Source: Patescibacteria group bacterium
Lineage (GTDB): Bacteria; Patescibacteriota; UBA1384; XYA2-FULL-43-10; 1-14-0-10-43-13
DNA: 59,323 nt
Direction: 5' to 3'
NCBI GenBank assembly: GCA_038078835.1
Contig: JBBTQI010000002.1
Location: 1-59,323 of the forward strand
In this document: piece by piece, positions 1 to 59,323 of the stretch
How the letters are laid out: every line of letters begins with the position of its first letter
Position numbering within the stretch: position 1 is the stretch's first letter
Made by a program: the position numbers and the translations under genes
Notes under the pieces: generated by a model
What the model was told of the DNA's origin: nothing
Seen by the model: only the letters and a program-made list of their open reading frames with translations
Database searches by the model: none

Positions 1-2
1 CC

Positions 3-1208
3 CTCGATATCGGGACCGAATTCGTCAAGGTTCTTATTTTCCGTATTGAAGATACCAAGGCTCACATCATTGGCGCCGGCCGCCAGCGCCAGCGGCTCTC
101 CGATATGCAGGGCGGCAAGGTAACAGACATCTCCGGCGTAATTGAAAACTGCGAGAAAGCGCTTGAGCAAGCCTACAACCAAGCGCGCGTTCTGCCCAAA
201 CAGTGCGTTATTGGAATTGCCGGCGAGTTGGTCAAGGGCTCTACGGTCAACGTCCACTACAAACGCGATGATCCCAAGGCCAAGATTGATCTCAAAGAGC
301 TTAAATACATTATCGAGCAGGTGCAGGCCAAATCGTTTGAGAAAACCCGCTCCGAACTGGTTTGGGAGACGGGCTATTCGGAGATTGACGTTAAGCTGGT
401 TAACTCTGCCATCGTCGATGTCCGGATAGACGGCTACCGTGTCACTAATCCGCTCGGCTTTCAGGGACGCGATGTCTCGGTGGGCATCTTTAATGCCTTT
501 GCGCCCATTGTCCACTCCGGCGCCCTGCAGACGATCGCCGAAGATCTCGGCTTGGATCTTTTGGCTATTGCCGCCGAGCCGTACGCCGTGGCGCGCTGTG
601 TCGGTCTTGACGACTCAACCGAATTCTCGGCCATCTTTATCGACGTCGGCGGCGGCACAACCGATATCGCCGTGGTCCGGGGCGGGGGACTGGAAGGGAC
701 AAAAATGTTCGCCCTGGGCGGCCGGGTTTTTACCAAATCAATCGCTGACACTTGCGACCTCTCTTTTGTTGAGGCCGAGAAGCTAAAGATCGATTACTCG
801 CTGGGCCAGCTGGACAAGGATTCTTTGGAGCGAAACCGCATTGCCAAGGTGATTGAGGCCGATTGCGAAGTCTGGTTGTCCGGAGTAGAATTGGCCCTGG
901 AGGAGTTTGCCAATGTTGACCTGCTCCCCTCTCGAATTTTGCTTTGCGGCGGCGGCAGTCTCTTGCCGGAGATGCGGGAGCACCTCGCCAAGAAGGGTTG
1001 GGTTAAGAATCTGCCCTTTGCCAAACCGCCCAAAGTCGACTTTATTAAGCCGGAGCAAGTTGCCGCCGTTGTTGACGAGACGGATCAACTGCAAGACGCT
1101 CAGGATGTGACGCCAATGGCTCTGGCCAATGTCGGTATCACGCTGGCCGGCGAGGCCGGAGTTGTTGAAGGGATATTGGATAAAGTTGCGGCGGGTTTAC
1201 GATCATAA
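3..1208 (+). CDS. ftsA: Cell division protein FtsA-like actin-fold ATPase (5' end cut by window edge)
   Basis: The frame is open from nt 3 (LDIGTEFVKVLIF...), upstream of the tabulated Met at 105. Actin/Hsp70-fold motifs FIDVGGGTTDIAVV and LLCGGGSLLP are present. Confidence 0.75.
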   Translation, partial: LDIGTEFVKVLIFRIEDTKAHIIGAGRQRQRLSDMQGGKVTDISGVIENCEKALEQAYNQARVLPKQCVIGIAGELVKGSTVNVHYKRDDPKAKIDLKELKYIIEQVQAKSFEKTRSELVWETGYSEIDVKLVNSAIVDVRIDGYRVTNPLGFQGRDVSVGIFNAFAPIVHSGALQTIAEDLGLDLLAIAAEPYAVARCVGLDDSTEFSAIFIDVGGGTTDIAVVRGGGLEGTKMFALGGRVFTKSIADTCDLSFVEAEKLKIDYSLGQLDKDSLERNRIAKVIEADCEVWLSGVELALEEFANVDLLPSRILLCGGGSLLPEMREHLAKKGWVKNLPFAKPPKVDFIKPEQVAAVVDETDQLQDAQDVTPMALANVGITLAGEAGVVEGILDKVAAGLRS

Positions 1209-1245
1209 ATATTAATAGCGATGCGAATAACGAACTTACCGTGAG

Positions 1246-2949
1246 ATGTCTGACACACTATACTTAGAACCTGATGACGAGATCACGGCGGTCATTGACC
1301 GCCTAAAACTCAGCTCGGCCGGAGCGGTTACTTTGGTGATACCGCGCGGAGGAACCTTGGCTCAAAGCATTATCAACTTAAAGATTCTCAAGCGGAGCGC
1401 TGTGGAGATGGGCAAGAGTATCGCGCTGGTGGCAAACGATCGGATTGTTCGCAATCTCTCCTCGCAACTGGGAATTCCGGTTTTTGATAATGTTAATGAT
1501 GCCGCCCGTGCCGAGCCGGCTTTAGCCACGCGTTCCGTCTCGTCGTTGCGGCCGGAGGAGGGGTCAGCTTCCGGTTTGCGGGTTAAAAGCTATGCCAAGT
1601 ATGGCGGGGAGTCCGCTGATGAAGTGCCGGCCGCCGGGACAGCCCCGGCTTTTCCGCTGACCAGTTCGGGCGAAGAGGAGTCCCGGTCAGAGGATCGTCA
1701 GGTTGGTTTGGTGTCGCCCTCGTCTCGGGCCGTATCGAGACGGTCGGCGGCAGTTTTGACGCACTCTAACTTAGGCGAGAGGAGGTCTATGCCCGGTCGT
1801 CGCGGTTCCCGCAAAATCTTTTTTGTTCTTGCCATACTTATCATTATCTCGGGTGCAGTTTTTTCTGCTCTGCTTCTGCCATACGCTCGGGCCTCGATTG
1901 TTTTAAAAACAGAGGATTATGCCCGGGAGTTTACGGTAGCAGTTGACAGAAGCGCAACGGCGGTCTCGGTGGGAACACTGTCGCTTCCCGGCCAGCTTTT
2001 TGAGATTGAGAGAGAAAAGACAAAACGCTTTGACGCCAGCGGCGCCAAAAATGTCGGCGAAAAAGCCAGGGGCAAGATGACGGTGCTAAATAGTTATGAC
2101 TCCTCTGCTCATCAGTATAAACAGGGTGCGAGATTTACATCTCAAGGCAAGACCTTTTTGGCGGAGAGTGATTTTAGCGTGATGGGAGCAACGATCACTC
2201 TTGTCGGGGGCAAGGTTGATGTTAAGCCGGGTGAGGGGACGGTTAACGTCGTATCGGAAAACGCTGGTGCCGACTATAATCTTGAGTCGACAAACTACGT
2301 GCTGGCGGGAGCCCCCGCGCAGATTTACGGTCGGGGCGACAAGATGGCCGGCGGCGTTACCAGAGAGGTTAAGGTTGTCACCGAAGAGGATCTGACTCGG
2401 GCGGAGGAGGAGACCGAGAAGGAGATTCTGCCGGAAGCCCAAGCCGAGATCAAAGAACGCGCCGCCAAAGACAATTATCTTTTGATTGAGGGCGGCCTGG
2501 TAAGCGAACTTGTTTCCACCAGCCACAGCAAGCAGGCGAATGATGAATCCGACAGTTTTGAGACGACGATGAAGCAGAAGCTCTTTGGTGTCGGTTTCCG
2601 CGAGAGCGACTTGCGCGAACTGCTCTCCGGTGCTATGCAAGAACAGCTCGGTTCCGACAAAATGCTGGTCAATCCGGAAAAGTCGGAGATCGGCTTTGAG
2701 GTCCTGGAGAATAATCGTGATTTGGGGGTGCTAAAGATTAAAACAAAATTTGCCGGCCGTGTCGGGAAAAAACTGAGCGAAAAAGAGATCGGGGCCAAGA
2801 TTCGCAATCAGTCGGCCGACGCCGCCAAGGCGGTTCTGGCGGGAGAGAACGATATTGAGAGTGCCGAGCTTTCTGTCTGGCCGCCCAAATTAAATCGCAC
2901 TCCTTTTCTGCTCAACCGCATTGATGTTGTGTTTGATTACAGTAAGTAA
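1246..2949 (+). CDS. Hypothetical single-pass membrane protein (567 aa)
   Basis: Long ORF with a hydrophobic segment (FFVLAILIIISGAVFSALLL) after a Ser/Arg-rich linker. I recognise no family. Confidence 0.6.
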   Translation: MSDTLYLEPDDEITAVIDRLKLSSAGAVTLVIPRGGTLAQSIINLKILKRSAVEMGKSIALVANDRIVRNLSSQLGIPVFDNVNDAARAEPALATRSVSSLRPEEGSASGLRVKSYAKYGGESADEVPAAGTAPAFPLTSSGEEESRSEDRQVGLVSPSSRAVSRRSAAVLTHSNLGERRSMPGRRGSRKIFFVLAILIIISGAVFSALLLPYARASIVLKTEDYAREFTVAVDRSATAVSVGTLSLPGQLFEIEREKTKRFDASGAKNVGEKARGKMTVLNSYDSSAHQYKQGARFTSQGKTFLAESDFSVMGATITLVGGKVDVKPGEGTVNVVSENAGADYNLESTNYVLAGAPAQIYGRGDKMAGGVTREVKVVTEEDLTRAEEETEKEILPEAQAEIKERAAKDNYLLIEGGLVSELVSTSHSKQANDESDSFETTMKQKLFGVGFRESDLRELLSGAMQEQLGSDKMLVNPEKSEIGFEVLENNRDLGVLKIKTKFAGRVGKKLSEKEIGAKIRNQSADAAKAVLAGENDIESAELSVWPPKLNRTPFLLNRIDVVFDYSK

Positions 2950-2988
2950 GCCTTTCCATATTTTTGACATTTAACTTTTGACTTATTA

Positions 2989-3402
2989 TTGATGTACTTA
3001 GCAATTGATTACGGCAGAAAGAGGGTCGGTTTGGCGCTGGGCGAAGTCCAGCCGCGCGGCTTGGGGACGCTTGATCTTGGCCAGGATCCGGTCGCTTTGA
3101 CGGCAAAGATTGCCGAGATTTGCCGGAAGAACGATGTTTCGGCCATTATCCTGGGTCTGCCCCTCCGCAGCCGGGGCGAAGAGGGGACGCTCGCACCGGA
3201 GATTCGCCGGTTTGCCGAACGGCTGAGTCGAGCAACCGGTTTGCCGGTTCTCTTTGAGGAGGAGCAGTTTACCTCTACCGAGGCGGAGGGGTACCTCAAA
3301 GAACGGGGTGAAAAGTTTGGCAAAGAAAAGATTGATGAGATCGCCGCGGTTCTACTCTTGGAACAATACTTAGCCCACCGGGATAGAGAATCCAACCGAT
3401 GA
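2989..3402 (+). CDS. ruvX: Putative pre-16S rRNA nuclease / Holliday junction resolvase-like YqgF
   Basis: N-terminal LAIDYGRKRVGLALGE motif and typical size. The start may be the ATG at 2992. Confidence 0.85.
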   Translation: MMYLAIDYGRKRVGLALGEVQPRGLGTLDLGQDPVALTAKIAEICRKNDVSAIILGLPLRSRGEEGTLAPEIRRFAERLSRATGLPVLFEEEQFTSTEAEGYLKERGEKFGKEKIDEIAAVLLLEQYLAHRDRESNR

Positions 3403-4397
3403 TTGTGATAGCAAAAAAGATTTTTATCGTTTTGGCCATATTCTTTCTTCTGATTTTGGTGGTCGGAGTGGGGACAATTTTTTATTTTCGCTGGGCGATC
3501 AATAAGCCCTTTGCCAATAATCAGGTCAAAAACATCGTCGAAATTAAGGCGGGCGCAACGACGCGGGAGATCGCGGCTGATCTTTTCGGTCGCGGTCAGA
3601 TCCGCTCCGAATTTCTCTTTCTGGTGTTGGCGCGGCTGGACGGATCATCACTGCAGGCCGGAGTTTATCGTATTAGTCCCAACGCCTCCCTCTTTAATGT
3701 TTACGATCTTATCTCCTCCGGGGAGGCAACCCACACCAAGGTGACGATTCCGGAGGGCTACCGTCTGGAGCAGATCGCCCAAGTCTTAGCAGAGAAGGAG
3801 CTGGTTTCCTACCCGAAGTTTTTAGAGGTAGCCGAGAAGGTGGAGGGCAAGCTTTTCCCCGATACTTATTTTATCCCTCTTGGATCCAAGGACGAGGACA
3901 TCGCCAAGATGATGCAAAACAACTATGACGAGAGAACGAAGGGCTTAGCTGTTGCAGCCGAGGATCTGATTGTGGCCTCTATTGTTGAGCGGGAGGCGGT
4001 CAGGGATGAGGAGAGAGCACTTATTGCCGGAGTTTTTAAGAATCGTCTGGCTAAGGGGATGAAACTGGAGGCTGACCCGACTCTGCAGTACGCTCGTGAT
4101 ATCCAGGACATCACTAAACTCTCGGCGAGCAAAGAGGTTAAATATAAATTTTGGCAGTCTATCACTCTCAAGGAGCATGCCGGTATCGATTCGCCCTACA
4201 ACACCTATCTCTATGCCGGCTTGCCGCCCGGCCCCATCTGCAACCCCGGCTTAGCCAGCATTAAAGCAACTGTTGATTACGACAAGCATGATTATCTCTA
4301 TTTCTTGCACAAAGACGGTGAGATTTACCCCAGTAAAACGGAGGCGGAGCACAATCAGACCAAGGCCCGGGTGCTGGGAGTGAGAACAAAGTCGTAG
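3399..4397 (+). CDS. mltG: Endolytic murein transglycosylase MltG (YceG-like)
   Basis: N-terminal TM segment plus VTIPEGYRLEQIA, ASIVEREA and PYNTYLYAGLPPGPICNPG motifs. Confidence 0.9.
   Translation: MIVIAKKIFIVLAIFFLLILVVGVGTIFYFRWAINKPFANNQVKNIVEIKAGATTREIAADLFGRGQIRSEFLFLVLARLDGSSLQAGVYRISPNASLFNVYDLISSGEATHTKVTIPEGYRLEQIAQVLAEKELVSYPKFLEVAEKVEGKLFPDTYFIPLGSKDEDIAKMMQNNYDERTKGLAVAAEDLIVASIVEREAVRDEERALIAGVFKNRLAKGMKLEADPTLQYARDIQDITKLSASKEVKYKFWQSITLKEHAGIDSPYNTYLYAGLPPGPICNPGLASIKATVDYDKHDYLYFLHKDGEIYPSKTEAEHNQTKARVLGVRTKS
4343..4390 (+). repeat. Direct repeat copy 1 (last 16 codons of mltG)
   Basis: These 48 nt are repeated at 5474..5521 with one mismatch (cac vs cat). Confidence 0.9.
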
Positions 4398-4457
4398 ATC
4401 AGGTCTAAGTCCAAAGGTTTCTGTCAAGACGATATCGATCAGTTATTCATTGCTTGA

Positions 4458-4718
4458 TCAGAGAAGGGCAAGAGAAAACCCCACAACAAGGAGAATCCAA
4501 TAGAAAAAACTTTCAGCGAAACGTTGAAGAAGCCAGAAATAAAGAGAGGCTAAAACAAATGATATTGCAGTGACTGCAAGTAGTGGCAGTGAAAGACCTT
4601 TTGTTGCGAGACCCAGTAGAAAAACCGCACCTGTATAGATTGAGGAACACAGAAATGGTGACTCTGTTACTTGGAGCACCCGAACCAAGCCAAGAATCAA
4701 TAGTAACTGTACAAACAT
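4458..4718 (-). CDS. Small hydrophobic membrane protein (86 aa)
   Basis: Internal Met (MFVQLLLILGL...) is preceded by AGGAGGGGAC on the - strand. The longer tabulated form (to 4871) would overlap the next gene. Confidence 0.5.
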   Translation of the reverse strand: MFVQLLLILGLVRVLQVTESPFLCSSIYTGAVFLLGLATKGLSLPLLAVTAISFVLASLYFWLLQRFAESFFYWILLVVGFSLALL

Positions 4719-4787
4719 AAGTCCCCTCCTGATTAAGTATTTATCAATGAATATTGTAGCACATATTAGATCGAAGAGGAGAAAAAC

Positions 4788-5441
4788 ATGCCAACTGATG
4801 ATTATACTATAAGCCAAAGTGATATTGATCTCGAGGGTTCTGGTGCAAGTCAAACAAACGAGTTGGGACAAAATCCCACTCGAAAAAAGATACTGGGTAT
4901 ACCCAAGGTGTTGATAGCATCTTTACTGCTAATCGTACTAATTGTTATTGCTGTTACTTTGTTGAGAGATGAGTTCGGTTCAAGTGCTGTGCCGGCAGAT
5001 TGGGAAACATATAGTTCTATTGAGGGTGCCCCCCAATATAGTCTACGTTACCCATCCGGCTCGGAGCTACAATCACCCAAAGGTAATGCTGTTATTAATA
5101 TTGGGGAGGAAAAATTAATTGTCTCAAGAAGGGCTTCAACATCTGGTTTTACCGGCCTAACAGACAGGGACAAGATTGCAACAGAAAATAATATTATCTT
5201 GAGTTCTCGTGAATATCAGATTGGCAAATATCCGGCCCGGCAGATAGAATATATCATTAACACACCAGCGGTTGGTCAGGGAGAGCAACAATATGTTCTT
5301 AACACAGAGATATTTACCGGCAGCTCATTATTCTGGTGTGATTTGACTGTGCCTCATTCACAAAACAGAGATGAGGCTTATTTGGATAATGCCAAACAAG
5401 TTTATAATAAAATAATTGATTCTATTAGAACCGGATCCTGA
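4788..5441 (+). CDS. Hypothetical N-terminally anchored protein (217 aa)
   Basis: GAGGAG lies upstream of the ATG and there is a TM segment (VLIASLLLIVLIVIAVTLL). No recognisable family. Confidence 0.55.
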   Translation: MPTDDYTISQSDIDLEGSGASQTNELGQNPTRKKILGIPKVLIASLLLIVLIVIAVTLLRDEFGSSAVPADWETYSSIEGAPQYSLRYPSGSELQSPKGNAVINIGEEKLIVSRRASTSGFTGLTDRDKIATENNIILSSREYQIGKYPARQIEYIINTPAVGQGEQQYVLNTEIFTGSSLFWCDLTVPHSQNRDEAYLDNAKQVYNKIIDSIRTGS

Positions 5442-5473
5442 TAGTTGGCTTGGGTAAAATTAGATAAAATAAA

Positions 5474-5521
5474 GGCGGAGCATAATCAGACCAAGGCCCG
5501 GGTGCTGGGAGTGAGAACAAA
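5474..5521 (+). repeat. Direct repeat copy 2 (displaced mltG 3' end, reads ..KAEHNQTKARVLGVRTK*)
   Basis: Matches 4343..4390 at 47 of 48 nt and still ends in a stop codon in the same frame. Confidence 0.9.
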
Positions 5522-5589
5522 ATAAAAGGTATTAACCCCAGGACAAGTCTTCGACTGTGCTCAGACCATGAGTGGTAGTCGAATGGCTC

Positions 5590-5662
5590 CGCGGTATTGT
5601 ACCAGCCATACCTTTTGTTACGCCTTGTCGCCTCTTCGAGGCATTATCATATCTTGTAATAA
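5590..5662 (+). repeat. Conserved ~72-nt structured element, copy A
   Basis: About 85% identical by eye to 16645..16716. Contains hairpins GGTAT/ATACC and GCCTC-TTC-GAGGC (5630..5642). Confidence 0.7.
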
Positions 5663-5697
5663 GAGTTAAAGCGCGGTTATTAATTGAGAGGAGGAAG

Positions 5698-6069
5698 ATG
5701 GGTCTCAGAGATATGCTTAAGGAGACAATTGAGGGTACGGGCGAGGTGGCCGGATCCCTGATCAGTACGGTCACGGGCTTGGTGAAGGACGGGGCAGAGG
5801 ATCTTGGCGAGGTTTTTGGCGCTGTTATTGATCTGGGCAAGGAGGGGGTAATTGATGTTACCGAGGGCGTCAAGGATGTCTATGTTGGAGCGGTTAACGC
5901 TCTGGTAGAGTCGGGCAAGACAACCGAGGAAGCGGTTGGCGAGGTCACAGCCAAGGCTGAGGCGGCGGTCGGAAAAGTTGCAGAGTCCGGTCTGCAGTCG
6001 GTTTCCGATGCGGCCAAGAAGGGTATCGGCGAGGCCAAAGAGATCGTCAAAAAGCCCTTTGAAAAGTAA
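5698..6069 (+). CDS. Hypothetical small Gly/Val/Glu/Ala-rich protein (123 aa)
   Basis: GAGAGGAGG RBS precedes the ATG at 5698. The tabulated N-terminal extension (from 5572) runs through the conserved repeat. Confidence 0.5.
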   Translation: MGLRDMLKETIEGTGEVAGSLISTVTGLVKDGAEDLGEVFGAVIDLGKEGVIDVTEGVKDVYVGAVNALVESGKTTEEAVGEVTAKAEAAVGKVAESGLQSVSDAAKKGIGEAKEIVKKPFEK

Positions 6070-6075
6070 ATTTAA

Positions 6076-6107
6076 TTAAAAATCCCGCCCCGAATTACCG
6101 GGGCGGG
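6076..6107 (-). terminator. Rho-independent terminator oriented for the - strand
   Basis: Perfect 9-bp GC stem CCCGCCCCG (6084..6092) / CGGGGCGGG (6099..6107). The run of A before it on + is a U-run after it on -. No T-run follows on +. Confidence 0.45.
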
Positions 6108-6289
6108 AGGACGAGGCCGGCTGATTAGCCAGCCTTTTGGGTGGTCGAGCGGCGCAGGCTCATCGCCCGGCCCCGGATGGCCGAGTCTTCGTGCTCTTGG
6201 CTTAAGCATCGTATTGTTGACCATTTGGCTTCTTTGCTCTAAATTGAGAGGAGGCAATCGCCAACCTCTTTTGATGTAGGAGAAATGTT

Positions 6290-7354
6290 ATGCGCAGTCG
6301 AATCGGTTCATTTATCGGCAAGGTTTTGAGCAAGGTCTCACAAGATATCGGTATCGATCTGGGGACGGCGAACACTCTGGTTTATGTTCGCGGTCAAGGC
6401 GTTGTCATTCGCGAGCCCTCGGTTGTCGCCCTAAATAAACGAACCAAGGAGATTCTGGCGATCGGCGCGGAGGCGAAACGGATGGTTGGCCGGACACCCT
6501 CCCACATTGTCGCCGTCCGGCCGCTGGTTGACGGCGTTATCTCCGATTTTGAAATTACCGAGCAGATGCTGCGCTATTTTTTTGATCGGGTGCATCGTGA
6601 GCGCTTCAGCCTTCTGCCCCGTCCCCGCGTTGTGATCGGCATTCCTCACAGCGTAACTGAGGTGGAGAGGCGGGCGGTGGAGGAGGGCGCAATCAATGCC
6701 GGTGCGCGCGAGGTTTATCTGATCGAGGAGCCGATCGCCGCCGCTATCGGCGCTCGCCTACCGATTCAGGATGCCTCAGGCAGTATGATCATTGATATCG
6801 GCGGCGGCACAACCGAGGTGGCGGTGATTGCGTTGGGCGGAGTTGTCGCCTCTCGATCGCTCCGGATTGCCGGCGACGAGATGAATGAGGATATTGTCCA
6901 GTATGCCCGAAACGAATTCAATCTGCTTATCGGCGACCGGACAGCCGAGGAGACAAAGATTGAAATCGGCTCAGCCGTACCGATGCGTGATAAGCTTGAG
7001 GCGCCGATCCGGGGGCGCGATCTGGTTACCGGTCTGCCCAAGGAGATTATCATTAATGACGGGCAGGTTAGAGCGGCCCTGGAGAAATCAATTAATGCCA
7101 TTCTCGAGAGTATTCGCACGACGATGGAGGAGACGCCGCCGGAACTTCTGGCCGATATTATGGAGAAGGGTATTATTCTGGCCGGCGGCGGCGCGCTTTT
7201 GCGCGGACTGGATCATCGCATCAGCCAGGAAACGTTAACGGCGGTTCATATTGCCGATGATCCGCTGACCTCGGTGGTTCGCGGCACCGGCATCGTTTTG
7301 GAAGACCTTGACCTGTTGGCCGATGTTCTCCTGCCAAAGGAGTTTAGCCACTGA
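6290..7354 (+). CDS. mreB: Rod shape-determining protein MreB
   Basis: GIDLGTANTLVY, IIDIGGGTTEVAV and ILAGGGALLRGLD motifs. Confidence 0.95.
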   Translation: MRSRIGSFIGKVLSKVSQDIGIDLGTANTLVYVRGQGVVIREPSVVALNKRTKEILAIGAEAKRMVGRTPSHIVAVRPLVDGVISDFEITEQMLRYFFDRVHRERFSLLPRPRVVIGIPHSVTEVERRAVEEGAINAGAREVYLIEEPIAAAIGARLPIQDASGSMIIDIGGGTTEVAVIALGGVVASRSLRIAGDEMNEDIVQYARNEFNLLIGDRTAEETKIEIGSAVPMRDKLEAPIRGRDLVTGLPKEIIINDGQVRAALEKSINAILESIRTTMEETPPELLADIMEKGIILAGGGALLRGLDHRISQETLTAVHIADDPLTSVVRGTGIVLEDLDLLADVLLPKEFSH

Positions 7355-7378
7355 GCCGGAATTAATTTTTCTTCCCTA

Positions 7379-8170
7379 ATGAAAACCGTCTTCCCTAAAA
7401 GCAATATCGTCTCCTTTGTTCTCTTAACCGTTATTATTGTGGCGATCCTGCTCACGCCGGCCGGCTCTGTTATAAGAAGATTTGCCTGGCGTATCGGCGG
7501 CGAGCCAATCACTCTTTTTAGCGCCTGGGGCAAGAAGATTAATGACTTCGGCCGTGCTTTTAGCCAGATCGGTTCATTGCGGCAGGAGAACCGAAAACTG
7601 CAGGAACAACTCCAATCGCTGGAAGTTGACCGCGCTAAAATATCCGAGCTGGAATACGAAAATATGCTTTTAAAACGAGAGCTGGGTTTTATTGAGAGTG
7701 ATCGAAGCCGGGAGCTGATTCCCGCCCGGATTATCGCCAGGGAGCCCTCCTCTTTTTTGGATTATATTATAATTGATCGCGGAGAGGAGAGCGGGGCTCG
7801 GGTTAATCTACCCGTTATTTCGGAGGGAGTTCTGGTCGGCCAAATTAGCGAGGTGTATGATAGTCAGGCCAAGGTGATTTTAGTTACCAGCAAAGACTCC
7901 TATATTCAGGCGATGCTTCAGGACAGCCGCTCCAAGGGGATATTGCGCGGCGGTATCTCCGGCTTAACCCTAGAGAAGGTGACCCAAGACACGGAGGTGG
8001 TGCCCGGTGAGAATGTCATCACTTCGGGTCTGGGCGGAGAGTTGCCCCCGGGAATATTAATCGGTCACGCTCAAAGAGCACTTACTCCGGAGTCGGAGAT
8101 CCTAAAGAGCATTGTAGTTGAGCCGATTGCTGATTTATCCCGCCTAGAGATTGTTTTTATTATGAAGTGA
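7379..8170 (+). CDS. mreC: Rod shape-determining protein MreC
   Basis: TM segment, a coiled coil (LRQENRKLQEQLQSLE) and a C-terminal beta domain (VITSGLGGELPPGILIG). Sits directly after mreB. Confidence 0.85.
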   Translation: MKTVFPKSNIVSFVLLTVIIVAILLTPAGSVIRRFAWRIGGEPITLFSAWGKKINDFGRAFSQIGSLRQENRKLQEQLQSLEVDRAKISELEYENMLLKRELGFIESDRSRELIPARIIAREPSSFLDYIIIDRGEESGARVNLPVISEGVLVGQISEVYDSQAKVILVTSKDSYIQAMLQDSRSKGILRGGISGLTLEKVTQDTEVVPGENVITSGLGGELPPGILIGHAQRALTPESEILKSIVVEPIADLSRLEIVFIMK

Positions 8171-8171
8171 G

Positions 8172-8678
8172 GTGGATGTGTTGGTCAATTATACGAGAGG
8201 ATTTTTTGCCGTTATGGCGACTCTTGCTCTGGTGCTGCTGGACACCTCCCTCTTTAGTTTTATTCGGATTTACGACAGTACTATTATCTCGTCCTTTATT
8301 ATCCTGATCGTTTTTGCTCTTCTCGGGCACTCTTTTTACTTAAAAATAATGATACCGGCGGCCATTATCGCTCTGGCGGCGCTCTCTTCTCTGCCGCTTT
8401 GGGTTATTGCCTTTGCCTTTTTTCTTTTGCCCGGAATCGTTTTATTTTTGCGCCAGACCTATGTGCCCGAACCGACCGTCATTGTCACAATAACGGCGCT
8501 TTTACTGACGACATTTCTTTTCCAGTCGGCACTTTTGGTGTCTGACTTGCGCTTTGTCGCCGGTGCCGGTCTGACGACGGCTTACTTTATTTTTCTCAAC
8601 ACCGTCGTCGGTACGGTTGTTTTTGCTGCAAATCAGCGCCTCCGGCAGAAATGGATGAGAGGGGAGATTAAGTTGTAA
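8172..8678 (+). CDS. mreD: Polytopic membrane protein in the MreD position
   Basis: Multi-TM ORF immediately after mreC and before pbp2. The call is based on position. Confidence 0.55.
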   Translation: MDVLVNYTRGFFAVMATLALVLLDTSLFSFIRIYDSTIISSFIILIVFALLGHSFYLKIMIPAAIIALAALSSLPLWVIAFAFFLLPGIVLFLRQTYVPEPTVIVTITALLLTTFLFQSALLVSDLRFVAGAGLTTAYFIFLNTVVGTVVFAANQRLRQKWMRGEIKL

Positions 8679-8746
8679 CTCCCCTATGAAATTACAAATT
8701 CATCGAAACTGCAAATAATTTGTAAGATTTGTAAGTTTGTAGGAGA
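8679..8746. repeat. TACAAAT/ATTTGTA word spacer (family shared with 52117..52213)
   Basis: aaattacaaattcatcgaaactgcaaataatttgtaagatttgtaagtttgtaggaga aligns with the proS upstream spacer. Confidence 0.7.
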
Positions 8747-10687
8747 TTGGGTTTTGTGGATATTTTTGGCAACTTCTCCGAATTGCGGGGGGATAAAAAA
8801 ACACGGCGGGTCACCCGCGGCGATGATCTTGATTTTTCTTACTCTGACGTTGCCAACACATGTCTTACGCGCTTGGAGGAGAAGGAGGCTCCGCCCTCAA
8901 GTTGGGCAATGAAGTTTCTGCTGGTTCTTGCTTTTAGCATTCTGGTCGGCCGGCTTTTTTATCTTCAGGTGGTTCACGGCGGCGACAACCGGAAGCTGGC
9001 GGAGGGCAATCGGATTCGCCCGCGCATTATTGAGGCGTCCCGCGGTTTGGTTAGCGATAAGGATGGTGTTTGGCTAGCCCGGAACCGGCCCGACTTTGCG
9101 TTGGCAATTTATCCCTCCGACTTGCCCAAGAACAAAGAAAATCGCGAAGATGTCTTCTCTGATCTGGCCAATATTACCGGTCTGACTCCGACTGAGATCA
9201 GGGATCTGGCGGCCGGCAACAGCCGCTTCTTTTACGATTCAATCATTATCAAAGACCACTTGAGTCACGAAGAAACTTTGATTTTAGAGGAGAAGATTGC
9301 CAATTTGCCGGGTGTTTTTATCTCCGAGCACTCAACGCGCGAGTACGTCGCCTTGCCCGGCCTGGCTCACCTTCTGGGTTACATCGGTTCGGTTTCACCG
9401 GAGGACATTGAAAATAATCCGGACTATCTTCTCTCCGACCGTGTTGGCAAAACCGGCATCGAAAAAGTGTATGAGGGCTATTTGCGCGGCCAGCATGGCG
9501 TTGAGCAGATTGAGGTAGATTCGCTCGGCAATGTGGTTCGGGTGCTGGTTCAGGAGGAGAACGAGGAGCCGACTGCCGGCAATGATGTTACTCTCTATCT
9601 TGACCGTGATTTGCAGGCTAAGACGGCGGAGTATCTTCGCGGGGGCATTGAGAAGGCCAAGGAGTTGACCGGAACGGAGATCAATGCGGGAGTAGCGGCC
9701 GTTATGGATGTTAAAACCGGCGGTATTCTGGCTCTTGTTTCTCTGCCTGACTACGATAATAATATTTTTACCGGCAAGGTTTCGTCCGGCGACTATCAGA
9801 GATTGATCGAGGATAAGTCCCAACCTCTTTTTGATCGCGCTATTAAAGGTATCTATCCACCCGGCTCGGTTTCAAAGATTATCCTGGCGGCGGCGGGTCT
9901 GGCCGAGGGGACGATCACGCCGGAAACCGCCTTTGATACGCCGCCGGCGATTGAGATTGGCGAGTATGTTTTTCCCGACTGGAAGGACCACGGCCCAACC
10001 AATGTGGAGAGGGCGATTGCCGAATCGAACAACATCTTTTTCTACTCCCTGGGCGGCGGCTTTGACAAGATTCGCGGCCTAGGCATAGAAAAGATTAAAG
10101 AGTATTGGCAGCGGTTCGGTTTGGGTGTGCCGACGGGAATTGATCTGCCGGGCGAAGCATCGGGTTTACTGCCCGATGCCGAGTGGAAGAAGCGGGTGAA
10201 AAATGAGCCGTGGTACATTGGTGATACCTATCACGTCTCGATCGGCCAGGGTGATCTTTTGGTGACGCCTCTGCAGATGCTGCGGGCGACAGCAGTGATT
10301 GCCAGCGGCGGTAAACTTTTTAAGCCCGGGCTCGTCAAGCACATTACCGCACCTGATGGCCGGGTGGTTAGGGAATATGGCGGTGAGCTGGCAGATGATC
10401 AGGTTGTTGCACCGGAGATAGTGGCAACGGTCGGGCGCGGCATGCGCCAGGCGGTAACGGGAGGCTCGGCGCGAAGCCTTGGAGATCTGCCGGTAACTTC
10501 GGCGGGTAAAACCGGAACGGCCCAGTTTTTTGACAACCAAAAAACCCACGCTTGGTTTGAGGCCTACGCGCCCTATGAAGATCCGGAGATTGCGGTGCTT
10601 GTTCTGGTTGAGGGCGGCGGCGGCGGCAACGAGACGGCGGTGCCGGTCGCCAAAGAGATTATGAGATACTATTTTGAGCAAAAATAG
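8747..10687 (+). CDS. mrdA: Penicillin-binding protein 2 (transpeptidase)
   Basis: SxxK (GSVSK), SxN (ESNN) and KTG (AGKTGTAQ) motifs. TTG start follows AGGAGA. Confidence 0.9.
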   Translation: MGFVDIFGNFSELRGDKKTRRVTRGDDLDFSYSDVANTCLTRLEEKEAPPSSWAMKFLLVLAFSILVGRLFYLQVVHGGDNRKLAEGNRIRPRIIEASRGLVSDKDGVWLARNRPDFALAIYPSDLPKNKENREDVFSDLANITGLTPTEIRDLAAGNSRFFYDSIIIKDHLSHEETLILEEKIANLPGVFISEHSTREYVALPGLAHLLGYIGSVSPEDIENNPDYLLSDRVGKTGIEKVYEGYLRGQHGVEQIEVDSLGNVVRVLVQEENEEPTAGNDVTLYLDRDLQAKTAEYLRGGIEKAKELTGTEINAGVAAVMDVKTGGILALVSLPDYDNNIFTGKVSSGDYQRLIEDKSQPLFDRAIKGIYPPGSVSKIILAAAGLAEGTITPETAFDTPPAIEIGEYVFPDWKDHGPTNVERAIAESNNIFFYSLGGGFDKIRGLGIEKIKEYWQRFGLGVPTGIDLPGEASGLLPDAEWKKRVKNEPWYIGDTYHVSIGQGDLLVTPLQMLRATAVIASGGKLFKPGLVKHITAPDGRVVREYGGELADDQVVAPEIVATVGRGMRQAVTGGSARSLGDLPVTSAGKTGTAQFFDNQKTHAWFEAYAPYEDPEIAVLVLVEGGGGGNETAVPVAKEIMRYYFEQK

Positions 10688-10976
10688 TGGAAGTTATTCA
10701 CAGCCGCGAGAACGGTTTGACTCTTTACATCCGGAATATTTTCTAATAATATACGTGGGGTGGGATTTTTTTGTAAAAATCTTTAATTGAAGTAAAACCG
10801 GGCGTTTTTCCCATTGACAGCAATAATTGGTTTCTGGGAGAATAACACGCTGTTTAGCAACGCTCCGTTGCTTGAAGAGTGTCTTCCGATTTATGAAAAA
10901 TAGAGAGCAAGCACTCAAGTTCCCTTTTGTTGGAGTACAAGTAATGGAGCGAAGATGTAATTTTAGAGCGGAGGCA

Positions 10977-11441
10977 ATGATGTCTAACCAAATGACAGCT
11001 GCCGGACTTCTGAACTTGAAAAACCAGCTGGCCAAGATCGATCAGCAATTCAAAGATGTTGCTTCGCGCATCAAGGAAGCACGGGACCTGGGTGACTTAT
11101 CTGAGAATGCGGAGTATCACAGTGCCAAGGAGGAGCAAGCCTTTCTGATGGGCCGCAAAGCGGAGCTGGAACAGAAGATTAAAACGGCGCAAGTAGTCAA
11201 AAATTGCGATGCCAGTATTGTTTCGGTCGGTTGCCGCGTCGAGGTCAAAAACGGCGTGGGGACCTTTAATTTTGAAATTGTCGGCTCAGACGAATCCGAT
11301 CCGACTACCGGCAAGATTTCGGCCGATTCGCCGATCGGTTCGGCCCTCTGCGGCCATCGCTCGGGAGAGAGGGTAGCAGTGACAACGCCGGCCGGCAAAT
11401 CGGAGTACCAGATCTTAGCTATCAGTCAAGCCGACCTGTAG
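10977..11441 (+). CDS. greA: Transcription elongation factor GreA
   Basis: LGDLSENAEYHSAKEEQ motif plus a C-terminal FKBP-like domain. GGAGG precedes ATGATG, so the start is 10977 or 10980. Confidence 0.9.
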   Translation: MMSNQMTAAGLLNLKNQLAKIDQQFKDVASRIKEARDLGDLSENAEYHSAKEEQAFLMGRKAELEQKIKTAQVVKNCDASIVSVGCRVEVKNGVGTFNFEIVGSDESDPTTGKISADSPIGSALCGHRSGERVAVTTPAGKSEYQILAISQADL

Positions 11442-11503
11442 TATAATATCGTTCGAGGTCGATGAATATCGGTTGAGAACTTTTTGATCAAGATACTGAC
11501 AAC

Positions 11504-11533
11504 AAAAAGACCGCCCCTTTCGGGGCCTTTTTG
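11504..11533 (+). terminator. Terminator after greA
   Basis: GCCCC-TTTC-GGGGC hairpin (11513..11526) followed by TTTTT. Confidence 0.5.
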
Positions 11534-11599
11534 TTTAATAAAAAATGGCGGCGAGCTAGGGTGCTGCCGCCAGGCGGATGGTGTCACGCCGTGACGTGA

Positions 11600-11896
11600 C
11601 TAGGTGGCACAATGTCGTCGGCGAGGGCGGACCCAACGCCAAACGGAGCGCAGAAGCCCCATAAGCCAAGGAATGATAACCGGCTTGTCATCTCTCTTCG
11701 CCAGAGCGGCGAAGAAGAAAGTGCCGGCGGCGGCCAGCCAGTAGATGGTGGATAGACGCATGGCCCACTTGAGGTCGAAGCTCCCCAGGAGTATGAACTC
11801 ATCCCAGGCGCTTTGCTCAAGTTGGATGGCAACGTAGAGGAACCAGATAGTGACGATGATTCCGCCAACGCGGAGCATCGAAGTGACATGTTGCAT
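11600..11896 (-). CDS. Small membrane protein (98 aa), orphan
   Basis: AAGGGAG RBS precedes the internal Met (MQHVTSML...). Two or three hydrophobic segments. Confidence 0.45.
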   Translation of the reverse strand: MQHVTSMLRVGGIIVTIWFLYVAIQLEQSAWDEFILLGSFDLKWAMRLSTIYWLAAAGTFFFAALAKRDDKPVIIPWLMGLLRSVWRWVRPRRRHCAT

Positions 11897-11897
11897 G

Positions 11898-12101
11898 TTA
11901 ACTCCCTTCTTTCTTGCCACGGCGGAAGGGACCGGGAGCGACGACGTAATCGCCGTCCCGAGTCTCTGAACAGGCATAGGCGGCATCGAGTCTCTCAAAG
12001 GCAGGCTGGCAATCAGCCACGACCTGCTTCATGACCCTCCGTTGATGCCGACGTCGCTGACGACCGGAGGAGCCGGTGGAACGGGATCTCGCATTGCCCA
12101 T
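11898..12101 (-). CDS. Small Arg-rich protein (67 aa), orphan
   Basis: AGGGAG RBS precedes MGNARSRS. Its stop is 1 nt from the start of the downstream membrane protein. Confidence 0.35.
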   Translation of the reverse strand: MGNARSRSTGSSGRQRRRHQRRVMKQVVADCQPAFERLDAAYACSETRDGDYVVAPGPFRRGKKEGS

Positions 12102-12443
12102 GGGCTTCTCCCTTCGCGCACATAGTATCACACACCGGATATTGAGGCAATGTTCATAAGTCCGGGGTGTTTTATTCTTCGAACGCTTGGAATTAAAGCG
12201 CGAGAAGTTCTCTCCCTTATCAGATTCTCGGTAAGGGGTCGAACAATATTAATTTTGTGCCAGTCATCCAAATTAGGGCTTTTCTTGTTTGGCCTATTTG
12301 TGCTGGTTTGGCTGTAGTTGATGGTTAGGAGCGGGGGTAGATTCTTTTGGCAACAAAAACCCGTTGCGAGCGGCGTGGCAGGAGGCGGGACGCGGGAGCG
12401 CCGTCGTCTCGGCTAGGCCGGCTTATCGCAACGGGGGGATAAG

Positions 12444-12989
12444 TCACGGTTTTCTTTTGTGCCGGTGTTTGGGGTAGATAACCGTCACTTGGTGGTACTT
12501 GTTCCGGACCATGGCGCGGGCGATTTTGCCGTTTAGTCGGAGTACGATATGTGACTCAACGCCGAAGGTCTCCCGAAGGAGGTCGGCCGCTTTCTCCTTT
12601 ATCCCGGTGATATCGCGTTGCCGGTTGAGGTAGAGGCAAATCTCATGTCCGGTTGCTTGTATCAGGCCGGTCCTGAAGCCAACATCCTTGGGGCGGTTTG
12701 CGGTTCCCCACAGTAGTGCCTGAAGTAGTGCCAGGGCGTAAGGGAACCTGATGCAGGCCACCACTCCCGTTGGCAGGGAATGCTCCAGCGGCTGGATCTC
12801 ATCCCCCAGGAGTCTGGCGGCGGCAACGACCTGTTGGCTAACTCCGTCATCACGGGCGAGCCAGTTGTGAAGAGCCGCCGCCGCCCTGCGGCGTTCTAGT
12901 CGGCTGTGGCTAGTGTTGAGGATAGTCGCGACCCAGGTCAAGCACTGTACTGCTACCAGTTCCTCTGGTTGAATCTTTCTTGCTCCCAT
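12444..12989 (-). CDS. Hypothetical protein (181 aa), orphan in GC-rich islet
   Basis: Clean ORF on the minority strand with a long-loop hairpin plus T-run downstream (12359..12436 region). No recognisable family. Confidence 0.5.
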   Translation of the reverse strand: MGARKIQPEELVAVQCLTWVATILNTSHSRLERRRAAAALHNWLARDDGVSQQVVAAARLLGDEIQPLEHSLPTGVVACIRFPYALALLQALLWGTANRPKDVGFRTGLIQATGHEICLYLNRQRDITGIKEKAADLLRETFGVESHIVLRLNGKIARAMVRNKYHQVTVIYPKHRHKRKP

Positions 12990-13161
12990 CTTCCCTCCTT
13001 TGATCGCTGCCGGTGATTCGCGCCGTTCCGGCGATCGTTCGGATACTATAATATTTACGCTAAAAATACAAGATCAGTCGCTAAATCCATTCTTCCCTTC
13101 GGTCCCCTAATATGGTAAGATGGGCTCAATTGGGACGGGACTAATTTTTGAAAGAGGCATT

Positions 13162-14631
13162 ATGACTGAGCATTTGGGCGCGACGGAAAAGGAACTCATT
13201 GCAATCCGCAAACAGAAGCTGGAGAAGATGCGTGAAATGGGGCTTGACCCTTATCCCTCTGATTCAAGTCGCCAAAACAAAATCGGCGAAGTTATCGAGA
13301 ACAAGGACGATCTCTTGGTCGGCGGCAAGGCGGTGGCGATCGCCGGACGGATCATATCGCTTCGCGGCCATGGCAAGCTCGTCTTCGCCGATCTTCTGGA
13401 TGAGTCGGGCAAGATCCAGGTTGTCTTCAAGGCTGATCTTCTGACCGAGGCGGAGTTTAAGCTGATCGATCTTCTTGATCGGGGCGATTTTATCGAAACA
13501 ATGGGACCGCTCTTTGTGACCAAGGCCGGCGAGATGACCGTCGAAAGTCGGAGCGTTAAAATTTTGGCCAAAGCGATTCGGCCTCTGCCGGAGAAATGGC
13601 ACGGCTTAAAAAACGAGGAATCAAAATTGCGCAAGCGTTATCTTGATCTACTCTTGAATCCCGAACTTAAAGAGCTTTTCCGGCAGAAAGCACGGTTTTG
13701 GCAAGCAACGCGGCAGTTTTTAGTCGATCAGGGTTTTTGGGAGGCGGAGACACCGGCGCTGGAGACGACCGCCGGCGGGGCTGACGCCAATCCCTTTGTG
13801 ACTCATCACGATGCTCTCGACATCGATGTCTATTTGCGTATCTCAATGGGAGAGCTGTGGCAGAAGCGCCTGATGGTGGCCGGCATGGAGAAGACCTTTG
13901 AGATCGGCCGGCAGTTCCGGAACGAGGGGTTAAGCCGCGAGCATCTCCAGGATTACTCCCAGATGGAATTTTATTGGGCTTATGCCAACTACCGCGACTC
14001 GATGGCGCTCGTGTGCCAACTCTATCGCTATATTGCCCGGGAGACCTTTGGCACAACCAAGTTTCATATCAATGGTTTTGATATTGATTTGGCCGATGAG
14101 TGGAGCGAGATTGATTATGCGGCAACCGTTCGGGAGAAGATGGGCCTCGATGTTGCAACGGCAACGGAGGGGGAAATAGCGGCCAAACTTAAGGAGAAAA
14201 AGATTGAGTTCAATCCGGCGGACCGCCGCGGGCGCCTCATCGACGCGCTCTGGAAACAGATTCGCAAAGGCGTTGCCGGTCCGGCTTTTCTTACCAATCA
14301 TCCGGTTGAGGTTTCTCCTCTGGCCAAGCGGAAAGTTGACAACCCTCGACTTGTTGAGCGCTATCAGGTAATATTAGCGGGCTCGGAGCTGGGCAACGGT
14401 TATTCGGAGCTGAACGACCCCCTTGACCAGGCGGAGCGTTTCCGGGAACAGGCCGCCTTACGGGCGGCAGGGGACAAAGATGCTCAAATGTTCGATCAGG
14501 ATTTTGTCGAAGCGCTGGAGTATGGTATGCCCCCCACTACCGGCTTTGGTTTTTCTGAGCGCCTCTTCGCTTTTCTGGCCAACCGTCCCGTCCGCGAAGC
14601 CGTCCTGTTTCCCTTAATGAGACCTCAATAG
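13162..14631 (+). CDS. lysS: Lysine--tRNA ligase (class II)
   Basis: OB-fold N-terminus, class II motifs (FEIGRQFRNEG, GFGFSERL). AAGAGG precedes the Met at 13162. Confidence 0.95.
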   Translation: MTEHLGATEKELIAIRKQKLEKMREMGLDPYPSDSSRQNKIGEVIENKDDLLVGGKAVAIAGRIISLRGHGKLVFADLLDESGKIQVVFKADLLTEAEFKLIDLLDRGDFIETMGPLFVTKAGEMTVESRSVKILAKAIRPLPEKWHGLKNEESKLRKRYLDLLLNPELKELFRQKARFWQATRQFLVDQGFWEAETPALETTAGGADANPFVTHHDALDIDVYLRISMGELWQKRLMVAGMEKTFEIGRQFRNEGLSREHLQDYSQMEFYWAYANYRDSMALVCQLYRYIARETFGTTKFHINGFDIDLADEWSEIDYAATVREKMGLDVATATEGEIAAKLKEKKIEFNPADRRGRLIDALWKQIRKGVAGPAFLTNHPVEVSPLAKRKVDNPRLVERYQVILAGSELGNGYSELNDPLDQAERFREQAALRAAGDKDAQMFDQDFVEALEYGMPPTTGFGFSERLFAFLANRPVREAVLFPLMRPQ

Positions 14632-14649
14632 TTAATGAAACGGAGTCTT

Positions 14650-15930
14650 ATGCTAGACATTAAACTAATTCGAGAAAAGCCGGAGGATGTGGCTAAAGCG
14701 ATCGCCCGAAAGGGGGCCGATCCGCGGCTGATTGACGATGTGTTGCGCCTGGATCATGAGCGGCGGGCCAAACTGGCCGAGTTGGAGAAAGCCCAGAGCG
14801 AGCTAAATGTCCGTTCCGGCGAGATCGCCAAATTGCACGGTCAACAGAAAATCGAGGCGGTCAACGAGGCCAGTCATTATTCGGAGAAGGTCAAGGAGCT
14901 CAAGCCTGAGGTTGATCGACTTAGCAATGAATATCACCGCCTGATGCTCCTTGTTCCCAATCCGCCGGCCGCCGATGTCATCGACGGTGAGAGCGATAAA
15001 GACAACACCGTCAACCGCCGGTGGGGCGAGCCGACCAAATTTGATTTTAAGCCGCTTGATCACGTTGAGCTGGGCGAAAAACTTGACCTCATTGATATTT
15101 CCCGGGCGGCCAAAGTTGCCGGCTCCCGTTTTTATTTCCTGAAAAATGAGGCGGCTCTTCTGGAATTTGCTCTAATCAGATATACCCTGGATATCTTAAC
15201 GGCTGAGGGTTTCATACCGATGATCCCCCCCGTTCTCTTAAACCGAGAGACGATGATGGGGGCCGGCTACCTGCCGGCGGGTGAGGAGGAGATTTATAAG
15301 ACGCAGGACGAGAATTATCTGGCCGGAACATCGGAGCAGCCCCTGGCGGGGTACCACGCCAACGAAATTATTGAGGAGAAGGTCCTGCCCCTGCGCTATG
15401 CCGGTTTTTCCACCTGCTTCCGGCGCGAGGCGGGGAGTTACGGTAAAGATGTCCGAGGGATTTTTCGGGTTCATCAATTTGATAAAGTGGAGATGTTCTC
15501 CTACACGACGCCGGCGCAATCGGCCAAGGAGCACGACCGCCTTGTTTCACTGGAGGAGAAGATCGTTCGGGGCTTGAAGTTGCCTTATCAGGTTATCAAT
15601 ATCAGTACCGGCGATCTGGGCGCGCCGGCGGCTAAGAAATTCGATATTGAAACCTGGCTGCCGGGTGAGAACCGCTATCGCGAGACCCACTCCTGTTCCA
15701 ACTGCACTGATTTTCAGGCGCGGCGGCTCAATATCAGATATCGCAACAGCGAGAGCAAGATTGAGGTTTTGCACACCCTAAACGGCACGGCGGTCGCCAT
15801 TGGCCGCATACTTATTGCGATTATGGAGAATTACCAGTCCTTCGACAGAGCTCAGGATAAACATTATATTAAGGTGCCGGAAGTTCTACAGAAGTATGTC
15901 GGGTTTGATTGTGTTAAGCCAAGAGTTTAA
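14650..15930 (+). CDS. serS: Serine--tRNA ligase
   Basis: MLDIKLIR N-terminus, FRREAGSYGKDVRGIFRVHQF, TLNGTAVA. Contains a short atypical SFDRAQDKH segment near the C-terminus. Confidence 0.95.
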   Translation: MLDIKLIREKPEDVAKAIARKGADPRLIDDVLRLDHERRAKLAELEKAQSELNVRSGEIAKLHGQQKIEAVNEASHYSEKVKELKPEVDRLSNEYHRLMLLVPNPPAADVIDGESDKDNTVNRRWGEPTKFDFKPLDHVELGEKLDLIDISRAAKVAGSRFYFLKNEAALLEFALIRYTLDILTAEGFIPMIPPVLLNRETMMGAGYLPAGEEEIYKTQDENYLAGTSEQPLAGYHANEIIEEKVLPLRYAGFSTCFRREAGSYGKDVRGIFRVHQFDKVEMFSYTTPAQSAKEHDRLVSLEEKIVRGLKLPYQVINISTGDLGAPAAKKFDIETWLPGENRYRETHSCSNCTDFQARRLNIRYRNSESKIEVLHTLNGTAVAIGRILIAIMENYQSFDRAQDKHYIKVPEVLQKYVGFDCVKPRV

Positions 15931-16073
15931 TCGGTTGTCGTTTTACGGTAACGATGCCCCCGCCAAAGGCGGGCAGGCGTATCGTTAATCGTCGTTCGGT
16001 TACGGCTTTAGATGAGCAATGTTATCTTTTGACGAAACGGGCTTCGTAACCGTGAACCGTTGGACGAAAACCA
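15931..16073. repeat. CGGTAACGAT / ACGAAACGGGC word spacer (family shared with 29495..29628)
   Basis: Shares acgaaacgggcYtcg (16032..16046 vs 29580..29594) and cggtaacgat with the htpX upstream spacer. Confidence 0.6.
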
Positions 16074-16085
16074 ATGGGAGGTGTG

Positions 16086-16454
16086 ATGAAGATAAATATC
16101 TTTACTCAGGGGGTGGAGCTTAATCCAAAAGAGAGGAGTGATGTTGAGGGCAAATTGGCCAAACTGGATAAGTTTGCCGCGGAGGAGCCGGCCACACTCG
16201 ATGCCCACTTTATTGACGAGTCGGGCCAGGGACGCAAAAACGGTTGCGATCAGACAGTTCATTTGAATTTTCTAGCCGGTAAGGAAAGAATTTTTATTGA
16301 GGAGACGCGCAATCATCACTTAAAGGCCTTCGCTTTTGCTTACAAACGCCTGAAGCGAACACTCGAGAAGAATCATCGCAAAAATGTTGATCGTTTCCGG
16401 CGGATTCGCGGCAGTGTTGAGAGGATCTTTAGTCTTATCCGGCGCAAAAGGTAA
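16086..16454 (+). CDS. hpf: Ribosome hibernation factor (HPF/RaiA family)
   Basis: MKINIFTQGVELNPKERSDVEGKLAKLDKF matches the family N-terminal pattern. GGGAGG RBS. Confidence 0.65.
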   Translation: MKINIFTQGVELNPKERSDVEGKLAKLDKFAAEEPATLDAHFIDESGQGRKNGCDQTVHLNFLAGKERIFIEETRNHHLKAFAFAYKRLKRTLEKNHRKNVDRFRRIRGSVERIFSLIRRKR

Positions 16455-16471
16455 TTTTTAGGGGAACCAAG

Positions 16472-16627
16472 ATGTCAGAGGAAGAGAATCTCAAGATCGA
16501 ATTCTTGCCCGACGATGGCGGCGTCAAGGTTAATGGCCAATGGTTTGCTTCGCTTGAGGATTATTATCGTGATCGCGAAGCCAAAATAAAAGGCATTGAC
16601 CCCAAGGCAAGCCCTGGACCCAAATAA
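16472..16627 (+). CDS. Possible small protein (51 aa)
   Basis: ATG ORF MSEEENLKIEFLPDDGGVKVNGQWF... It is below the ORF-track cutoff and has only a weak RBS. Confidence 0.3.
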   Translation: MSEEENLKIEFLPDDGGVKVNGQWFASLEDYYRDREAKIKGIDPKASPGPK

Positions 16628-16644
16628 TGTAGCGAAGCAAACTT

Positions 16645-16716
16645 CGCGGTATTAAATCGGCCAGTACCTTTTGTTACGCTTTGTCGCCCTACGGGCATTA
16701 TCATATCTTGTAATAA
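16645..16716 (+). repeat. Conserved ~72-nt structured element, copy B
   Basis: Homologous to 5590..5662. Hairpin 2 here is GCCC-TAC-GGGC (16686..16696), so the stem is kept with a different sequence. Confidence 0.7.
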
Positions 16717-16829
16717 AGACAGGGACAACCGCCTCAAAATGAATGCCAGAACCCGGCAAGGATGTTACTGCCCCCTGGTTTTTCTTTGGCGTTTACAGTA
16801 TAATGGCAAGTCTTCAAGGAAAGAATATT

Positions 16830-19622
16830 ATGTCGATTTTACACAAGATTTTAGGCGATCCGAACAAGCGAGTCTTAAGGGCTCTTGAGTCGCAGGTAAG
16901 TTTGGTTAACGCCCGCGAGGCGTCAATCCGGAAACTCTCCGATGCCAAACTCAAGGAGCAGACGACTCAATTTCGAGAGCGTATCAGGGAGGCTGGCGGC
17001 GATGTTGTCCCGGAGAAGGATATCCTAAACGAGATTCTGCCGGAGGCCTTTGCTGTGGTGCGGGAAGCAATGCGCCGGAGTTGGAGCGAGCGCCACTATG
17101 ACGTTCAGATTATGGGCGGCATCGTGCTTCATCAGGGTAAAATCGCCGAAATGAAAACGGGTGAGGGCAAGACTATTGTGGCGACTCTGGCGCTCTATCT
17201 GAACGCTTTGGCCGGCCGCGGCGCTCATCTGGTCACGGTCAACGATTATCTCTCCCGCCGCGACGGCGAGGGTATGGGCGAGGTTTTCCATCTTTTAGGT
17301 CTCTCCACCGGTGTTATTCAGGGCAATCAGCAAACTTTTCGCTTTGTGAAAAATCATCATTATGACCACTATTCGCAAGTTGATGGTCAAAATCTTGAGC
17401 CGTGCAGCCGGGCCGAAGCCTACGCTTGCGATGTGGCTTACGGCACAAACAATGAATTTGGTTTCGATTATCTGCGCGATAATATGGTCCCGCGTCTCGT
17501 CGACAAGGTTCAGCGGCCGCTCTACTTTGCCATTGTCGACGAAGTCGATTCGATTTTAATTGATGAAGCGCGAACACCGCTCATTATTTCGGCGCCAGCG
17601 GCGGAGTCGACCGGTCTGTATAAGCAGTTTGCCGCTCTTGTGCCTCGTCTCCGGGCCAGTGAGGACTATACGGTTGACGAGAAGGAGCGGGTTTCCTCTC
17701 TAACCGAGGCGGGTATTGCCAAGATGGAGAGGATGCTCGGGATTAAAAATATCTACGAGACGGATGGTATTGCCCTCGTTCACCACCTGGAGGAGGCGCT
17801 GAAGGCACAGACTCTCTTTAAGAAAGATCGTGACTATATCGTCAAAGACGGTGAAATTATTATTGTTGACGAGTTTACCGGACGTCTTATGGAGGGCCGC
17901 CGCTACTCCGAGGGGCTCCATCAGGCGATCGAGGCCAAGGAGGAAGTCGAGGTCAAGCAAGAGTCGCAGACGCTGGCAACGATCTCTTTCCAAAACTATT
18001 TTCGTCTCTACGAAAAGTTGGCCGGTATGACGGGAACGGCGGCAACGGAAGCCGAGGAGTTTTATAAGATCTACAAATTGGATGTCGTTGAGATTTCCAC
18101 GCATAAGCCGGTGGTGCGCCATGACTACACCGACCGGATCTACAAGACGGAGGACGCCAAGTGGGAGGCAGTGGCGGCGGACATTAATGAGCGCCAGGAG
18201 CGGGGCCAGCCGGTGCTGGTGGGAACGGTTTCGGTTGAGAAGAACGAACGATTGTCGAAACTGCTCAAAATATCCGGTGTCAAACACGAGGTGTTAAACG
18301 CCAAACATCATGATCGTGAGGCGAAGATTATTACTAAAGCGGGTCAGCGGGGCGCGGTGACGGTGGCGACGAATATGGCCGGCCGCGGCACCGATATCAA
18401 ATTGGGCGAGGGGATTGCGGCTCTGGGCGGCTTGTGTGTGATTGGTACGGAGCGCCATGAGGCCAGGCGCATCGACAACCAGTTGCGCGGCCGGGCCGGC
18501 CGGCAGGGCGATCCGGGCGCCTCGCAGTTTTACGTTTCGCTTGATGACGACTTGATGCGGATCTTCGGCGGCGCACGCATTAAAAACCTGATGAATACCC
18601 TGGGTTTGCCGGATGATATACCGATTGAAAACCGGATGATTTCGCGCTCGATTGAGGCGGCTCAGCGCAAGGTTGAGGGGCACAACTTTGACATCAGGAA
18701 ACATCTGGTTGAGTACGATGATGTTATGAATAAGCATCGTGAGGTTATTTATCGCAAGCGCAATGAAATTTTGGCCAAATTTGATCAGGGTCAATCCATA
18801 AAAGATGAGATCCAGGATATTGTTGTTGACGAGGTGCGGGGGGCACTTCTTGCTTTTGTTGATGACGAGGAGGGGGCGCGGGGCGAGGTGTCGGCCATCT
18901 TGGGCGAGCCGGTGACGGGAGATTTGGATGGCGAGGCTTTGGCTCTTCGGGTTGGCGAAATTTACGCCGCACGCGAGAAAAAATTGGGCGAAGCCGCGAT
19001 CCGCGAGATTGAGCGGGTGGTTTACCTTAGAACTATTGATATGCTCTGGGTTGAGCATTTAACAACTATGGATGAACTTCGAACCGGTATTGGCCTTAGG
19101 GGATATGGCCAGCGCGATCCGCTGGTTGAATATAAGCAGGAGGCTTATCGGCTCTTCCAACATCTCTTAAAAAATATTGAATCGACGGTCGCCCGGACAA
19201 TCCTGCGTCTGGAGGTGCGTGTGGAACAGCCGGCGCCAGTGATGGCCAGGCCGCTCGAGTACAGCGCGCCCGACCCCAATGAGATCGGCAGTTTTGCCGA
19301 TGAAGCGGAGGAGCTAGGTGTCCAAGGCCCAAGGTTGGAGGCTGAAAGCAGGCCGAAGGCCCAAGGCCGAAGGCCGGAGATAGAAGATCAGAGATCATCG
19401 GCGGGGGCAGCGGGGGGACTGTCCCCAAAGGGGACTGTCCCCGGTGCGCCGGAACGGGGCGTCACCACCACTATCCGCTATGGCGGCAAGACCCTGCTGG
19501 AGCGGGCGGCCGAATCAACCGCCGGTCAGACCGGGACTATCAAGGCTGCCAAAAAGGTTGGCCGCAACGACCCCTGCCCTTGCGGATCAGGAAAGAAGTA
19601 TAAAAAGTGCCATGGGAAATAA
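16830..19622 (+). CDS. secA: Preprotein translocase ATPase SecA
   Basis: [15 protein letters not shown]-terminus after AGGAAAG, with TATAAT at 16799..16804 upstream. DEAD-like motor motifs and a C-terminal [14 protein letters not shown] zinc motif. Confidence 0.95.
19323..19442 (+). repeat. In-frame word tract in the secA C-terminal linker
   Basis: GGCCGAAGGCCCAAGGCCGAAGGCC (19351..19378) and two copies of GGGGACTGTCCCC (19414..19426, 19430..19442). Confidence 0.8.
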
Positions 19623-19628
19623 GGAGGA

Positions 19629-20045
19629 ATGATGCGTATTGGGGTAATCGGCAGTATGCAATATACCGAAAAGATGCTGGAGGTCAGGGACACCCTGGCC
19701 GGTTTGGGTCACGACTCATTTATGACAACCTTACACAAGGCATTCATTGGAAAAAATGATGACGAAAAGGAGCAGATCAAGATTCACCAGAAAAATAATC
19801 TAGACGCTATCAGGGAATTCTGGAGATTGATGCAGGGGGCGGATGCCGTTTTGGTACTCAATCTTGATAAACACGGCATTAAAAATTATATTGGCGGCAA
19901 CACTTTAATGGAGATCGGTTTTGCCCATGTTCTCAACCAAAAGATATTTCTCTACAATCCCATCCCGGACATCCCCTACTACAAAACGGAGATTGAATCG
20001 GTCAAGCCAATCGTCATCAATGGCGACCTATTAAAAATAAATTAA
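19629..20045 (+). CDS. Nucleoside 2-deoxyribosyltransferase-like protein
   Basis: Rossmann-like MRIGVIGS start and GGNTLMEIGFA (catalytic Glu context). AAGGAGG RBS. Family call is tentative. Confidence 0.45.
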   Translation: MMRIGVIGSMQYTEKMLEVRDTLAGLGHDSFMTTLHKAFIGKNDDEKEQIKIHQKNNLDAIREFWRLMQGADAVLVLNLDKHGIKNYIGGNTLMEIGFAHVLNQKIFLYNPIPDIPYYKTEIESVKPIVINGDLLKIN

Positions 20046-20079
20046 ACTTTGGTGTAATCTCTTTCCTGAGTTCAGCGCA

Positions 20080-20108
20080 TTGCCCTTTTGGCGGTACTCC
20101 GATATAAT
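20080..20108 (+). promoter_or_regulatory. Sigma70-type promoter for gpmI
   Basis: TTGCCC (20080..20085), 17-nt spacer, TATAAT (20103..20108). Confidence 0.5.
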
Positions 20109-20150
20109 TTGGAACGGAAACATCAATACATTATTATTGAGGGCAAAGAC

Positions 20151-21722
20151 GTGAAGGGAAAGAGTAAGGCGCTCCTGATTATTTTAGACGGCTGGGGCTT
20201 GTCGCCGGTGGAAAAAGGCAACGCACCTTTTTTGGCCAAGACCCCGACTCTTGGTTACATCTACTCCGCTTATCCCAAAACCTCTCTCTCGGCCTCCGGT
20301 TTGGAGGTTGGCCTAAGTCCGGGCGAGCCGGGGAATTCCGAGGTGGGGCACATGAACCTGGGTTCCGGCCGTGTCGTCTGGGAGAAGTTACCACTTATCA
20401 ATCAATCAATTGACAGCAAAGAGTTTTACCGCAATCCGGTTTTTCTTCAAGCGATTGATTACGCCAAGCGCCACAAATCAAAACTCCATCTCGTTGGTTT
20501 GGTCTCTGATGGCGGAGTGCACTCCCATATTCGCCATCTTCTTACACTGGTTGACTTGGCGGCGCAACAGAACTTGAAGGATATTCTGATCCATTTTATC
20601 ACCGACGGTCGCGACACTGCGCCCAAGCAGGCCTTGAGCTTTGTCGATCAGCTTGAAGCCAACTTTAAATACTTGGGTGTCGGGCAGATTGCCACTGTCA
20701 TTGGCCGCTATTTTGCTATGGATCGAGATAAGAATTGGGATCGAACCAAAAAAGCGTATGAACTTTTAACTCAAAACACCGGTCAGCATTATCCCGGCGC
20801 CGCAGAGGCAATAAGCCGGCAGTATGCGTCAAAAAAGACCGATGAGTTCTTGGAGCCGGCGGTTATTGGCGAAGGGGGAGTGATCGGCGACAATGATGCC
20901 GTTATTTTTCTCAATTTTCGGAGTGACCGGATGCATCAGATCACCGATGCTTTTACCTTAGCTGAGGGTTTTGCCCACCACTTTCCGCAGGAACTTTTTT
21001 TAGCGACAATGATGCCTTATCGCAAAAACCAATCTGCTCCGGCGGTTTTTCCCAAGGAGGAGCTTGCTGGTGTTCTAGCCGAGGTTTTGGCCCGGGCGGG
21101 GTTGAGGCAATATCATGTTGCCGAAACGGAAAAGTACGCTCATGTAACCTACTTTTTTAACGGCGGCAGGGAGGGTAAACACGAGGGCGAGGCGCAGGTG
21201 TTGGTGCCGTCAAAAAAGGTCGCAACCTATGATCAGGCGCCGGCAATGTCGGCGGCCAAGGTAACAGCCAAGGTTAAAGAGGCAATTTTGGCAGAGTATG
21301 ATTTCATTGTCGTGAATTATGCCAACGGTGATATGGTTGGCCACACCGGGCAGCTTCCGGCGGCGATTACGGCGTGCGAAGTGGTTGATGCCAGCCTGGC
21401 CGAGGTTCTGGCCGAGGCCAGCGCCAAGGAGTACAAGGTTATTATTACCGCCGATCATGGCAATTGCGAGACGATGATTGATGAAGCGACGGGCGGACCA
21501 AACAAGGAGCACACCGCCAACCCCGTCCCCTTTATCTTTCTTGATTTTGCCGCCCAGCCTCTCTCTAGTCAAAAATTTGATTTTAGCAAAGAGGACTATT
21601 TTTCGTATGCAGGCGGGTCTCCTGTGGGAATTTTGGCCGATGTTGCTCCGTCTATCCTGGTAATTTTGGGCATAGCAATGCCCGGCGAGATGGCCGGTAT
21701 GGATTTGACCGCCGTCCTATGA
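20151..21722 (+). CDS. gpmI: 2,3-bisphosphoglycerate-independent phosphoglycerate mutase
   Basis: LIILDGWG, NSEVGHMNLG and ADHGN motifs. I prefer the GTG at 20151 after GAGGG because the promoter lies downstream of the tabulated TTG at 20088. Confidence 0.9.
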   Translation: MKGKSKALLIILDGWGLSPVEKGNAPFLAKTPTLGYIYSAYPKTSLSASGLEVGLSPGEPGNSEVGHMNLGSGRVVWEKLPLINQSIDSKEFYRNPVFLQAIDYAKRHKSKLHLVGLVSDGGVHSHIRHLLTLVDLAAQQNLKDILIHFITDGRDTAPKQALSFVDQLEANFKYLGVGQIATVIGRYFAMDRDKNWDRTKKAYELLTQNTGQHYPGAAEAISRQYASKKTDEFLEPAVIGEGGVIGDNDAVIFLNFRSDRMHQITDAFTLAEGFAHHFPQELFLATMMPYRKNQSAPAVFPKEELAGVLAEVLARAGLRQYHVAETEKYAHVTYFFNGGREGKHEGEAQVLVPSKKVATYDQAPAMSAAKVTAKVKEAILAEYDFIVVNYANGDMVGHTGQLPAAITACEVVDASLAEVLAEASAKEYKVIITADHGNCETMIDEATGGPNKEHTANPVPFIFLDFAAQPLSSQKFDFSKEDYFSYAGGSPVGILADVAPSILVILGIAMPGEMAGMDLTAVL

Positions 21723-21774
21723 TAAGATAAAAAATATCGTTGGTGTCCTGACAATAATTTGCATCTATTTAGAT

Positions 21775-22551
21775 ATGTCAAACACGACCGCCGTTCTGGC
21801 GGAAAAAACGTCAGCCCAAACAAACACAAACACGCCGAGCGCAAAGGGAACCGAACCGGAAGATGCGACGGTGATTGAATTCTCTTGTGTCTCTCGGATA
21901 TACTCCGGCAATGTCCGGGCGGTTGTCGATGTCTCTTTTAAAATCAGTTTGGGGGAATTCATCTCCATTGTCGGACCCTCCGGGGCGGGCAAGTCGACAC
22001 TGGTTAAACTCTTAACTTGCGAAGAACCGCCGACAAGCGGCCATATTTACGTTGCCGGTCGCGATATCACTAAACTAAAGAAGAGAGAGTTGCCCTTCTA
22101 TCGCCGTAAAGTTGGCGTCATCTTTCAGGATTTTAAGTTACTGCCCCACAAGACCGTTTTTGAAAATATTGCTTTTGCCCTAGAGGTGTCGGACAGTTCC
22201 AATGAGGAGATTAGGGAGCGAGTACCCAAGATTATCGAGCTGGTCGGACTGACATCTCGGGCCAAGGCAATGACTGAGGAGCTCTCCGGCGGTGAGAGAC
22301 AGCGCGTTTCCATTGCCCGCGCCCTGGTTCATCAGCCCAAACTTCTTATTGCCGATGAGCCGACCGGCAATCTTGATCCGGTGACGACCTGGGAGATTGT
22401 CGAACTTCTCTTCAAAATCAACAAACAGGGCACGATTGTTTTGCTGGCCACTCATGACAAGGAGGTGGTTGATACGCTGGAGCGGCGCGTCATCTCGATG
22501 AAGGAGGGCAAGGTTGTCTCCGACCAGGAGAAGGGGAAATACCTTCTTTAA
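21775..22551 (+). CDS. ftsE: Cell division ATP-binding protein FtsE
   Basis: Walker A GPSGAGKST, signature LSGGERQR, Walker B LLIADEPT. The start is uncertain and may be the GTG near 21871 (VIEFSCVSRIY). Confidence 0.9.
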   Translation: MSNTTAVLAEKTSAQTNTNTPSAKGTEPEDATVIEFSCVSRIYSGNVRAVVDVSFKISLGEFISIVGPSGAGKSTLVKLLTCEEPPTSGHIYVAGRDITKLKKRELPFYRRKVGVIFQDFKLLPHKTVFENIAFALEVSDSSNEEIRERVPKIIELVGLTSRAKAMTEELSGGERQRVSIARALVHQPKLLIADEPTGNLDPVTTWEIVELLFKINKQGTIVLLATHDKEVVDTLERRVISMKEGKVVSDQEKGKYLL

Positions 22552-22562
22552 GTCAAATGTCT

Positions 22563-22681
22563 CAGCCAAAGGCTAATCAGCCTGTGGCTGAAAATGTCAA
22601 ATACCAATCATCAGGACAGTAAAGCTAGTAAAGCACATAAATACTTTACATGCTTTACTGCCTTACCGGCTTTACTAGCTT
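22563..22681. repeat. GTAAAGC/GCTTTAC word spacer between ftsE and ftsX
   Basis: AAGCTAGTAAAGC (22622..22634) pairs with GCTTTACTAGCTT (22669..22681). There are further GTAAAG/CTTTAC copies and a CAGCC..GGCTG hairpin at 22563..22590. Confidence 0.75.
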
Positions 22682-22703
22682 GGCATTAGAGACTTAGATT
22701 GTT

Positions 22704-23612
22704 ATGAAACTAATTTCTCTTTATCGAATTTGCAAAACCGCCCTTGTCTCGCTTTGGCGGAACCGCTGGCTCTCTCTGGCCGCAACTTTAATTATGGTTT
22801 TGACGCTGATAACGATCTCCTTCTTTGTGACCTTAATTTTTGTGACCAATCAGACAACAAAAACACTCAAGGAGAAGGTAGACATGTCGGTTTATTTTGA
22901 GGACACGGCTTCCAAGGATCAAATTTTTGCGATTCAAAACCTTCTTCTCTCTCGCACTGACATTAAGAGCGTCGAGTACGTTTCCAAGGAGAAGGCCCTC
23001 GAACTTTGGCGAGCGCGCAATCGGGACAATGATCGGATCAGAGATATTATTTCCGAGACCGACAACCCTCTGCCGCGCAGCCTGGAGGTCAAAACGGGGC
23101 GGCCGGAGGATTTGGGGCAGATTAACAATCTTCTTAATTCGGCCGACTACAAGCCTCTGATTAAGCGCATCAGTTACGAAAAGAACAAGGACCTAATTAA
23201 TCGTTTGGTCCGCATCGCCAACTTTACCCGGATTGTCGGCTGGACGCTATCGACGGTTTTTATGCTGATCGCTTTGCTCATTATCTTTAACACGATCCGT
23301 CTGACCATTTTTGCCCGGAGGGAGGAGATCGAGATCATGAAGCTGGTTGGGGCGTCCGATTGGTACGTTCGCGGCCCCTTTATTCTCGAAGGTGTGAGCT
23401 ATGGTTTTGTCGGGGCGGCGGTTTCGGCCGTCTTCTACTTCTTTATCTACCGGCTGGTTATACCGGACATTGAATCCTATCTGGGCCTGACCGGCATTTC
23501 GGCAAGTTATCTCGGGTTAAGTATTTATCTTATAATTTTAATGCAATTTGTGATCGGTTTTTTTCTGGGCGCCAGCTGTTCGGTTGCGGCAATTAAAAAG
23601 CATCTGAAATAA
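22704..23612 (+). CDS. ftsX: Cell division permease FtsX
   Basis: Four-TM topology with a large first loop, and MKLVGASDWYVRGPF motif. Confidence 0.85.
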   Translation: MKLISLYRICKTALVSLWRNRWLSLAATLIMVLTLITISFFVTLIFVTNQTTKTLKEKVDMSVYFEDTASKDQIFAIQNLLLSRTDIKSVEYVSKEKALELWRARNRDNDRIRDIISETDNPLPRSLEVKTGRPEDLGQINNLLNSADYKPLIKRISYEKNKDLINRLVRIANFTRIVGWTLSTVFMLIALLIIFNTIRLTIFARREEIEIMKLVGASDWYVRGPFILEGVSYGFVGAAVSAVFYFFIYRLVIPDIESYLGLTGISASYLGLSIYLIILMQFVIGFFLGASCSVAAIKKHLK

Positions 23613-23661
23613 TCATAAAAGCCGTGTTATAATATGATCGATTAGCGGAAGAGGGGCGAAT

Positions 23662-24840
23662 ATGAGAAGGAGTGATCTCCTGTTTAAGATCAAAAGGGTG
23701 ACAGTGGTGGCGGCGGCCGGCTTGGCTCTTTTTTTGTTGCCGCTTGCCACCTCTCTGGCCGCTTCTCTTGATGACTACTACCGTGACCGCGACTACTACT
23801 CCAATCTGGCGGATGAGGCGCGGAAAGAGAGAAACAAAAAGGAACAGGACGCGGCTGAGGTTAAGGGTCAGATTAATAGAGTTAACTCTCAAATTAGGGA
23901 GACCGAGAATGCCCTGGATCGGACCGAGAGCGAGATCGGCCAAACAGAGCAGGAGATTGCCGGTCTTCTTGATCGCATCAAGCAGGAGGAGACCAATTTA
24001 AAAAACGAGAACGAGAAGCTGGGCCAAGTTGTTTCGTCCTGGTATATGGAGAGCGACGACGGTCTTTTGGAAGCGGTGGTCGGCTCAGAGAGCATCTCCG
24101 ATATGATTACGCGCCGTGAATACTATGACTCTGTTCGCCAGCAGATCGAGGTTAAAATGGACCAGATCGAGGAGATAAAGCGTCAGTTTGGTGAAAATAA
24201 GTCTGAAAAAGACCGTCAGCGAGTTGCTCTTGGTGATTTACGGGCAAGCCAGGCCAACCAAAAAGGGACGCTTGAGGAACAGCGCTGGGTGAAGCATCGT
24301 CTTTTGACTGATACTCAAAAAATAATCGTTGAATTGAGGGAGGAGGAGAAGCAGGCGGCTCAGTTAGAGCAGCAGGCGCTATCGGCAATTGCTCGAATCA
24401 TCACCTCGCGGCGAAAGACGTGGTGGGCCGAGAAGGGCAAGGGTCAGCGGGTAAATGCCGGCGATGTAATCGGCACAATGGGTTCGACCGGCAAGTCAAC
24501 TGGCGCCCATCTTCACTTTGAGGTGAGAACCGCGGAGGGCGAAGTGGTTAATCCGGCGAATTATATCGGATCAACTTTCTCTTGGCCGGCGGACTCCCGG
24601 CGAATTACTCAGGAGTTTGGTATGACTAGTTATGCTCAGGCCGGGGCTTATGGCGGCAATATTCACTCCGGATTGGATATCGGCGCTGTTGAGCTGGGAG
24701 TGTGGGGTGACCCCATTTATGCCGCCGGACCGGGCGAGATTGTTTATAAAGATTGGCAGGGCGCTTACGGTTATGCCGTTGTCGTTCTCCACGATAATGG
24801 TATGATCACTCTCTATGCGCATTTGGGGAGTACGAGTTAA
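23662..24840 (+). CDS. Coiled-coil M23 family metallopeptidase (EnvC-like) with permuted motif order
   Basis: Signal/TM segment, a long coiled coil, HLHFEV (24508..24522) located upstream of HSGLD (24664..24678). Confidence 0.8.
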   Translation: MRRSDLLFKIKRVTVVAAAGLALFLLPLATSLAASLDDYYRDRDYYSNLADEARKERNKKEQDAAEVKGQINRVNSQIRETENALDRTESEIGQTEQEIAGLLDRIKQEETNLKNENEKLGQVVSSWYMESDDGLLEAVVGSESISDMITRREYYDSVRQQIEVKMDQIEEIKRQFGENKSEKDRQRVALGDLRASQANQKGTLEEQRWVKHRLLTDTQKIIVELREEEKQAAQLEQQALSAIARIITSRRKTWWAEKGKGQRVNAGDVIGTMGSTGKSTGAHLHFEVRTAEGEVVNPANYIGSTFSWPADSRRITQEFGMTSYAQAGAYGGNIHSGLDIGAVELGVWGDPIYAAGPGEIVYKDWQGAYGYAVVVLHDNGMITLYAHLGSTS

Positions 24841-24942
24841 ATGTCAGAGTCAATCCTAAACCCTTAAAGCTTCTTATATATACCGTGAACCCGGAAACCT
24901 GAAGCTAAGTTCGCGGTATATAGCTTTGGTATTATCGGGGCT

Positions 24943-24970
24943 TTGTTCTGAAACCAGGTTCCGCTATAAT
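24943..24970 (+). promoter_or_regulatory. Sigma70-type promoter abutting the ctp start codon
   Basis: TTGTTC (24943..24948), 16-nt spacer, TATAAT (24965..24970). The GTG start is at 24978. Confidence 0.4.
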
Positions 24971-24977
24971 AGTTAAT

Positions 24978-26204
24978 GTGAATACAGAGGAAGTTGCGAG
25001 AAAAAATAAACAGCGACAACTCGCCCGGAATTTAGCAGTTGTCATTTTTGGCATAGTGATTGCCTATTCCTCTTTTTGGGTTGGCTATTTAACCGGACGC
25101 GACAGGGCACTGGTAACCAAGTTGGGTGAACGCGTTATCAACACGGAGACGGGGAGACCGAAGGAGGTGGATTTTGCGCGCTATTGGGAAGCTTGGAGCA
25201 AGCTCAACGAAAAAGCAATTACCTCGGTTCCGGCCGAAAAGATGATCCAAGGTTCTATTGCCGGCCTGGCGGCATCACTGGGCGATCCCTATACCGTTTT
25301 TTTTACTCCCGAGGAAAACAAACGGTTTCGGGAGGATATCTCGGGAGAATTTAGCGGGATTGGTGTTGAGATAATTGAAAAAAGCGGCTTGCCCGTTATT
25401 GTTGCGCCGTTGGCCGACTCGCCGGCGGAGAGATCCGGACTTAAGGCCGGCGATATCATTGTGGCGGTGGATGATGCTAAGACCGACACAATCAGTCTCG
25501 ATGAGACCATTAACCGGATTAGGGGTGACAAGGGAAAGCCCGTCAAGATAAAAATCTCAAGAGCCAGCGAAACGCTTGACTTTGAGGTGACAAGGGAAAC
25601 AATTACCGTCAAAAGTGTCTCGATGGAAACCAGGGAGAGCGGCGGCAATAAATATGCCGTGATTAAGATTCGCCAGTTTGGCGATGACACCGACCGGCTC
25701 TTTGGCGAGATCGTTAGTCAGATACAGGCTAGCCGTCCGAAGGGGATCGTTCTGGACTTGCGCAATAACCCCGGCGGATATCTGGAGGGAGCGGTTGACT
25801 TAGCCGGTAATTTTTTGGATGGCGGTGTGGTAGTTATTGAAAAGGGCAAGGATAAAAAAAACAAAGAGTACAAAACAGCCAATCGCCCCAAACTAAAAGG
25901 CTACAAACTGGCTGTTCTGGTTAACAAGGGTTCCGCTTCGGCCTCGGAGATTTTTGCCGGCGCGATCCAGGATCGCGGCGCCGGCCGGATCATCGGCGAG
26001 AAAACTTTCGGCAAGGGTAGTGTCCAGGAGGTTGTCGATCTTTCCGACGGATCATCAATTAAAGTAACGGTCGCAAGCTGGTTTACGCCTCATGGCCGAC
26101 AGATTAATGACGAGGGTATTGCGCCGGATATCGAATCAAGTGATGACGGCAACACGCCGGAAGATGAGGTCTTAGAGCGAGGCCTGGAGTATTTAGGAAA
26201 TTAG
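24978..26204 (+). CDS. ctpA: Carboxy-terminal processing protease (S41) with PDZ domain
   Basis: PDZ segment (GLKAGDIIVAVDD), catalytic region GSASASEIFAGA, and DLRNNPGG. Confidence 0.85.
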   Translation: MNTEEVARKNKQRQLARNLAVVIFGIVIAYSSFWVGYLTGRDRALVTKLGERVINTETGRPKEVDFARYWEAWSKLNEKAITSVPAEKMIQGSIAGLAASLGDPYTVFFTPEENKRFREDISGEFSGIGVEIIEKSGLPVIVAPLADSPAERSGLKAGDIIVAVDDAKTDTISLDETINRIRGDKGKPVKIKISRASETLDFEVTRETITVKSVSMETRESGGNKYAVIKIRQFGDDTDRLFGEIVSQIQASRPKGIVLDLRNNPGGYLEGAVDLAGNFLDGGVVVIEKGKDKKNKEYKTANRPKLKGYKLAVLVNKGSASASEIFAGAIQDRGAGRIIGEKTFGKGSVQEVVDLSDGSSIKVTVASWFTPHGRQINDEGIAPDIESSDDGNTPEDEVLERGLEYLGN

Positions 26205-26228
26205 AAGACGGGATAACTCGGAGGGAAG

Positions 26229-28406
26229 ATGCCGGACGATGTGCTGGCAAATCAAAGTCAGACCGGTGACAGTGCCGGACAAGCCGTCGCCAAACCGCCG
26301 GCGAGTCCGTGGGAGGAGATTTTAGAGTCAGATGAGACTCCCAATCGAAGAGGACCAACCATTATTGGTTCTCTTGACGGTGCAGTTGTGGCGCCGCCGC
26401 AAAACCAGGTCGCACCCCTGTCTCTGCCGCAAGACATTGAGGAGAAGGTTGGGCAGAAGGTGCCGGCTGAAAATCTTGTTGAGGCTCAGCCGGCGGGCGA
26501 TCAGGCCGGCGGGTTGCCGCACCCGCCGCGCGAGCTGGAGATAGCCGGTCAATCCGGGTCGGGCCTCAACCCGAGTGAGGGCAAGGTCGTTTCCTTTGCG
26601 ACGGATATTAAAAAACCGTCTGCTTTGCCGCCAAAAACACCTCCGGTTTCACCATCTTTGCCGCCAGCTTCTTCTTCGCCGGTCTCATCTCCGGCAGTCC
26701 CGCCTCCTTCGGTGCCGGTTCAGCCTATCGCTTCGCCTCCTCGGGTTCCGGCCGTTCCTGCCGCTCCGCCGCCGACAACCGCGCCGGAGAAGCGACTCGG
26801 CCTGGTCGGTACTTTGCGCAACCGGATGCGACCGTCAGCCGCACCTGCCCCGAATCCGCCGCCGACAACCGTTGATGATTATGTCAAAGCTCAGATTGAT
26901 CAGAAACCGCTCTCAGTGCAAGCTAAGGCGCCGCTAAACCAAACCGGGCGACCTTTTTGGCACTCGGCGCCAATATTGATGGCCGGCGGTTTTATCGGTC
27001 TCATCGCAATTATTATCTTTTTGACGGAATTGGGTTTCTTCTCGCTTGGCCTAGAGAAGGCCTATGGCGCTGTCGGTCTGGAGCGGCTCTGGGGCGGTTT
27101 GCCCAAAAATATTACCTCCGCCATTTTGCTCTCGGCGAGCGAGATGGGTGCCGAGCCCAACTTTAAGGTCCAAGGCGAGATTAATCTTACGGTTGATAAA
27201 TCAAAAAAATCACCCATCACCTCACCCCTGGTGGCACTGGACCAGACCGGGGGTAATGTTCTGGTTCGTTCTGCCAACATTATCGCGGCGAGCTCGCGCT
27301 TGGCGGCTGATTACGATTACAGTGATTTTCTGGAGAGTGATTACTCCGAGGATGATTACTATCTGGACGAGGAGAGCGATGCCGAAACAGAGATCGAGGA
27401 AGAGGAGATCGAGAGCACCCCAAGCGCCAGCAATCAGGAGCAATATCCAAGTTATCAGCCATCGGGTACCGCCGCCAAAGAGATTAACTCAACTCTCTCG
27501 GCTAATTTTGGCCGGGAGGGGAGCGAGGCTGCGATTAAGGTCAAGCGCGTGACCGGAGATGATGAGATTTTGCTTCGGACAATGAACGACAAACTGTGGG
27601 TGAAGAGCCCAAGCCGGCTAAAGTTTAACGAAGAGGCAACGCCGAATGATTGGTCCGAGTATACTCTGGTTTCGCTCCAGAACAAATTGCTCCAACACGA
27701 TTTCTTTACTCTCAGTGACGATGACGGTTTCTCTGTGGTGGGCCGGCGTGTTGCCAACGAGCGTCTTGGCGAGGAGCGTGCTTACCGTTACAGCCTGGAG
27801 AGTTTGGAGATCGGCGGCGCTCTGGATGATCTGGGTCTTGATTCCGATATGATTCAGAGCGTTAGCGGTGATATCTGGATCGGTATTCGTGATAAACGAA
27901 TCAAGCGGGTCAATCTGGCCATCATCACCTCACCGGCCGCCGCCGTGACTCAAATCGTGGCTAATCTTGATTTTTCCGACTACGGTGGAGTAAATTCAAT
28001 ATTGAAGCCGGATGCCGGCGCAATCGTGATACCGGGTGTCAAAGCGACGCCAACCGGCACCGCCGCCGGAGCGGCACCGCCGCCGGTGGTTACCGGAGAC
28101 GTAAAGCGGAAGAGCGATTTGGCCTCAATCAAGAGTGCCCTGGCCGATTATAAGCAGGCAAAGGGCAGTTACCCCGTTGCCGCAACATTGCTCAAGCTTA
28201 ATGCCGGCGGCAATGCCTTGGAGGTAAAATTAGTACCGACATATCTGGCCGCTCTGCCAAGGGACAGCAAGGAAGCTGAGGGCTGGTTTTACGGCTATAA
28301 GTCTGATGGCCGGACATATTCTCTCTCGGCCCGGCTTGAGGATGTATCCGACCCCGAAGGTCAGAGTGCCGGCGGAGTTTATCTTTATTATTTGAAGGAT
28401 GAGTAG
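26229..28406 (+). CDS. Large Pro-rich membrane protein with C-terminal pseudopilin-like domain
   Basis: Pro/Ser-rich N-terminus, one TM segment, and a C-terminal KRKSDLASIKSALADYKQAKGSYP pattern typical of GspG/pilin-like globular domains. Confidence 0.6.
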   Translation: MPDDVLANQSQTGDSAGQAVAKPPASPWEEILESDETPNRRGPTIIGSLDGAVVAPPQNQVAPLSLPQDIEEKVGQKVPAENLVEAQPAGDQAGGLPHPPRELEIAGQSGSGLNPSEGKVVSFATDIKKPSALPPKTPPVSPSLPPASSSPVSSPAVPPPSVPVQPIASPPRVPAVPAAPPPTTAPEKRLGLVGTLRNRMRPSAAPAPNPPPTTVDDYVKAQIDQKPLSVQAKAPLNQTGRPFWHSAPILMAGGFIGLIAIIIFLTELGFFSLGLEKAYGAVGLERLWGGLPKNITSAILLSASEMGAEPNFKVQGEINLTVDKSKKSPITSPLVALDQTGGNVLVRSANIIAASSRLAADYDYSDFLESDYSEDDYYLDEESDAETEIEEEEIESTPSASNQEQYPSYQPSGTAAKEINSTLSANFGREGSEAAIKVKRVTGDDEILLRTMNDKLWVKSPSRLKFNEEATPNDWSEYTLVSLQNKLLQHDFFTLSDDDGFSVVGRRVANERLGEERAYRYSLESLEIGGALDDLGLDSDMIQSVSGDIWIGIRDKRIKRVNLAIITSPAAAVTQIVANLDFSDYGGVNSILKPDAGAIVIPGVKATPTGTAAGAAPPPVVTGDVKRKSDLASIKSALADYKQAKGSYPVAATLLKLNAGGNALEVKLVPTYLAALPRDSKEAEGWFYGYKSDGRTYSLSARLEDVSDPEGQSAGGVYLYYLKDE

Positions 28407-28442
28407 GGGAATCGCCTTACGAATTTTTAGGAAAGGAGTTGT

Positions 28443-28997
28443 ATGATTATGTGGATTGTATTGGGCGCGGTTGCGGCGCCGGCGCTGTGGTTGATTTATG
28501 CTTACAATCACCTGGTGCGCTTGAGGGTGCGGACCGACGAAGCCTGGAGCGACATTGATGTCCAGCTCAAGCGCCGCTACGACCTTATTCCCAACTTGAT
28601 CGAGACGGTTAGGGGTTACGCTAAGCATGAGAAGGAGGTCTTTGAGAAGGTGACCGAGGCGCGGACTCGAGCTCTTGGAGCCAAGGGAGTCGAGGATAAG
28701 GCTCAAGCGGAAAATCAGTTGGCTGGAGCTCTAAAATCGATTTTCGCGGTGGCGGAGGCTTATCCGGATCTTAAGGCTAATGCCAACTTCCTTGAGCTTC
28801 AGCGCGAGCTGACCGATACGGAGGATAAAATTCAGGCGTCCCGCCGTTTTTATAATGCCAATGTTCGGGATATGAATATCGCCGTCCAGAGTTTCCCGAC
28901 TAACATTATCGCCAATATGCTTGGCTTTAAGGAGCGTGAACTTTTTGAACTTAAAGAAGAAGCGGCCAAAGAGCCGGTGAAGGTTAAATTTGATTAA
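28443..28997 (+). CDS. lemA: LemA family protein
   Basis: TM segment plus YNHLVRLRVRTDEAWSDIDVQLKRRYDLIPNLIETVRGYAKHE. Confidence 0.85.
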   Translation: MIMWIVLGAVAAPALWLIYAYNHLVRLRVRTDEAWSDIDVQLKRRYDLIPNLIETVRGYAKHEKEVFEKVTEARTRALGAKGVEDKAQAENQLAGALKSIFAVAEAYPDLKANANFLELQRELTDTEDKIQASRRFYNANVRDMNIAVQSFPTNIIANMLGFKERELFELKEEAAKEPVKVKFD

Positions 28998-29005
28998 GAG
29001 GTAAT

Positions 29006-29494
29006 ATGATCAAGGTTGCACCAAAGTCAAGAGCGGTAAAAATTAAAACGGCGGGGTTGATACAGCGGGCTAGAGAGTTGCCGATCAAGCCGCACGTCAA
29101 AAACATCTGGCGGCGGGTTCGGCGGCAGGGGAATGGGAGGGGCGAGGAGTTCTCGCTGAAGGATATTAAGCAAGAAAAAAAGGAGGCGAAAGCGGGCTCT
29201 TTTCCCTTGATCGACGTTAAGGTACGTCATCGCATTCTGTCAACTTTGGCCTACCTCCAGATTTTACTGGTCATTCCCCTCTTCCTTGGCCGAAGAGACA
29301 GTTTTGTCCGCCATCATGTCAGGCAGGGTGTGGCCCTACTTGTGGTCTGGGCATTTGTCCCCTTTCTCTTTTGGCTGCCCCTTGTCGGCTGGCTTGGGCT
29401 TGCCTTTCTTCTCTTTGAACTGTTTTGGGGCACTGTCAGCGCCGGCCGTGGCCGCAAAGGTGCTCTTCCTCTCGTCGCCAGACTTGTGGTATAA
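29006..29494 (+). CDS. Membrane protein (DUF4870-like pattern)
   Basis: AAGAGG RBS. LAYLQILLVIPLFLGRRDSFVRHHVRQGVALLV resembles that family. Tentative. Confidence 0.45.
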   Translation: MIKVAPKSRAVKIKTAGLIQRARELPIKPHVKNIWRRVRRQGNGRGEEFSLKDIKQEKKEAKAGSFPLIDVKVRHRILSTLAYLQILLVIPLFLGRRDSFVRHHVRQGVALLVVWAFVPFLFWLPLVGWLGLAFLLFELFWGTVSAGRGRKGALPLVARLVV

Positions 29495-29628
29495 TTACAC
29501 TTCGGGTAACGTCTAATGTTTATCGGTTACGAAGCCCATATCGGTAACGATAAGCGGTGACGTAACCCAGAGACGCTTAACGAAACGGGCCTCGCTACCA
29601 TGACCCTTAGACGAAGAACGGTTTTGTA

Positions 29629-30504
29629 GTGTACACCCAAATTGATTCCAACAAACGGCGGACGGCACTATTGATCGGATTTTTTCTGATTCTTGTTATC
29701 GGTTTGGGTTGGATCTTGGCCCGAGTTTATGGTAATCCGGCGATTCTGGTCTTTGCCGTCATTTTTAGTCTTGTTCAGGCTCTTGTCAGCTACTATTATT
29801 CCGATTCGATTACCCTCGCCGTTTCGGGTGCCCGTGAGGCGCCGCGCCGGGAGCCCTTTTTGGAGCTCCACCGTCTGGTGGAGAATCTGGCCATTACCGC
29901 CGGCCTGCCCAAGCCGCGCCTTTATGTTATTAACGACTCGGCCCCCAACGCCTTTGCTACCGGCCGCGACCCCAAGCACGCGGTGGTGGCGGTAACGACC
30001 GGCTTGCTTGATAAGCTTAACAAACGGCAATTGGAGGGTGTGATTGCGCACGAGATGAGCCACGTTGGCAACTACGACATTCGCCTGATGACGGTGGTGG
30101 TGGTTCTGGTGGGGATTGTCGCCCTGGCTTCCGACTGGTTTATGCGCTCGCTCTGGTTCCGAGGGCACGATAATGATAACCGGCAGGGCAATGGAATCTT
30201 ACTTTTAATCGGCATTGCCGCCGCCATCCTGGCTCCCCTCTTTGCTACCCTGATTCAGCTGGCAATCAGCCGCCGCCGCGAGTACCTGGCGGATGCTTCC
30301 GGCGTGCTCTTAACCCGCTATCCCGAGGGTTTGGCTGAGGCGCTGGAGATTATCTCGCGCGACAAGGAACCGCTCGAGGCGGCCAATCGCGCCACGGCGC
30401 ATCTCTATATTGCCAATCCTCTCAAGGGCCGAGACGTCGCCGTCTGGTTCTCGACTCACCCTCCCGTCCAGGATCGAATCAAGCGTCTGCGGGCGATGAT
30501 CTAA
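29629..30504 (+). CDS. htpX: Zinc metalloprotease HtpX (M48)
   Basis: HEMSHV zinc motif, four TM segments, C-terminal STHPPVQDRI. Confidence 0.9.
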   Translation: MYTQIDSNKRRTALLIGFFLILVIGLGWILARVYGNPAILVFAVIFSLVQALVSYYYSDSITLAVSGAREAPRREPFLELHRLVENLAITAGLPKPRLYVINDSAPNAFATGRDPKHAVVAVTTGLLDKLNKRQLEGVIAHEMSHVGNYDIRLMTVVVVLVGIVALASDWFMRSLWFRGHDNDNRQGNGILLLIGIAAAILAPLFATLIQLAISRRREYLADASGVLLTRYPEGLAEALEIISRDKEPLEAANRATAHLYIANPLKGRDVAVWFSTHPPVQDRIKRLRAMI

Positions 30505-30537
30505 AATAAAAAAGGCGGGGGACCAGGCGGCCCCCGC
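30504..30537 (-). terminator. Terminator of the amidase gene (- strand)
   Basis: GCGGGGG (30515..30521) / CCCCCGC (30531..30537). The A-run at 30504..30513 gives a U-run on the - strand. Confidence 0.55.
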
Positions 30538-30544
30538 ACGGGGT

Positions 30545-31372
30545 TCAGTTTGCATAGCCTGTTCGTACACGTCGAGGATAGTTCTCGGAGATGCCGGTGG
30601 CTTTGCTGGTGAGGTGATCGGCCATCGCAATGATGCGCTCACGACCGCCATCCCAGAACCATTTGCCGGGACACTTGGTCGGCCCCTTGCCGCCATCCTT
30701 TATCTCTTTCCGCACCTCGTTGTGGGCGACCAGCCACCTGATGGGGTTCTTGGCATTGTACTCGACGATGATACGGGCGATAGCCCAGAGAATCTCGTCT
30801 GACGGCCAGACTTGGTCATAGTCGCCGTCGAGGCAGATGTTGATGGCCTCGCAGTTGGTCTCCCAGTTGCCGTTGCCCCAGCCGATGGCACCACTCAACA
30901 GATGCTGCTCGCGGATGACCTCTTTATGATCGGGAGTGGTGATCTCCCGAATGTACCAGTGGTACATGGTGAAGGTCTCCTGGATCTTGCTGTCGATGAT
31001 CCAGAAGTGGCCGGAGTACGGCGGCGTGCCAGGAGCAACGAAGGGGTCTTTGTTGCCGTTCTCGAAGATACCCCTATATCCGCCGTTCTCAAAGCCGGCA
31101 TCTGAGAGATCTTGGAATGTGAGGTTTCGGCCGGCGGCATGGTGGATGACCACAACGCACGGCTTCTCGCGCCCACCATCCCAGTCGATCTTCGGCACTT
31201 TCTGCTTGTTTACCTCGACGTAGCCGAGGTTGCCAACCGGAGCCATGGTGGTGGCATAGACCACCCCTCTATCAGGTGGTGGTTCTCCGAGCTTGATCTG
31301 GCCCTGGCTGCGGTTGCAGCCGGCGGCAAACACCATTGCCGCCAGGATCAGAATGGCATTACCTGTATTCAT
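30545..31372 (-). CDS. Lipoprotein N-acetylmuramoyl-L-alanine amidase (Amidase_2/PGRP-like)
   Basis: Lipobox (VFAAGC), VVVIHHAAG, GWGNGNWETNCEAINICLDGDY, and LVAHNEV...TKCPGKWF. Confidence 0.65.
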   Translation of the reverse strand: MNTGNAILILAAMVFAAGCNRSQGQIKLGEPPPDRGVVYATTMAPVGNLGYVEVNKQKVPKIDWDGGREKPCVVVIHHAAGRNLTFQDLSDAGFENGGYRGIFENGNKDPFVAPGTPPYSGHFWIIDSKIQETFTMYHWYIREITTPDHKEVIREQHLLSGAIGWGNGNWETNCEAINICLDGDYDQVWPSDEILWAIARIIVEYNAKNPIRWLVAHNEVRKEIKDGGKGPTKCPGKWFWDGGRERIIAMADHLTSKATGISENYPRRVRTGYAN

Positions 31373-31503
31373 CCGTTCCCTCCATTCCTTCCGTGCCTGG
31401 TAGGGAAATAATACACAATTTTATCCAGATTGGCAAGTCTGCGGTCGTCTCTTTATGCAGTCACCCATCCTTAATATGCTTGACATGCTGGTGTTTCACT
31501 CTC

Positions 31504-31550
31504 AAAAAATACTCACTTGATCACGATCGGAAGCAAGTGAGTATTTTTTT
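31504..31550. repeat. 38-nt hairpin element, copy 1 (bidirectional terminator-like)
   Basis: AATACTCACTTG (31508..31519), 14-nt loop, CAAGTGAGTATT (31534..31545), flanked by A- and T-runs. Confidence 0.85.
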
Positions 31551-31601
31551 CTGATACTTATCGGGAAATTATAATCGTTACAAAGTTTAATTTAGGCAAA
31601 G

Positions 31602-32204
31602 TTAGGTTAGGTCTGAAAGAGAGAGGATTTCCTTGTCGAGAAACACTTCGGTGATTGATTCCTCACCCTCGATAATATCGGTAATCATGTACTTGATGCA
31701 GCTGCGTCCGCCATATTGGCGGCAGATTTTATTGATCTCAGCCGTACATTCAAAGGGAAAGATAAAAACGCTTTTTTGAATTTGTTCAAAACCTACACGA
31801 TAAAGCTGGAGACGAATTGAATCTCTAGTTCCTCGGTGATTCTCGGGAACATCATAGATAACGATGCGCCATTTTTTATCCCATTTTTCCGGGCGCTTAA
31901 AACTAATTGGTGCCAGCCTTCTTTTTAGCGTTTCCTTGCCCTCTTTGGTTATCTCTAGATAATAACGTTTTTTTTCGATCGTTTTTCGAATCAACCCCCG
32001 GCATTTTAGGCGGTAAATTTTCTGGCGAAAATTTTTCCAATCTACCTCTCTCGGACCGGCGTAACCCGACGTACGCCGGGAGTAACCGTGATCGCGGGAA
32101 AAAATATCATCGAGGCTAACAACAACCTTATCAAGCCGATTTTCCAAATAGGCCAGTAACTCAATAGTGGTCAATTTTATAATTTCCTTTGTCTCTTTTT
32201 CCAT
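31602..32204 (-). CDS. PaaX-like / Cas2-fold winged-helix regulator
   Basis: WDKKWRIVIYDVPENHRGTRDSIRLQLYRVGFEQIQKSVFIFPFE matches the PaaX C-terminal pattern. Confidence 0.6.
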   Translation of the reverse strand: MEKETKEIIKLTTIELLAYLENRLDKVVVSLDDIFSRDHGYSRRTSGYAGPREVDWKNFRQKIYRLKCRGLIRKTIEKKRYYLEITKEGKETLKRRLAPISFKRPEKWDKKWRIVIYDVPENHRGTRDSIRLQLYRVGFEQIQKSVFIFPFECTAEINKICRQYGGRSCIKYMITDIIEGEESITEVFLDKEILSLSDLT

Positions 32205-32227
32205 TGACTTAATTATAGCAGTAAATT

Positions 32228-32271
32228 AAAAAATACTCACTTGCTTCCGATCGTGAACAAGTGAGTATTTT
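32228..32271. repeat. 38-nt hairpin element, copy 2 (inverted relative to copy 1)
   Basis: Same 12-bp stem (32232..32243 / 32258..32269). The loop cttccgatcgtgaa is the reverse complement of the copy 1 loop with one mismatch. Confidence 0.85.
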
Positions 32272-32337
32272 CCTGTCATCTCGCAAGCAGTTTCTTCGCT
32301 CTAAGCCACATTGCTCAGGATGACAGTGGTTACCAAT

Positions 32338-32516
32338 CCGTGAAACCGGAAATTAAATATCTAATCTGTATCTTTATATTCCTCCCCTAGGTTAGGGGAG
32401 GTTAGGTGGGGTGGTAAAATAGATCGGTCTCGTACCCCTCTAGCTCCCCCTGTCTTGGGAGAGAAACACAAGTAATAGCAAATGCCAGTCATGATATTTA
32501 ATTTCCGGTTTCACGG
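32338..32516. repeat. 179-bp element bounded by a perfect 24-bp inverted repeat
   Basis: CCGTGAAACCGGAAATTAAATATC (32338..32361) versus its exact reverse complement (32493..32516). Inner hairpin CCTCCCCTA-ggt-TAGGGGAGG at 32381..32401. Confidence 0.85.
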
Positions 32517-32627
32517 ACCAATCCCCTGACTGTTAGGTTCAGTTGTGGTAAGATTTGCCCAGTTCGGGCAAGTGGAATCTTTCCACAGATCTTGCCAAGA
32601 GGGCTGAATGTGAAAGAAGGTTGAACA

Positions 32628-33172
32628 ATGGCGCTTGACAAACAGAAGCTCGAGGAACAGATCAGGTGGTTAGAGGAAAGAGGTCTTCTGACTCTGGTCA
32701 TCTGACTCTCTGGCCGCCGATCAAGGAGAGGAGAGAGACAACCGAAGATGACCGGCTGGAATTGGCAGAGGATGCCTGGCGACAAGCAACTAGGCAAGCC
32801 AATGAACCGATGCATCAAACGGGTCGCCTTAAGCTTCAGACAACCCTACAGACAGCCTGCGAGATTCTCTTTGATCGGATCGCCAGTCTGGAGATCAGGC
32901 ATGGAGAGGATCGGGAGACCATCGCCGTTCTCCGGAGCCGCTTGGCCGACGCAGAGGTAGCCATTGCCGGCCATGAGCGTGGTGCCACTGTTCTGGCGAC
33001 GGAGAGCTTCGTTTTCCGTCGGCTGGCCGCGGCATCTCCTGCTCGTTCTGGCCGCAACCGTAATCGACCAATGGTAGGTGAGATACCCCACGACTCCGGC
33101 GATCCGGAGGACGGGTTGGCAGATTCTGTCACCGGAGAGGCGATCAATTGTCCGCCCTGCGGTGCGGGGTAG
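32628..33172 (+). pseudogene. Coiled-coil orphan gene with a frame break at a 9-nt direct repeat
   Basis: ATG at 32628 (MALDKQKLEEQIRWLEERG..) stops at 32703..32705. The 168-aa ORF (32666..33172) continues in another frame. Deleting 14 nt between the TCTGACTCT copies (32687..32695, 32701..32709) fuses the two frames. Confidence 0.4.
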
Positions 33173-33287
33173 CGCACAATGTGGGAGGGGAAGAATACGG
33201 GTTGGCTGACATGCCAACCCTTTTTTAATTGGATTTTCTTGGGTGAAATCGGTAAAATAGGCACAGAGAGGAAAATTGAGAGATTGA

Positions 33288-35366
<2,079 letters not shown>

Positions 35367-35493
35367 ATGTCAAAGATTCTACCTCCCCTTATCCTCTTCT
35401 GCTCTGGGAGGGGGAAATGAAATAATGTTTCTAAAAAAATCTATAACGGGACTACATAATATCCAGAGAGGAATAATTTTCCCTCTCCCCTTC

Positions 35494-35521
35494 TTGACAA
35501 ACTATAAAAGGGTGCTACAAT
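35494..35521 (+). promoter_or_regulatory. Near-consensus sigma70 promoter facing the ORF-free GC-rich region
   Basis: TTGACA (35494..35499), 16-nt spacer, TACAAT (35516..35521). Confidence 0.5.
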
Positions 35522-35527
35522 AGCGAC

Positions 35528-36714
35528 AAACCCTGAGTAGGCAAGAGACTACCAGGTCAAGGGCAAGGTGGTGCCAATGGGCCGGCCGCCGTTCGATGGC
35601 GGTGTGGTCTGTTGGGCTGTCGTTGCCGGCCACCTAGACGGCGGCCTCGGCGAGAGAAGAGTGCGGTCGGCCTACCGGGCCGCATGATCGGGACACCTAC
35701 GGAGGGTCCCGAGACAACAGGTAGAATGAGCGCGGACATCGCCCTAAACCGCGCGGGTGAGCAGTCTCACCTTCCCAAGGGCACGGTAGAGGCCGAGTCG
35801 GGAGCGGCGGCGGCGTTATGCTGACGATGTTCCTTGTCGCCGCTCCCGGCCTGTGAAGGAGGAACCATGGGAGGACAGTGGATTCGGGGTCCACTCAGTC
35901 GTCCGAGGTGTCACTCCTGTCTTGCGGGGATTGGTCGACGGTGCCGCGACGCGATTGGTACCTTCGATGCGGCTTTCGGGCCGTTAGTCCGCGCGAGACG
36001 TTCGGTTCCGGTCATCTCTTAGGTTCGCATGTCCCGGAGGTGCGATGGCTAGAAACACATCGCCTCTCCGCCGGCGCAGGGCCGAGGACCCTGTCTGCCG
36101 GTCCGACTCGACACCGCCGAACAGCAACGGGGCGGTTGCCAGAGCCTCCAGCTGGCACCGCACTGAATGCGTAGCGGGAAGGCGCACGAGCCCCAAATGG
36201 CCACCAATGAGTGGCAGTGGGCACATTGTGTCGACCTATCCCCTCCCCAAACGGGGCGCATCGGCCTGAAGTGGCGCTCTCCTGCTTCTGGCCATGAAAC
36301 TGAGAGCACCCGTTCGGTTCGGCAACGCCGGCGGCTGGATCCTGCCATAGTGTGGTAGGTAGGTAAGCTCCCTGCAGGAGCCAATGGCGGATCCAGCCGC
36401 GTTCTTGTGCGCAACGGGTAACCAGCGCACAAGGCAGGGAGACGTCGGCCCTGTCTCCCTGCCTGCATTCATTCTCCCGGCGTCTTCCACTCCGATTCAT
36501 CTTATGCCGGGAGACTGGGTGGCAACGGCCCAAACTTGTCGAGTTAGCCAATCACATTCTAAGCCCGTCAGGGCACAAGGGTGACGATCTTCGGCAAGGG
36601 GAGTGCTGTTGCCCCCGCCCTATTGCCGGCGCTGATTGCCGGTTTCCGAGCCGATAGCGGTGGTAAGTCAATTTGATGCCCCTAACAAGGTGTTGAAGAC
36701 TTCCACCGCTTTTT
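35528..36714 (+). ncRNA. Candidate large (~1.2 kb) structured non-coding RNA, family unknown
   Basis: No credible ORF in any frame and GC-rich. Many nested helices of 9 to 15 bp, with G.U pairs valid only on the + strand. Has its own promoter and a terminator-like 3' end. Confidence 0.5.
36657..36714 (+). terminator. Terminator-like hairpin at the end of the candidate RNA
   Basis: GCGGTGGTAAGTC (36657..36669) pairs with GACTTCCACCGC (36698..36709) with a 1-nt bulge and a 28-nt loop, followed by TTTTT (36710..36714). Confidence 0.35.
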
Positions 36715-36837
36715 CATAACAAGAAAAACCCATGCCCATAAGGGCGGGGTAAGTAAGATAGTAAACGCCGCAGGCGTATTCAGTTTGTCGTTTTATAAGG
36801 CTTGAATACAGATAGGGGAAAGTGATAAGGTTGTTTT

Positions 36838-36912
36838 AGTAGCTGGGTATCAGTAGTTAGAAATTAGGAATTGTTTTTTTCCAGCTACCAACTACTAAAT
36901 TCCTAGCTGCTT
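36838..36912. repeat. GTAGCTGG / AGTAGTT / TAGGAATT word spacer upstream of gatC
   Basis: Each word reappears as its reverse complement (CCAGCTAC, AACTACT, AATTCCTA), but in the same order rather than nested. Confidence 0.7.
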
Positions 36913-36917
36913 TATAT

Positions 36918-37208
36918 ATGGCCATTAATATTGATCAAGTAAAACATATTGCCAAGTTATCGCGCTTGGAGTTAAGTAAAGAGGAAGAGATGAAATATAC
37001 AAAAGAGCTCTCCTCTATTTTGGACTATGTCAATCAATTATCGAAAGTTGAGACAGAGAGTATTGAACCAATGGCTAATATTACAGGCTTGGAAAATGTT
37101 ATGCGGGAGGATAAAGTCGAAGAATTGGGAATATCGCACGACGATATTAAGAAGAACTCTCCAGAGTTTAAGGGTGGTTATTTTATTGTGCCGGGAGTGT
37201 TTGAATAA
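36918..37208 (+). CDS. gatC: Glu/Asp-tRNA amidotransferase subunit C
   Basis: VKHIAKLSRLELSKEEEMKYTKELSSILDYV is the typical GatC pattern. Confidence 0.85.
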   Translation: MAINIDQVKHIAKLSRLELSKEEEMKYTKELSSILDYVNQLSKVETESIEPMANITGLENVMREDKVEELGISHDDIKKNSPEFKGGYFIVPGVFE

Positions 37209-37293
37209 ATCAAAAGTGAGTCCGTCCGCTTCGCGGATGGTGGGATCCTCACGTCACCCGTTGTTACGGGTTCCTCAGGATGACAGATAGGAA

Positions 37294-38886
37294 ATGGAAC
37301 TGAATAAACTGACAATCAAAGAGGCTAGCGAAAGATTAGCTAGGAGCGAGATTACCTCGGTTGAATTGACTGAAGCGGTTTTTGAGCGAATTGAGGCGGT
37401 AGAATCAAAAATCGGAGCGTATATAACTCTGACCAAAGAATTAGCATTAAAGCAGGCGAAAGAATCAGATAAGCGTAGAAAAGCAGACAAACCACTCTCA
37501 GAAATCGATGGTATTCCAATCTCTCTAAAAGATGTTGTGTTAACAAAAGGAATTAAGACAACTGCAGCTTCAAAGATTCTTGATGATTTTATTCCGCCCT
37601 ACAATGCAACTGTTTATGAAAGATTAATGAGTGCTGGCAGTGTCCTGACCGGAAAAGTGAATACCGATGAATTCACCATGGGTTCATCAACGGAAGCATC
37701 GGCGTACAAGACAGCAAAAATCCCTCACCCTCACCCTAACCCTCTCCCTGAAAGGGAGAGGGAATTAAGAGGAACTCCCTCGCCCATTCCGATGGGAGAG
37801 GGTAGGGGTGAGGGTATATCAACAACAAGAAATCCCTGGGATTTGTCTCGTGTACCAGGCGGTTCATCGGGCGGACCGGCAGCAGCAGTAGCAACTGATG
37901 AATGCTTGGCTTCAGTCGGAACGGATACCGGCGGATCAATTCGCCAACCAGCGAGCTTTTGCAGCATCACCGGCCTTAAGGTTTCTTATGGTTTGGTTTC
38001 TCGATATGGCGTTGTAAGTTATGCTTCCAGTTTTGACACCGTTGGTCCGATGGCCAAATCGGTTGAAGATATAGCGATTGTGTTAAATAAAATCGCCGGA
38101 AATGATCCTCGCGATAGCACATCGGTGGCGCATGACCTGCCGGATTATTTAACATCATTAAATTCTAAAATAACCGGTAAGAAGATCGGTATTCCAAAAG
38201 AATTTTACGGCGAGAGTTTGGATCCGGAAGTAGCATCAAAGTTAAGAGACGCAGAAAAAGTCTTTGAAAAACTAGGCGCAAAAATGGTTCCGGTTTCATT
38301 ACCGTTAACTCATTATGCGATTGCCGCTTACTACATCCTGGTTAAATCAGAGGCTTCCTCAAACATGTCGCGGTATGATGGTATTCGCTATGGCCATTCC
38401 GTCTTGAAGAACAAGAAACTTGATCGAAGACTTTCGATACTGGATGTTTATCTGGAGAGCAGGTCAGAGGGATTCGGTCCGGAGGTAAAGCGATCAATTA
38501 TGATGGGGACGCATACTCTTTCCTCCGGCTACTTTGATGCTTATTATAGAAATGCGGCTAAAGTTCGAACTTGTATTAAGCGTGAGTATGAAAGAGTTTT
38601 TAGGGAAGTTGATGTTTTATTGGCGCCGATCTCCCCTTTTCCGGCTTTCCGACTAGGCGAGAAGATTGATGATCCGTTGTTGATGTATCTGGCGGATGTT
38701 GATACGGTGCCGGTCAATATTGCCGGAATTCCGGCTTTGAGTATTCCAGTCGGATTTACCAGTAATAATTTGCCGGTCGGTTTGCAGTTGATCGGGCCGA
38801 TGTGGGGGGAATCGACGCTTTTACAAGTCGGACACGCTTTCCAGCAAGAGACTGATTGGCATCTTAAAAAACCAGTAATTAAATGA
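37294..38886 (+). CDS. gatA: Glu/Asp-tRNA amidotransferase subunit A (amidase signature)
   Basis: GIPISLKD, GGSSGGPAAAVA and GTDTGGSIRQPA motifs. Carries an in-frame insertion. Confidence 0.9.
   Translation: MELNKLTIKEASERLARSEITSVELTEAVFERIEAVESKIGAYITLTKELALKQAKESDKRRKADKPLSEIDGIPISLKDVVLTKGIKTTAASKILDDFIPPYNATVYERLMSAGSVLTGKVNTDEFTMGSSTEASAYKTAKIPHPHPNPLPERERELRGTPSPIPMGEGRGEGISTTRNPWDLSRVPGGSSGGPAAAVATDECLASVGTDTGGSIRQPASFCSITGLKVSYGLVSRYGVVSYASSFDTVGPMAKSVEDIAIVLNKIAGNDPRDSTSVAHDLPDYLTSLNSKITGKKIGIPKEFYGESLDPEVASKLRDAEKVFEKLGAKMVPVSLPLTHYAIAAYYILVKSEASSNMSRYDGIRYGHSVLKNKKLDRRLSILDVYLESRSEGFGPEVKRSIMMGTHTLSSGYFDAYYRNAAKVRTCIKREYERVFREVDVLLAPISPFPAFRLGEKIDDPLLMYLADVDTVPVNIAGIPALSIPVGFTSNNLPVGLQLIGPMWGESTLLQVGHAFQQETDWHLKKPVIK
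37714..37822 (+). repeat. In-frame palindromic insertion in gatA (~36 codons)
   Basis: CCCTCTCCC-tgaaa-GGGAGAGGG hairpin (37740..37762). Left arm 37728..37748 matches the reverse complement of 37794..37814. Encodes AKIPHPHPNPLPERERELRGTPSPIPMGEGRGEGIST between STEASAYKT and TRNPWD. Confidence 0.8.
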
Positions 38887-39038
38887 CCAAGAAACAAGAG
38901 ACAAGATACAGACAATTGCCAATAGTCAAAAGACAAACACCAAACAGATTCCAAATCCTAACGTCTAATACCTAAGTGTTTGATGATTGAACATTTGGTA
39001 ATTGAGATTTGTTTGGTTATTGTGTCTTGTGTCTTGGT
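38886..39038. repeat. CCAAGAMACAAGA / TCTTGTGTCTTGG word spacer (long imperfect palindrome)
   Basis: Arms at 38886..38922 and 38995..39038 are imperfect reverse complements. Confidence 0.65.
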
Positions 39039-39058
39039 TATTACTCCGAAGGAGTTTA

Positions 39059-39826
39059 ATGGGAAAAAGAGCACAATTAAAAAGGGAGCAGGCAGAGGAG
39101 ATTCTCCGCCAGCGCAAGGATATTCTGGAGTCAATGCGGCAGGAACAGCAAAAGTGGCGCCGTTTCTGGCGTCGCCTTGATTTTTGGGTCATTGTTTTAT
39201 GTTTCTCTCTGCTTGGCGCCTTTCCCCTGCTTAATCCTCGCCTGGAGAGTTATCGTCGTCAAAACCCCCAAACAGCCGCGGCAAGCAACCAGGCTATTCT
39301 TCATACCAGTTTCGGTGATATTGAGGTTGAGCTTTTTGATCAGAGCGCGCCGCGAACGGTTCAGAACTTTATCGAATTATCAAAGCGGGGATACTATAAT
39401 AATCTGACTTGGCATCGGGTTATCCGCGACTTTGTCATTCAGGGCGGCGATCCCAAGGGTGACGGCGGCGGCGGCGAGAGCGCTTGGGGCGGCCAGTTTG
39501 AGGATGAGATTAATCCGCAAAGCATTGGTGTACCGCCAGAACAGATTAAGCAATACGAATCTCAGGGCTACCGCTATAACTCCAATCTTCAATCCAAAAA
39601 GATGGAGCCGGGGGTGTTGGCGATGGCCAATTCGGGGCCGAACACCAATGGCAGCCAATTCTTTATTGTTACTGAACAAGCTCAGCCGTATCTTGACGGT
39701 AAGCACACCGTTTTTGGCCGGGTAACAAAGGGGATGGAGATTGTACGTCTTATTGCTTCAGTTGAAGTGGACGAGAACGATAAACCCAAAGAACCGGTTT
39801 CTATTCAAGGAATTGAGATAAAATAA
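39059..39826 (+). CDS. Membrane-anchored cyclophilin-type peptidyl-prolyl isomerase
   Basis: AAGGAG RBS precedes MGKRAQ. FHRVI-like [39 protein letters not shown]. Confidence 0.9.
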
Positions 39827-40272
39827 TGGCCAATCAGCGCAAAAATCAGCAAACGGTTTTGGAGGCTCTCGTTTTGGGGATCCTGCGCGGCATCGCGGCG
39901 CTCTTCCGTTTAATTTTCAGGCGCTGGCAAGGCCGGCGCGGCTTGAGTTGGCCGGAGAAACAGGAGATCATTCGCCGCCGGCTCGAGATTGAAGAGATGC
40001 TTAAATCGGAGAATATTCATGAACTGCGCCAGGCAGTCTTTGAGGCCGACAAGTTGGTTGATCGGGTTTTGCGCGGAGTCGGATTTGCGGGCGAATCAAT
40101 GGGGGAGCGGTTAAAAAATGCTCACAGCAAGATCGACAGGCAAACTTACGAGAGCATCTGGCAGGGGCACAAAGTGCGCAATCAGTTGGCGCATGAACAC
40201 AGTCAAAATATCGATTGGCACGAATTGCGAGGCGCGGCCGAGAAATTGCTAAAATATATTAAAACTATTTGA
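39826..40272 (+). CDS. Hypothetical protein with an Rx4H (HEPN-like) motif
   Basis: KVRNQLAHEH near the C-terminus and an N-terminal hydrophobic segment. Wedged between the PPIase gene and gatB. Confidence 0.45.
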   Translation: MANQRKNQQTVLEALVLGILRGIAALFRLIFRRWQGRRGLSWPEKQEIIRRRLEIEEMLKSENIHELRQAVFEADKLVDRVLRGVGFAGESMGERLKNAHSKIDRQTYESIWQGHKVRNQLAHEHSQNIDWHELRGAAEKLLKYIKTI

Positions 40273-41825
40273 TGATGGATAGCCTTAAAACCACAATGGA
40301 TTCGACTTTACTCACCATAATCGGCTTAGAGATTCATGTTCAGCTCAAGACCAAGAGCAAGATGTTTTGCCGTTGCGATAATAACGCCGAGGGTAAAGCA
40401 CCAAATACGGTAGTTTGTCCGGTTTGCTTGGGCTTGCCCGGCGCCTTGCCAGTGGCTAATAAACAGGCAATCGAATGGACAATCAAGACCGGAATCGCCT
40501 TAAACGCCCAAATTTCCCCGATGGCCAAATTTGATCGCAAACACTACTTTTATCCCGATCTACCCAAGGGGTATCAGATTTCACAGTATGATGAGCCTTT
40601 TTGTGTCGGCGGTTATATTGAAATCGAGGCAGATAGTTCTCGGCCGACGGCCTCGAACAATATCTCGAATACTCTCGATGCAAGTATTGTTCGAGCAAAG
40701 CGAGAACTAAGTAAAATAAAAATCAGGTTCAATCGCATTCACCTGGAGGAGGATGCCGGCAAGCTGATCCATTCGAATGGTCAAAGTTTAGTTGATCTAA
40801 ACCGAGCCGGGACGCCGCTGATGGAGATAGTAACCGAACCGGACATCACCTCGCCCAAAATGGCCGGCGACTTTTTGCGCCGGCTGCAAAAAGTAGTTCG
40901 CGACGAGGTTGAAGTTTCCGATGCCGATATGGAAAAGGGGCACTTGAGATGCGACGCCAATATTTCAATTTGTGAGTCGAAAGGCGAAAGGCGAAAGGGT
41001 GAAAGTATTAGGATGTCGGAGATTGTGGAGATCAAGAATTTAAACTCATTTAAATTTGTCGAAAAAGCCTTGGCGCTGGAGGAGGTAAGACTTAAGGCTG
41101 ACTATCCCAACTGGCCCAAGAAGCGGACCAAGGTGACGCGAGGCTATGATAGTGTCAAAAATATTACCTATGTCCAGCGTCAAAAGGAAGAGTCGGCTGA
41201 TTACCGCTACTTCCCCGAACCGGACATCCCGCCGATTGATACATCAAAAATCGATCAGGGAAAATTAGCTCAAGAAACCACTGTTTCGCTGGAAGAAAAA
41301 ATTGACAACCTTATTTCAATGGGTTTGACACCGGCTGATGCTGAAATTATAGTTAAGGATAAGACAAGATGGAGACAATTTAATGATATTTTGACTCAAT
41401 CACACCGCGACGATGCGTCTTTTGTAAAAGCGCTAGCTCAAAGCCTCATTCATAATTATTTTGGTTTTTCTCTTGAAATTCTCGGTGGAGTCAAAACCAA
41501 TCCTTACATCGATCTTATTGAGGCATTTGCTGACGGCCAGGTTACCAAGGCTCAATTTTCGGCTCTGGCCAAATTTATTCATGATCATAACTCTTCATAC
41601 GAAGAAGCAAAAAAGGCGGTCGGTCTGGAGGTGACCGGTGATCGCAAGGAGCTGGAAAAAACTGTCGAGACCGTTCTCAGTCAAAATTCGGCCGAAGTGG
41701 TTAGATATAAAAGCGGCAGGACGCAACTTTTCGGTTTTTTTGTCGGTCAGGTTATGAGAGAAACAGGGGGGCGGGCCGACCCTAAATTGGTTAATGAGAT
41801 ATTACGAAGAAAACTCATTTCTTAA
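40272..41825 (+). CDS. gatB: Glu/Asp-tRNA amidotransferase subunit B
   Basis: IGLEIHVQL, CPVCLGLPGALP, HLEEDAGK, EIKNLNSF, C-terminal GatB/YqeY domain. TGATG overlap with the upstream stop. Confidence 0.9.
   Translation: MMDSLKTTMDSTLLTIIGLEIHVQLKTKSKMFCRCDNNAEGKAPNTVVCPVCLGLPGALPVANKQAIEWTIKTGIALNAQISPMAKFDRKHYFYPDLPKGYQISQYDEPFCVGGYIEIEADSSRPTASNNISNTLDASIVRAKRELSKIKIRFNRIHLEEDAGKLIHSNGQSLVDLNRAGTPLMEIVTEPDITSPKMAGDFLRRLQKVVRDEVEVSDADMEKGHLRCDANISICESKGERRKGESIRMSEIVEIKNLNSFKFVEKALALEEVRLKADYPNWPKKRTKVTRGYDSVKNITYVQRQKEESADYRYFPEPDIPPIDTSKIDQGKLAQETTVSLEEKIDNLISMGLTPADAEIIVKDKTRWRQFNDILTQSHRDDASFVKALAQSLIHNYFGFSLEILGGVKTNPYIDLIEAFADGQVTKAQFSALAKFIHDHNSSYEEAKKAVGLEVTGDRKELEKTVETVLSQNSAEVVRYKSGRTQLFGFFVGQVMRETGGRADPKLVNEILRRKLIS
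40635..40708 (+). repeat. In-frame palindromic insertion in gatB
   Basis: AGTTCTCG (40635..40642) / CGAGAACT (40701..40708) enclose CTCGAACAATA (40652..40662) / TATTGTTCGAG (40685..40695). A second word tract, CGAAAGGCGAAAGGCGAAAGGGTGAAAG, lies at 40976..41003. Confidence 0.8.
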
Positions 41826-41879
41826 TTACCGTCACCCGATGTGCAAATCTGTTTCACACCAGGGGCGCAAGGAGGTTGT

Positions 41880-42404
41880 ATGGCAGAGGAGATACTTGGT
41901 CGTTTCTTAAGTCCGCTTTTAGCGATCGGTCCCAAGATTCCCGATCTCACTTTGGGGCTTCTCTTTGGCTACATCCTCATTAAGATTTTGGCCGCCTTAC
42001 TTAAGAATGCTCTCAAGGTAGCGCGAATCCCCAGAGCGCTCAGCGATATCATCATCTCAATATTGCTGATTGTGATGTGGGTGGTGCTCTTTTCGGAGTT
42101 GGCAAGGCAGGCCGGGCTGGGCTCGCTTGCGATCAAGATATCCGGCTCTCTTTTGGTACTTGGCTTGGCGCTGGCCAATGGCGCCTCGACGATCACGGCG
42201 GATGCTCTCGCCGGCATCTTTTTGGCGCGGGATAAAAATTTCGCCTGCGGTTTGCGCATCAAAACCGGAGAAATTGAAGGGGTGATTGAGAAAATAGATG
42301 TTCGCAAAACCAGGATCCGCGACAATAAGGGCAGTATTTATGTTGTGTCCAACTCCAAGATTGATCAAGCCGGTTGGCAGGTTGTCGATGAGAGTAAGGC
42401 CTGA
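41880..42404 (+). CDS. Small-conductance mechanosensitive channel-like protein
   Basis: AAGGAGG RBS, three TM segments, and an MscS-like beta domain (IKTGEIEGVIEKIDVRKTRIRDNKGSIYVVSNSKI). Confidence 0.6.
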   Translation: MAEEILGRFLSPLLAIGPKIPDLTLGLLFGYILIKILAALLKNALKVARIPRALSDIIISILLIVMWVVLFSELARQAGLGSLAIKISGSLLVLGLALANGASTITADALAGIFLARDKNFACGLRIKTGEIEGVIEKIDVRKTRIRDNKGSIYVVSNSKIDQAGWQVVDESKA

Positions 42405-42457
42405 TTTTTATGGTATAATGAAAGTGATTGTTGAATTGTCGGGCGGGAGATTGGAAT

Positions 42458-42763
42458 ATGCTGACGGAAACGCTAATCCAAATTCTGATCGGAGCGGGCA
42501 TTGTTGCCGTAGTTGTGCTGACGGCTGTCCTTGTCTATCTTATTTTAATTTTACGCAAGATTGATGATGCGGCTCGAGTAATGGACGCCCGAATTCGGGA
42601 GGTCAACAGTTATGTGACCGGCCTGGAGGACATGATCAAGATTTACTACGCGGCGGCGAAATCATTTTTGACAACGCTGGGTTTGGGACTAACTAAAGAA
42701 AAGACAGATGATGCCGGCAAGCCGGCACAGAAAGGAGATAAAGATGACAAGCAACCACAATGA
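42458..42763 (+). CDS. Small membrane-anchored protein (DUF948-like)
   Basis: TGGTATAAT extended -10 at 42411..42419, GGGAGA RBS, and an N-terminal TM segment. Confidence 0.45.
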   Translation: MLTETLIQILIGAGIVAVVVLTAVLVYLILILRKIDDAARVMDARIREVNSYVTGLEDMIKIYYAAAKSFLTTLGLGLTKEKTDDAGKPAQKGDKDDKQPQ

Positions 42764-43046
42764 CGGTAAAAAGTTTGCTCTGGGCGCCCTGCTTGGCGCG
42801 GTCACCGGGGCTGTTTTGGGTATCTTGTTTGCGCCCAAGAGCGGTAAAGAGACGCGCAAAATAATCAAGGATAGGGCGGAGGAGTACAAGGAGAAGGGCG
42901 AGGAGTATGCGCGCGAGAAGGCCGGCGAGGTGCAAGAAACTATAGACCAGGCCAAGTATCGCGGTCGGGAGGCGCTCGAGGCCGCTGCCCGCAAGGCCAA
43001 AGAGGCGGCCGAGGATGTCGAGCGAAAGGTTCACCGGGACCAATAA
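42744..43046 (+). CDS. YtxH domain protein
   Basis: GALLGAVTGAVLGILFAPKSGKETRK is the YtxH signature. AAGGAG RBS. Confidence 0.7.
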   Translation: MTSNHNDGKKFALGALLGAVTGAVLGILFAPKSGKETRKIIKDRAEEYKEKGEEYAREKAGEVQETIDQAKYRGREALEAAARKAKEAAEDVERKVHRDQ

Positions 43047-43105
43047 AGCGGTTTGCCTTGTGCATCACTCTGGGGGCAGAATTTAAAACAAAAAGAGGAG
43101 AACAG

Positions 43106-44314
43106 ATGTCTAGAGTTGATTTTGACGATGAGACGCCGGCTGATAAGTTAAAGGGCGGACTTAAAAAAAGATTTGGCCTGGGGGTTTTGATTTTAGTTTT
43201 GGCCAGCTTTGTCTTTGGCGCCGTCGGCGGGGTGAGCGGAGTTCTACTCTTTTCGGCCGGCAACGGCTACATTGCCGACAAGCTTGGAATCAAGGGGTTT
43301 GACGGTGTCACCATTCCGACGACGCGAACCGAGAGGATTATTCTGGAAGAATCCAATGCCGTTATCGAGGCGGTCAATAAGGTTGCTCCGGCCGTTGTCT
43401 CAATTAAGCAAAAGAAGGCTGTGACCAACATCTTTGGCCAGGTTTATGAATCCGAGGGTGCCGGAACCGGCTTTGTCATTACCAGCGACGGTTTGATCTT
43501 GACCAATCGTCATGTTGTTTCGGACTCGGCCGCCACTTATACCGTGGTTTTGGCCGACGAACGCAGCTTTGATGCCACTGTTAAATCCGTTGATTCGTAT
43601 CAGGATATTGCCGTCTTGCAGATTGAAGCCAGAAACTTGCCGGTTGTGGAGTTGGGCGACTCGGAACAGCTCCAGGTTGGCCAGTGGGTGGTGGCAGTCG
43701 GCAACGCTCTTGGCAAATTCCAGAACACGGTGACGGCGGGTGTTGTTTCGGCCCGCAATCGCAAGATTAGCGCCAGCGATAGTTCGGGGAGTTCCACTGA
43801 AACGCTTAGCAATCTGATTCAGACTGATGCGGCGATTAACCCCGGAAACTCCGGCGGTCCGCTGGTTAATCTGGCGGGACAGGTGGTTGGTATCAATACG
43901 GCTGTGGCCGCCGACGCCCAGGGGATTGGTTTTGCTATTCCCGTTAATGAGGCAAAATCGGCAATTGAGAGCCTAAAGAAAACCGGCCGCATTGTCCGGC
44001 CCTATATCGGTGTTCGTTATGTCCAGCTCACGCCCGAAATCGCCAAAGCCAACAGTCTCTCTGTCGATTATGGCGCGCTGATCGTGCGCGGTCAGGGCTT
44101 GGGCCAGTTTGCTGTTGTTCCCGGCTCGCCCGCCGACAAGGCGGGTCTGGTGGAAAACGACATTATCTTGGAGATTAACGGCCAGAAGATCAATGAGGAC
44201 AACACTTTAATGAGTTTGATTCAGCAATATCAGGTTGACGAGGAGGTTGAGCTCAAAGTTCTCTCCAAGGGGGCGGAGAAAAAGGTTAAAATCAAGCTTG
44301 AAGAGCGCAAGTAA
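43106..44314 (+). CDS. htrA: HtrA/DegP family serine protease with PDZ domain
   Basis: Catalytic triad contexts TNRHVV, DIAVLQI and GNSGGPLVN, plus a C-terminal PDZ domain. Confidence 0.9.
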   Translation: MSRVDFDDETPADKLKGGLKKRFGLGVLILVLASFVFGAVGGVSGVLLFSAGNGYIADKLGIKGFDGVTIPTTRTERIILEESNAVIEAVNKVAPAVVSIKQKKAVTNIFGQVYESEGAGTGFVITSDGLILTNRHVVSDSAATYTVVLADERSFDATVKSVDSYQDIAVLQIEARNLPVVELGDSEQLQVGQWVVAVGNALGKFQNTVTAGVVSARNRKISASDSSGSSTETLSNLIQTDAAINPGNSGGPLVNLAGQVVGINTAVAADAQGIGFAIPVNEAKSAIESLKKTGRIVRPYIGVRYVQLTPEIAKANSLSVDYGALIVRGQGLGQFAVVPGSPADKAGLVENDIILEINGQKINEDNTLMSLIQQYQVDEEVELKVLSKGAEKKVKIKLEERK

Positions 44315-44367
44315 GGACGCTGATACAAGCAGATAAAGGCGCATTTACGCGAATTGACACAGATAAC

Positions 44368-44395
44368 CAAAAATCCCCAAGCTTGGGGATTTTTG
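44368..44395. terminator. Bidirectional terminator
   Basis: AAAAAT-CCCCAAGCTTGGGG-ATTTTT. Confidence 0.6.
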
Positions 44396-44469
44396 GTGGA
44401 GTGCCTTCGCGCCGATGGCGGGTTATCGTGATGGGATAGTTCTCTGCGCGAAGGCACCGGTGGCGGGTG

Positions 44470-44739
44470 CTACACCCGGGGATCATGGGCAGTCTTTCTC
44501 TTTCTCGGGCGCCGTTGCGCCCGGTGGACGTGAGCGACTAACTGGGTTAACCGCTCCTTCTTGCTTCTCTTCTGCCGCTGCTCAAACTGGAAGCGGCAGC
44601 CCGGCCAGTTCCGACAGAGATAGCCGCCGTCTTCACACCGGACCATGATTGCTCCGCAGTATTCACATGCAGGAGTGCCAAAGCGCGGCGTTCGAACGAC
44701 GGCCACCCGAAGATCGGGCGAACCTCGAGCCGTTGGCAT
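44470..44739 (-). CDS. Small protein with a topoisomerase-type C4 zinc ribbon and a basic tail (89 aa)
   Basis: GGAGGGGGG RBS precedes MPTARG. CEYCG...CRNWPGC resembles the zf-C4_Topoisom pattern. Confidence 0.45.
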   Translation of the reverse strand: MPTARGSPDLRVAVVRTPRFGTPACEYCGAIMVRCEDGGYLCRNWPGCRFQFEQRQKRSKKERLTQLVAHVHRAQRRPRKRKTAHDPRV

Positions 44740-44848
44740 TACGATCACCCCCCTCCACCAACGGATTCCAATTACATTAAAGACCATTGCTCCCCAAAGT
44801 CAAGGGTTTCAAGAGAGAGTAAAAAAGAATTTAGCTTTTCCGAGAAAT

Positions 44849-44875
44849 CAAAAAAGAGGGCGTCGGACGCCCTCT
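44849..44875 (-). terminator. Terminator of the 386-aa orphan gene
   Basis: AGAGGGCG...CGCCCTCT palindrome (44855..44875) followed on the - strand by a U-run. Confidence 0.55.
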
Positions 44876-44890
44876 CGGATGTTGTGTTGA

Positions 44891-46051
44891 TCATGACCCA
44901 GTGAGCTGACCAGCCGGGCTAAAGTAGACTACCGGCTTGTCGCGCTGGTCGTAGGGGATCCCCCCTTCCTTCTCGTTGTATGGCCAGAGCTTGACAATAA
45001 GAATGTCAGCTCTCCCCGGTCTCTTGTAACCTAGCTGGATCTGGATCTTCCGGAGGACGGTGCCGTATTTCGCCCTGTCGGCTTCTGAGAAGGGGACGGT
45101 ACCTCTGAAGGCTTCACCGTTGGTGAGGATGATCTCGGCGAGGTAAGTTCCCGGCTGGCTACTGAAAGCGGAGGGCTGATCAATGCTGGCGCTGGTGAGG
45201 AAACCGATGAAGGATCGGCCGTCGACGAGGTTAATCCGGAAGGGGTTTTCGCCGCCGGCGAGCAGTTGCCCGCATCCCTCGGCGGCCTCCCTGATCCACT
45301 CGATCTCATCCGTATAGGGGACGGCCGGACCGCTCTCACCCTTGCCGATTCGGGTGCAGGAACCGTCGTTCCAGTAAACGAGATGATCGAAGTGGCTCCG
45401 GTCGTCGTGGTCGCAGTAGCTCATTGGCTTAACCTCAAGGCTCCGGCAACCGAGGCAGCGTTTGACTTTCTTTGCTGGGACTCCTTTCTCGTTAAGCTCG
45501 GTGACCACGAAGAGCCGGCCCAGCGTGTAGAGGGGGTGATCCTCGAGGCCGGGGGCGAGGGCATAGTCCCCGATGATGACCTGCTGGCCGATGGCGTAGA
45601 ACCAGGGGGTGAGCCAGCCGCAGGGGACATGCCGCCGTAACCCGGGTGTCTTCTTGATCGCGCTCTCTTCGAGATTGCCGCAACGCCGGAGAGCCGCCTT
45701 GGCTTCCGTGACGGTGTCGTACTCGGCGAAAGCGTGTCCCTCCCTCGTGTTGAAGGAGTGGAGGACGATGTTGTGCCGCTCCTCCGGCGGATCACCGATC
45801 TCCAGTACCTCAACATAGCCGCAGATACCGCCATCGCCGCCGCCGGCATAATCGTGCTGGGTCAGACGGAAGCGGCTAAGGGCGGCGTACCCGCCATGAG
45901 CGACCTGGCTGGGTTCTCGCCAGCCGGGAATGTCCAGCTCGCGCACCGCGGCCAAGGCTTCCTTGACTGCCTCAATCTTGTCCTCTGGACAGCGCAAAGA
46001 AACCACCATACCGCTTGCGGTCACGGCCTCGATATACCTCTCCGTGGCCAT
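44891..46051 (-). CDS. Hypothetical protein (386 aa), orphan in GC-rich islet
   Basis: GGGAGGGAAG RBS precedes MATERYIE. Clean ORF with its own terminator. No recognisable domain. Confidence 0.6.
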   Translation of the reverse strand: MATERYIEAVTASGMVVSLRCPEDKIEAVKEALAAVRELDIPGWREPSQVAHGGYAALSRFRLTQHDYAGGGDGGICGYVEVLEIGDPPEERHNIVLHSFNTREGHAFAEYDTVTEAKAALRRCGNLEESAIKKTPGLRRHVPCGWLTPWFYAIGQQVIIGDYALAPGLEDHPLYTLGRLFVVTELNEKGVPAKKVKRCLGCRSLEVKPMSYCDHDDRSHFDHLVYWNDGSCTRIGKGESGPAVPYTDEIEWIREAAEGCGQLLAGGENPFRINLVDGRSFIGFLTSASIDQPSAFSSQPGTYLAEIILTNGEAFRGTVPFSEADRAKYGTVLRKIQIQLGYKRPGRADILIVKLWPYNEKEGGIPYDQRDKPVVYFSPAGQLTGS

Positions 46052-46126
46052 CTCTTCTTCCCTCCCTTTCAGTTTTGTAAGCACAGCGACCTTATTGTAT
46101 CAAAATAAAGACCAAAAAGCAACTTT

Positions 46127-47125
46127 TTAGGTCAAGATCTTGAGGTAGCGATTGCGGCCGGCGAGGTCTTTTTTGAGTTCTATTTTGCTGTCTTTAAAAA
46201 CATTTCTGGCGTATTTGAGGAGATCAAGGGCATTTCTGGGGTCGAGCTCGACGAGAATCAGTCCGTCCGCATTAATGCGGCTGTGGGCTTGATCGAGGAA
46301 TCGCTTAACGGTTGCCGTTCCTTTATCATCAGCAAAAATCGCCTCCTTGGGTTCAAAGTTAATCCCCTTATTTTTTTCGGCCTTCGGTCTTCGGCCTTCG
46401 GCTTTTTGGGGAACGTAGGGCAGATTAGCGATAACAATACCGAACTTTTGGGGTAAGCGCGGGTTGGAGAAGAGATCGGAGTGATAAAATCTGATAATAT
46501 TGTTCGAGGCTAAAAGCCGAGAACTATTAACACCTGGTTCTCGCTTGTGCTCGAACAATATTCTTTTGGCGTTCTTCTTGGCGACATAAAGCGCCTTTTT
46601 TGATGTATCGGTGGCGTGGAATTTAACCTGCCGGCCTGCTGACTTGCCGGCCTGCTGACTTGCTAGGGCAATGATGATGTTACCGGAGCCGGTACCAATA
46701 TCAAGAATCGCTAAAGGCCGAAGGCCGAAGGCCGGAGGCTTGGTACCACCATTGTTTTGCCTTCGGCCCTTGGCCTTCGGCTTAAGACTGTCTTTTATAA
46801 AGATGAGGGCTTCTTCTGTTAGCAGTTCGGTTTCCGGGCGGGGGATCAAGACATTTTTGTTAACAATAAAATCAAGACCATAAAATTCCTTATGGCCGAG
46901 GATGTAGGCTATCGGCTCGCCCTTTTTCCGTCGCCGGATGTAGCGCCTAAATTGGGCGTAGTCGGCATTGGTCAGCGGCGCTTCGGGATGGCTGAAAATA
47001 TAATCAGTCTTTTTATCAATCGCCGCTTCCAGCAAAACCCGAGCATCAAGTTCCGGCGTATTGGTAAAGGGTGTTAATTCTTGGATTGACTTCTGTAGGA
47101 TTGATTTTATCACCAAATGTCTCAT
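46127..47125 (-). CDS. prmC: Release factor glutamine methyltransferase PrmC
   Basis: DIGTGSGNI SAM motif and NLPYV (NPPY-type) motif. Sits downstream of prfA. Carries several in-frame insertions. Confidence 0.85.
   Translation of the reverse strand: MRHLVIKSILQKSIQELTPFTNTPELDARVLLEAAIDKKTDYIFSHPEAPLTNADYAQFRRYIRRRKKGEPIAYILGHKEFYGLDFIVNKNVLIPRPETELLTEEALIFIKDSLKPKAKGRRQNNGGTKPPAFGLRPLAILDIGTGSGNIIIALASQQAGKSAGRQVKFHATDTSKKALYVAKKNAKRILFEHKREPGVNSSRLLASNNIIRFYHSDLFSNPRLPQKFGIVIANLPYVPQKAEGRRPKAEKNKGINFEPKEAIFADDKGTATVKRFLDQAHSRINADGLILVELDPRNALDLLKYARNVFKDSKIELKKDLAGRNRYLKILT
46378..46402. repeat. CCTTCGG word tract in prmC
   Basis: cggccttcggtcttcggccttcggc, read in frame as ..AEGRRPKAE.. 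Confidence 0.75.
46629..46660. repeat. Perfect 16-nt tandem duplication inside prmC
   Basis: tgccggcctgctgact appears twice (46629..46644, 46645..46660) followed by tgc. The ORF stays open (..SQQAGKSAGRQ..). Confidence 0.85.
46716..46781. repeat. In-frame palindromic insertion in prmC
   Basis: GGCCGAAGGCCGAAGGCCGGAGGC (46716..46739) versus GCCTTCGGCCCTTGGCCTTCGGC (46759..46781). Encodes ..KAKGRRQNNGGTKPPAFGLRP.. Confidence 0.8.
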
Positions 47126-48195
47126 TAGGATTCTTGGCTGGCGAGTTTGCGGGATTGGTCTTCGGCGATCAAGTTATCAACAATCGGATCAAGGTCACCG
47201 TCCATAATCCGGGGCAAGCTATGCCAGGATTGATTGATGCGGTGATCAGTCAACCGGTCTTGAGGGAAATTGTAAGTGCGGATCTTTTCGGAGCGGTCAC
47301 CGGTGCCGACCTGCGAGCGACGGGTGTCACCTCGCTCCTTAGCCAGTTTTTCCTGTTCAGCAGCCAATAGTCTTGATCGCAGAATCGATAGCGCTTTAGT
47401 CTTGTTTTTGAGCTGGCTCTTCTCGTCCTGGCAGGAGACAACCAGACCGGTGGGCAGGTGGGTAATACGGACGGCTGAATAAGTTGTGTTAACCGATTGT
47501 CCGCCCGGCCCGGTGGCGCAAAAGGTATCGATACGCAAATCTTCCGACTTGATCTCAACTTCTGCCTCCTCGGCTTCAGGCAGAACAGCAACGGTAATTG
47601 TCGAGGTGTGGATCCGGCCGGCCTTTTCGGTTTCCGGCACTCGCTGGACACGATGAACGCCGCTCTCATACTTCATTTTGGAATAGACGCTCCGGCCGTT
47701 TATCTGAAAAGTGATTGTCTTAAAACCCCCGATACTCGAACTTTGAGAATCCAGAACATCAATCTGCCCACCCTGGCGCTCGGCAAATCGGGCGTACATC
47801 CGGTAGACTTCGGCCGCAAAGAGTTCCGCTTCATCACCGCCGGCGGCCGGCCGAATCTCGACGATAACATTGCGCTCATCGTTGGGATCCTTGGGGAGAA
47901 GAGCGAACTCTAACTCCTCTTCCAGCCCCTTCCGTTGACTCTCCAGATCGGGGATCTCGCTTTGAGCAATCTCTGCCAGCTCCGGGTCCTCGCCCCGGGC
48001 AAGTATATCTTTATTCTCGGCCATATTTTTGTTCACGGCAAAATATCGCCTGATCTTCTCGGCGAGACTGTCCAGGTCGGCTTTCTCTTTGGCGACCCGA
48101 GCCAACCTAATCTGATCATTGAGAATATCGGAACCGTGAAGTTCCCTTTCCAGTTCCTCATAATGATCTAAAATTTTTTGAAGTTTAGAAATCAT
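47125..48195 (-). CDS. prfA: Peptide chain release factor 1
   Basis: GGQ motif (GPGGQSVN) and PET tripeptide (RVPETE). The start is chosen at MISKLQKIL. Confidence 0.95.
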   Translation of the reverse strand: MISKLQKILDHYEELERELHGSDILNDQIRLARVAKEKADLDSLAEKIRRYFAVNKNMAENKDILARGEDPELAEIAQSEIPDLESQRKGLEEELEFALLPKDPNDERNVIVEIRPAAGGDEAELFAAEVYRMYARFAERQGGQIDVLDSQSSSIGGFKTITFQINGRSVYSKMKYESGVHRVQRVPETEKAGRIHTSTITVAVLPEAEEAEVEIKSEDLRIDTFCATGPGGQSVNTTYSAVRITHLPTGLVVSCQDEKSQLKNKTKALSILRSRLLAAEQEKLAKERGDTRRSQVGTGDRSEKIRTYNFPQDRLTDHRINQSWHSLPRIMDGDLDPIVDNLIAEDQSRKLASQES

Positions 48196-48288
48196 AATAG
48201 GTTCAATAAGTCTAATGGGGTCTAATAGGCAATAAACAAAAACCGGCTGATCTGGGCCCAAGCCGGTTTTATTATACATAAAGCAGAG

Positions 48289-48567
48289 TTATTTTTCAGC
48301 AGATTCAGCTTTGCCCTTGTCCTTCTGAGCTTTGGTCTTTTCGTTTTTGGCTTTGTCCGCTTGCACCTTGGCGGCCATTCTGGCGCGGAACTTATCAACG
48401 CGGCCGGCCGTGTCAATCAGCTTCTGCTTGCCGGTGAAGAAGGGATGACAAGCCGAACAGATTTCCATGGAGATCGCTTCGTCGGTTGAGCCAGCCAAAT
48501 AAGTTGCGCCGCAAGCGCAATTTATCGTGACATTGTCGTGATAAGTTGGGTGAATACCTGGTTTCAC
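48289..48567 (-). CDS. rpmE: 50S ribosomal protein L31 (zinc-binding form, Lys-rich tail)
   Basis: KPGIHPTYH, CxC...CxxC cysteines, HPFFTGKQK. Start is the GTG at 48567 or 48576. Confidence 0.9.
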   Translation of the reverse strand: MKPGIHPTYHDNVTINCACGATYLAGSTDEAISMEICSACHPFFTGKQKLIDTAGRVDKFRARMAAKVQADKAKNEKTKAQKDKGKAESAEK

Positions 48568-48684
48568 AATAACCACAAATGGATAACTAATTTTACTAAA
48601 TAACGAATGTCGAATAAATATCAGCTTATTGGTTATTAGTCATTTGGACAGATTCGTCATCCATTTTTGGATTCTAGCACACTC

Positions 48685-48713
48685 TTGCCCTAATGTAAAT
48701 AATCTGATAATAT
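48685..48713 (+). promoter_or_regulatory. Sigma70-type promoter for rpsB-tsf
   Basis: TTGCCC (48685..48690), 17-nt spacer, TAATAT (48708..48713). A leader of about 90 nt with GGAGG/CCTCC and CCCGC/GCGGG hairpins follows. Confidence 0.4.
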
Positions 48714-48811
48714 AATTCTGTCAAGAACAAGGAGGGCTAATTCACACACCTGTCTCAAGAATCCTCCCGCGCAGGCGGGAATGTCAGGTGGCGGCAAGAA
48801 AGGATTATGTT

Positions 48812-49516
48812 ATGGGAGAAGCACCAACGTTGCGCGAGATGCTCCAGGCCGGTGTCCACTTTGGACATAAAACCTCGCGCTGGCATCCGGCAATGGCGCC
48901 GTTTATCTTTACGGCTCGTTCCGGCGTCCATGTAATTAATTTGGAGGAGAGCGCCAAGAGGCTTAAGGCGGCCAGCGATTTTTTGGCAAAATTGGCGAGC
49001 GAGGGCAAGACTGCTCTCTTTGTCGGCACCAAAAAACAGGCAAGCGAGATCGTTAAGGCGGCGGCCCTGGATTGCGGTATGCCGTATGTCAACTCTCGCT
49101 GGCTGGGCGGGACACTCACCAACTTTGCGGTCATACGCAACTCCATTGATAATTTTGTTAAAAATAAGGAGATTGTTCTGGCCGGCAATAGCCAGGGTAT
49201 GACAAAGCGCGAGTTGACGCAATTGAGGGAAAAGGTTGCCAAGGGAGAGCAGGTTTATGGCGGCTTGGTAAATCTGCGCAAACGCCCCGATGCGCTTGTT
49301 CTTATCGGTGTTCACGATGAGAAAAATGCTTTGGCGGAGGCCAAGATGCTTGGCATCCCGGCGGTTGGTTTGGTTGACACCAACGTTGATCCGACCGCGG
49401 TTCTCTATCCTGTTCCGGCTAACGACGACGCGACCAAATCAATTGTTCTCTTTGCCAACTATTTTGCTCAGGTGATCAGGGAGAATAAGGGTAAGGCGGT
49501 TGAAAAGCAGGAATAG
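48812..49516 (+). CDS. rpsB: 30S ribosomal protein S2
   Basis: LLEAGVHFGH-type motif (MLQAGVHFGHKTSRWHP) and VDTNVDP. Confidence 0.95.
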   Translation: MGEAPTLREMLQAGVHFGHKTSRWHPAMAPFIFTARSGVHVINLEESAKRLKAASDFLAKLASEGKTALFVGTKKQASEIVKAAALDCGMPYVNSRWLGGTLTNFAVIRNSIDNFVKNKEIVLAGNSQGMTKRELTQLREKVAKGEQVYGGLVNLRKRPDALVLIGVHDEKNALAEAKMLGIPAVGLVDTNVDPTAVLYPVPANDDATKSIVLFANYFAQVIRENKGKAVEKQE

Positions 49517-49668
49517 CGATGCGAATGACGAATTTTCATGCGAATGTTGCTAATTAAAACCTAAAGCCAAGACACCAAAACAAAACGTTAAAAAACTTAA
49601 ACATTCAAATTTTTTGATTTGAATTTATTCGTATCATTCGCAGGATTATTTGTAAATTAGCATCGCGC
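49512..49668. repeat. GCGAATG / CATTCGC word spacer between rpsB and tsf
   Basis: aatagcgatgcgaatgacgaa (49512..49532) also follows the ftsA stop (1214..1234). Apical hairpin ATTCAAAT/ATTTGAAT, plus scrambled reverse-complement words. Confidence 0.7.
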
Positions 49669-49680
49669 GTTAGGAGTATT

Positions 49681-50277
49681 ATGACTATCAGTGCAAAAGA
49701 TGTAATGGCTTTGCGGGAGAAAACCGGTCTGTCGATGATGGAGTGCAAAAAAGCGCTTATGGAGGCGGGCGGCGATGAAGAAAAAGGCATGGCGATCTTG
49801 AAAAAGCGCGGTTTGGATAAAGCGGCCAAGAAGGCTGAACGGATCACCGGATCGGGTTTGATCGAGGCCTATTCTCACGATGGCCGCATTGGCGTGCTAC
49901 TGGAGGTTCTGTGTGAAACCGATTTTGTGGCTCGCAACGAGGAGTTCAAACAATTGGCTCACGATTTGGCCCTGCAGGTTGCGGCGATGAATCCTCTCTA
50001 TACATCTCCCAGCCATATTCCCCAAGAGATTGTTGAGGAGAGAAAAAGGGAGTTTGCCGAGGAGGCCAGAACTCAGGGTAAGCCGGAGGCAGTTGTCACC
50101 AAGATTGTCGAGGGCAAGCTGGACAGGTATTGCGCCGAAGTTTGCCTTTTAAACCAGCCCTTTATTAAGGATCAGGACAAGACCGCCGGCGACATTGTTC
50201 GCTCTATGATAGCCAAGCTGGGTGAAAATATTACCGTTTCCCGCTTTGTCCGCTATGTTCTTGGCAGTTACGAATAA
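49681..50277 (+). CDS. tsf: Elongation factor Ts (short form)
   Basis: UBA-like N-terminus (VMALREKTGLSMMECKKAL) and LCETDFVARNEEF. Confidence 0.95.
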   Translation: MTISAKDVMALREKTGLSMMECKKALMEAGGDEEKGMAILKKRGLDKAAKKAERITGSGLIEAYSHDGRIGVLLEVLCETDFVARNEEFKQLAHDLALQVAAMNPLYTSPSHIPQEIVEERKREFAEEARTQGKPEAVVTKIVEGKLDRYCAEVCLLNQPFIKDQDKTAGDIVRSMIAKLGENITVSRFVRYVLGSYE

Positions 50278-50363
50278 TTGATTTACTATATTTCAAATTT
50301 TTAGAAAGTGGTAAGATAGCCTTGAGGCGTGAAGCCTCAAGTTTCAAATTGTCGGGAGGCGCT

Positions 50364-50921
50364 ATGGTGGAAGAGATTATAAGATCAACAAAACCAAAGA
50401 TGGCAGAGGCGATTAACGCCCTGATTAGTGACTTAAAAAAAATCAGAACCGGTCGGGCTAACCCGGATATTCTGGATGCCGTTCGCGCCTCTTACTACGG
50501 TACCAGTACGCCGATACGGGAGATGGCGAGCATCTCCGTGCCCGAGTCAAATGTTATCGCCATTAAACCCTGGGATCGCAACGTCCTCTCTGACATTGAG
50601 TTGGCAATTCGAAACTCCGATCTTGGCCTCTCTCCGGTCAACGACGGGACAATGGTTCGTCTGGTTTTGCCGCCGATGACAGAGGAGAGGCGCAAAGAAA
50701 TTATCGGCCAAGTTAAAAAGATGGGAGAGCAGGCAAAGATTGCTTTGCGTACTACTCGGGGAGAGGCGTGGGGACACGTTCAGGAAGCCGAGAAAAGAGG
50801 CGATATCACCGAAGACGATCGTTATCGAGCCGAGGACGAACTCAATAAACTGATCGGCGAGATGAACCGGGAGGTGGATCGGGTTGTGGCAGAGAAAGAA
50901 AAAGAAATTATAAAAGTATAA
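50364..50921 (+). CDS. frr: Ribosome recycling factor
   Basis: LKKIRTGRANPDILD, LGLSPVNDG, LPPMTEERRKE. GGGAGG RBS. Confidence 0.95.
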   Translation: MVEEIIRSTKPKMAEAINALISDLKKIRTGRANPDILDAVRASYYGTSTPIREMASISVPESNVIAIKPWDRNVLSDIELAIRNSDLGLSPVNDGTMVRLVLPPMTEERRKEIIGQVKKMGEQAKIALRTTRGEAWGHVQEAEKRGDITEDDRYRAEDELNKLIGEMNREVDRVVAEKEKEIIKV

Positions 50922-51036
50922 TAAGCGATCCGAAAACGAATCTTCATCCGAATGTTCCCAATGGTTCGCTCGCCATCACTGCAAGTATTTGGATCATCGG
51001 ATAAGATTCGCAGATTCGGACCGATTGGATGTTTAA

Positions 51037-52116
51037 GTGATACTAACAATTCTCGCCTTCCTTATTGTTCTGGGCGTCCTGGTGCTGGTTCATGAACTGG
51101 GCCATTTTGTTGTGGCGAAACTCTCAGGCGTAAAGGTGGAGGAGTTTGCTTTCGGTTTTCCGCCCCGCTTGTTTTCAATAAAGAAGGGAGAGACTCGCTA
51201 TTCGGTTAATGTCGTGCCCTTTGGCGGCTATGTCAAGATGCTGGGGGAGCTGGAGCACTCCGCCAGTCCGAGAGCATTCGAAAACCAGAGAGCCGGCAAG
51301 CGTTTTGCTATCTCGATTGCCGGGGTGGTGATGAATATTTTGCTTGCCTGGACGATTCTGACTGTCGGTTTTATTGCTGGTATGTCGCCGATTATCTCTG
51401 ATCCGGATACCTTGCCCGGGCAAAAGGTGAGCTCGGAAATTATCGTGGCCAACGTGACGAAGGGCTCGGCCGCCGAAAAAGCCTCTTTTCAGGCCGGGGA
51501 TATGCTTTTGCGGGCTCAGACCGGCGAAGATCAGGTTAACTTTGATTCCGTGGAGAGTGTTGGCGATTTCACCCGCCGCCATCAGGGCGAGAGGGTAGAA
51601 TTTGTTTACGAGCGCGGCAATCAGTCGGAGACTAAGAGCGTCGAGCTTTCCCGGGATGGAGAGGCGCCGCTGGGCGTAGCTTTGGCCGAGAGATCGATCG
51701 TGAAGGTGCCGTGGTATCAGGCGCCTTATGTCGCTCTTCGTGAGACTTGGCATGTGGTCGAGGTCACCTTTAGGTTTTTCGGCCAATTTTTACACAATCT
51801 TTTTGCACGCGGCGAGGTCGCCGAGGAGGTGGGCGGACCGGTTGCCGTTTATGTTTACAGCGGTTTGGCGGTTCGGGCGGGAGTAATGGTTTTCCTGCAG
51901 TTTATCGCTATGCTCTCCGTTAATTTGGCGATTATCAACATCTTGCCCTTTCCGGCGCTTGATGGCGGCCGTCTGCTCTTTATCGCCCTGGAGAAGCTGC
52001 ATGGCCGCAAAGTGGTGAGAGAAGAGATCGAAAACATTATCCATACCATCGGTTTTGCTGTTTTGATCGCTCTTCTACTAGCCATCACTTACCGCGACAT
52101 TATCAAACTCTTCTAG
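51037..52116 (+). CDS. rseP: RIP metalloprotease RseP (M50) with PDZ domain
   Basis: HELGHF, a PDZ segment, and NILPFPALDGG. Confidence 0.85.
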   Translation: MILTILAFLIVLGVLVLVHELGHFVVAKLSGVKVEEFAFGFPPRLFSIKKGETRYSVNVVPFGGYVKMLGELEHSASPRAFENQRAGKRFAISIAGVVMNILLAWTILTVGFIAGMSPIISDPDTLPGQKVSSEIIVANVTKGSAAEKASFQAGDMLLRAQTGEDQVNFDSVESVGDFTRRHQGERVEFVYERGNQSETKSVELSRDGEAPLGVALAERSIVKVPWYQAPYVALRETWHVVEVTFRFFGQFLHNLFARGEVAEEVGGPVAVYVYSGLAVRAGVMVFLQFIAMLSVNLAIINILPFPALDGGRLLFIALEKLHGRKVVREEIENIIHTIGFAVLIALLLAITYRDIIKLF

Positions 52117-52213
52117 CCTTACTACAAAATTACGAATTCAACAAAATTACCAATATTGCAAATATTTGTATGATTTGTAGTTTCGGTGAATTTGTAAATT
52201 TATAGGAGACTAA
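52117..52213. repeat. TACAAAT/ATTTGTA word spacer (family shared with 8679..8746)
   Basis: aaattacgaattcaac...tgcaaatatttgtatgatttgtag...aggaga aligns with the pbp2 upstream spacer. Confidence 0.7.
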
Positions 52214-53461
52214 ATGAAGCAGTCGCAACTATTTTACAAAACCCGCAAGGAAACACCGGCGGATGCCGACTCAATTAACGCTTCGTACTTTATCCGGGCC
52301 GGGTTTGCCCATAAGCATATGGCCGGAGTTTATGCTCTACTGCCCCTTGGCTTTCGAGTTCTAAAAAAAATCGAGCAGATCATTCGCGAGGAAATGAACA
52401 CTATTGGCGGGCAAGAAATTTTAATGAATGTGTTGCAGCCCAAGGAGCTGTGGGAGGAAACGGGCCGCTGGCAGTCGGCAGTGGACATCTTCTATAAGCT
52501 CCGGGACAGTCGCGGCAAGGAGTTGTGTTTGGCGCCGACTCATGAAGAGGAGACAACTGACATTGTTCGCGGCAGCACCAATTCCTATAAAAATTTGCCA
52601 ATTGCCCTCTATCAGATTCAGGCTAAGTTCAGAAATGAACCCCGGGCCAAATCCGGCCTGCTCCGCGGCCGGGAATTTATTATGAAGGACCTCTATAGTT
52701 TTCATACCAGCGAAGATGATCTTTGGCGTTACTATGATGTAGTGAGAGCTGCTTACTTTAAGATTTTTGACCGTTTGGGCCTTAGTGTGAAGTTGGTCGA
52801 GGCTTCGGGCGGGGTTTTTTCAAAATTTTCCCACGAGTTTCAGGTGCTGACACCGGTGGGAGAAGATACAATTTATTACTGCGACAAGTGCGATTTTGCT
52901 CAGAACAAGGAGATCGCCAAAGTCAAGGATGGCGACAAGTGTCCGGGGTGTGATGGCCGCATCAAGATGGATCGCGGCATTGAGGTTGGCAATATCTTTC
53001 CCTTGATGGCACGGTTTTCCGAGCCGATGGGAGCGGTTTTCCTTGATAGGGACGGCAAAGAGAAAGTGATGGTGATGGGTTCTTACGGTATCGGTTTAAC
53101 GCGGGCGATGGCGACGGTAGCGGAGATGAAATATGACGCAGCCAAAAACGCTATGGTCTGGCCCGGAGAAATTGCACCGTATCGGATTCACCTGATCTCT
53201 CTTAATAAAAATGATCAGGCGAACAGGATTTATGATGAATTAAGAAAAAAAAATATCGAAGTTTTGTTTGATGACCGCGATATTTCGGCCGGCGAAAAAT
53301 TCGCCGAGGCTGATTTAATCGGGTGTCCTATCCGGCTCATTATCTCTGAAAAATCCCTGGCCGCTGGCGGAGCGGAGCTGGTCGATAGGATCGATAATAA
53401 AATAAAGATTGTGTCGGTCGGAGAGATATCAAGGGAGATCAAGGGGATAACAAAGGGATGA
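52214..53461 (+). CDS. proS: Proline--tRNA ligase lacking the INS editing domain
   Basis: Class II motifs (FRNEPRAKSGLLRGREFIMKD, GSYGIGLTRA) and an anticodon-binding C-terminus. Only 415 aa, with a CDKC...CPGC knuckle where INS normally sits. Confidence 0.9.
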   Translation: MKQSQLFYKTRKETPADADSINASYFIRAGFAHKHMAGVYALLPLGFRVLKKIEQIIREEMNTIGGQEILMNVLQPKELWEETGRWQSAVDIFYKLRDSRGKELCLAPTHEEETTDIVRGSTNSYKNLPIALYQIQAKFRNEPRAKSGLLRGREFIMKDLYSFHTSEDDLWRYYDVVRAAYFKIFDRLGLSVKLVEASGGVFSKFSHEFQVLTPVGEDTIYYCDKCDFAQNKEIAKVKDGDKCPGCDGRIKMDRGIEVGNIFPLMARFSEPMGAVFLDRDGKEKVMVMGSYGIGLTRAMATVAEMKYDAAKNAMVWPGEIAPYRIHLISLNKNDQANRIYDELRKKNIEVLFDDRDISAGEKFAEADLIGCPIRLIISEKSLAAGGAELVDRIDNKIKIVSVGEISREIKGITKG

Positions 53462-53918
53462 TAGGGGGGGCGACAAAAGGGCAGTAAGGGGGGCAAGGGA
53501 GGCGATAAAGACAACAAGGGGACAGTAAGACAGTATATGCGTGTATATTGAAGCAATGAAAGCAGTGAATAAAATAAGGACCTGGCGGCAGCGCTGGCCA
53601 AGGGGGAGAAGAATCGGGGTCGGGCGGAAAGAAGGCGCGTTCCAGCAGTGAGCGCGAGATCGGGAGAAGCGACTCGTCGCTTTCCAAAACGGTCTGAACC
53701 TGTTCGATCAGGCTGTATGGGCTATGCCTCGGCATGGCGTCGAGAATAGCGCAGATCGCCGCAGTGACATCAACACCGCGCCCTCTCATCGTCGCGATGA
53801 TGGCGGGCATAATCTCCCGGAGGGCGCGCGGAGCGAATGTCGCCAGATAGCGACCCAACTCTCGCCAGTCGTTTTCCTCGGCCAACTTGACTGCTCGCGG
53901 CGGCGCAGCGACAAGCAT
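53439..53918 (-). CDS. Hypothetical protein (159 aa) with a low-complexity Pro/Cys tail
   Basis: AAAGGAG RBS 8 nt before the ATG at 53918. The C-terminal third reads through a purine-rich (on +) word tract and overlaps the proS stop. Confidence 0.4.
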   Translation of the reverse strand: MLVAAPPRAVKLAEENDWRELGRYLATFAPRALREIMPAIIATMRGRGVDVTAAICAILDAMPRHSPYSLIEQVQTVLESDESLLPISRSLLERAFFPPDPDSSPPWPALPPGPYFIHCFHCFNIHAYTVLLSPCCLYRLPCPPYCPFVAPPIIPLLSP

Positions 53919-53972
53919 TTGGTGTGCTCCTTTCCTGGGATTTAATATTCATTTAACTATTTCCGCCCAAAA

Positions 53973-55295
53973 ATGTCAAGACTAAAAGAGAAAATTAAGG
54001 ATTTGTCCAAATTAGCGGGCGTGTACCAGTTTATCGGGGAAACCGGCGAGATTTTGTATATCGGCAAAGCCAAAAACTTACAGAATCGCTTGAAGTCTTA
54101 CTTCGCCAAGGAGATTGGCCGCGGTCCGGTGATCGATTTAATGGTTAGCCAGGCTGTAGATATCAAGATCATCGAAACTGAAAGCGAGATTGAGGCGGTT
54201 ATTTTGGAGGCCGACCTCATCGGCAAACTCAAACCCAAGTACAACATTCGCCAAAAAGACGATAAATCGTTTCTGATGATCAAGATAACAAAACCAAAAC
54301 ACGCATCACGTATCACATATCACGTATCAGGGATGAAAGAAAATCAATGCAATGAATATTCTAAAGTCTCACTCATTCGGTACAAGGATGTCGATGTTGA
54401 TGATAAAAGCGCCTGGTACTTTGGGCCGTATCCGGCGGGAGATCTCTTGAAGCGTTCAATGTGCTATCTCCGCCGCGTCTTTCCCTATTATGACTGCTCC
54501 GAAGTCAAATATAGCCGAGCCCAGAAGAACAACCGGGCCTGTTTGTATGGCGATTTGCATATTTGCTCGGCGCCGTGTGTCGGGGCAGTCAGCACGGAGG
54601 AGTACACCAAAAACATCACCTATCTGAAGAACTTTTTGCGGGGCAAGAAAAAACAGGTGATTAAAGACCTGGAACAAGAGATGGCAACGTTAAGTCAAAA
54701 CCGGAAGTTTGAGGCGGCTGCTGTTATTCGCGATCGTCTCACTGCGTTGCGCCATATCGGCCAGGCGGCCATTGGTCTTAGGGATGATTTCACTGCTCCG
54801 GCCAAACTTGCTTTCCGGCGCATCGAGGCTTATGATATTGCCAATATTAGCGGGCAGTATGCCGTCGGGGCGATGATTGTTTTTAGCGGCGGCGAGACAA
54901 GCAAAAAAGACTATCGTCGTTTTCGCCTTCGGCCTTCGGCCTTGAGCCTTGAGCAAGGCCAAGGTGATGTTCAGATGATGAAAGAGGTGCTGGCACGGCG
55001 GTTTGCCAACGATTGGCCCCGGCCCGACTTGATCCTGGTTGATGGTGGTGTTGCCCATCTCAATTTGGCAATGCGGGTGCTAGGGGAGTATAATTTTGAT
55101 ATTCCGGTGGTGGCTATCGCCAAGGGCCCGAAGCGGGACAAAAACGAATTTCATTTTTCCGATCAAAATATTGCTCATTACGTCAAGAGAAATCGAGAGC
55201 TGGAAATTATCCTGGTTAAGGCGCGCAACGAGGCTCACCGCTTCGCTCAATCGTACTACAAGAAGCTGCACAGTAGGGGGATGATGGGGGAATAA
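53973..55295 (+). CDS. uvrC: Excinuclease ABC subunit C (short form, no C-terminal HhH)
   Basis: GIY-YIG (GVYQFIGETGEILYIGKAKNL), UVR domain (FEAAAVIRDRLTAL), RNase H-like endonuclease region (IEAYDIANISG). Confidence 0.85.
   Translation: MSRLKEKIKDLSKLAGVYQFIGETGEILYIGKAKNLQNRLKSYFAKEIGRGPVIDLMVSQAVDIKIIETESEIEAVILEADLIGKLKPKYNIRQKDDKSFLMIKITKPKHASRITYHVSGMKENQCNEYSKVSLIRYKDVDVDDKSAWYFGPYPAGDLLKRSMCYLRRVFPYYDCSEVKYSRAQKNNRACLYGDLHICSAPCVGAVSTEEYTKNITYLKNFLRGKKKQVIKDLEQEMATLSQNRKFEAAAVIRDRLTALRHIGQAAIGLRDDFTAPAKLAFRRIEAYDIANISGQYAVGAMIVFSGGETSKKDYRRFRLRPSALSLEQGQGDVQMMKEVLARRFANDWPRPDLILVDGGVAHLNLAMRVLGEYNFDIPVVAIAKGPKRDKNEFHFSDQNIAHYVKRNRELEIILVKARNEAHRFAQSYYKKLHSRGMMGE
54300..54330 (+). 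repeat. ATCACGTATCAC word tract in uvrC
   Basis: cacgcatcacgtatcacatatcacgtatcag is read in frame as ..HASRITYHVS.. Confidence 0.6.
54925..54964 (+). repeat. GCCTTCGGCC word tract in uvrC
   Basis: gccttcggccttcggccttgagccttgagcaaggccaagg is read in frame as ..LRPSALSLEQGQG.. Confidence 0.75.
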
Positions 55296-55406
55296 TTAAT
55301 AATGTCCACAAAGTGTGCGATCGCACCACAAGTGAGACAATAATTATAAAGTCCGTAAAGTAAAGCATAGAGTTGATGTTTGTTTGGGGACAGGCGGGAT
55401 AAAGAG

Positions 55407-56438
55407 ATGAGGCGAATTATAAAAAACTGGTGGAACGGTTTGCGCTACGAGCCGGGTGATCCGCGTTATCATACAGGACGCGATATTAAAGTCGCCGTTA
55501 TCGGCGGCGGGACCGGTCTGGCCAATTTGTTGCGCGGCTTGAAGAGATACTCGCGGCACATTTCTGCCATCGTCACCGTGGCGGACAGCGGTTCTTCGAC
55601 CGGAGAACTGCGCCGCGAGTTTGATATTCCGGCCCCCGGCGATATTAGAAAGTGTTTGGCTGCTCTAGCCCTGGACGAAGTTCTGGTAACAAAGCTCTTT
55701 GACTATCGTTTTGCCCAAAAAAAGAGCCGGCTGGGTGGCCACACTCTGGGTAATATCTGGCTCACCGCCCTTTCCGACTACTTTGGTTCCTTTGATAAGG
55801 CGATCGAGGTTACCTCGGAGATCTTTCAGACTGCCGGCAAGGTTTTGCCGGCCACGCTTGAGCCGGTTGATCTCATAATTGAATATGAAGACGGCACCAA
55901 GGTGAAGGGTGAGGATTATCTCGACAAACTTGTTAAACGTCCCCGCAAGATCTCATTAAGCAAGAAGGGCGTTCGGGCATATACAAAAGCCATTCGAGCG
56001 CTGGGGGAGGCGGACCTAATCGTTATCGGCCCCGGCAGTCTCTACGGCAGTGTCATCCCCAATTTTCTGATACCGGGGATCACGCAGGCGGTGCGGCAGA
56101 ACCGCCGGGCAGTCAAAACCTATGTTGCCAACTGTTCAACCGAGCGGACACAAACCGCGAAGTATTCGATTGATGACCACATTCAAGCGATCTTTGAGCA
56201 TGCCGGCGGCCGCGTTTTTGACCACTGTCTGGTGAATAATAAAATTCTGCGTCGTTCAAAGGATGTTTATAAGTTAGGCGAGGTCAATAATATTACCACC
56301 GACAAGCAGGAAATTTTGGGGGTGAGAATTGCATGCGACGATATTATTTCAACCCCTAACCCTCTCTACCATAATTCGGAAAAGCTGGCGGAAAGCTTAA
56401 TCGAGTTGTATAATAAACAAGAAACGGAGGGATTATGA
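55407..56438 (+). CDS. yvcK: Gluconeogenesis factor YvcK (CofD-like, UPF0052)
   Basis: VAVIGGGTGLANLLRGLK and VTVADSGSSTGELR motifs. Confidence 0.85.
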   Translation: MRRIIKNWWNGLRYEPGDPRYHTGRDIKVAVIGGGTGLANLLRGLKRYSRHISAIVTVADSGSSTGELRREFDIPAPGDIRKCLAALALDEVLVTKLFDYRFAQKKSRLGGHTLGNIWLTALSDYFGSFDKAIEVTSEIFQTAGKVLPATLEPVDLIIEYEDGTKVKGEDYLDKLVKRPRKISLSKKGVRAYTKAIRALGEADLIVIGPGSLYGSVIPNFLIPGITQAVRQNRRAVKTYVANCSTERTQTAKYSIDDHIQAIFEHAGGRVFDHCLVNNKILRRSKDVYKLGEVNNITTDKQEILGVRIACDDIISTPNPLYHNSEKLAESLIELYNKQETEGL

Positions 56439-57178
56439 GGCGACCGATTGTAGTCGGCAACTGGAAGATGTACACGCGGGCGGCCGACGCAACTATATTG
56501 GCAACAACTTTGCGGGATAATTTAGCTCGCCTGCCAGAAGCGGAGATTGTTCTTTGTCCGCCGGCAGTCTGGATTTCTGAGGTTTTGGCGGTAGTCGGCC
56601 GGGGTCGGATTGAGCTTGGCGCTCAGAATATGTACTTCGAGGTAGAGGGTGCCTTTACGGGCGAGATCTCCCCGCTGATGATTCGGGATGTGGCCAAATA
56701 TGTTATTATCGGTCACTCTGAGCGCCGGGAGCATTTCGGCGAAACCGACGAAATTGTCAATGAAAAAACCATCGCTGCGCTCGAAGCCGGTCTGGTGCCG
56801 ATTGTTTGCGTTGGCGAGCGCAAAAAAAAGAACAATCCGGCCGAACCGGTGGCGGAACTCAAAGCGGCGCTGGAGGAGATTCCTAAAAAACGCCTTACCG
56901 ACATCGTTGTGGCTTATGAGCCGGTTTGGGCGATCGGAACGGGGGATAATGCCGCTCCGGAGTATGTAGCCAGAGTGATTAATCAACTGCGGGAGGTTGG
57001 TTTAGCCGAAACACCCGTTCTCTACGGCGGCAGTGTCAATTCAAAAAACATTGCCGCTTACGCCGCCCGCCCCGAGATTGACGGCGTTCTGGTCGGCGGC
57101 GCCAGCATCCGCTCGTCGGAGTTTGTCAAAATCTGTGAGACCTGGGCTCGCGTCAAGCACTTCCGCAGTCAGGCTTAA
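56435..57178 (+). CDS. tpiA: Triosephosphate isomerase
   Basis: VGNWKMY, IGHSERR, AYEPVWAIGTG. Confidence 0.95.
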   Translation: MRRPIVVGNWKMYTRAADATILATTLRDNLARLPEAEIVLCPPAVWISEVLAVVGRGRIELGAQNMYFEVEGAFTGEISPLMIRDVAKYVIIGHSERREHFGETDEIVNEKTIAALEAGLVPIVCVGERKKKNNPAEPVAELKAALEEIPKKRLTDIVVAYEPVWAIGTGDNAAPEYVARVINQLREVGLAETPVLYGGSVNSKNIAAYAARPEIDGVLVGGASIRSSEFVKICETWARVKHFRSQA

Positions 57179-57180
57179 TG

Positions 57181-57189
57181 TGGTATAAT
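57181..57189 (+). promoter_or_regulatory. Extended -10 element (TGGTATAAT) just after the tpiA stop
   Basis: TATAAT at 57184..57189 lies 7 nt before the ATG at 57196. Confidence 0.3.
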
Positions 57190-57195
57190 TTGGTT

Positions 57196-57501
57196 ATGAC
57201 AGAAGAAAAACTATCAAAAATGCCGCAGTCGGTCAAGGTTACCCTTTGGTCGTACGACACGGACAGATTAGACTTGGAAAAATCCGGTCGAACTGTAATC
57301 GGGCAGGTTTTGAACTACGGCAGCACAGAAGCATGGGATTGGCTTTTCTCTTACTACGGCAGGGATCGTGTTCGAGAAGAGGCCGCGAGAGTACCCAAGG
57401 GGGCATGGAACAAACCATCTCTTGCTTTGTGGTCGCTGGTTCTGGATATCCAGCCAAAAGAAAGGTCTGAATGGATGAAGATATCTTCCGCGACATCTTA
57501 G
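57196..57501 (+). CDS. Small protein upstream of the nucleotidyltransferase (putative antitoxin/partner)
   Basis: Overlaps the downstream gene by 31 nt. The start could instead be 57178 (TAATG overlap with tpiA). Confidence 0.4.
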   Translation: MTEEKLSKMPQSVKVTLWSYDTDRLDLEKSGRTVIGQVLNYGSTEAWDWLFSYYGRDRVREEAARVPKGAWNKPSLALWSLVLDIQPKERSEWMKISSATS

Positions 57502-58115
57502 ATGAGGAACGCAGGAAAATTCTACCATTGTTGGCAGATTTTAAGGCTGGTTTTTATTTGGCTGGCGGCACCGGTTTGGCTTTACAGTTAGGACATCGCG
57601 ACAGTATCGACTTTGATTTTTTTAGACCCGATTCTTTTTCAACCGAGGAACTTTTTGAAAAAGTTCAAGCGACATTCACCGGTCACAAGATCGAGAAAAT
57701 CCAGGACGAGAAAGACACTCTCAGTGTTATCATCGACGATAAAATCAGATTCAGTTTTTTAACTTATCCTTACCCGTTAATCGGTCAAATTATCAATGAT
57801 CGATATCTTAGATTGGCTTCAGTCGCCGATATCGGTTGTATGAAATTTTCAGCTATGACCGGTCGGGCTGCCTTAAAGGATTACATTGATCTGTATTTTA
57901 TTCTGCACAAAATCCCATTACGGGAGCTCGTTCAATTATCGGAAAAAAAATTTCCAACCCTAAACCACGCTTTAATTATGAAAAGTTTGGTCTACTTCGA
58001 CGACATCGAGTTTGTCGAGATTAACTATAAACACGGCCGACAGGTTGACTTTTCCGATATTAAAAAATATCTCGAGGATACGGTAAAGAACCATCTAAAG
58101 GCAGAGTATAAATAA
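57471..58115 (+). CDS. AbiEii/AbiGii-like nucleotidyltransferase family protein
   Basis: FYLAGGTGLALQLGHRDSIDFDFF matches the family N-terminal NTase pattern. Confidence 0.55.
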   Translation: MDEDIFRDILDEERRKILPLLADFKAGFYLAGGTGLALQLGHRDSIDFDFFRPDSFSTEELFEKVQATFTGHKIEKIQDEKDTLSVIIDDKIRFSFLTYPYPLIGQIINDRYLRLASVADIGCMKFSAMTGRAALKDYIDLYFILHKIPLRELVQLSEKKFPTLNHALIMKSLVYFDDIEFVEINYKHGRQVDFSDIKKYLEDTVKNHLKAEYK

Positions 58116-58142
58116 TCGAAATTATCCACAACGGAGGGACGA

Positions 58143-59132
58143 ATGAAGATTGCGATAAGCGGCTTTGGGCGGATTGGCCGGGCGGCGGCTAAGATCGCGC
58201 TCGAGCAGAGCAATGTGGAGCTAGTGGCCATTAATGACCTGGGCGATATCAATACCCTGGCCCATCTTTTGAAGTACGACAGTTGCTACGGGATCTATAA
58301 CAAAGAGATTAGGGCAAGTGAGGGCAGTCTGATCATTGGCGGTAAGAAGATCAAATTTATCTCTGAGAAGGAGCCGGCCGGCCTTCCCTGGAAGGATCTG
58401 GGCATCGACGTAGTAATCGAGTCAACCGGTGTCTTTACCGAGAAGGAGAAGGCGGCGGCTCATATTAAGGCTGGCACCAAAAAGGTGATTATGTCAGCGC
58501 CGGCTAAGGATGAAGTGACGCCAACTTATGTTGTCGGCGTCAATACTGATGATTACAAAGGCGAAGAGGTGATCTCTTGTGCTTCCTGCACCACCAACTG
58601 CATCACCCCCATTATGAAGGTGCTCGAGGATACTTTTGGTATTGCCAAATCGCTTATGACCACCATCCACTCTTATACTGCCGACCAGAATCTGGTTGAC
58701 GGGCCGCACAAGGACCTCCGGCGGGCCCGGGCGGCGGCCATTAATATTGTACCAACGACAACCGGCGCGGCTAAGGCCGCCTATAAAACCATTCCCACTC
58801 TCAAAGATCGGTTTGACGGCTTGGCGATCCGTGTGCCGACACCCGTTGTTTCTCTCTCTGACATCACCGTCCTGCTCAAAAAGAAAACGACAGCGGAGGA
58901 GATCAACAAGACTATGGCCGAAGCGGCGAAGGGCAAAATGAAAAACATCATCGAGGTGACATCGGAACCGGTTGTCTCTACCGATATCATCGGTAATCCC
59001 CACTCGGCAATTGTCGATCTTTCACTGACCCAGGTTATCGATGGTGATTTGGTTAAAATTATCGCTTGGTATGATAACGAATGGGGGTATTCAAACCGCT
59101 TAGTCGAACTGGCCGGATTGATTAACAAATGA
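58143..59132 (+). CDS. gap: Glyceraldehyde-3-phosphate dehydrogenase
   Basis: [22 protein letters not shown]. Confidence 0.95.
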
Positions 59133-59323
59133 GAAGTATTCGAGATGCAAATTTGAAGGGGAAGAGGGTCTTTTTGCGGACCGATTTTAACGTGACGATG
59201 AAGGATCGCGAGATCGTCGACGACAATCGCATCAGATCGGTCTTGCCGACGATTAAACACTTAATGGAGCAGGGGGCTAAAATCATTATCGGCACCCATC
59301 TTGGCAAGCCCGGCGGAGAGGTT
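59129..59323 (+). CDS. pgk: Phosphoglycerate kinase (3' end cut by window edge)
   Basis: ATGA overlap with the gap stop. [14 protein letters not shown] and HLGKPGGE motifs. Confidence 0.9.

Follow-up and report, generated by a model that had tools for sequence, protein, structure and literature searches.

A candidate 1.19-kb structured non-coding RNA gene in the ligA-gatC spacer of a Patescibacteria genome

Large ornate RNAs and the ligA-gatC insert

The large ornate RNAs of bacteria form a short list, GOLLD, ROOL and OLE, and recent work has shown that they assemble from RNA alone. OLE (RF01071) is a chromosomal, stand-alone, large structured RNA that is not phage-borne; it measures about 600 nt, is found in Bacillota and adjoins oapA-type partner genes. 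Rickettsia palindromic elements (RPE) and REP sequences are short (about 100-150 bp), hairpin-forming intergenic insertions that occur as repeated families. GOLLD (RF01998) is large, GC-rich, multi-domain and stand-alone, and its function is not known. Its members often exceed 800 nt and are better conserved towards the 3′ side than in the variable 5′ part (PMC12286853); they often lie near tRNAs (PMC12286853, PMC5737381). GOLLD and ROOL are both found in a prophage or phage context, often beside tRNA islands (PMC12286853). ROOL (RF03087) averages 581 nt and contains many multistem junctions (PMC5737381). Ornate and protein-free-looking, it was recognised as a GC-rich structured intergenic region and is found in three phyla with covariation support.

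Here we describe an insert between ligA and gatC in a window, that is, the whole stretch of DNA analysed, of 59,323 nucleotides from a Patescibacteria group bacterium. Our analysis suggests, with about even confidence, that this spacer holds an independently transcribed, lineage-specific gene for a large structured non-coding RNA of about 1.19 kb. The original prediction had proposed a large unclassified RNA. Of this, the non-coding nature, the + strand, the extent from promoter to terminator of about 1.19 kb, the unusual degree of structure and the absence of a curated family all stood in single-sequence tests. What counts against such an RNA is that no homolog was found; a place in the functional GOLLD, ROOL and OLE class, which calls for conservation and for covariation across homologs, is a conjecture made from one sequence. 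Evidence for the promoter, the terminator, the fold and the lack of coding comes from the sequence itself; we infer that the RNA is transcribed, that it has a function and that it may resemble GOLLD, ROOL and OLE in mechanism.

Among the described systems, GOLLD shares with the insert its size class, its GC-rich, multi-domain character and its stand-alone nature. The strongest signal lies in the 3′ third in both, as structure in the insert and as conservation in GOLLD, and the analogous insert of the nearest relative abuts a tRNA-like element. The differences are however substantial: no match to the GOLLD model appears at E <= 10, no tRNA lies in the 59 kb, the flanks are housekeeping genes rather than prophage, blastn against phages is empty and no homolog family is known. 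With 1187 nt the insert is also the longer of the two, many GOLLD members being reported at >800 nt (PMC12286853). Compared with ROOL it is twice as large, without a match to the ROOL model, without a prophage or tRNA-island context and without a known relative. As for OLE, which is likewise chromosomal, its model does not match either, and the insert neighbours ligA and gatC.

The comparison of the spacer with all Rfam models, which the original prediction had called for, returned no family, GOLLD, ROOL, OLE, HEARO and raiA included. Covariance models of Rfam 15 gave 0 matches over the whole window at gathering thresholds. At E <= 10, the region 35300-36950 gave six chance-level matches of 14-21 bits to unrelated families (HIV_GSL3, SMCR2_1, HCV_5BSL1, suhB, Hrs1 and SNORA21). 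Since no Rfam 15 family matches, the insert is not GOLLD, ROOL, OLE, HEARO, raiA, RNase P, tmRNA or an intron; it belongs to no curated RNA family. The exclusion of RNase P, tmRNA, SRP, rRNA and group II introns, made by eye beforehand, was upheld by Rfam and by ARAGORN, which finds neither tRNA nor tmRNA in the 59-kb window. An approximate scan for hallmark motifs (the P4 GGAAAGUCC-type box, the tRNA-like end of tmRNA, SRP and domain V) also found none, and serves as a lead only. Annotation of the neighbours agrees that no RT, IscB or TnpB-type gene adjoins the insert.

If real, this would be a new large-RNA gene of a known general kind, the large ornate bacterial non-coding RNA, which would lengthen the short list of GOLLD, ROOL and OLE and rank among the largest structured RNAs, ribosomal ones apart, known from bacteria. 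A literature search found no large ornate RNA described from the Candidate Phyla Radiation (CPR). Genomes of Patescibacteria are small and streamlined, so that 1.2 kb of non-coding DNA is hard to dismiss.

The spacer, its coding potential and its transcription signals

The ligA ORF (33294-35366) encodes 690 aa with the Pfam domains DNA_ligase_aden, OB and BRCT, and gatC (36918-37208) is followed by gatA, a PPIase gene and gatB; an M48 peptidase gene is also among the neighbours. The claimed gap of about 1.5 kb is borne out: from the ligA stop at 35366 to the gatC start at 36918 it measures 1551 bp, by far the largest gene-free gap of the window. It is also richer in GC than its surroundings, as proposed: the GC fraction is 0.63 over 35501-36500, whereas the flanks have 0.47 and 0.45 and the whole window 0.512. 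The locus is present as well on contig CAYILD010000001.1 (GCA_964364305.1), a Patescibacteria (CPR) MAG from the Hainich groundwater observatory, and in independent assemblies from Logan runs ERR3858133 and ERR3858118 and ENA ERZ1292626. Across these assemblies the spacer is identical save one mismatch, situated 4 nt from a contig end. As the same sequence recurs in independent assemblies from several samples, the insert is real DNA and not a chimera or an assembly artefact. The protein clusters of LigA, GatA, GatC and ORF168 are singletons and the species is clonal in public data, so that not even strain-level variation is available.

No credible coding sequence had been seen in the spacer, and the tests made here agree. 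Its six frames hold 6-13 mixed stops each, GC by codon position is flat in the insert (0.61-0.64, against 0.61/0.40/0.64 in ligA) and Arg, Pro, Gly and Ser abound in the ORF translations. Pfam gave no match in six frames, stop-masked ones included, and a search of 1.84 billion representative proteins with the longest ORF (179 aa, - strand) gave 0 matches at E <= 0.001. On full-length contigs the gene caller predicted nothing in the spacer; a 139-aa ORF, itself a singleton, was called only on a shortened contig. By periodicity, similarity and gene call alike, the insert does not behave as a protein-coding gene or pseudogene.

All these results speak against a decayed GC-rich gene acquired horizontally, or one or several small-protein genes, and so does the fold stability of the insert (z = -7.4), which lies far beyond the range of real coding sequence in the window. 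What such a coding origin would account for is the foreign-looking GC content of 63%, the - strand ORFs of 179 and 139 aa and a - frame in which TGA accounts for four out of six stops. Three ATG ORFs on the + strand, of 51, 74 and 66 aa, moreover carry SD-like motifs, as small-protein genes would; the best of these, AGGAG at 35857-35861, is however buried in a helix, where it pairs with CUCCU at 35914-35918 (p > 0.9). We consider a coding origin very improbable. A TGA-recoded ORF on the - strand was rejected, its translation being junk-like, without periodicity and without homologs.

On the + strand, the proposed near-consensus promoter at 35494-35521 is of sigma-70 type, with TTGACA (35494-35499), a 16-nt spacer and a TG-extended TACAAT (35516-35521). 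It agrees with 11 of the 12 consensus positions and has the extended -10 TG in addition. Sites of this quality number three on both strands of the 59 kb, this being the only one with TG, and it is located exactly at the jump in GC content. Transcription would start near 35528. The bulged hairpin followed by TTTTT that had been announced at the other end is equally present, as an intrinsic terminator at 36656-36714: a composite of 22 bp (36656-36663/36703-36710, 36665-36669/36698-36702 and 36672-36680/36689-36697) with an apical loop of 8 nt and pair probabilities >0.9, then UUUUU in the transcript. A simple terminator scanner missed it because the paired span is beyond its limits, and on the - strand this hairpin has no matching T-run. 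Taking as signals -35 and -10 hexamers at 16-18 nt spacing and, downstream on the same strand, a GC-rich hairpin with a U-run, the locus reads as an intrinsically terminated sigma-70 unit, with all of these sequence signals on one strand. The predicted transcript, 35528-36714 on the + strand, is about 1187 nt long, GC-rich, non-coding and highly structured.

Downstream of this unit and outside the RNA, a promoter-like element of gatC (CTTGAAT ... GTGATAAGGT) is found at 36801-36833 on the + strand. It is the sole stretch of the spacer that can be aligned with the closest genome, L007, and the motif also stands upstream of gatC in three further relatives, L081, L083 and L056. This conserved element implies that gatC is independent of the insert promoter. 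It also bears on a possible action in cis, in which the insert would serve ligA as a very long structured 3′ UTR, or gatCAB as a leader or attenuator with transcription reading through into it. Such an RNA would suit a position between two genes that run in the same direction and stay neighbours across Patescibacteria, the lack of a classical terminator between the ligA stop and 35494, and a terminator that ends 200 nt before gatC. The insert has however its own strong promoter, the gatC element lies downstream of the terminator and is found also in relatives without the insert, T-box, riboswitch and leader families give no match even at E <= 10, and relatives cope with spacers of 16-240 bp. 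We consider a cis-acting RNA, too, very improbable. An attenuator of gatCAB in particular was rejected, since gatC has its own conserved promoter downstream of the insert.

Predicted fold and strand

All helices listed in the original prediction are present. From the 5′ end, the predicted fold of the + strand begins with a hairpin at 35574-35615, made of an 11-bp and an 8-bp stem capped by a UCG loop, with pair probabilities >0.9. A long helix occupies 35797-35850; its stem of 15-16 bp (35797-35812/35835-35850), to which an inner extension of 5 bp is added, holds two G.U pairs at 35798:35849 and 35810:35837, precisely where they had been claimed. A three-way branched domain follows at 35919-35999. 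It includes a genuine UUCG-capped hairpin at 35969-35984, whereas the cUUCGg loop proposed at 36589-36594 fails: the letters are there but the flanks cannot extend a stem, and in the predicted fold CUUCGG is consumed in the helix 36535-36542/36591-36598.

The 3′ third (36331-36710) is predicted to fold as seven long, mostly perfect GC-rich hairpins in a row. The first, 36331-36400, contains a 12-bp helix of 100% complementarity (36331-36342/36389-36400), a 5-bp extension (36344-36348/36384-36388) and an apical GGUAGGUAGGUAAGC region. The cap proposed there, 36367-36371/36377-36381 (GCUCC/GGAGC), exists in the sequence, but the minimum free energy (MFE) fold prefers 36355-36359/36371-36375. Two adjoining perfect hairpins of 9 bp and 11-13 bp then fill 36404-36462 (36404-36412/36425-36433 and 36434-36444/36452-36462). 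The next one, an 11-bp hairpin at 36473-36514 (36473-36483/36504-36514), bears a 20-nt unpaired C/U-rich loop, CUUCCACUCCGAUUCAUCUU (36484-36503), that is unique in the window. A long bulged stem (36521-36613) and a 7-bp hairpin (36625-36643) lead to the terminator.

This degree of structure is beyond chance. The 1187-nt + strand has an MFE of -586.2 kcal/mol, against -511 +/- 10 for dinucleotide shuffles (z = -7.4), while four coding stretches of the window, comparable in length and GC, gave z between +0.6 and -2.5. Perfect Watson-Crick stems of at least 9 bp with loops of at most 60 nt number 6; 200 dinucleotide shuffles average 0.3, and 0 of them reach 6. The signal is uneven, z being -7.6 for the 3′ 387 nt and -3.5 for the 5′ 800 nt; most of it comes from the long perfect hairpins of the 3′ third, and in a fold scan of the whole window this 3′ part is among a handful of outliers.

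The - strand of the same 1187 nt also folds beyond chance (z = -5.9), with an excess stability over shuffles of 59 kcal/mol, compared with 75 on the + strand. The + fold contains 48 G.U pairs and the - fold 26, where the shuffles have 50 and 39. The - structure thus resembles a mirror that loses its G.U pairs, as expected if it is the + strand that folds. This asymmetry agrees with the promoter and favours the + strand, to a moderate and modest extent; as a counter-example, the - strand scores better than the + strand for 36267-36566.

We propose that the sigma-70 promoter would start a + strand transcript near 35528, which the terminator would stop at about 36714. Termination would fall 87 nt before the conserved promoter of gatC itself, so that the RNA would be neither a leader of gatCAB nor needed for gatC expression. 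The transcript would fold into several domains, one of its 3′ hairpins displaying the 20-nt C/U-rich loop in single-stranded form. By analogy with the known large ornate RNAs, it would probably act in trans: a stable RNA with a structural or scaffolding role, able to bind protein or RNA partners or to associate with itself; a role as cis-regulator is less likely.

The same site in relatives and palindromic insertions

The order ligA-gatC is widespread in Patescibacteria, usually with a spacer of 16-240 bp. The 1.55-kb spacer of the window is therefore an insertion, and relatives with a short spacer indicate that it is dispensable for the clade. The candidate RNA gene would thus have entered a spacer that most Patescibacteria keep short.

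The original prediction had also called for a search for homologs. This was carried out on syntenic relatives with nhmmer, together with a few word, pattern and protein probes, and no homolog emerged. Against 75 ligA loci of GTDB species, nhmmer matched only the identical contigs. The nearest GatC proteins in a collection of 5.8 billion proteins are 76%, 72%, 71% and 70% identical, and in contigs of these closest relatives, the three nearest of which were fetched, nhmmer found no homolog of the insert. A covariance model of 36328-36520 searched against 43 loci (0.51 Mb of relatives) matched only itself, and blastn of the insert against phages and plasmids gave no match. Large DNA collections were probed by exact-word scans only, and calling the insert an orphan means that it was not found within that reach. 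A metagenome scan with an 18-nt word from the loop gave 33 chance matches without extended similarity, in a collection from which the species is absent, and two viral word scans and a scan of viral contigs with back-translated ORFs were empty or gave chance matches.

The closest genome, L007 (LigA 74% identical), has a ligA-gatC spacer of 1.56 kb with content of its own. This insert, on contig CAZGWE010000001.1 at locus coordinates 8345-9127, carries its own TTGACA promoter (8345) and a 750-nt GC-rich stretch with z = -12.9. A tRNA-like module (8991-9065) forms the end of that stretch, and beyond it come a terminator and a 75-aa ORF. The module is 'Val-aac' according to ARAGORN, and in Rfam it stays below threshold against tRNA-Sec. 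In L081 and L083 the conserved gatC promoter is preceded by yet different sequences, again rich in GC and hairpins. Homology between the insert of the window and these three was rejected: alignment is confined to the gatC promoter region, and 10-12-mers are shared no more than by chance. Judging from these sequences, the spacer is a hypervariable insertion site in this clade, and it may be read either as a landing pad for different structured RNA genes or as a sink for selfish hairpin DNA. If the RNA is real, the question arises why related genomes hold different structured RNAs at one site.

The landing-pad reading recalls GOLLD and ROOL near tRNA islands (PMC12286853, PMC5737381). One may go further and imagine the spacer as the landing site of large, fast-evolving stand-alone RNA genes, where the window's ornate RNA, about 1.19 kb long, and the 0.75-kb RNA with a tRNA-like module in its nearest relative would be the CPR counterpart of tRNA-associated GOLLD and ROOL, possibly as self-assembling RNA-only particles. 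This idea is speculative and we hold it as rather doubtful. The setting of the insert itself differs from that of GOLLD and ROOL, known from prophages and tRNA islands, in that its neighbours are housekeeping genes, with no tRNA and no viral similarity.

The main rival is that the insert is selfish or neutral hairpin-rich DNA, its stems being of DNA origin and any transcription incidental. The spacer would then be an insertion hotspot filled with GC-rich palindromes, either RPE/REP-like or the decayed non-coding end of a mobile element. What makes it credible is that palindromic insertions are plainly tolerated in this genome, as in gatA, in a prmC-like ORF and, as an inverted repeat of 25 nt, upstream of ORF168; moreover, palindromic elements active in this genome could have built part of the spacer. 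It would also fit the different, unrelated GC-rich hairpin-rich sequences at the same site in three to four genomes (the window, L007, L081 and L083), the many perfect stems, which look like young palindromes, the folding of both strands beyond chance, with z = -5.9 on the - strand, and the lack of conservation in the searches made. Against it, the insert has no repeat elsewhere in the 59-kb window and its borders are without terminal inverted or direct repeats. The GC-rich block lies between a rare, near-consensus TG-extended promoter and a terminator, both correctly oriented, G.U usage and excess stability favour the + strand, and the 5′ two-thirds are not simple palindromes, yet are non-coding and GC-rich all the same. 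We regard selfish DNA as a real possibility, but as well short of probable.

Like RPE and REP, the insertions of this genome form hairpins in intergenic DNA, and here they also occur in frame in protein genes (gatA). The candidate itself differs from those short repeated families in its length of 1.2 kb, in having no second copy in the window and in lying between a promoter and a terminator. As a test for REP, RPE or MITE-type repeats, about 60 kb of the genome were covered, and neither a second copy nor border repeats were found. Should the insert prove selfish rather than an RNA gene, it would, together with the palindromes of gatA and of the prmC-like ORF, document Rickettsia-like palindromic activity in CPR, a smaller but still useful result.

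Palindromic insertions were seen in the window at 37723-37815, 46710-46781 and 32337-32517. The first, a palindromic element of about 93 bp, lies in frame in gatA (z = -12.3), is single-copy in the window and is absent from the GatA of L007. A GCCGAAGGCC-type palindrome is found within the prmC-like ORF, and the inverted repeat upstream of ORF168 is perfect over its 25 nt.

The ligA-gatC spacer in related genomes

In the nearest relative (locus L007), the same ligA-gatC site is occupied by a GC-rich structured stretch of 0.75 kb (L007 8345-9127), different in sequence from the insert of the window and unrelated to it. This stretch has its own TTGACA promoter and a z of -12.9 (fold energy against dinucleotide shuffles). 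Its 3' end carries a non-canonical tRNA-like element (8991-9065), labelled 'Val-aac' by ARAGORN, with an acceptor stem of 8-9 bp and the T-arm GGUUCGAAUCC; a terminator follows, and then a 75-aa ORF (9186-9413) with a strong SD.

Two other related loci, L081 (1-640) and L083 (389-650), display GC-rich mini-units composed of hairpin, promoter and terminator upstream of the conserved gatC promoter. The GatC proteins of these two loci have identities of 76% and 70%, respectively. Since their mini-units are other sequences again, the spacer is hypervariable across the clade, ligA adjacency being unconfirmed on the short contigs of both L081 and L083. In L083, the gene upstream of gatC is a different, GC-rich one.

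The gatC leader

The gatC promoter-like element and 5' UTR occupy positions 36801-36908 of the window. Conservation of the element (CTTGAAT ... GTGATAAGGT) extends to L007, L081, L083 and a further related locus, L056. In the 5' UTR downstream of it, three pairs of complementary segments are interleaved in the order 1,2,3,1',2',3' around a T7 run. These pairs could form alternative structures or a pseudoknot, and the 5' UTR is therefore a possible attenuator for gatCAB.

Palindromes elsewhere in the window

A GC-rich palindromic element (37723-37815; local fold z = -12.3), ccctcaccctcaccctaaccctctccc ... gggagagggtaggggtgagggt, lies inside gatA (37294-38886). It is an insertion that keeps the reading frame and adds approximately the residues PHPHPNPLPERERELRGTPSPIPMGEGRGEGIS, which are absent from the GatA of L007. 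This in-frame palindrome is reminiscent of the Rickettsia palindromic elements found in coding genes. Also within a coding region, the prmC-like ORF 46127-47125 (- strand) contains an imperfect palindrome, a GCCGAAGGCC-repeat at 46710-46781 (23-nt arms, 87% complementarity, local fold z = -6.0).

Upstream of ORF168 (32666-33172), a perfect 25-nt inverted repeat (32337-32361 / 32493-32517), whose arms are separated by 131 nt and enclose a cctcccctaggttaggggagg palindrome, looks like a MITE. ORF168 is a GC-rich orphan, singleton in its protein cluster and with no Pfam match; the region comprising both (32250-33290) gives a fold z of -6.3.

Finally, ORFs 51037-52116 and 52214-53461 flank an overlapping AT-rich palindrome of 46 nt (52122-52205; 78% complementarity, local fold z = -6.7), a possible operator or bidirectional terminator.

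Follow-up and report, generated by a model that had tools for sequence, protein, structure and literature searches.

An in-frame palindrome in gatA

How can a hairpin-forming stretch of DNA sit within the reading frame of gatA, a gene required for Gln/Asn-tRNA formation, and where does such a stretch come from? The case arises in a groundwater bacterium of the Patescibacteria (CPR), within a window of 59,323 nucleotides, the whole stretch of DNA that we analysed. [quoted passage not shown] S191 lies within GGSSGG (residues 189-194), and K79, S191, S192 and S215 are invariant columns of our GatA alignment. Directly upstream lies gatC (36918..37208, plus strand), an ORF of 96 aa with a Pfam GatC domain in the gene call of contig L121. 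The third subunit, gatB, follows downstream (40272..41825, plus strand); it was called at 12979-14532 of L121, with Pfam domains GatB_N and GatB_Yqey, and these L121 coordinates were converted to the window with an offset of +27293. As gatB shows, the gatCAB operon is otherwise intact.

Between STEASAYKT and TRNPWD, the gatA ORF reads AKIPHPHPNPLPERERELRGTPSPIPMGEGRGEGIST. A first, sequence-only reading of this DNA had described an in-frame palindromic insertion here, and the ORF does read through it without a stop. The gatA DNA is identical base for base in four assemblies from separate data sets, namely a 197 kb NCBI metagenome-assembled genome (MAG) contig, two Logan assemblies of different runs and one ENA assembly, and the exact protein is present on 11 contigs. 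All contigs with the exact protein represent one population.

The insertion site is a variable loop

Alignments of six solved GatA structures cover residues 1-140 and 177/178-527 of our protein and leave residues 141-176 without a counterpart. We compared the segment from DEF.MGSS to NPW in the 120 best homologues, which are GatA proteins of the Patescibacteria/Berkelbacteria type. The segment counts 21 residues in 66 of these 120 relatives and 28, seven longer, in another 47 (SAYKTAK-DFD-STTRNPW and similar). One relative, P0074, carries an unrelated 26-residue insert at the same site, and the closest, P0002, has a different 7-residue extension at the loop. Length classes among the relatives are 0, +7 and +26 residues, and the insertion site is, by this comparison, a naturally length-variable loop.

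Because SAYKTAK and STTRNPW are common to our GatA and to the 28-residue clade, we take the foreign part of the protein to be I143-I175, 33 aa (37720..37818, plus strand), a delimitation based on the 47 versus 66 relatives and on the gap in the PDB alignments. This segment stands in place of the core of about three residues (DFD, EFD or EFN) in the clade loop SAYKTAK-xxx-STTRNPW and is placed 14 residues upstream of GGSSGG. The net gain in GatA is about 30 residues, or about 90 nt, and the repeat proper spans 93 nt (37722-37814). An insertion of about 36 codons had been proposed at 37714-37822; the insertion stands but its ends have to be drawn inwards, since the host clade already possessed a loop longer by seven residues.

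No homologous segment was found in 119 GatA relatives and the six solved structures, which bears out the earlier view of an inserted repeat rather than an ancestral loop. The protein collection contained no empty-site allele of the host gene: the nearest GatA is 68% identical, and the cluster at 90% has a single member. At this one filled site, the flanks of the element (...AAAAT and TATATCA) show no direct repeat.

The insert is an inverted pair of BoxC/PIT/TMECO motifs

The repeat known as BoxC or PIT (work of Bachellier in the 1990s and of Hoyne et al. 2000, as cited in PMC4666352) was described as TMECO, the triplex motif of E. coli, by Holder et al. 2015, with the pattern CCCTCNCCC-N3-6-GGGNGAGGG-N3-GGGNGAGGG (PMC4666352). 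E. coli K-12 has 23 copies, 'always located intergenically', and 3610 copies were counted across 262 proteobacterial genomes; the motif forms a triplex in vitro and has no associated transposase (PMC4666352). About 100 CCCTCTCCC..GGGAGAGGG hairpins were reported in Enterobacter sp. 638 (PMC2869309), and Kaplan et al. 2016 described a 'G-quadruplex-hairpin-duplex switch' motif (PMC5100583).

Repeat pairs, RNA folding and pattern scanning concur in delineating an inverted doublet of 93 nt at 37722..37814. From its 5' end, it comprises an extra CCCTCA hexamer, unit A, a spacer and unit B. Unit A lies on the minus strand (37728..37762) and reads CCCTCTCCC-TTTCA-GGGAGAGGG-TTA-GGGTGAGGG; in a regular-expression scan it matches the strict published TMECO pattern at all 27 specified bases. 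Unit B, on the plus strand (37777..37814), reads CCCTCGCCC-ATTCCGAT-GGGAGAGGG-TAG-GGGTGAGGG and follows the same pattern except for a first loop of 8 nt. Between the units is a 14-nt spacer, AATTAAGAGGAACT (37763..37776). The switch motif of Kaplan and colleagues is presumably the same as the BoxC/TMECO motif. From the matches of the two units we identify the gatA insert as an inverted pair of BoxC/PIT/TMECO motifs.

The doublet is arranged 'tails-out', with its C-rich tail outside at the 5' end and its G-rich tail outside at the 3' end. Its hairpin, CCCTCTCCC-TGAAA-GGGAGAGGG at 37740-37762, is a perfect 9+9 stem as first reported, and the outer arms, which had been noted as near reverse complements at 37728..37748 and 37794..37814, extend to 22 nt (37727-37748 and 37794-37815) with 91% complementarity. 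Neither is expected in dinucleotide-preserving shuffles (0 in 100 for the hairpin). In unit B, the AT/AT of the 8-nt first loop (2+2 nt) pair, giving an effective stem CCCTCGCCCAT/ATGGGAGAGGG with a TCCG loop. The RNA from 37705 to 37830 folds at -61.7 kcal/mol (z = -7.3), a value reached in none of 200 shuffles. On the mRNA-sense strand, the G-rich tail of unit B (37794-37814) conforms to the G3N1-7 x4 motif for quadruplexes; with its mirror G-block pattern, the element has the sequence prerequisites for triplex and quadruplex formation. The hexamer at 37722..37727 (plus strand) brings the C-tracts of the 5' arm to five and lengthens the frame by two codons (PH). It belongs to repeat D4, with a second match offset by 6 nt, and probably arose by slippage duplication.

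GC content rises from 0.44 in the rest of gatA to 0.60 in the insert. The 93-nt element can be read in six combinations of phase and orientation; stop codons interrupt all but one, and gatA has that one. This fits translation, and nothing that we found points to removal 'by an unknown route', which the sequence-only reading had put forward as the other option. The encoded peptide, IPHPHPNPLPERERELRGTPSPIPMGEGRGEGI, is rich in Pro, Gly, Glu and Arg. Tryptic peptides of a GatA that retains the insert would be IPHPHPNPLPER, GTPSPIPMGEGR and GEGISTTR. An AF2 model gives pLDDT values of 27-57 across the insert, save for a short helix spanning 153-159. Over 126-192 as a whole, GGSSGG included, its confidence is low, and the model is silent on loop packing and on activity. 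The approximately 30 added residues probably form a disordered, floppy loop. Rfam searches returned no RNA family relevant to the insert, either in the whole window at gathering thresholds or in 35200-37000 at E ≤ 1.

Two non-coding sites of the window had been proposed as related on account of their CCTCCCC/GGGGAGG words, and only one of them holds up. At 32381..32411 (plus strand), an intergenic single unit, CCTCCCC-TAGGTTA-GGGGAGG-TTA-GGTGGGG, for which 0 occurrences are expected by chance, repeats the BoxC design of C-block, G-block and mirror G-block, with blocks of 7 nt. We assign this unit, by its design, to a sibling repeat family of BoxC/TMECO. We found its CCTCCCC-type pattern in 86 viral contigs; in some, matches on opposite strands lie about 80 nt apart. 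The second site, 35383-35410, is a loose hairpin just past the ligA stop codon (35366) with no third block, and we rejected it as a related element.

The family is dispersed across distant phyla

Does the element have relatives outside this genome? The 21-mer of unit A, CCCTCACCCTAACCCTCTCCC, is found exactly in at least 120 IMG/VR viral contigs; in nearly all copies listed, a short loop comes next and then GGGAGAGGG, at times with one base changed. Likewise, at least 120 metagenome contigs contain an exact copy of the 26-mer that forms the unit-B hairpin, ATTCCGAT loop included. By our own estimate, less than one match would be expected by chance for each. Tails-out doublets account for 22 of the 124 listed instances of the unit-B hairpin. 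Two compact doublets from soil, L329 and L290, are identical to the gatA copy at 71/87 and 73/87 positions, respectively (about 82-84%). A 28-mer specific to the spacer had no match in JGI metagenomes, which thus yielded no sibling copy that shares the spacer.

Among the matches listed, genome titles for compact tails-out doublets name about 17 phylum-level groups. They include Enterobacteriaceae and Alpha-, Beta- and Deltaproteobacteria; Chloroflexota, Planctomycetota, Acidobacteriota, Armatimonadota, Verrucomicrobiota and Cyanobacteria; Omnitrophota, Ignavibacteria, Caldithrix, Methylomirabilis/Rokubacteria, Binatia and Dormibacterota; and Syntrophomonadaceae and Candidatus Andersenbacteria, the last being another CPR lineage (L146). 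Within the host, neither the window nor the 77.9 kb of parent contig examined contains a further TMECO-type unit, and hence we see no sign of activity of the element in this genome. The sequence-only reading had counted such solitude against an inserted repeat; the family is, however, abundant elsewhere.

Other coding sequences host the same family in frame

The gatA insert is not the only member of the family within a reading frame. The dnaE gene of an Ignavibacteria MAG (L174) is interrupted in frame by a tails-out doublet: E. coli DnaE aligns to residues 7-282 and 327-658 of the encoded protein, and the 44 residues in between, which fall inside the HHH_6 domain, have no counterpart in the E. 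coli enzyme, where positions 823 and 826 border the gap. On a soil contig (L338), the frame of an OppD-like ABC ATPase domain runs through a BoxC-family unit. Units of the unit-B type occupy two inter-domain linkers on other soil contigs, one in a 3HCDH-ECH protein (hydroxyacyl-CoA dehydrogenase/enoyl-CoA hydratase; L273, 'SPSPIPMGEGAGGEG') and one between two CoA-transferase domains (L283, 'PSPIPMGEGKGEG'). Both linkers read '...SPIPMGEG.GEG', in the same frame as in gatA. Finally, a thymidylate-kinase-like protein of Anaerolineae (L180) contains an array of BoxC-type peptides. In-frame residence is thus recurrent for the BoxC/TMECO family.

Our literature search found no paper describing in-frame residence of this family, and a search on the encoded peptide motifs gave nothing relevant. 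A protein word search with the 40-aa insert peptide yielded no usable candidates. HMMER, run with the insert peptide against 1.84 billion representatives, returned 16 matches; of the four that we examined, three were tandem-repeat proteins that resemble spurious ORFs over repeat arrays and one was an unrelated repeat protein, so that this search was of no help in locating in-frame insertions.

Origin and fate of the insert

These observations are very probably explained by a BoxC/PIT/TMECO tails-out doublet that inserted into a short, variable GatA loop of a CPR lineage and is read through, as tolerated selfish or structure-prone DNA. What we observed directly is the identity of the repeat, its insertion site, its compatibility with the frame, its stability across assemblies and its in-frame recurrence in other genes. 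A copy of this widely distributed, GC-rich repeat would have inserted into the length-variable loop, so that the element presumably arrived by insertion of a copy. With gatA needed to form Gln/Asn-tRNA, an insertion could survive only if its length was a multiple of three and it had no stop codon, and it is for this reason that the element would be read through. Its translation would give GatA about 30 extra residues, which we infer to be structurally neutral. Tolerated by the protein, the repeat would then behave like Rickettsia palindromic elements (RPEs), as DNA that is selfish or prone to structure.

Could the insert have acquired a function instead? Its mRNA hairpin (about -62 kcal/mol) or its quadruplex-prone tail might tune gatCAB translation or mRNA processing, or the Pro/Gly/charged loop might be functional in the enzyme or the transamidosome. 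We regard such co-option as unlikely. The RNA structure is very stable, the G3N1-7 x4 motif lies on the sense strand, and TMECO oligonucleotides adopt triplex and quadruplex structures in vitro (PMC4666352, PMC5100583); in E. coli, however, no promoter, terminator or in vivo polymerase effect of the motifs was found (PMC4666352). The sequence is also fixed, being identical in all assemblies seen, but fixation tells little when all contigs come from one population, and no relative carries the insert, so that there is no conservation signal.

A very unlikely alternative is that the segment never reaches the protein, owing to intron-like excision from the mRNA or to ribosomal bypass. Only the strong hairpin, which brings both ends together, speaks for it. 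The element has just 93 nt and lacks an intron-like core, Rfam gives no family anywhere in the window at gathering thresholds, and no take-off site is marked by a stop codon. Furthermore, removal would require neither the preserved frame nor the single open combination of six, and dnaE is among the other genes in which the family is read through.

That the loop grew in place in this lineage by slippage or duplication, its likeness to a repeat being due to chance or convergence, strikes us as highly improbable. Loop length does vary among relatives and the CCCTCA hexamer is locally duplicated, but such growth would hardly account for the match of unit A to 27 of 27 specified bases of the strict TMECO pattern, for the 21-mer and 26-mer found exactly in hundreds of unrelated contigs, for the 82-84% identity to soil doublets or for the abrupt rise in GC content. 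An assembly or amplification artefact formed at the hairpin is scarcely credible, since, even though palindromes can give chimeric joins, the outcome is a clean in-frame ORF found identically in the 197 kb MAG contig, in the Logan assemblies of different runs and in the ENA assembly, with the exact protein on 11 contigs in all.

Beyond this locus, it is possible, though doubtful, that a single, horizontally spreading BoxC/TMECO family, nearly identical in sequence across more than 15 phyla including CPR, has repeatedly colonised coding sequences in frame (gatA, dnaE, an ABC ATPase and inter-domain linkers). Its mover would be a transposase of unknown type, or else a copying process that is driven by structure and relies on replication or repair.

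Comparison with known repeat systems

The sequence-only reading had likened the insert to RPEs, and the resemblance holds for the mode of action and not for family membership. As summarised in PMC10969869 after Ogata et al. 2000, RPEs are about 150 bp long and form ten Rickettsia-specific families with dozens of copies per genome. Both systems place an in-frame palindromic repeat in a permissive region of a housekeeping gene, where it is tolerated; for gatA, we infer the translation. The gatA element, by contrast, is a GC-rich BoxC/TMECO repeat of 87-93 bp that seems to stand alone in its host. RPE identity was rejected on account of the Patescibacteria host and the match to BoxC/PIT/TMECO, the RPE families being compared by description only.

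REPINs are REP doublets mobilised by RAYT transposases. With these and with MITEs, the gatA element shares the form of a small, non-autonomous inverted doublet with a long hairpin, dispersed in many genomes; its terminal inverted repeats (22 nt, 91% complementary) and small size of 93 nt are MITE-like features. The likeness to MITEs extends to three enterobacterial contigs (L018, L089 and L105), which contain a conserved 160-bp element with TMECO units at its ends in the manner of terminal inverted repeats. On the other hand, no clean target-site duplication was seen at the E. coli hrpB-mrcB locus. There, comparison of filled and empty sites shows 8 nt replaced by about 110 nt with no duplication, and the locus exists in three states: present, collapsed to one hairpin, and absent with different filler DNA. 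Unlike REPINs, BoxC/TMECO has no known cognate transposase (PMC4666352). Among the called genes of contigs L121, L249 and L251, about 57 kb of the 78 kb, we found no Y1 transposase (PF01797, RAYT).

Other systems were readily set aside: an intein, as there is no Hint domain and the segment has only 33 aa; a group I or II intron, given the 93 nt and the lack of an Rfam match in the window at gathering thresholds; and a CRISPR or tandem array, as there is a single doublet.

The closest known system is BoxC/TMECO itself. In both, a 9-nt C-block and a 9-nt G-block flank the first loop, and a 3-nt loop leads on to a second G-block; unit A and the E. coli copies TMECO no. 2 and no. 17 are alike but for the first loop. 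Inverted pairs as in gatA also exist in E. coli, but the E. coli hrpB-mrcB pair has its tails inward whereas the gatA doublet has them outward. The 8-nt ATTCCGAT loop of unit B departs from the published motif, although this variant is itself widespread. The published family is dispersed and multi-copy, against a single copy in 78 kb of the gatA host genome. Further differences concern location, intergenic in E. coli and within gatA codons 143-175 here, and host range, which was 262 proteobacterial genomes and now takes in Patescibacteria and about 17 phylum-level groups among the matches listed.

The gatA insert is therefore a new context and a new host range for a known repeat family, as well as a new case of protein-coding palindromic repeats. 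BoxC-type repeats are able to sit in essential genes, even in very small genomes. For annotation, the BoxC family explains recurrent peptides of the '...PSPIPMGEGRGEG...' type in otherwise conserved proteins. The locus also offers a natural test case for the behaviour of a hairpin-, triplex- and quadruplex-prone sequence under transcription and translation, for the extra loop length tolerable in GatA and DnaE, and for the sharing of a nearly invariant 20-35-nt motif among distant phyla. [quoted passage not shown]

Insertions in GatA and other proteins

The GatA loop that carries the BoxC/TMECO insert is variable among the 120 relatives compared with the protein of the window. A 7-residue clade-specific extension (AK-DFD-ST) occupies it in 47 of them, across many Patescibacteria, and one further relative (P0074) has an unrelated insert of 26 residues in the same loop. 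The loop is a hot spot for indels.

BoxC-type units were also found in frame in other coding sequences. In the dnaE gene of an Ignavibacteria MAG (JAAFIV010000027.1; L174, 7000-7180, minus strand), a tails-out doublet of this type makes up an in-frame insert of 44 residues, located within the HHH_6 domain, between the positions of E. coli DnaE residues 823 and 826. Among metagenome and genome contigs, Pfam-checked cases comprise a unit in an OppD-like ABC ATPase domain (L338), one in a 3HCDH-ECH linker (L273), one in the linker of a tandem CoA-transferase (L283), and a PEGEGRVRA repeat array in a thymidylate-kinase-like protein (L180). BoxC-type peptides are also present in a candidate ORF of another such contig (L259), which reads as TPR/glycosyltransferase-like by eye only.

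Other features of the window

Neither tRNA genes nor Rfam families at gathering thresholds were found across the 59 kb of the window (1-59323). Between ligA and gatC lies a GC-rich stretch of 1.55 kb (35367-36917) with no credible ORF and no Rfam match, whose plus strand has a folding energy of -500.7 kcal/mol per 1001 nt; it may encode a large structured RNA of a kind not yet described. A toxin-antitoxin-like DUF6922/AbiEii gene pair (57178-58115) is flanked by tpiA and gap, its surroundings being otherwise a row of glycolytic genes.

Related repeat elements

The intergenic BoxC pair between hrpB and mrcB is polymorphic among E. coli strains (L245-L248): it is complete in K-12 and O157, reduced to a single hairpin in N5D43, and missing from K-15KW01, where 8 nt of different filler are found instead. 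Comparison of these filled and empty sites revealed no target-site duplication.

Four IMG/VR contigs (L018, L089, L105 and L061), enterobacterial in appearance, share a 160-bp element with outward-pointing TMECO units at both ends and a conserved interior of 92-94 nt. This element looks like a MITE with TMECO units as terminal inverted repeats.

The window also contains an intergenic unit with the block pattern CCTCCCC-TAGGTTA-GGGGAGG-TTA-GGTGGGG (32381-32411, plus strand). Because the CCTCCCC-type three-block pattern is matched in 86 IMG/VR contigs, part of which carry matches on opposite strands spaced by about 80 nt, this unit belongs to a repeat family sibling to TMECO. The two have the three-block architecture in common, but the blocks of the 32381-32411 unit are 7 nt long, compared with 9 nt in the standard TMECO pattern.
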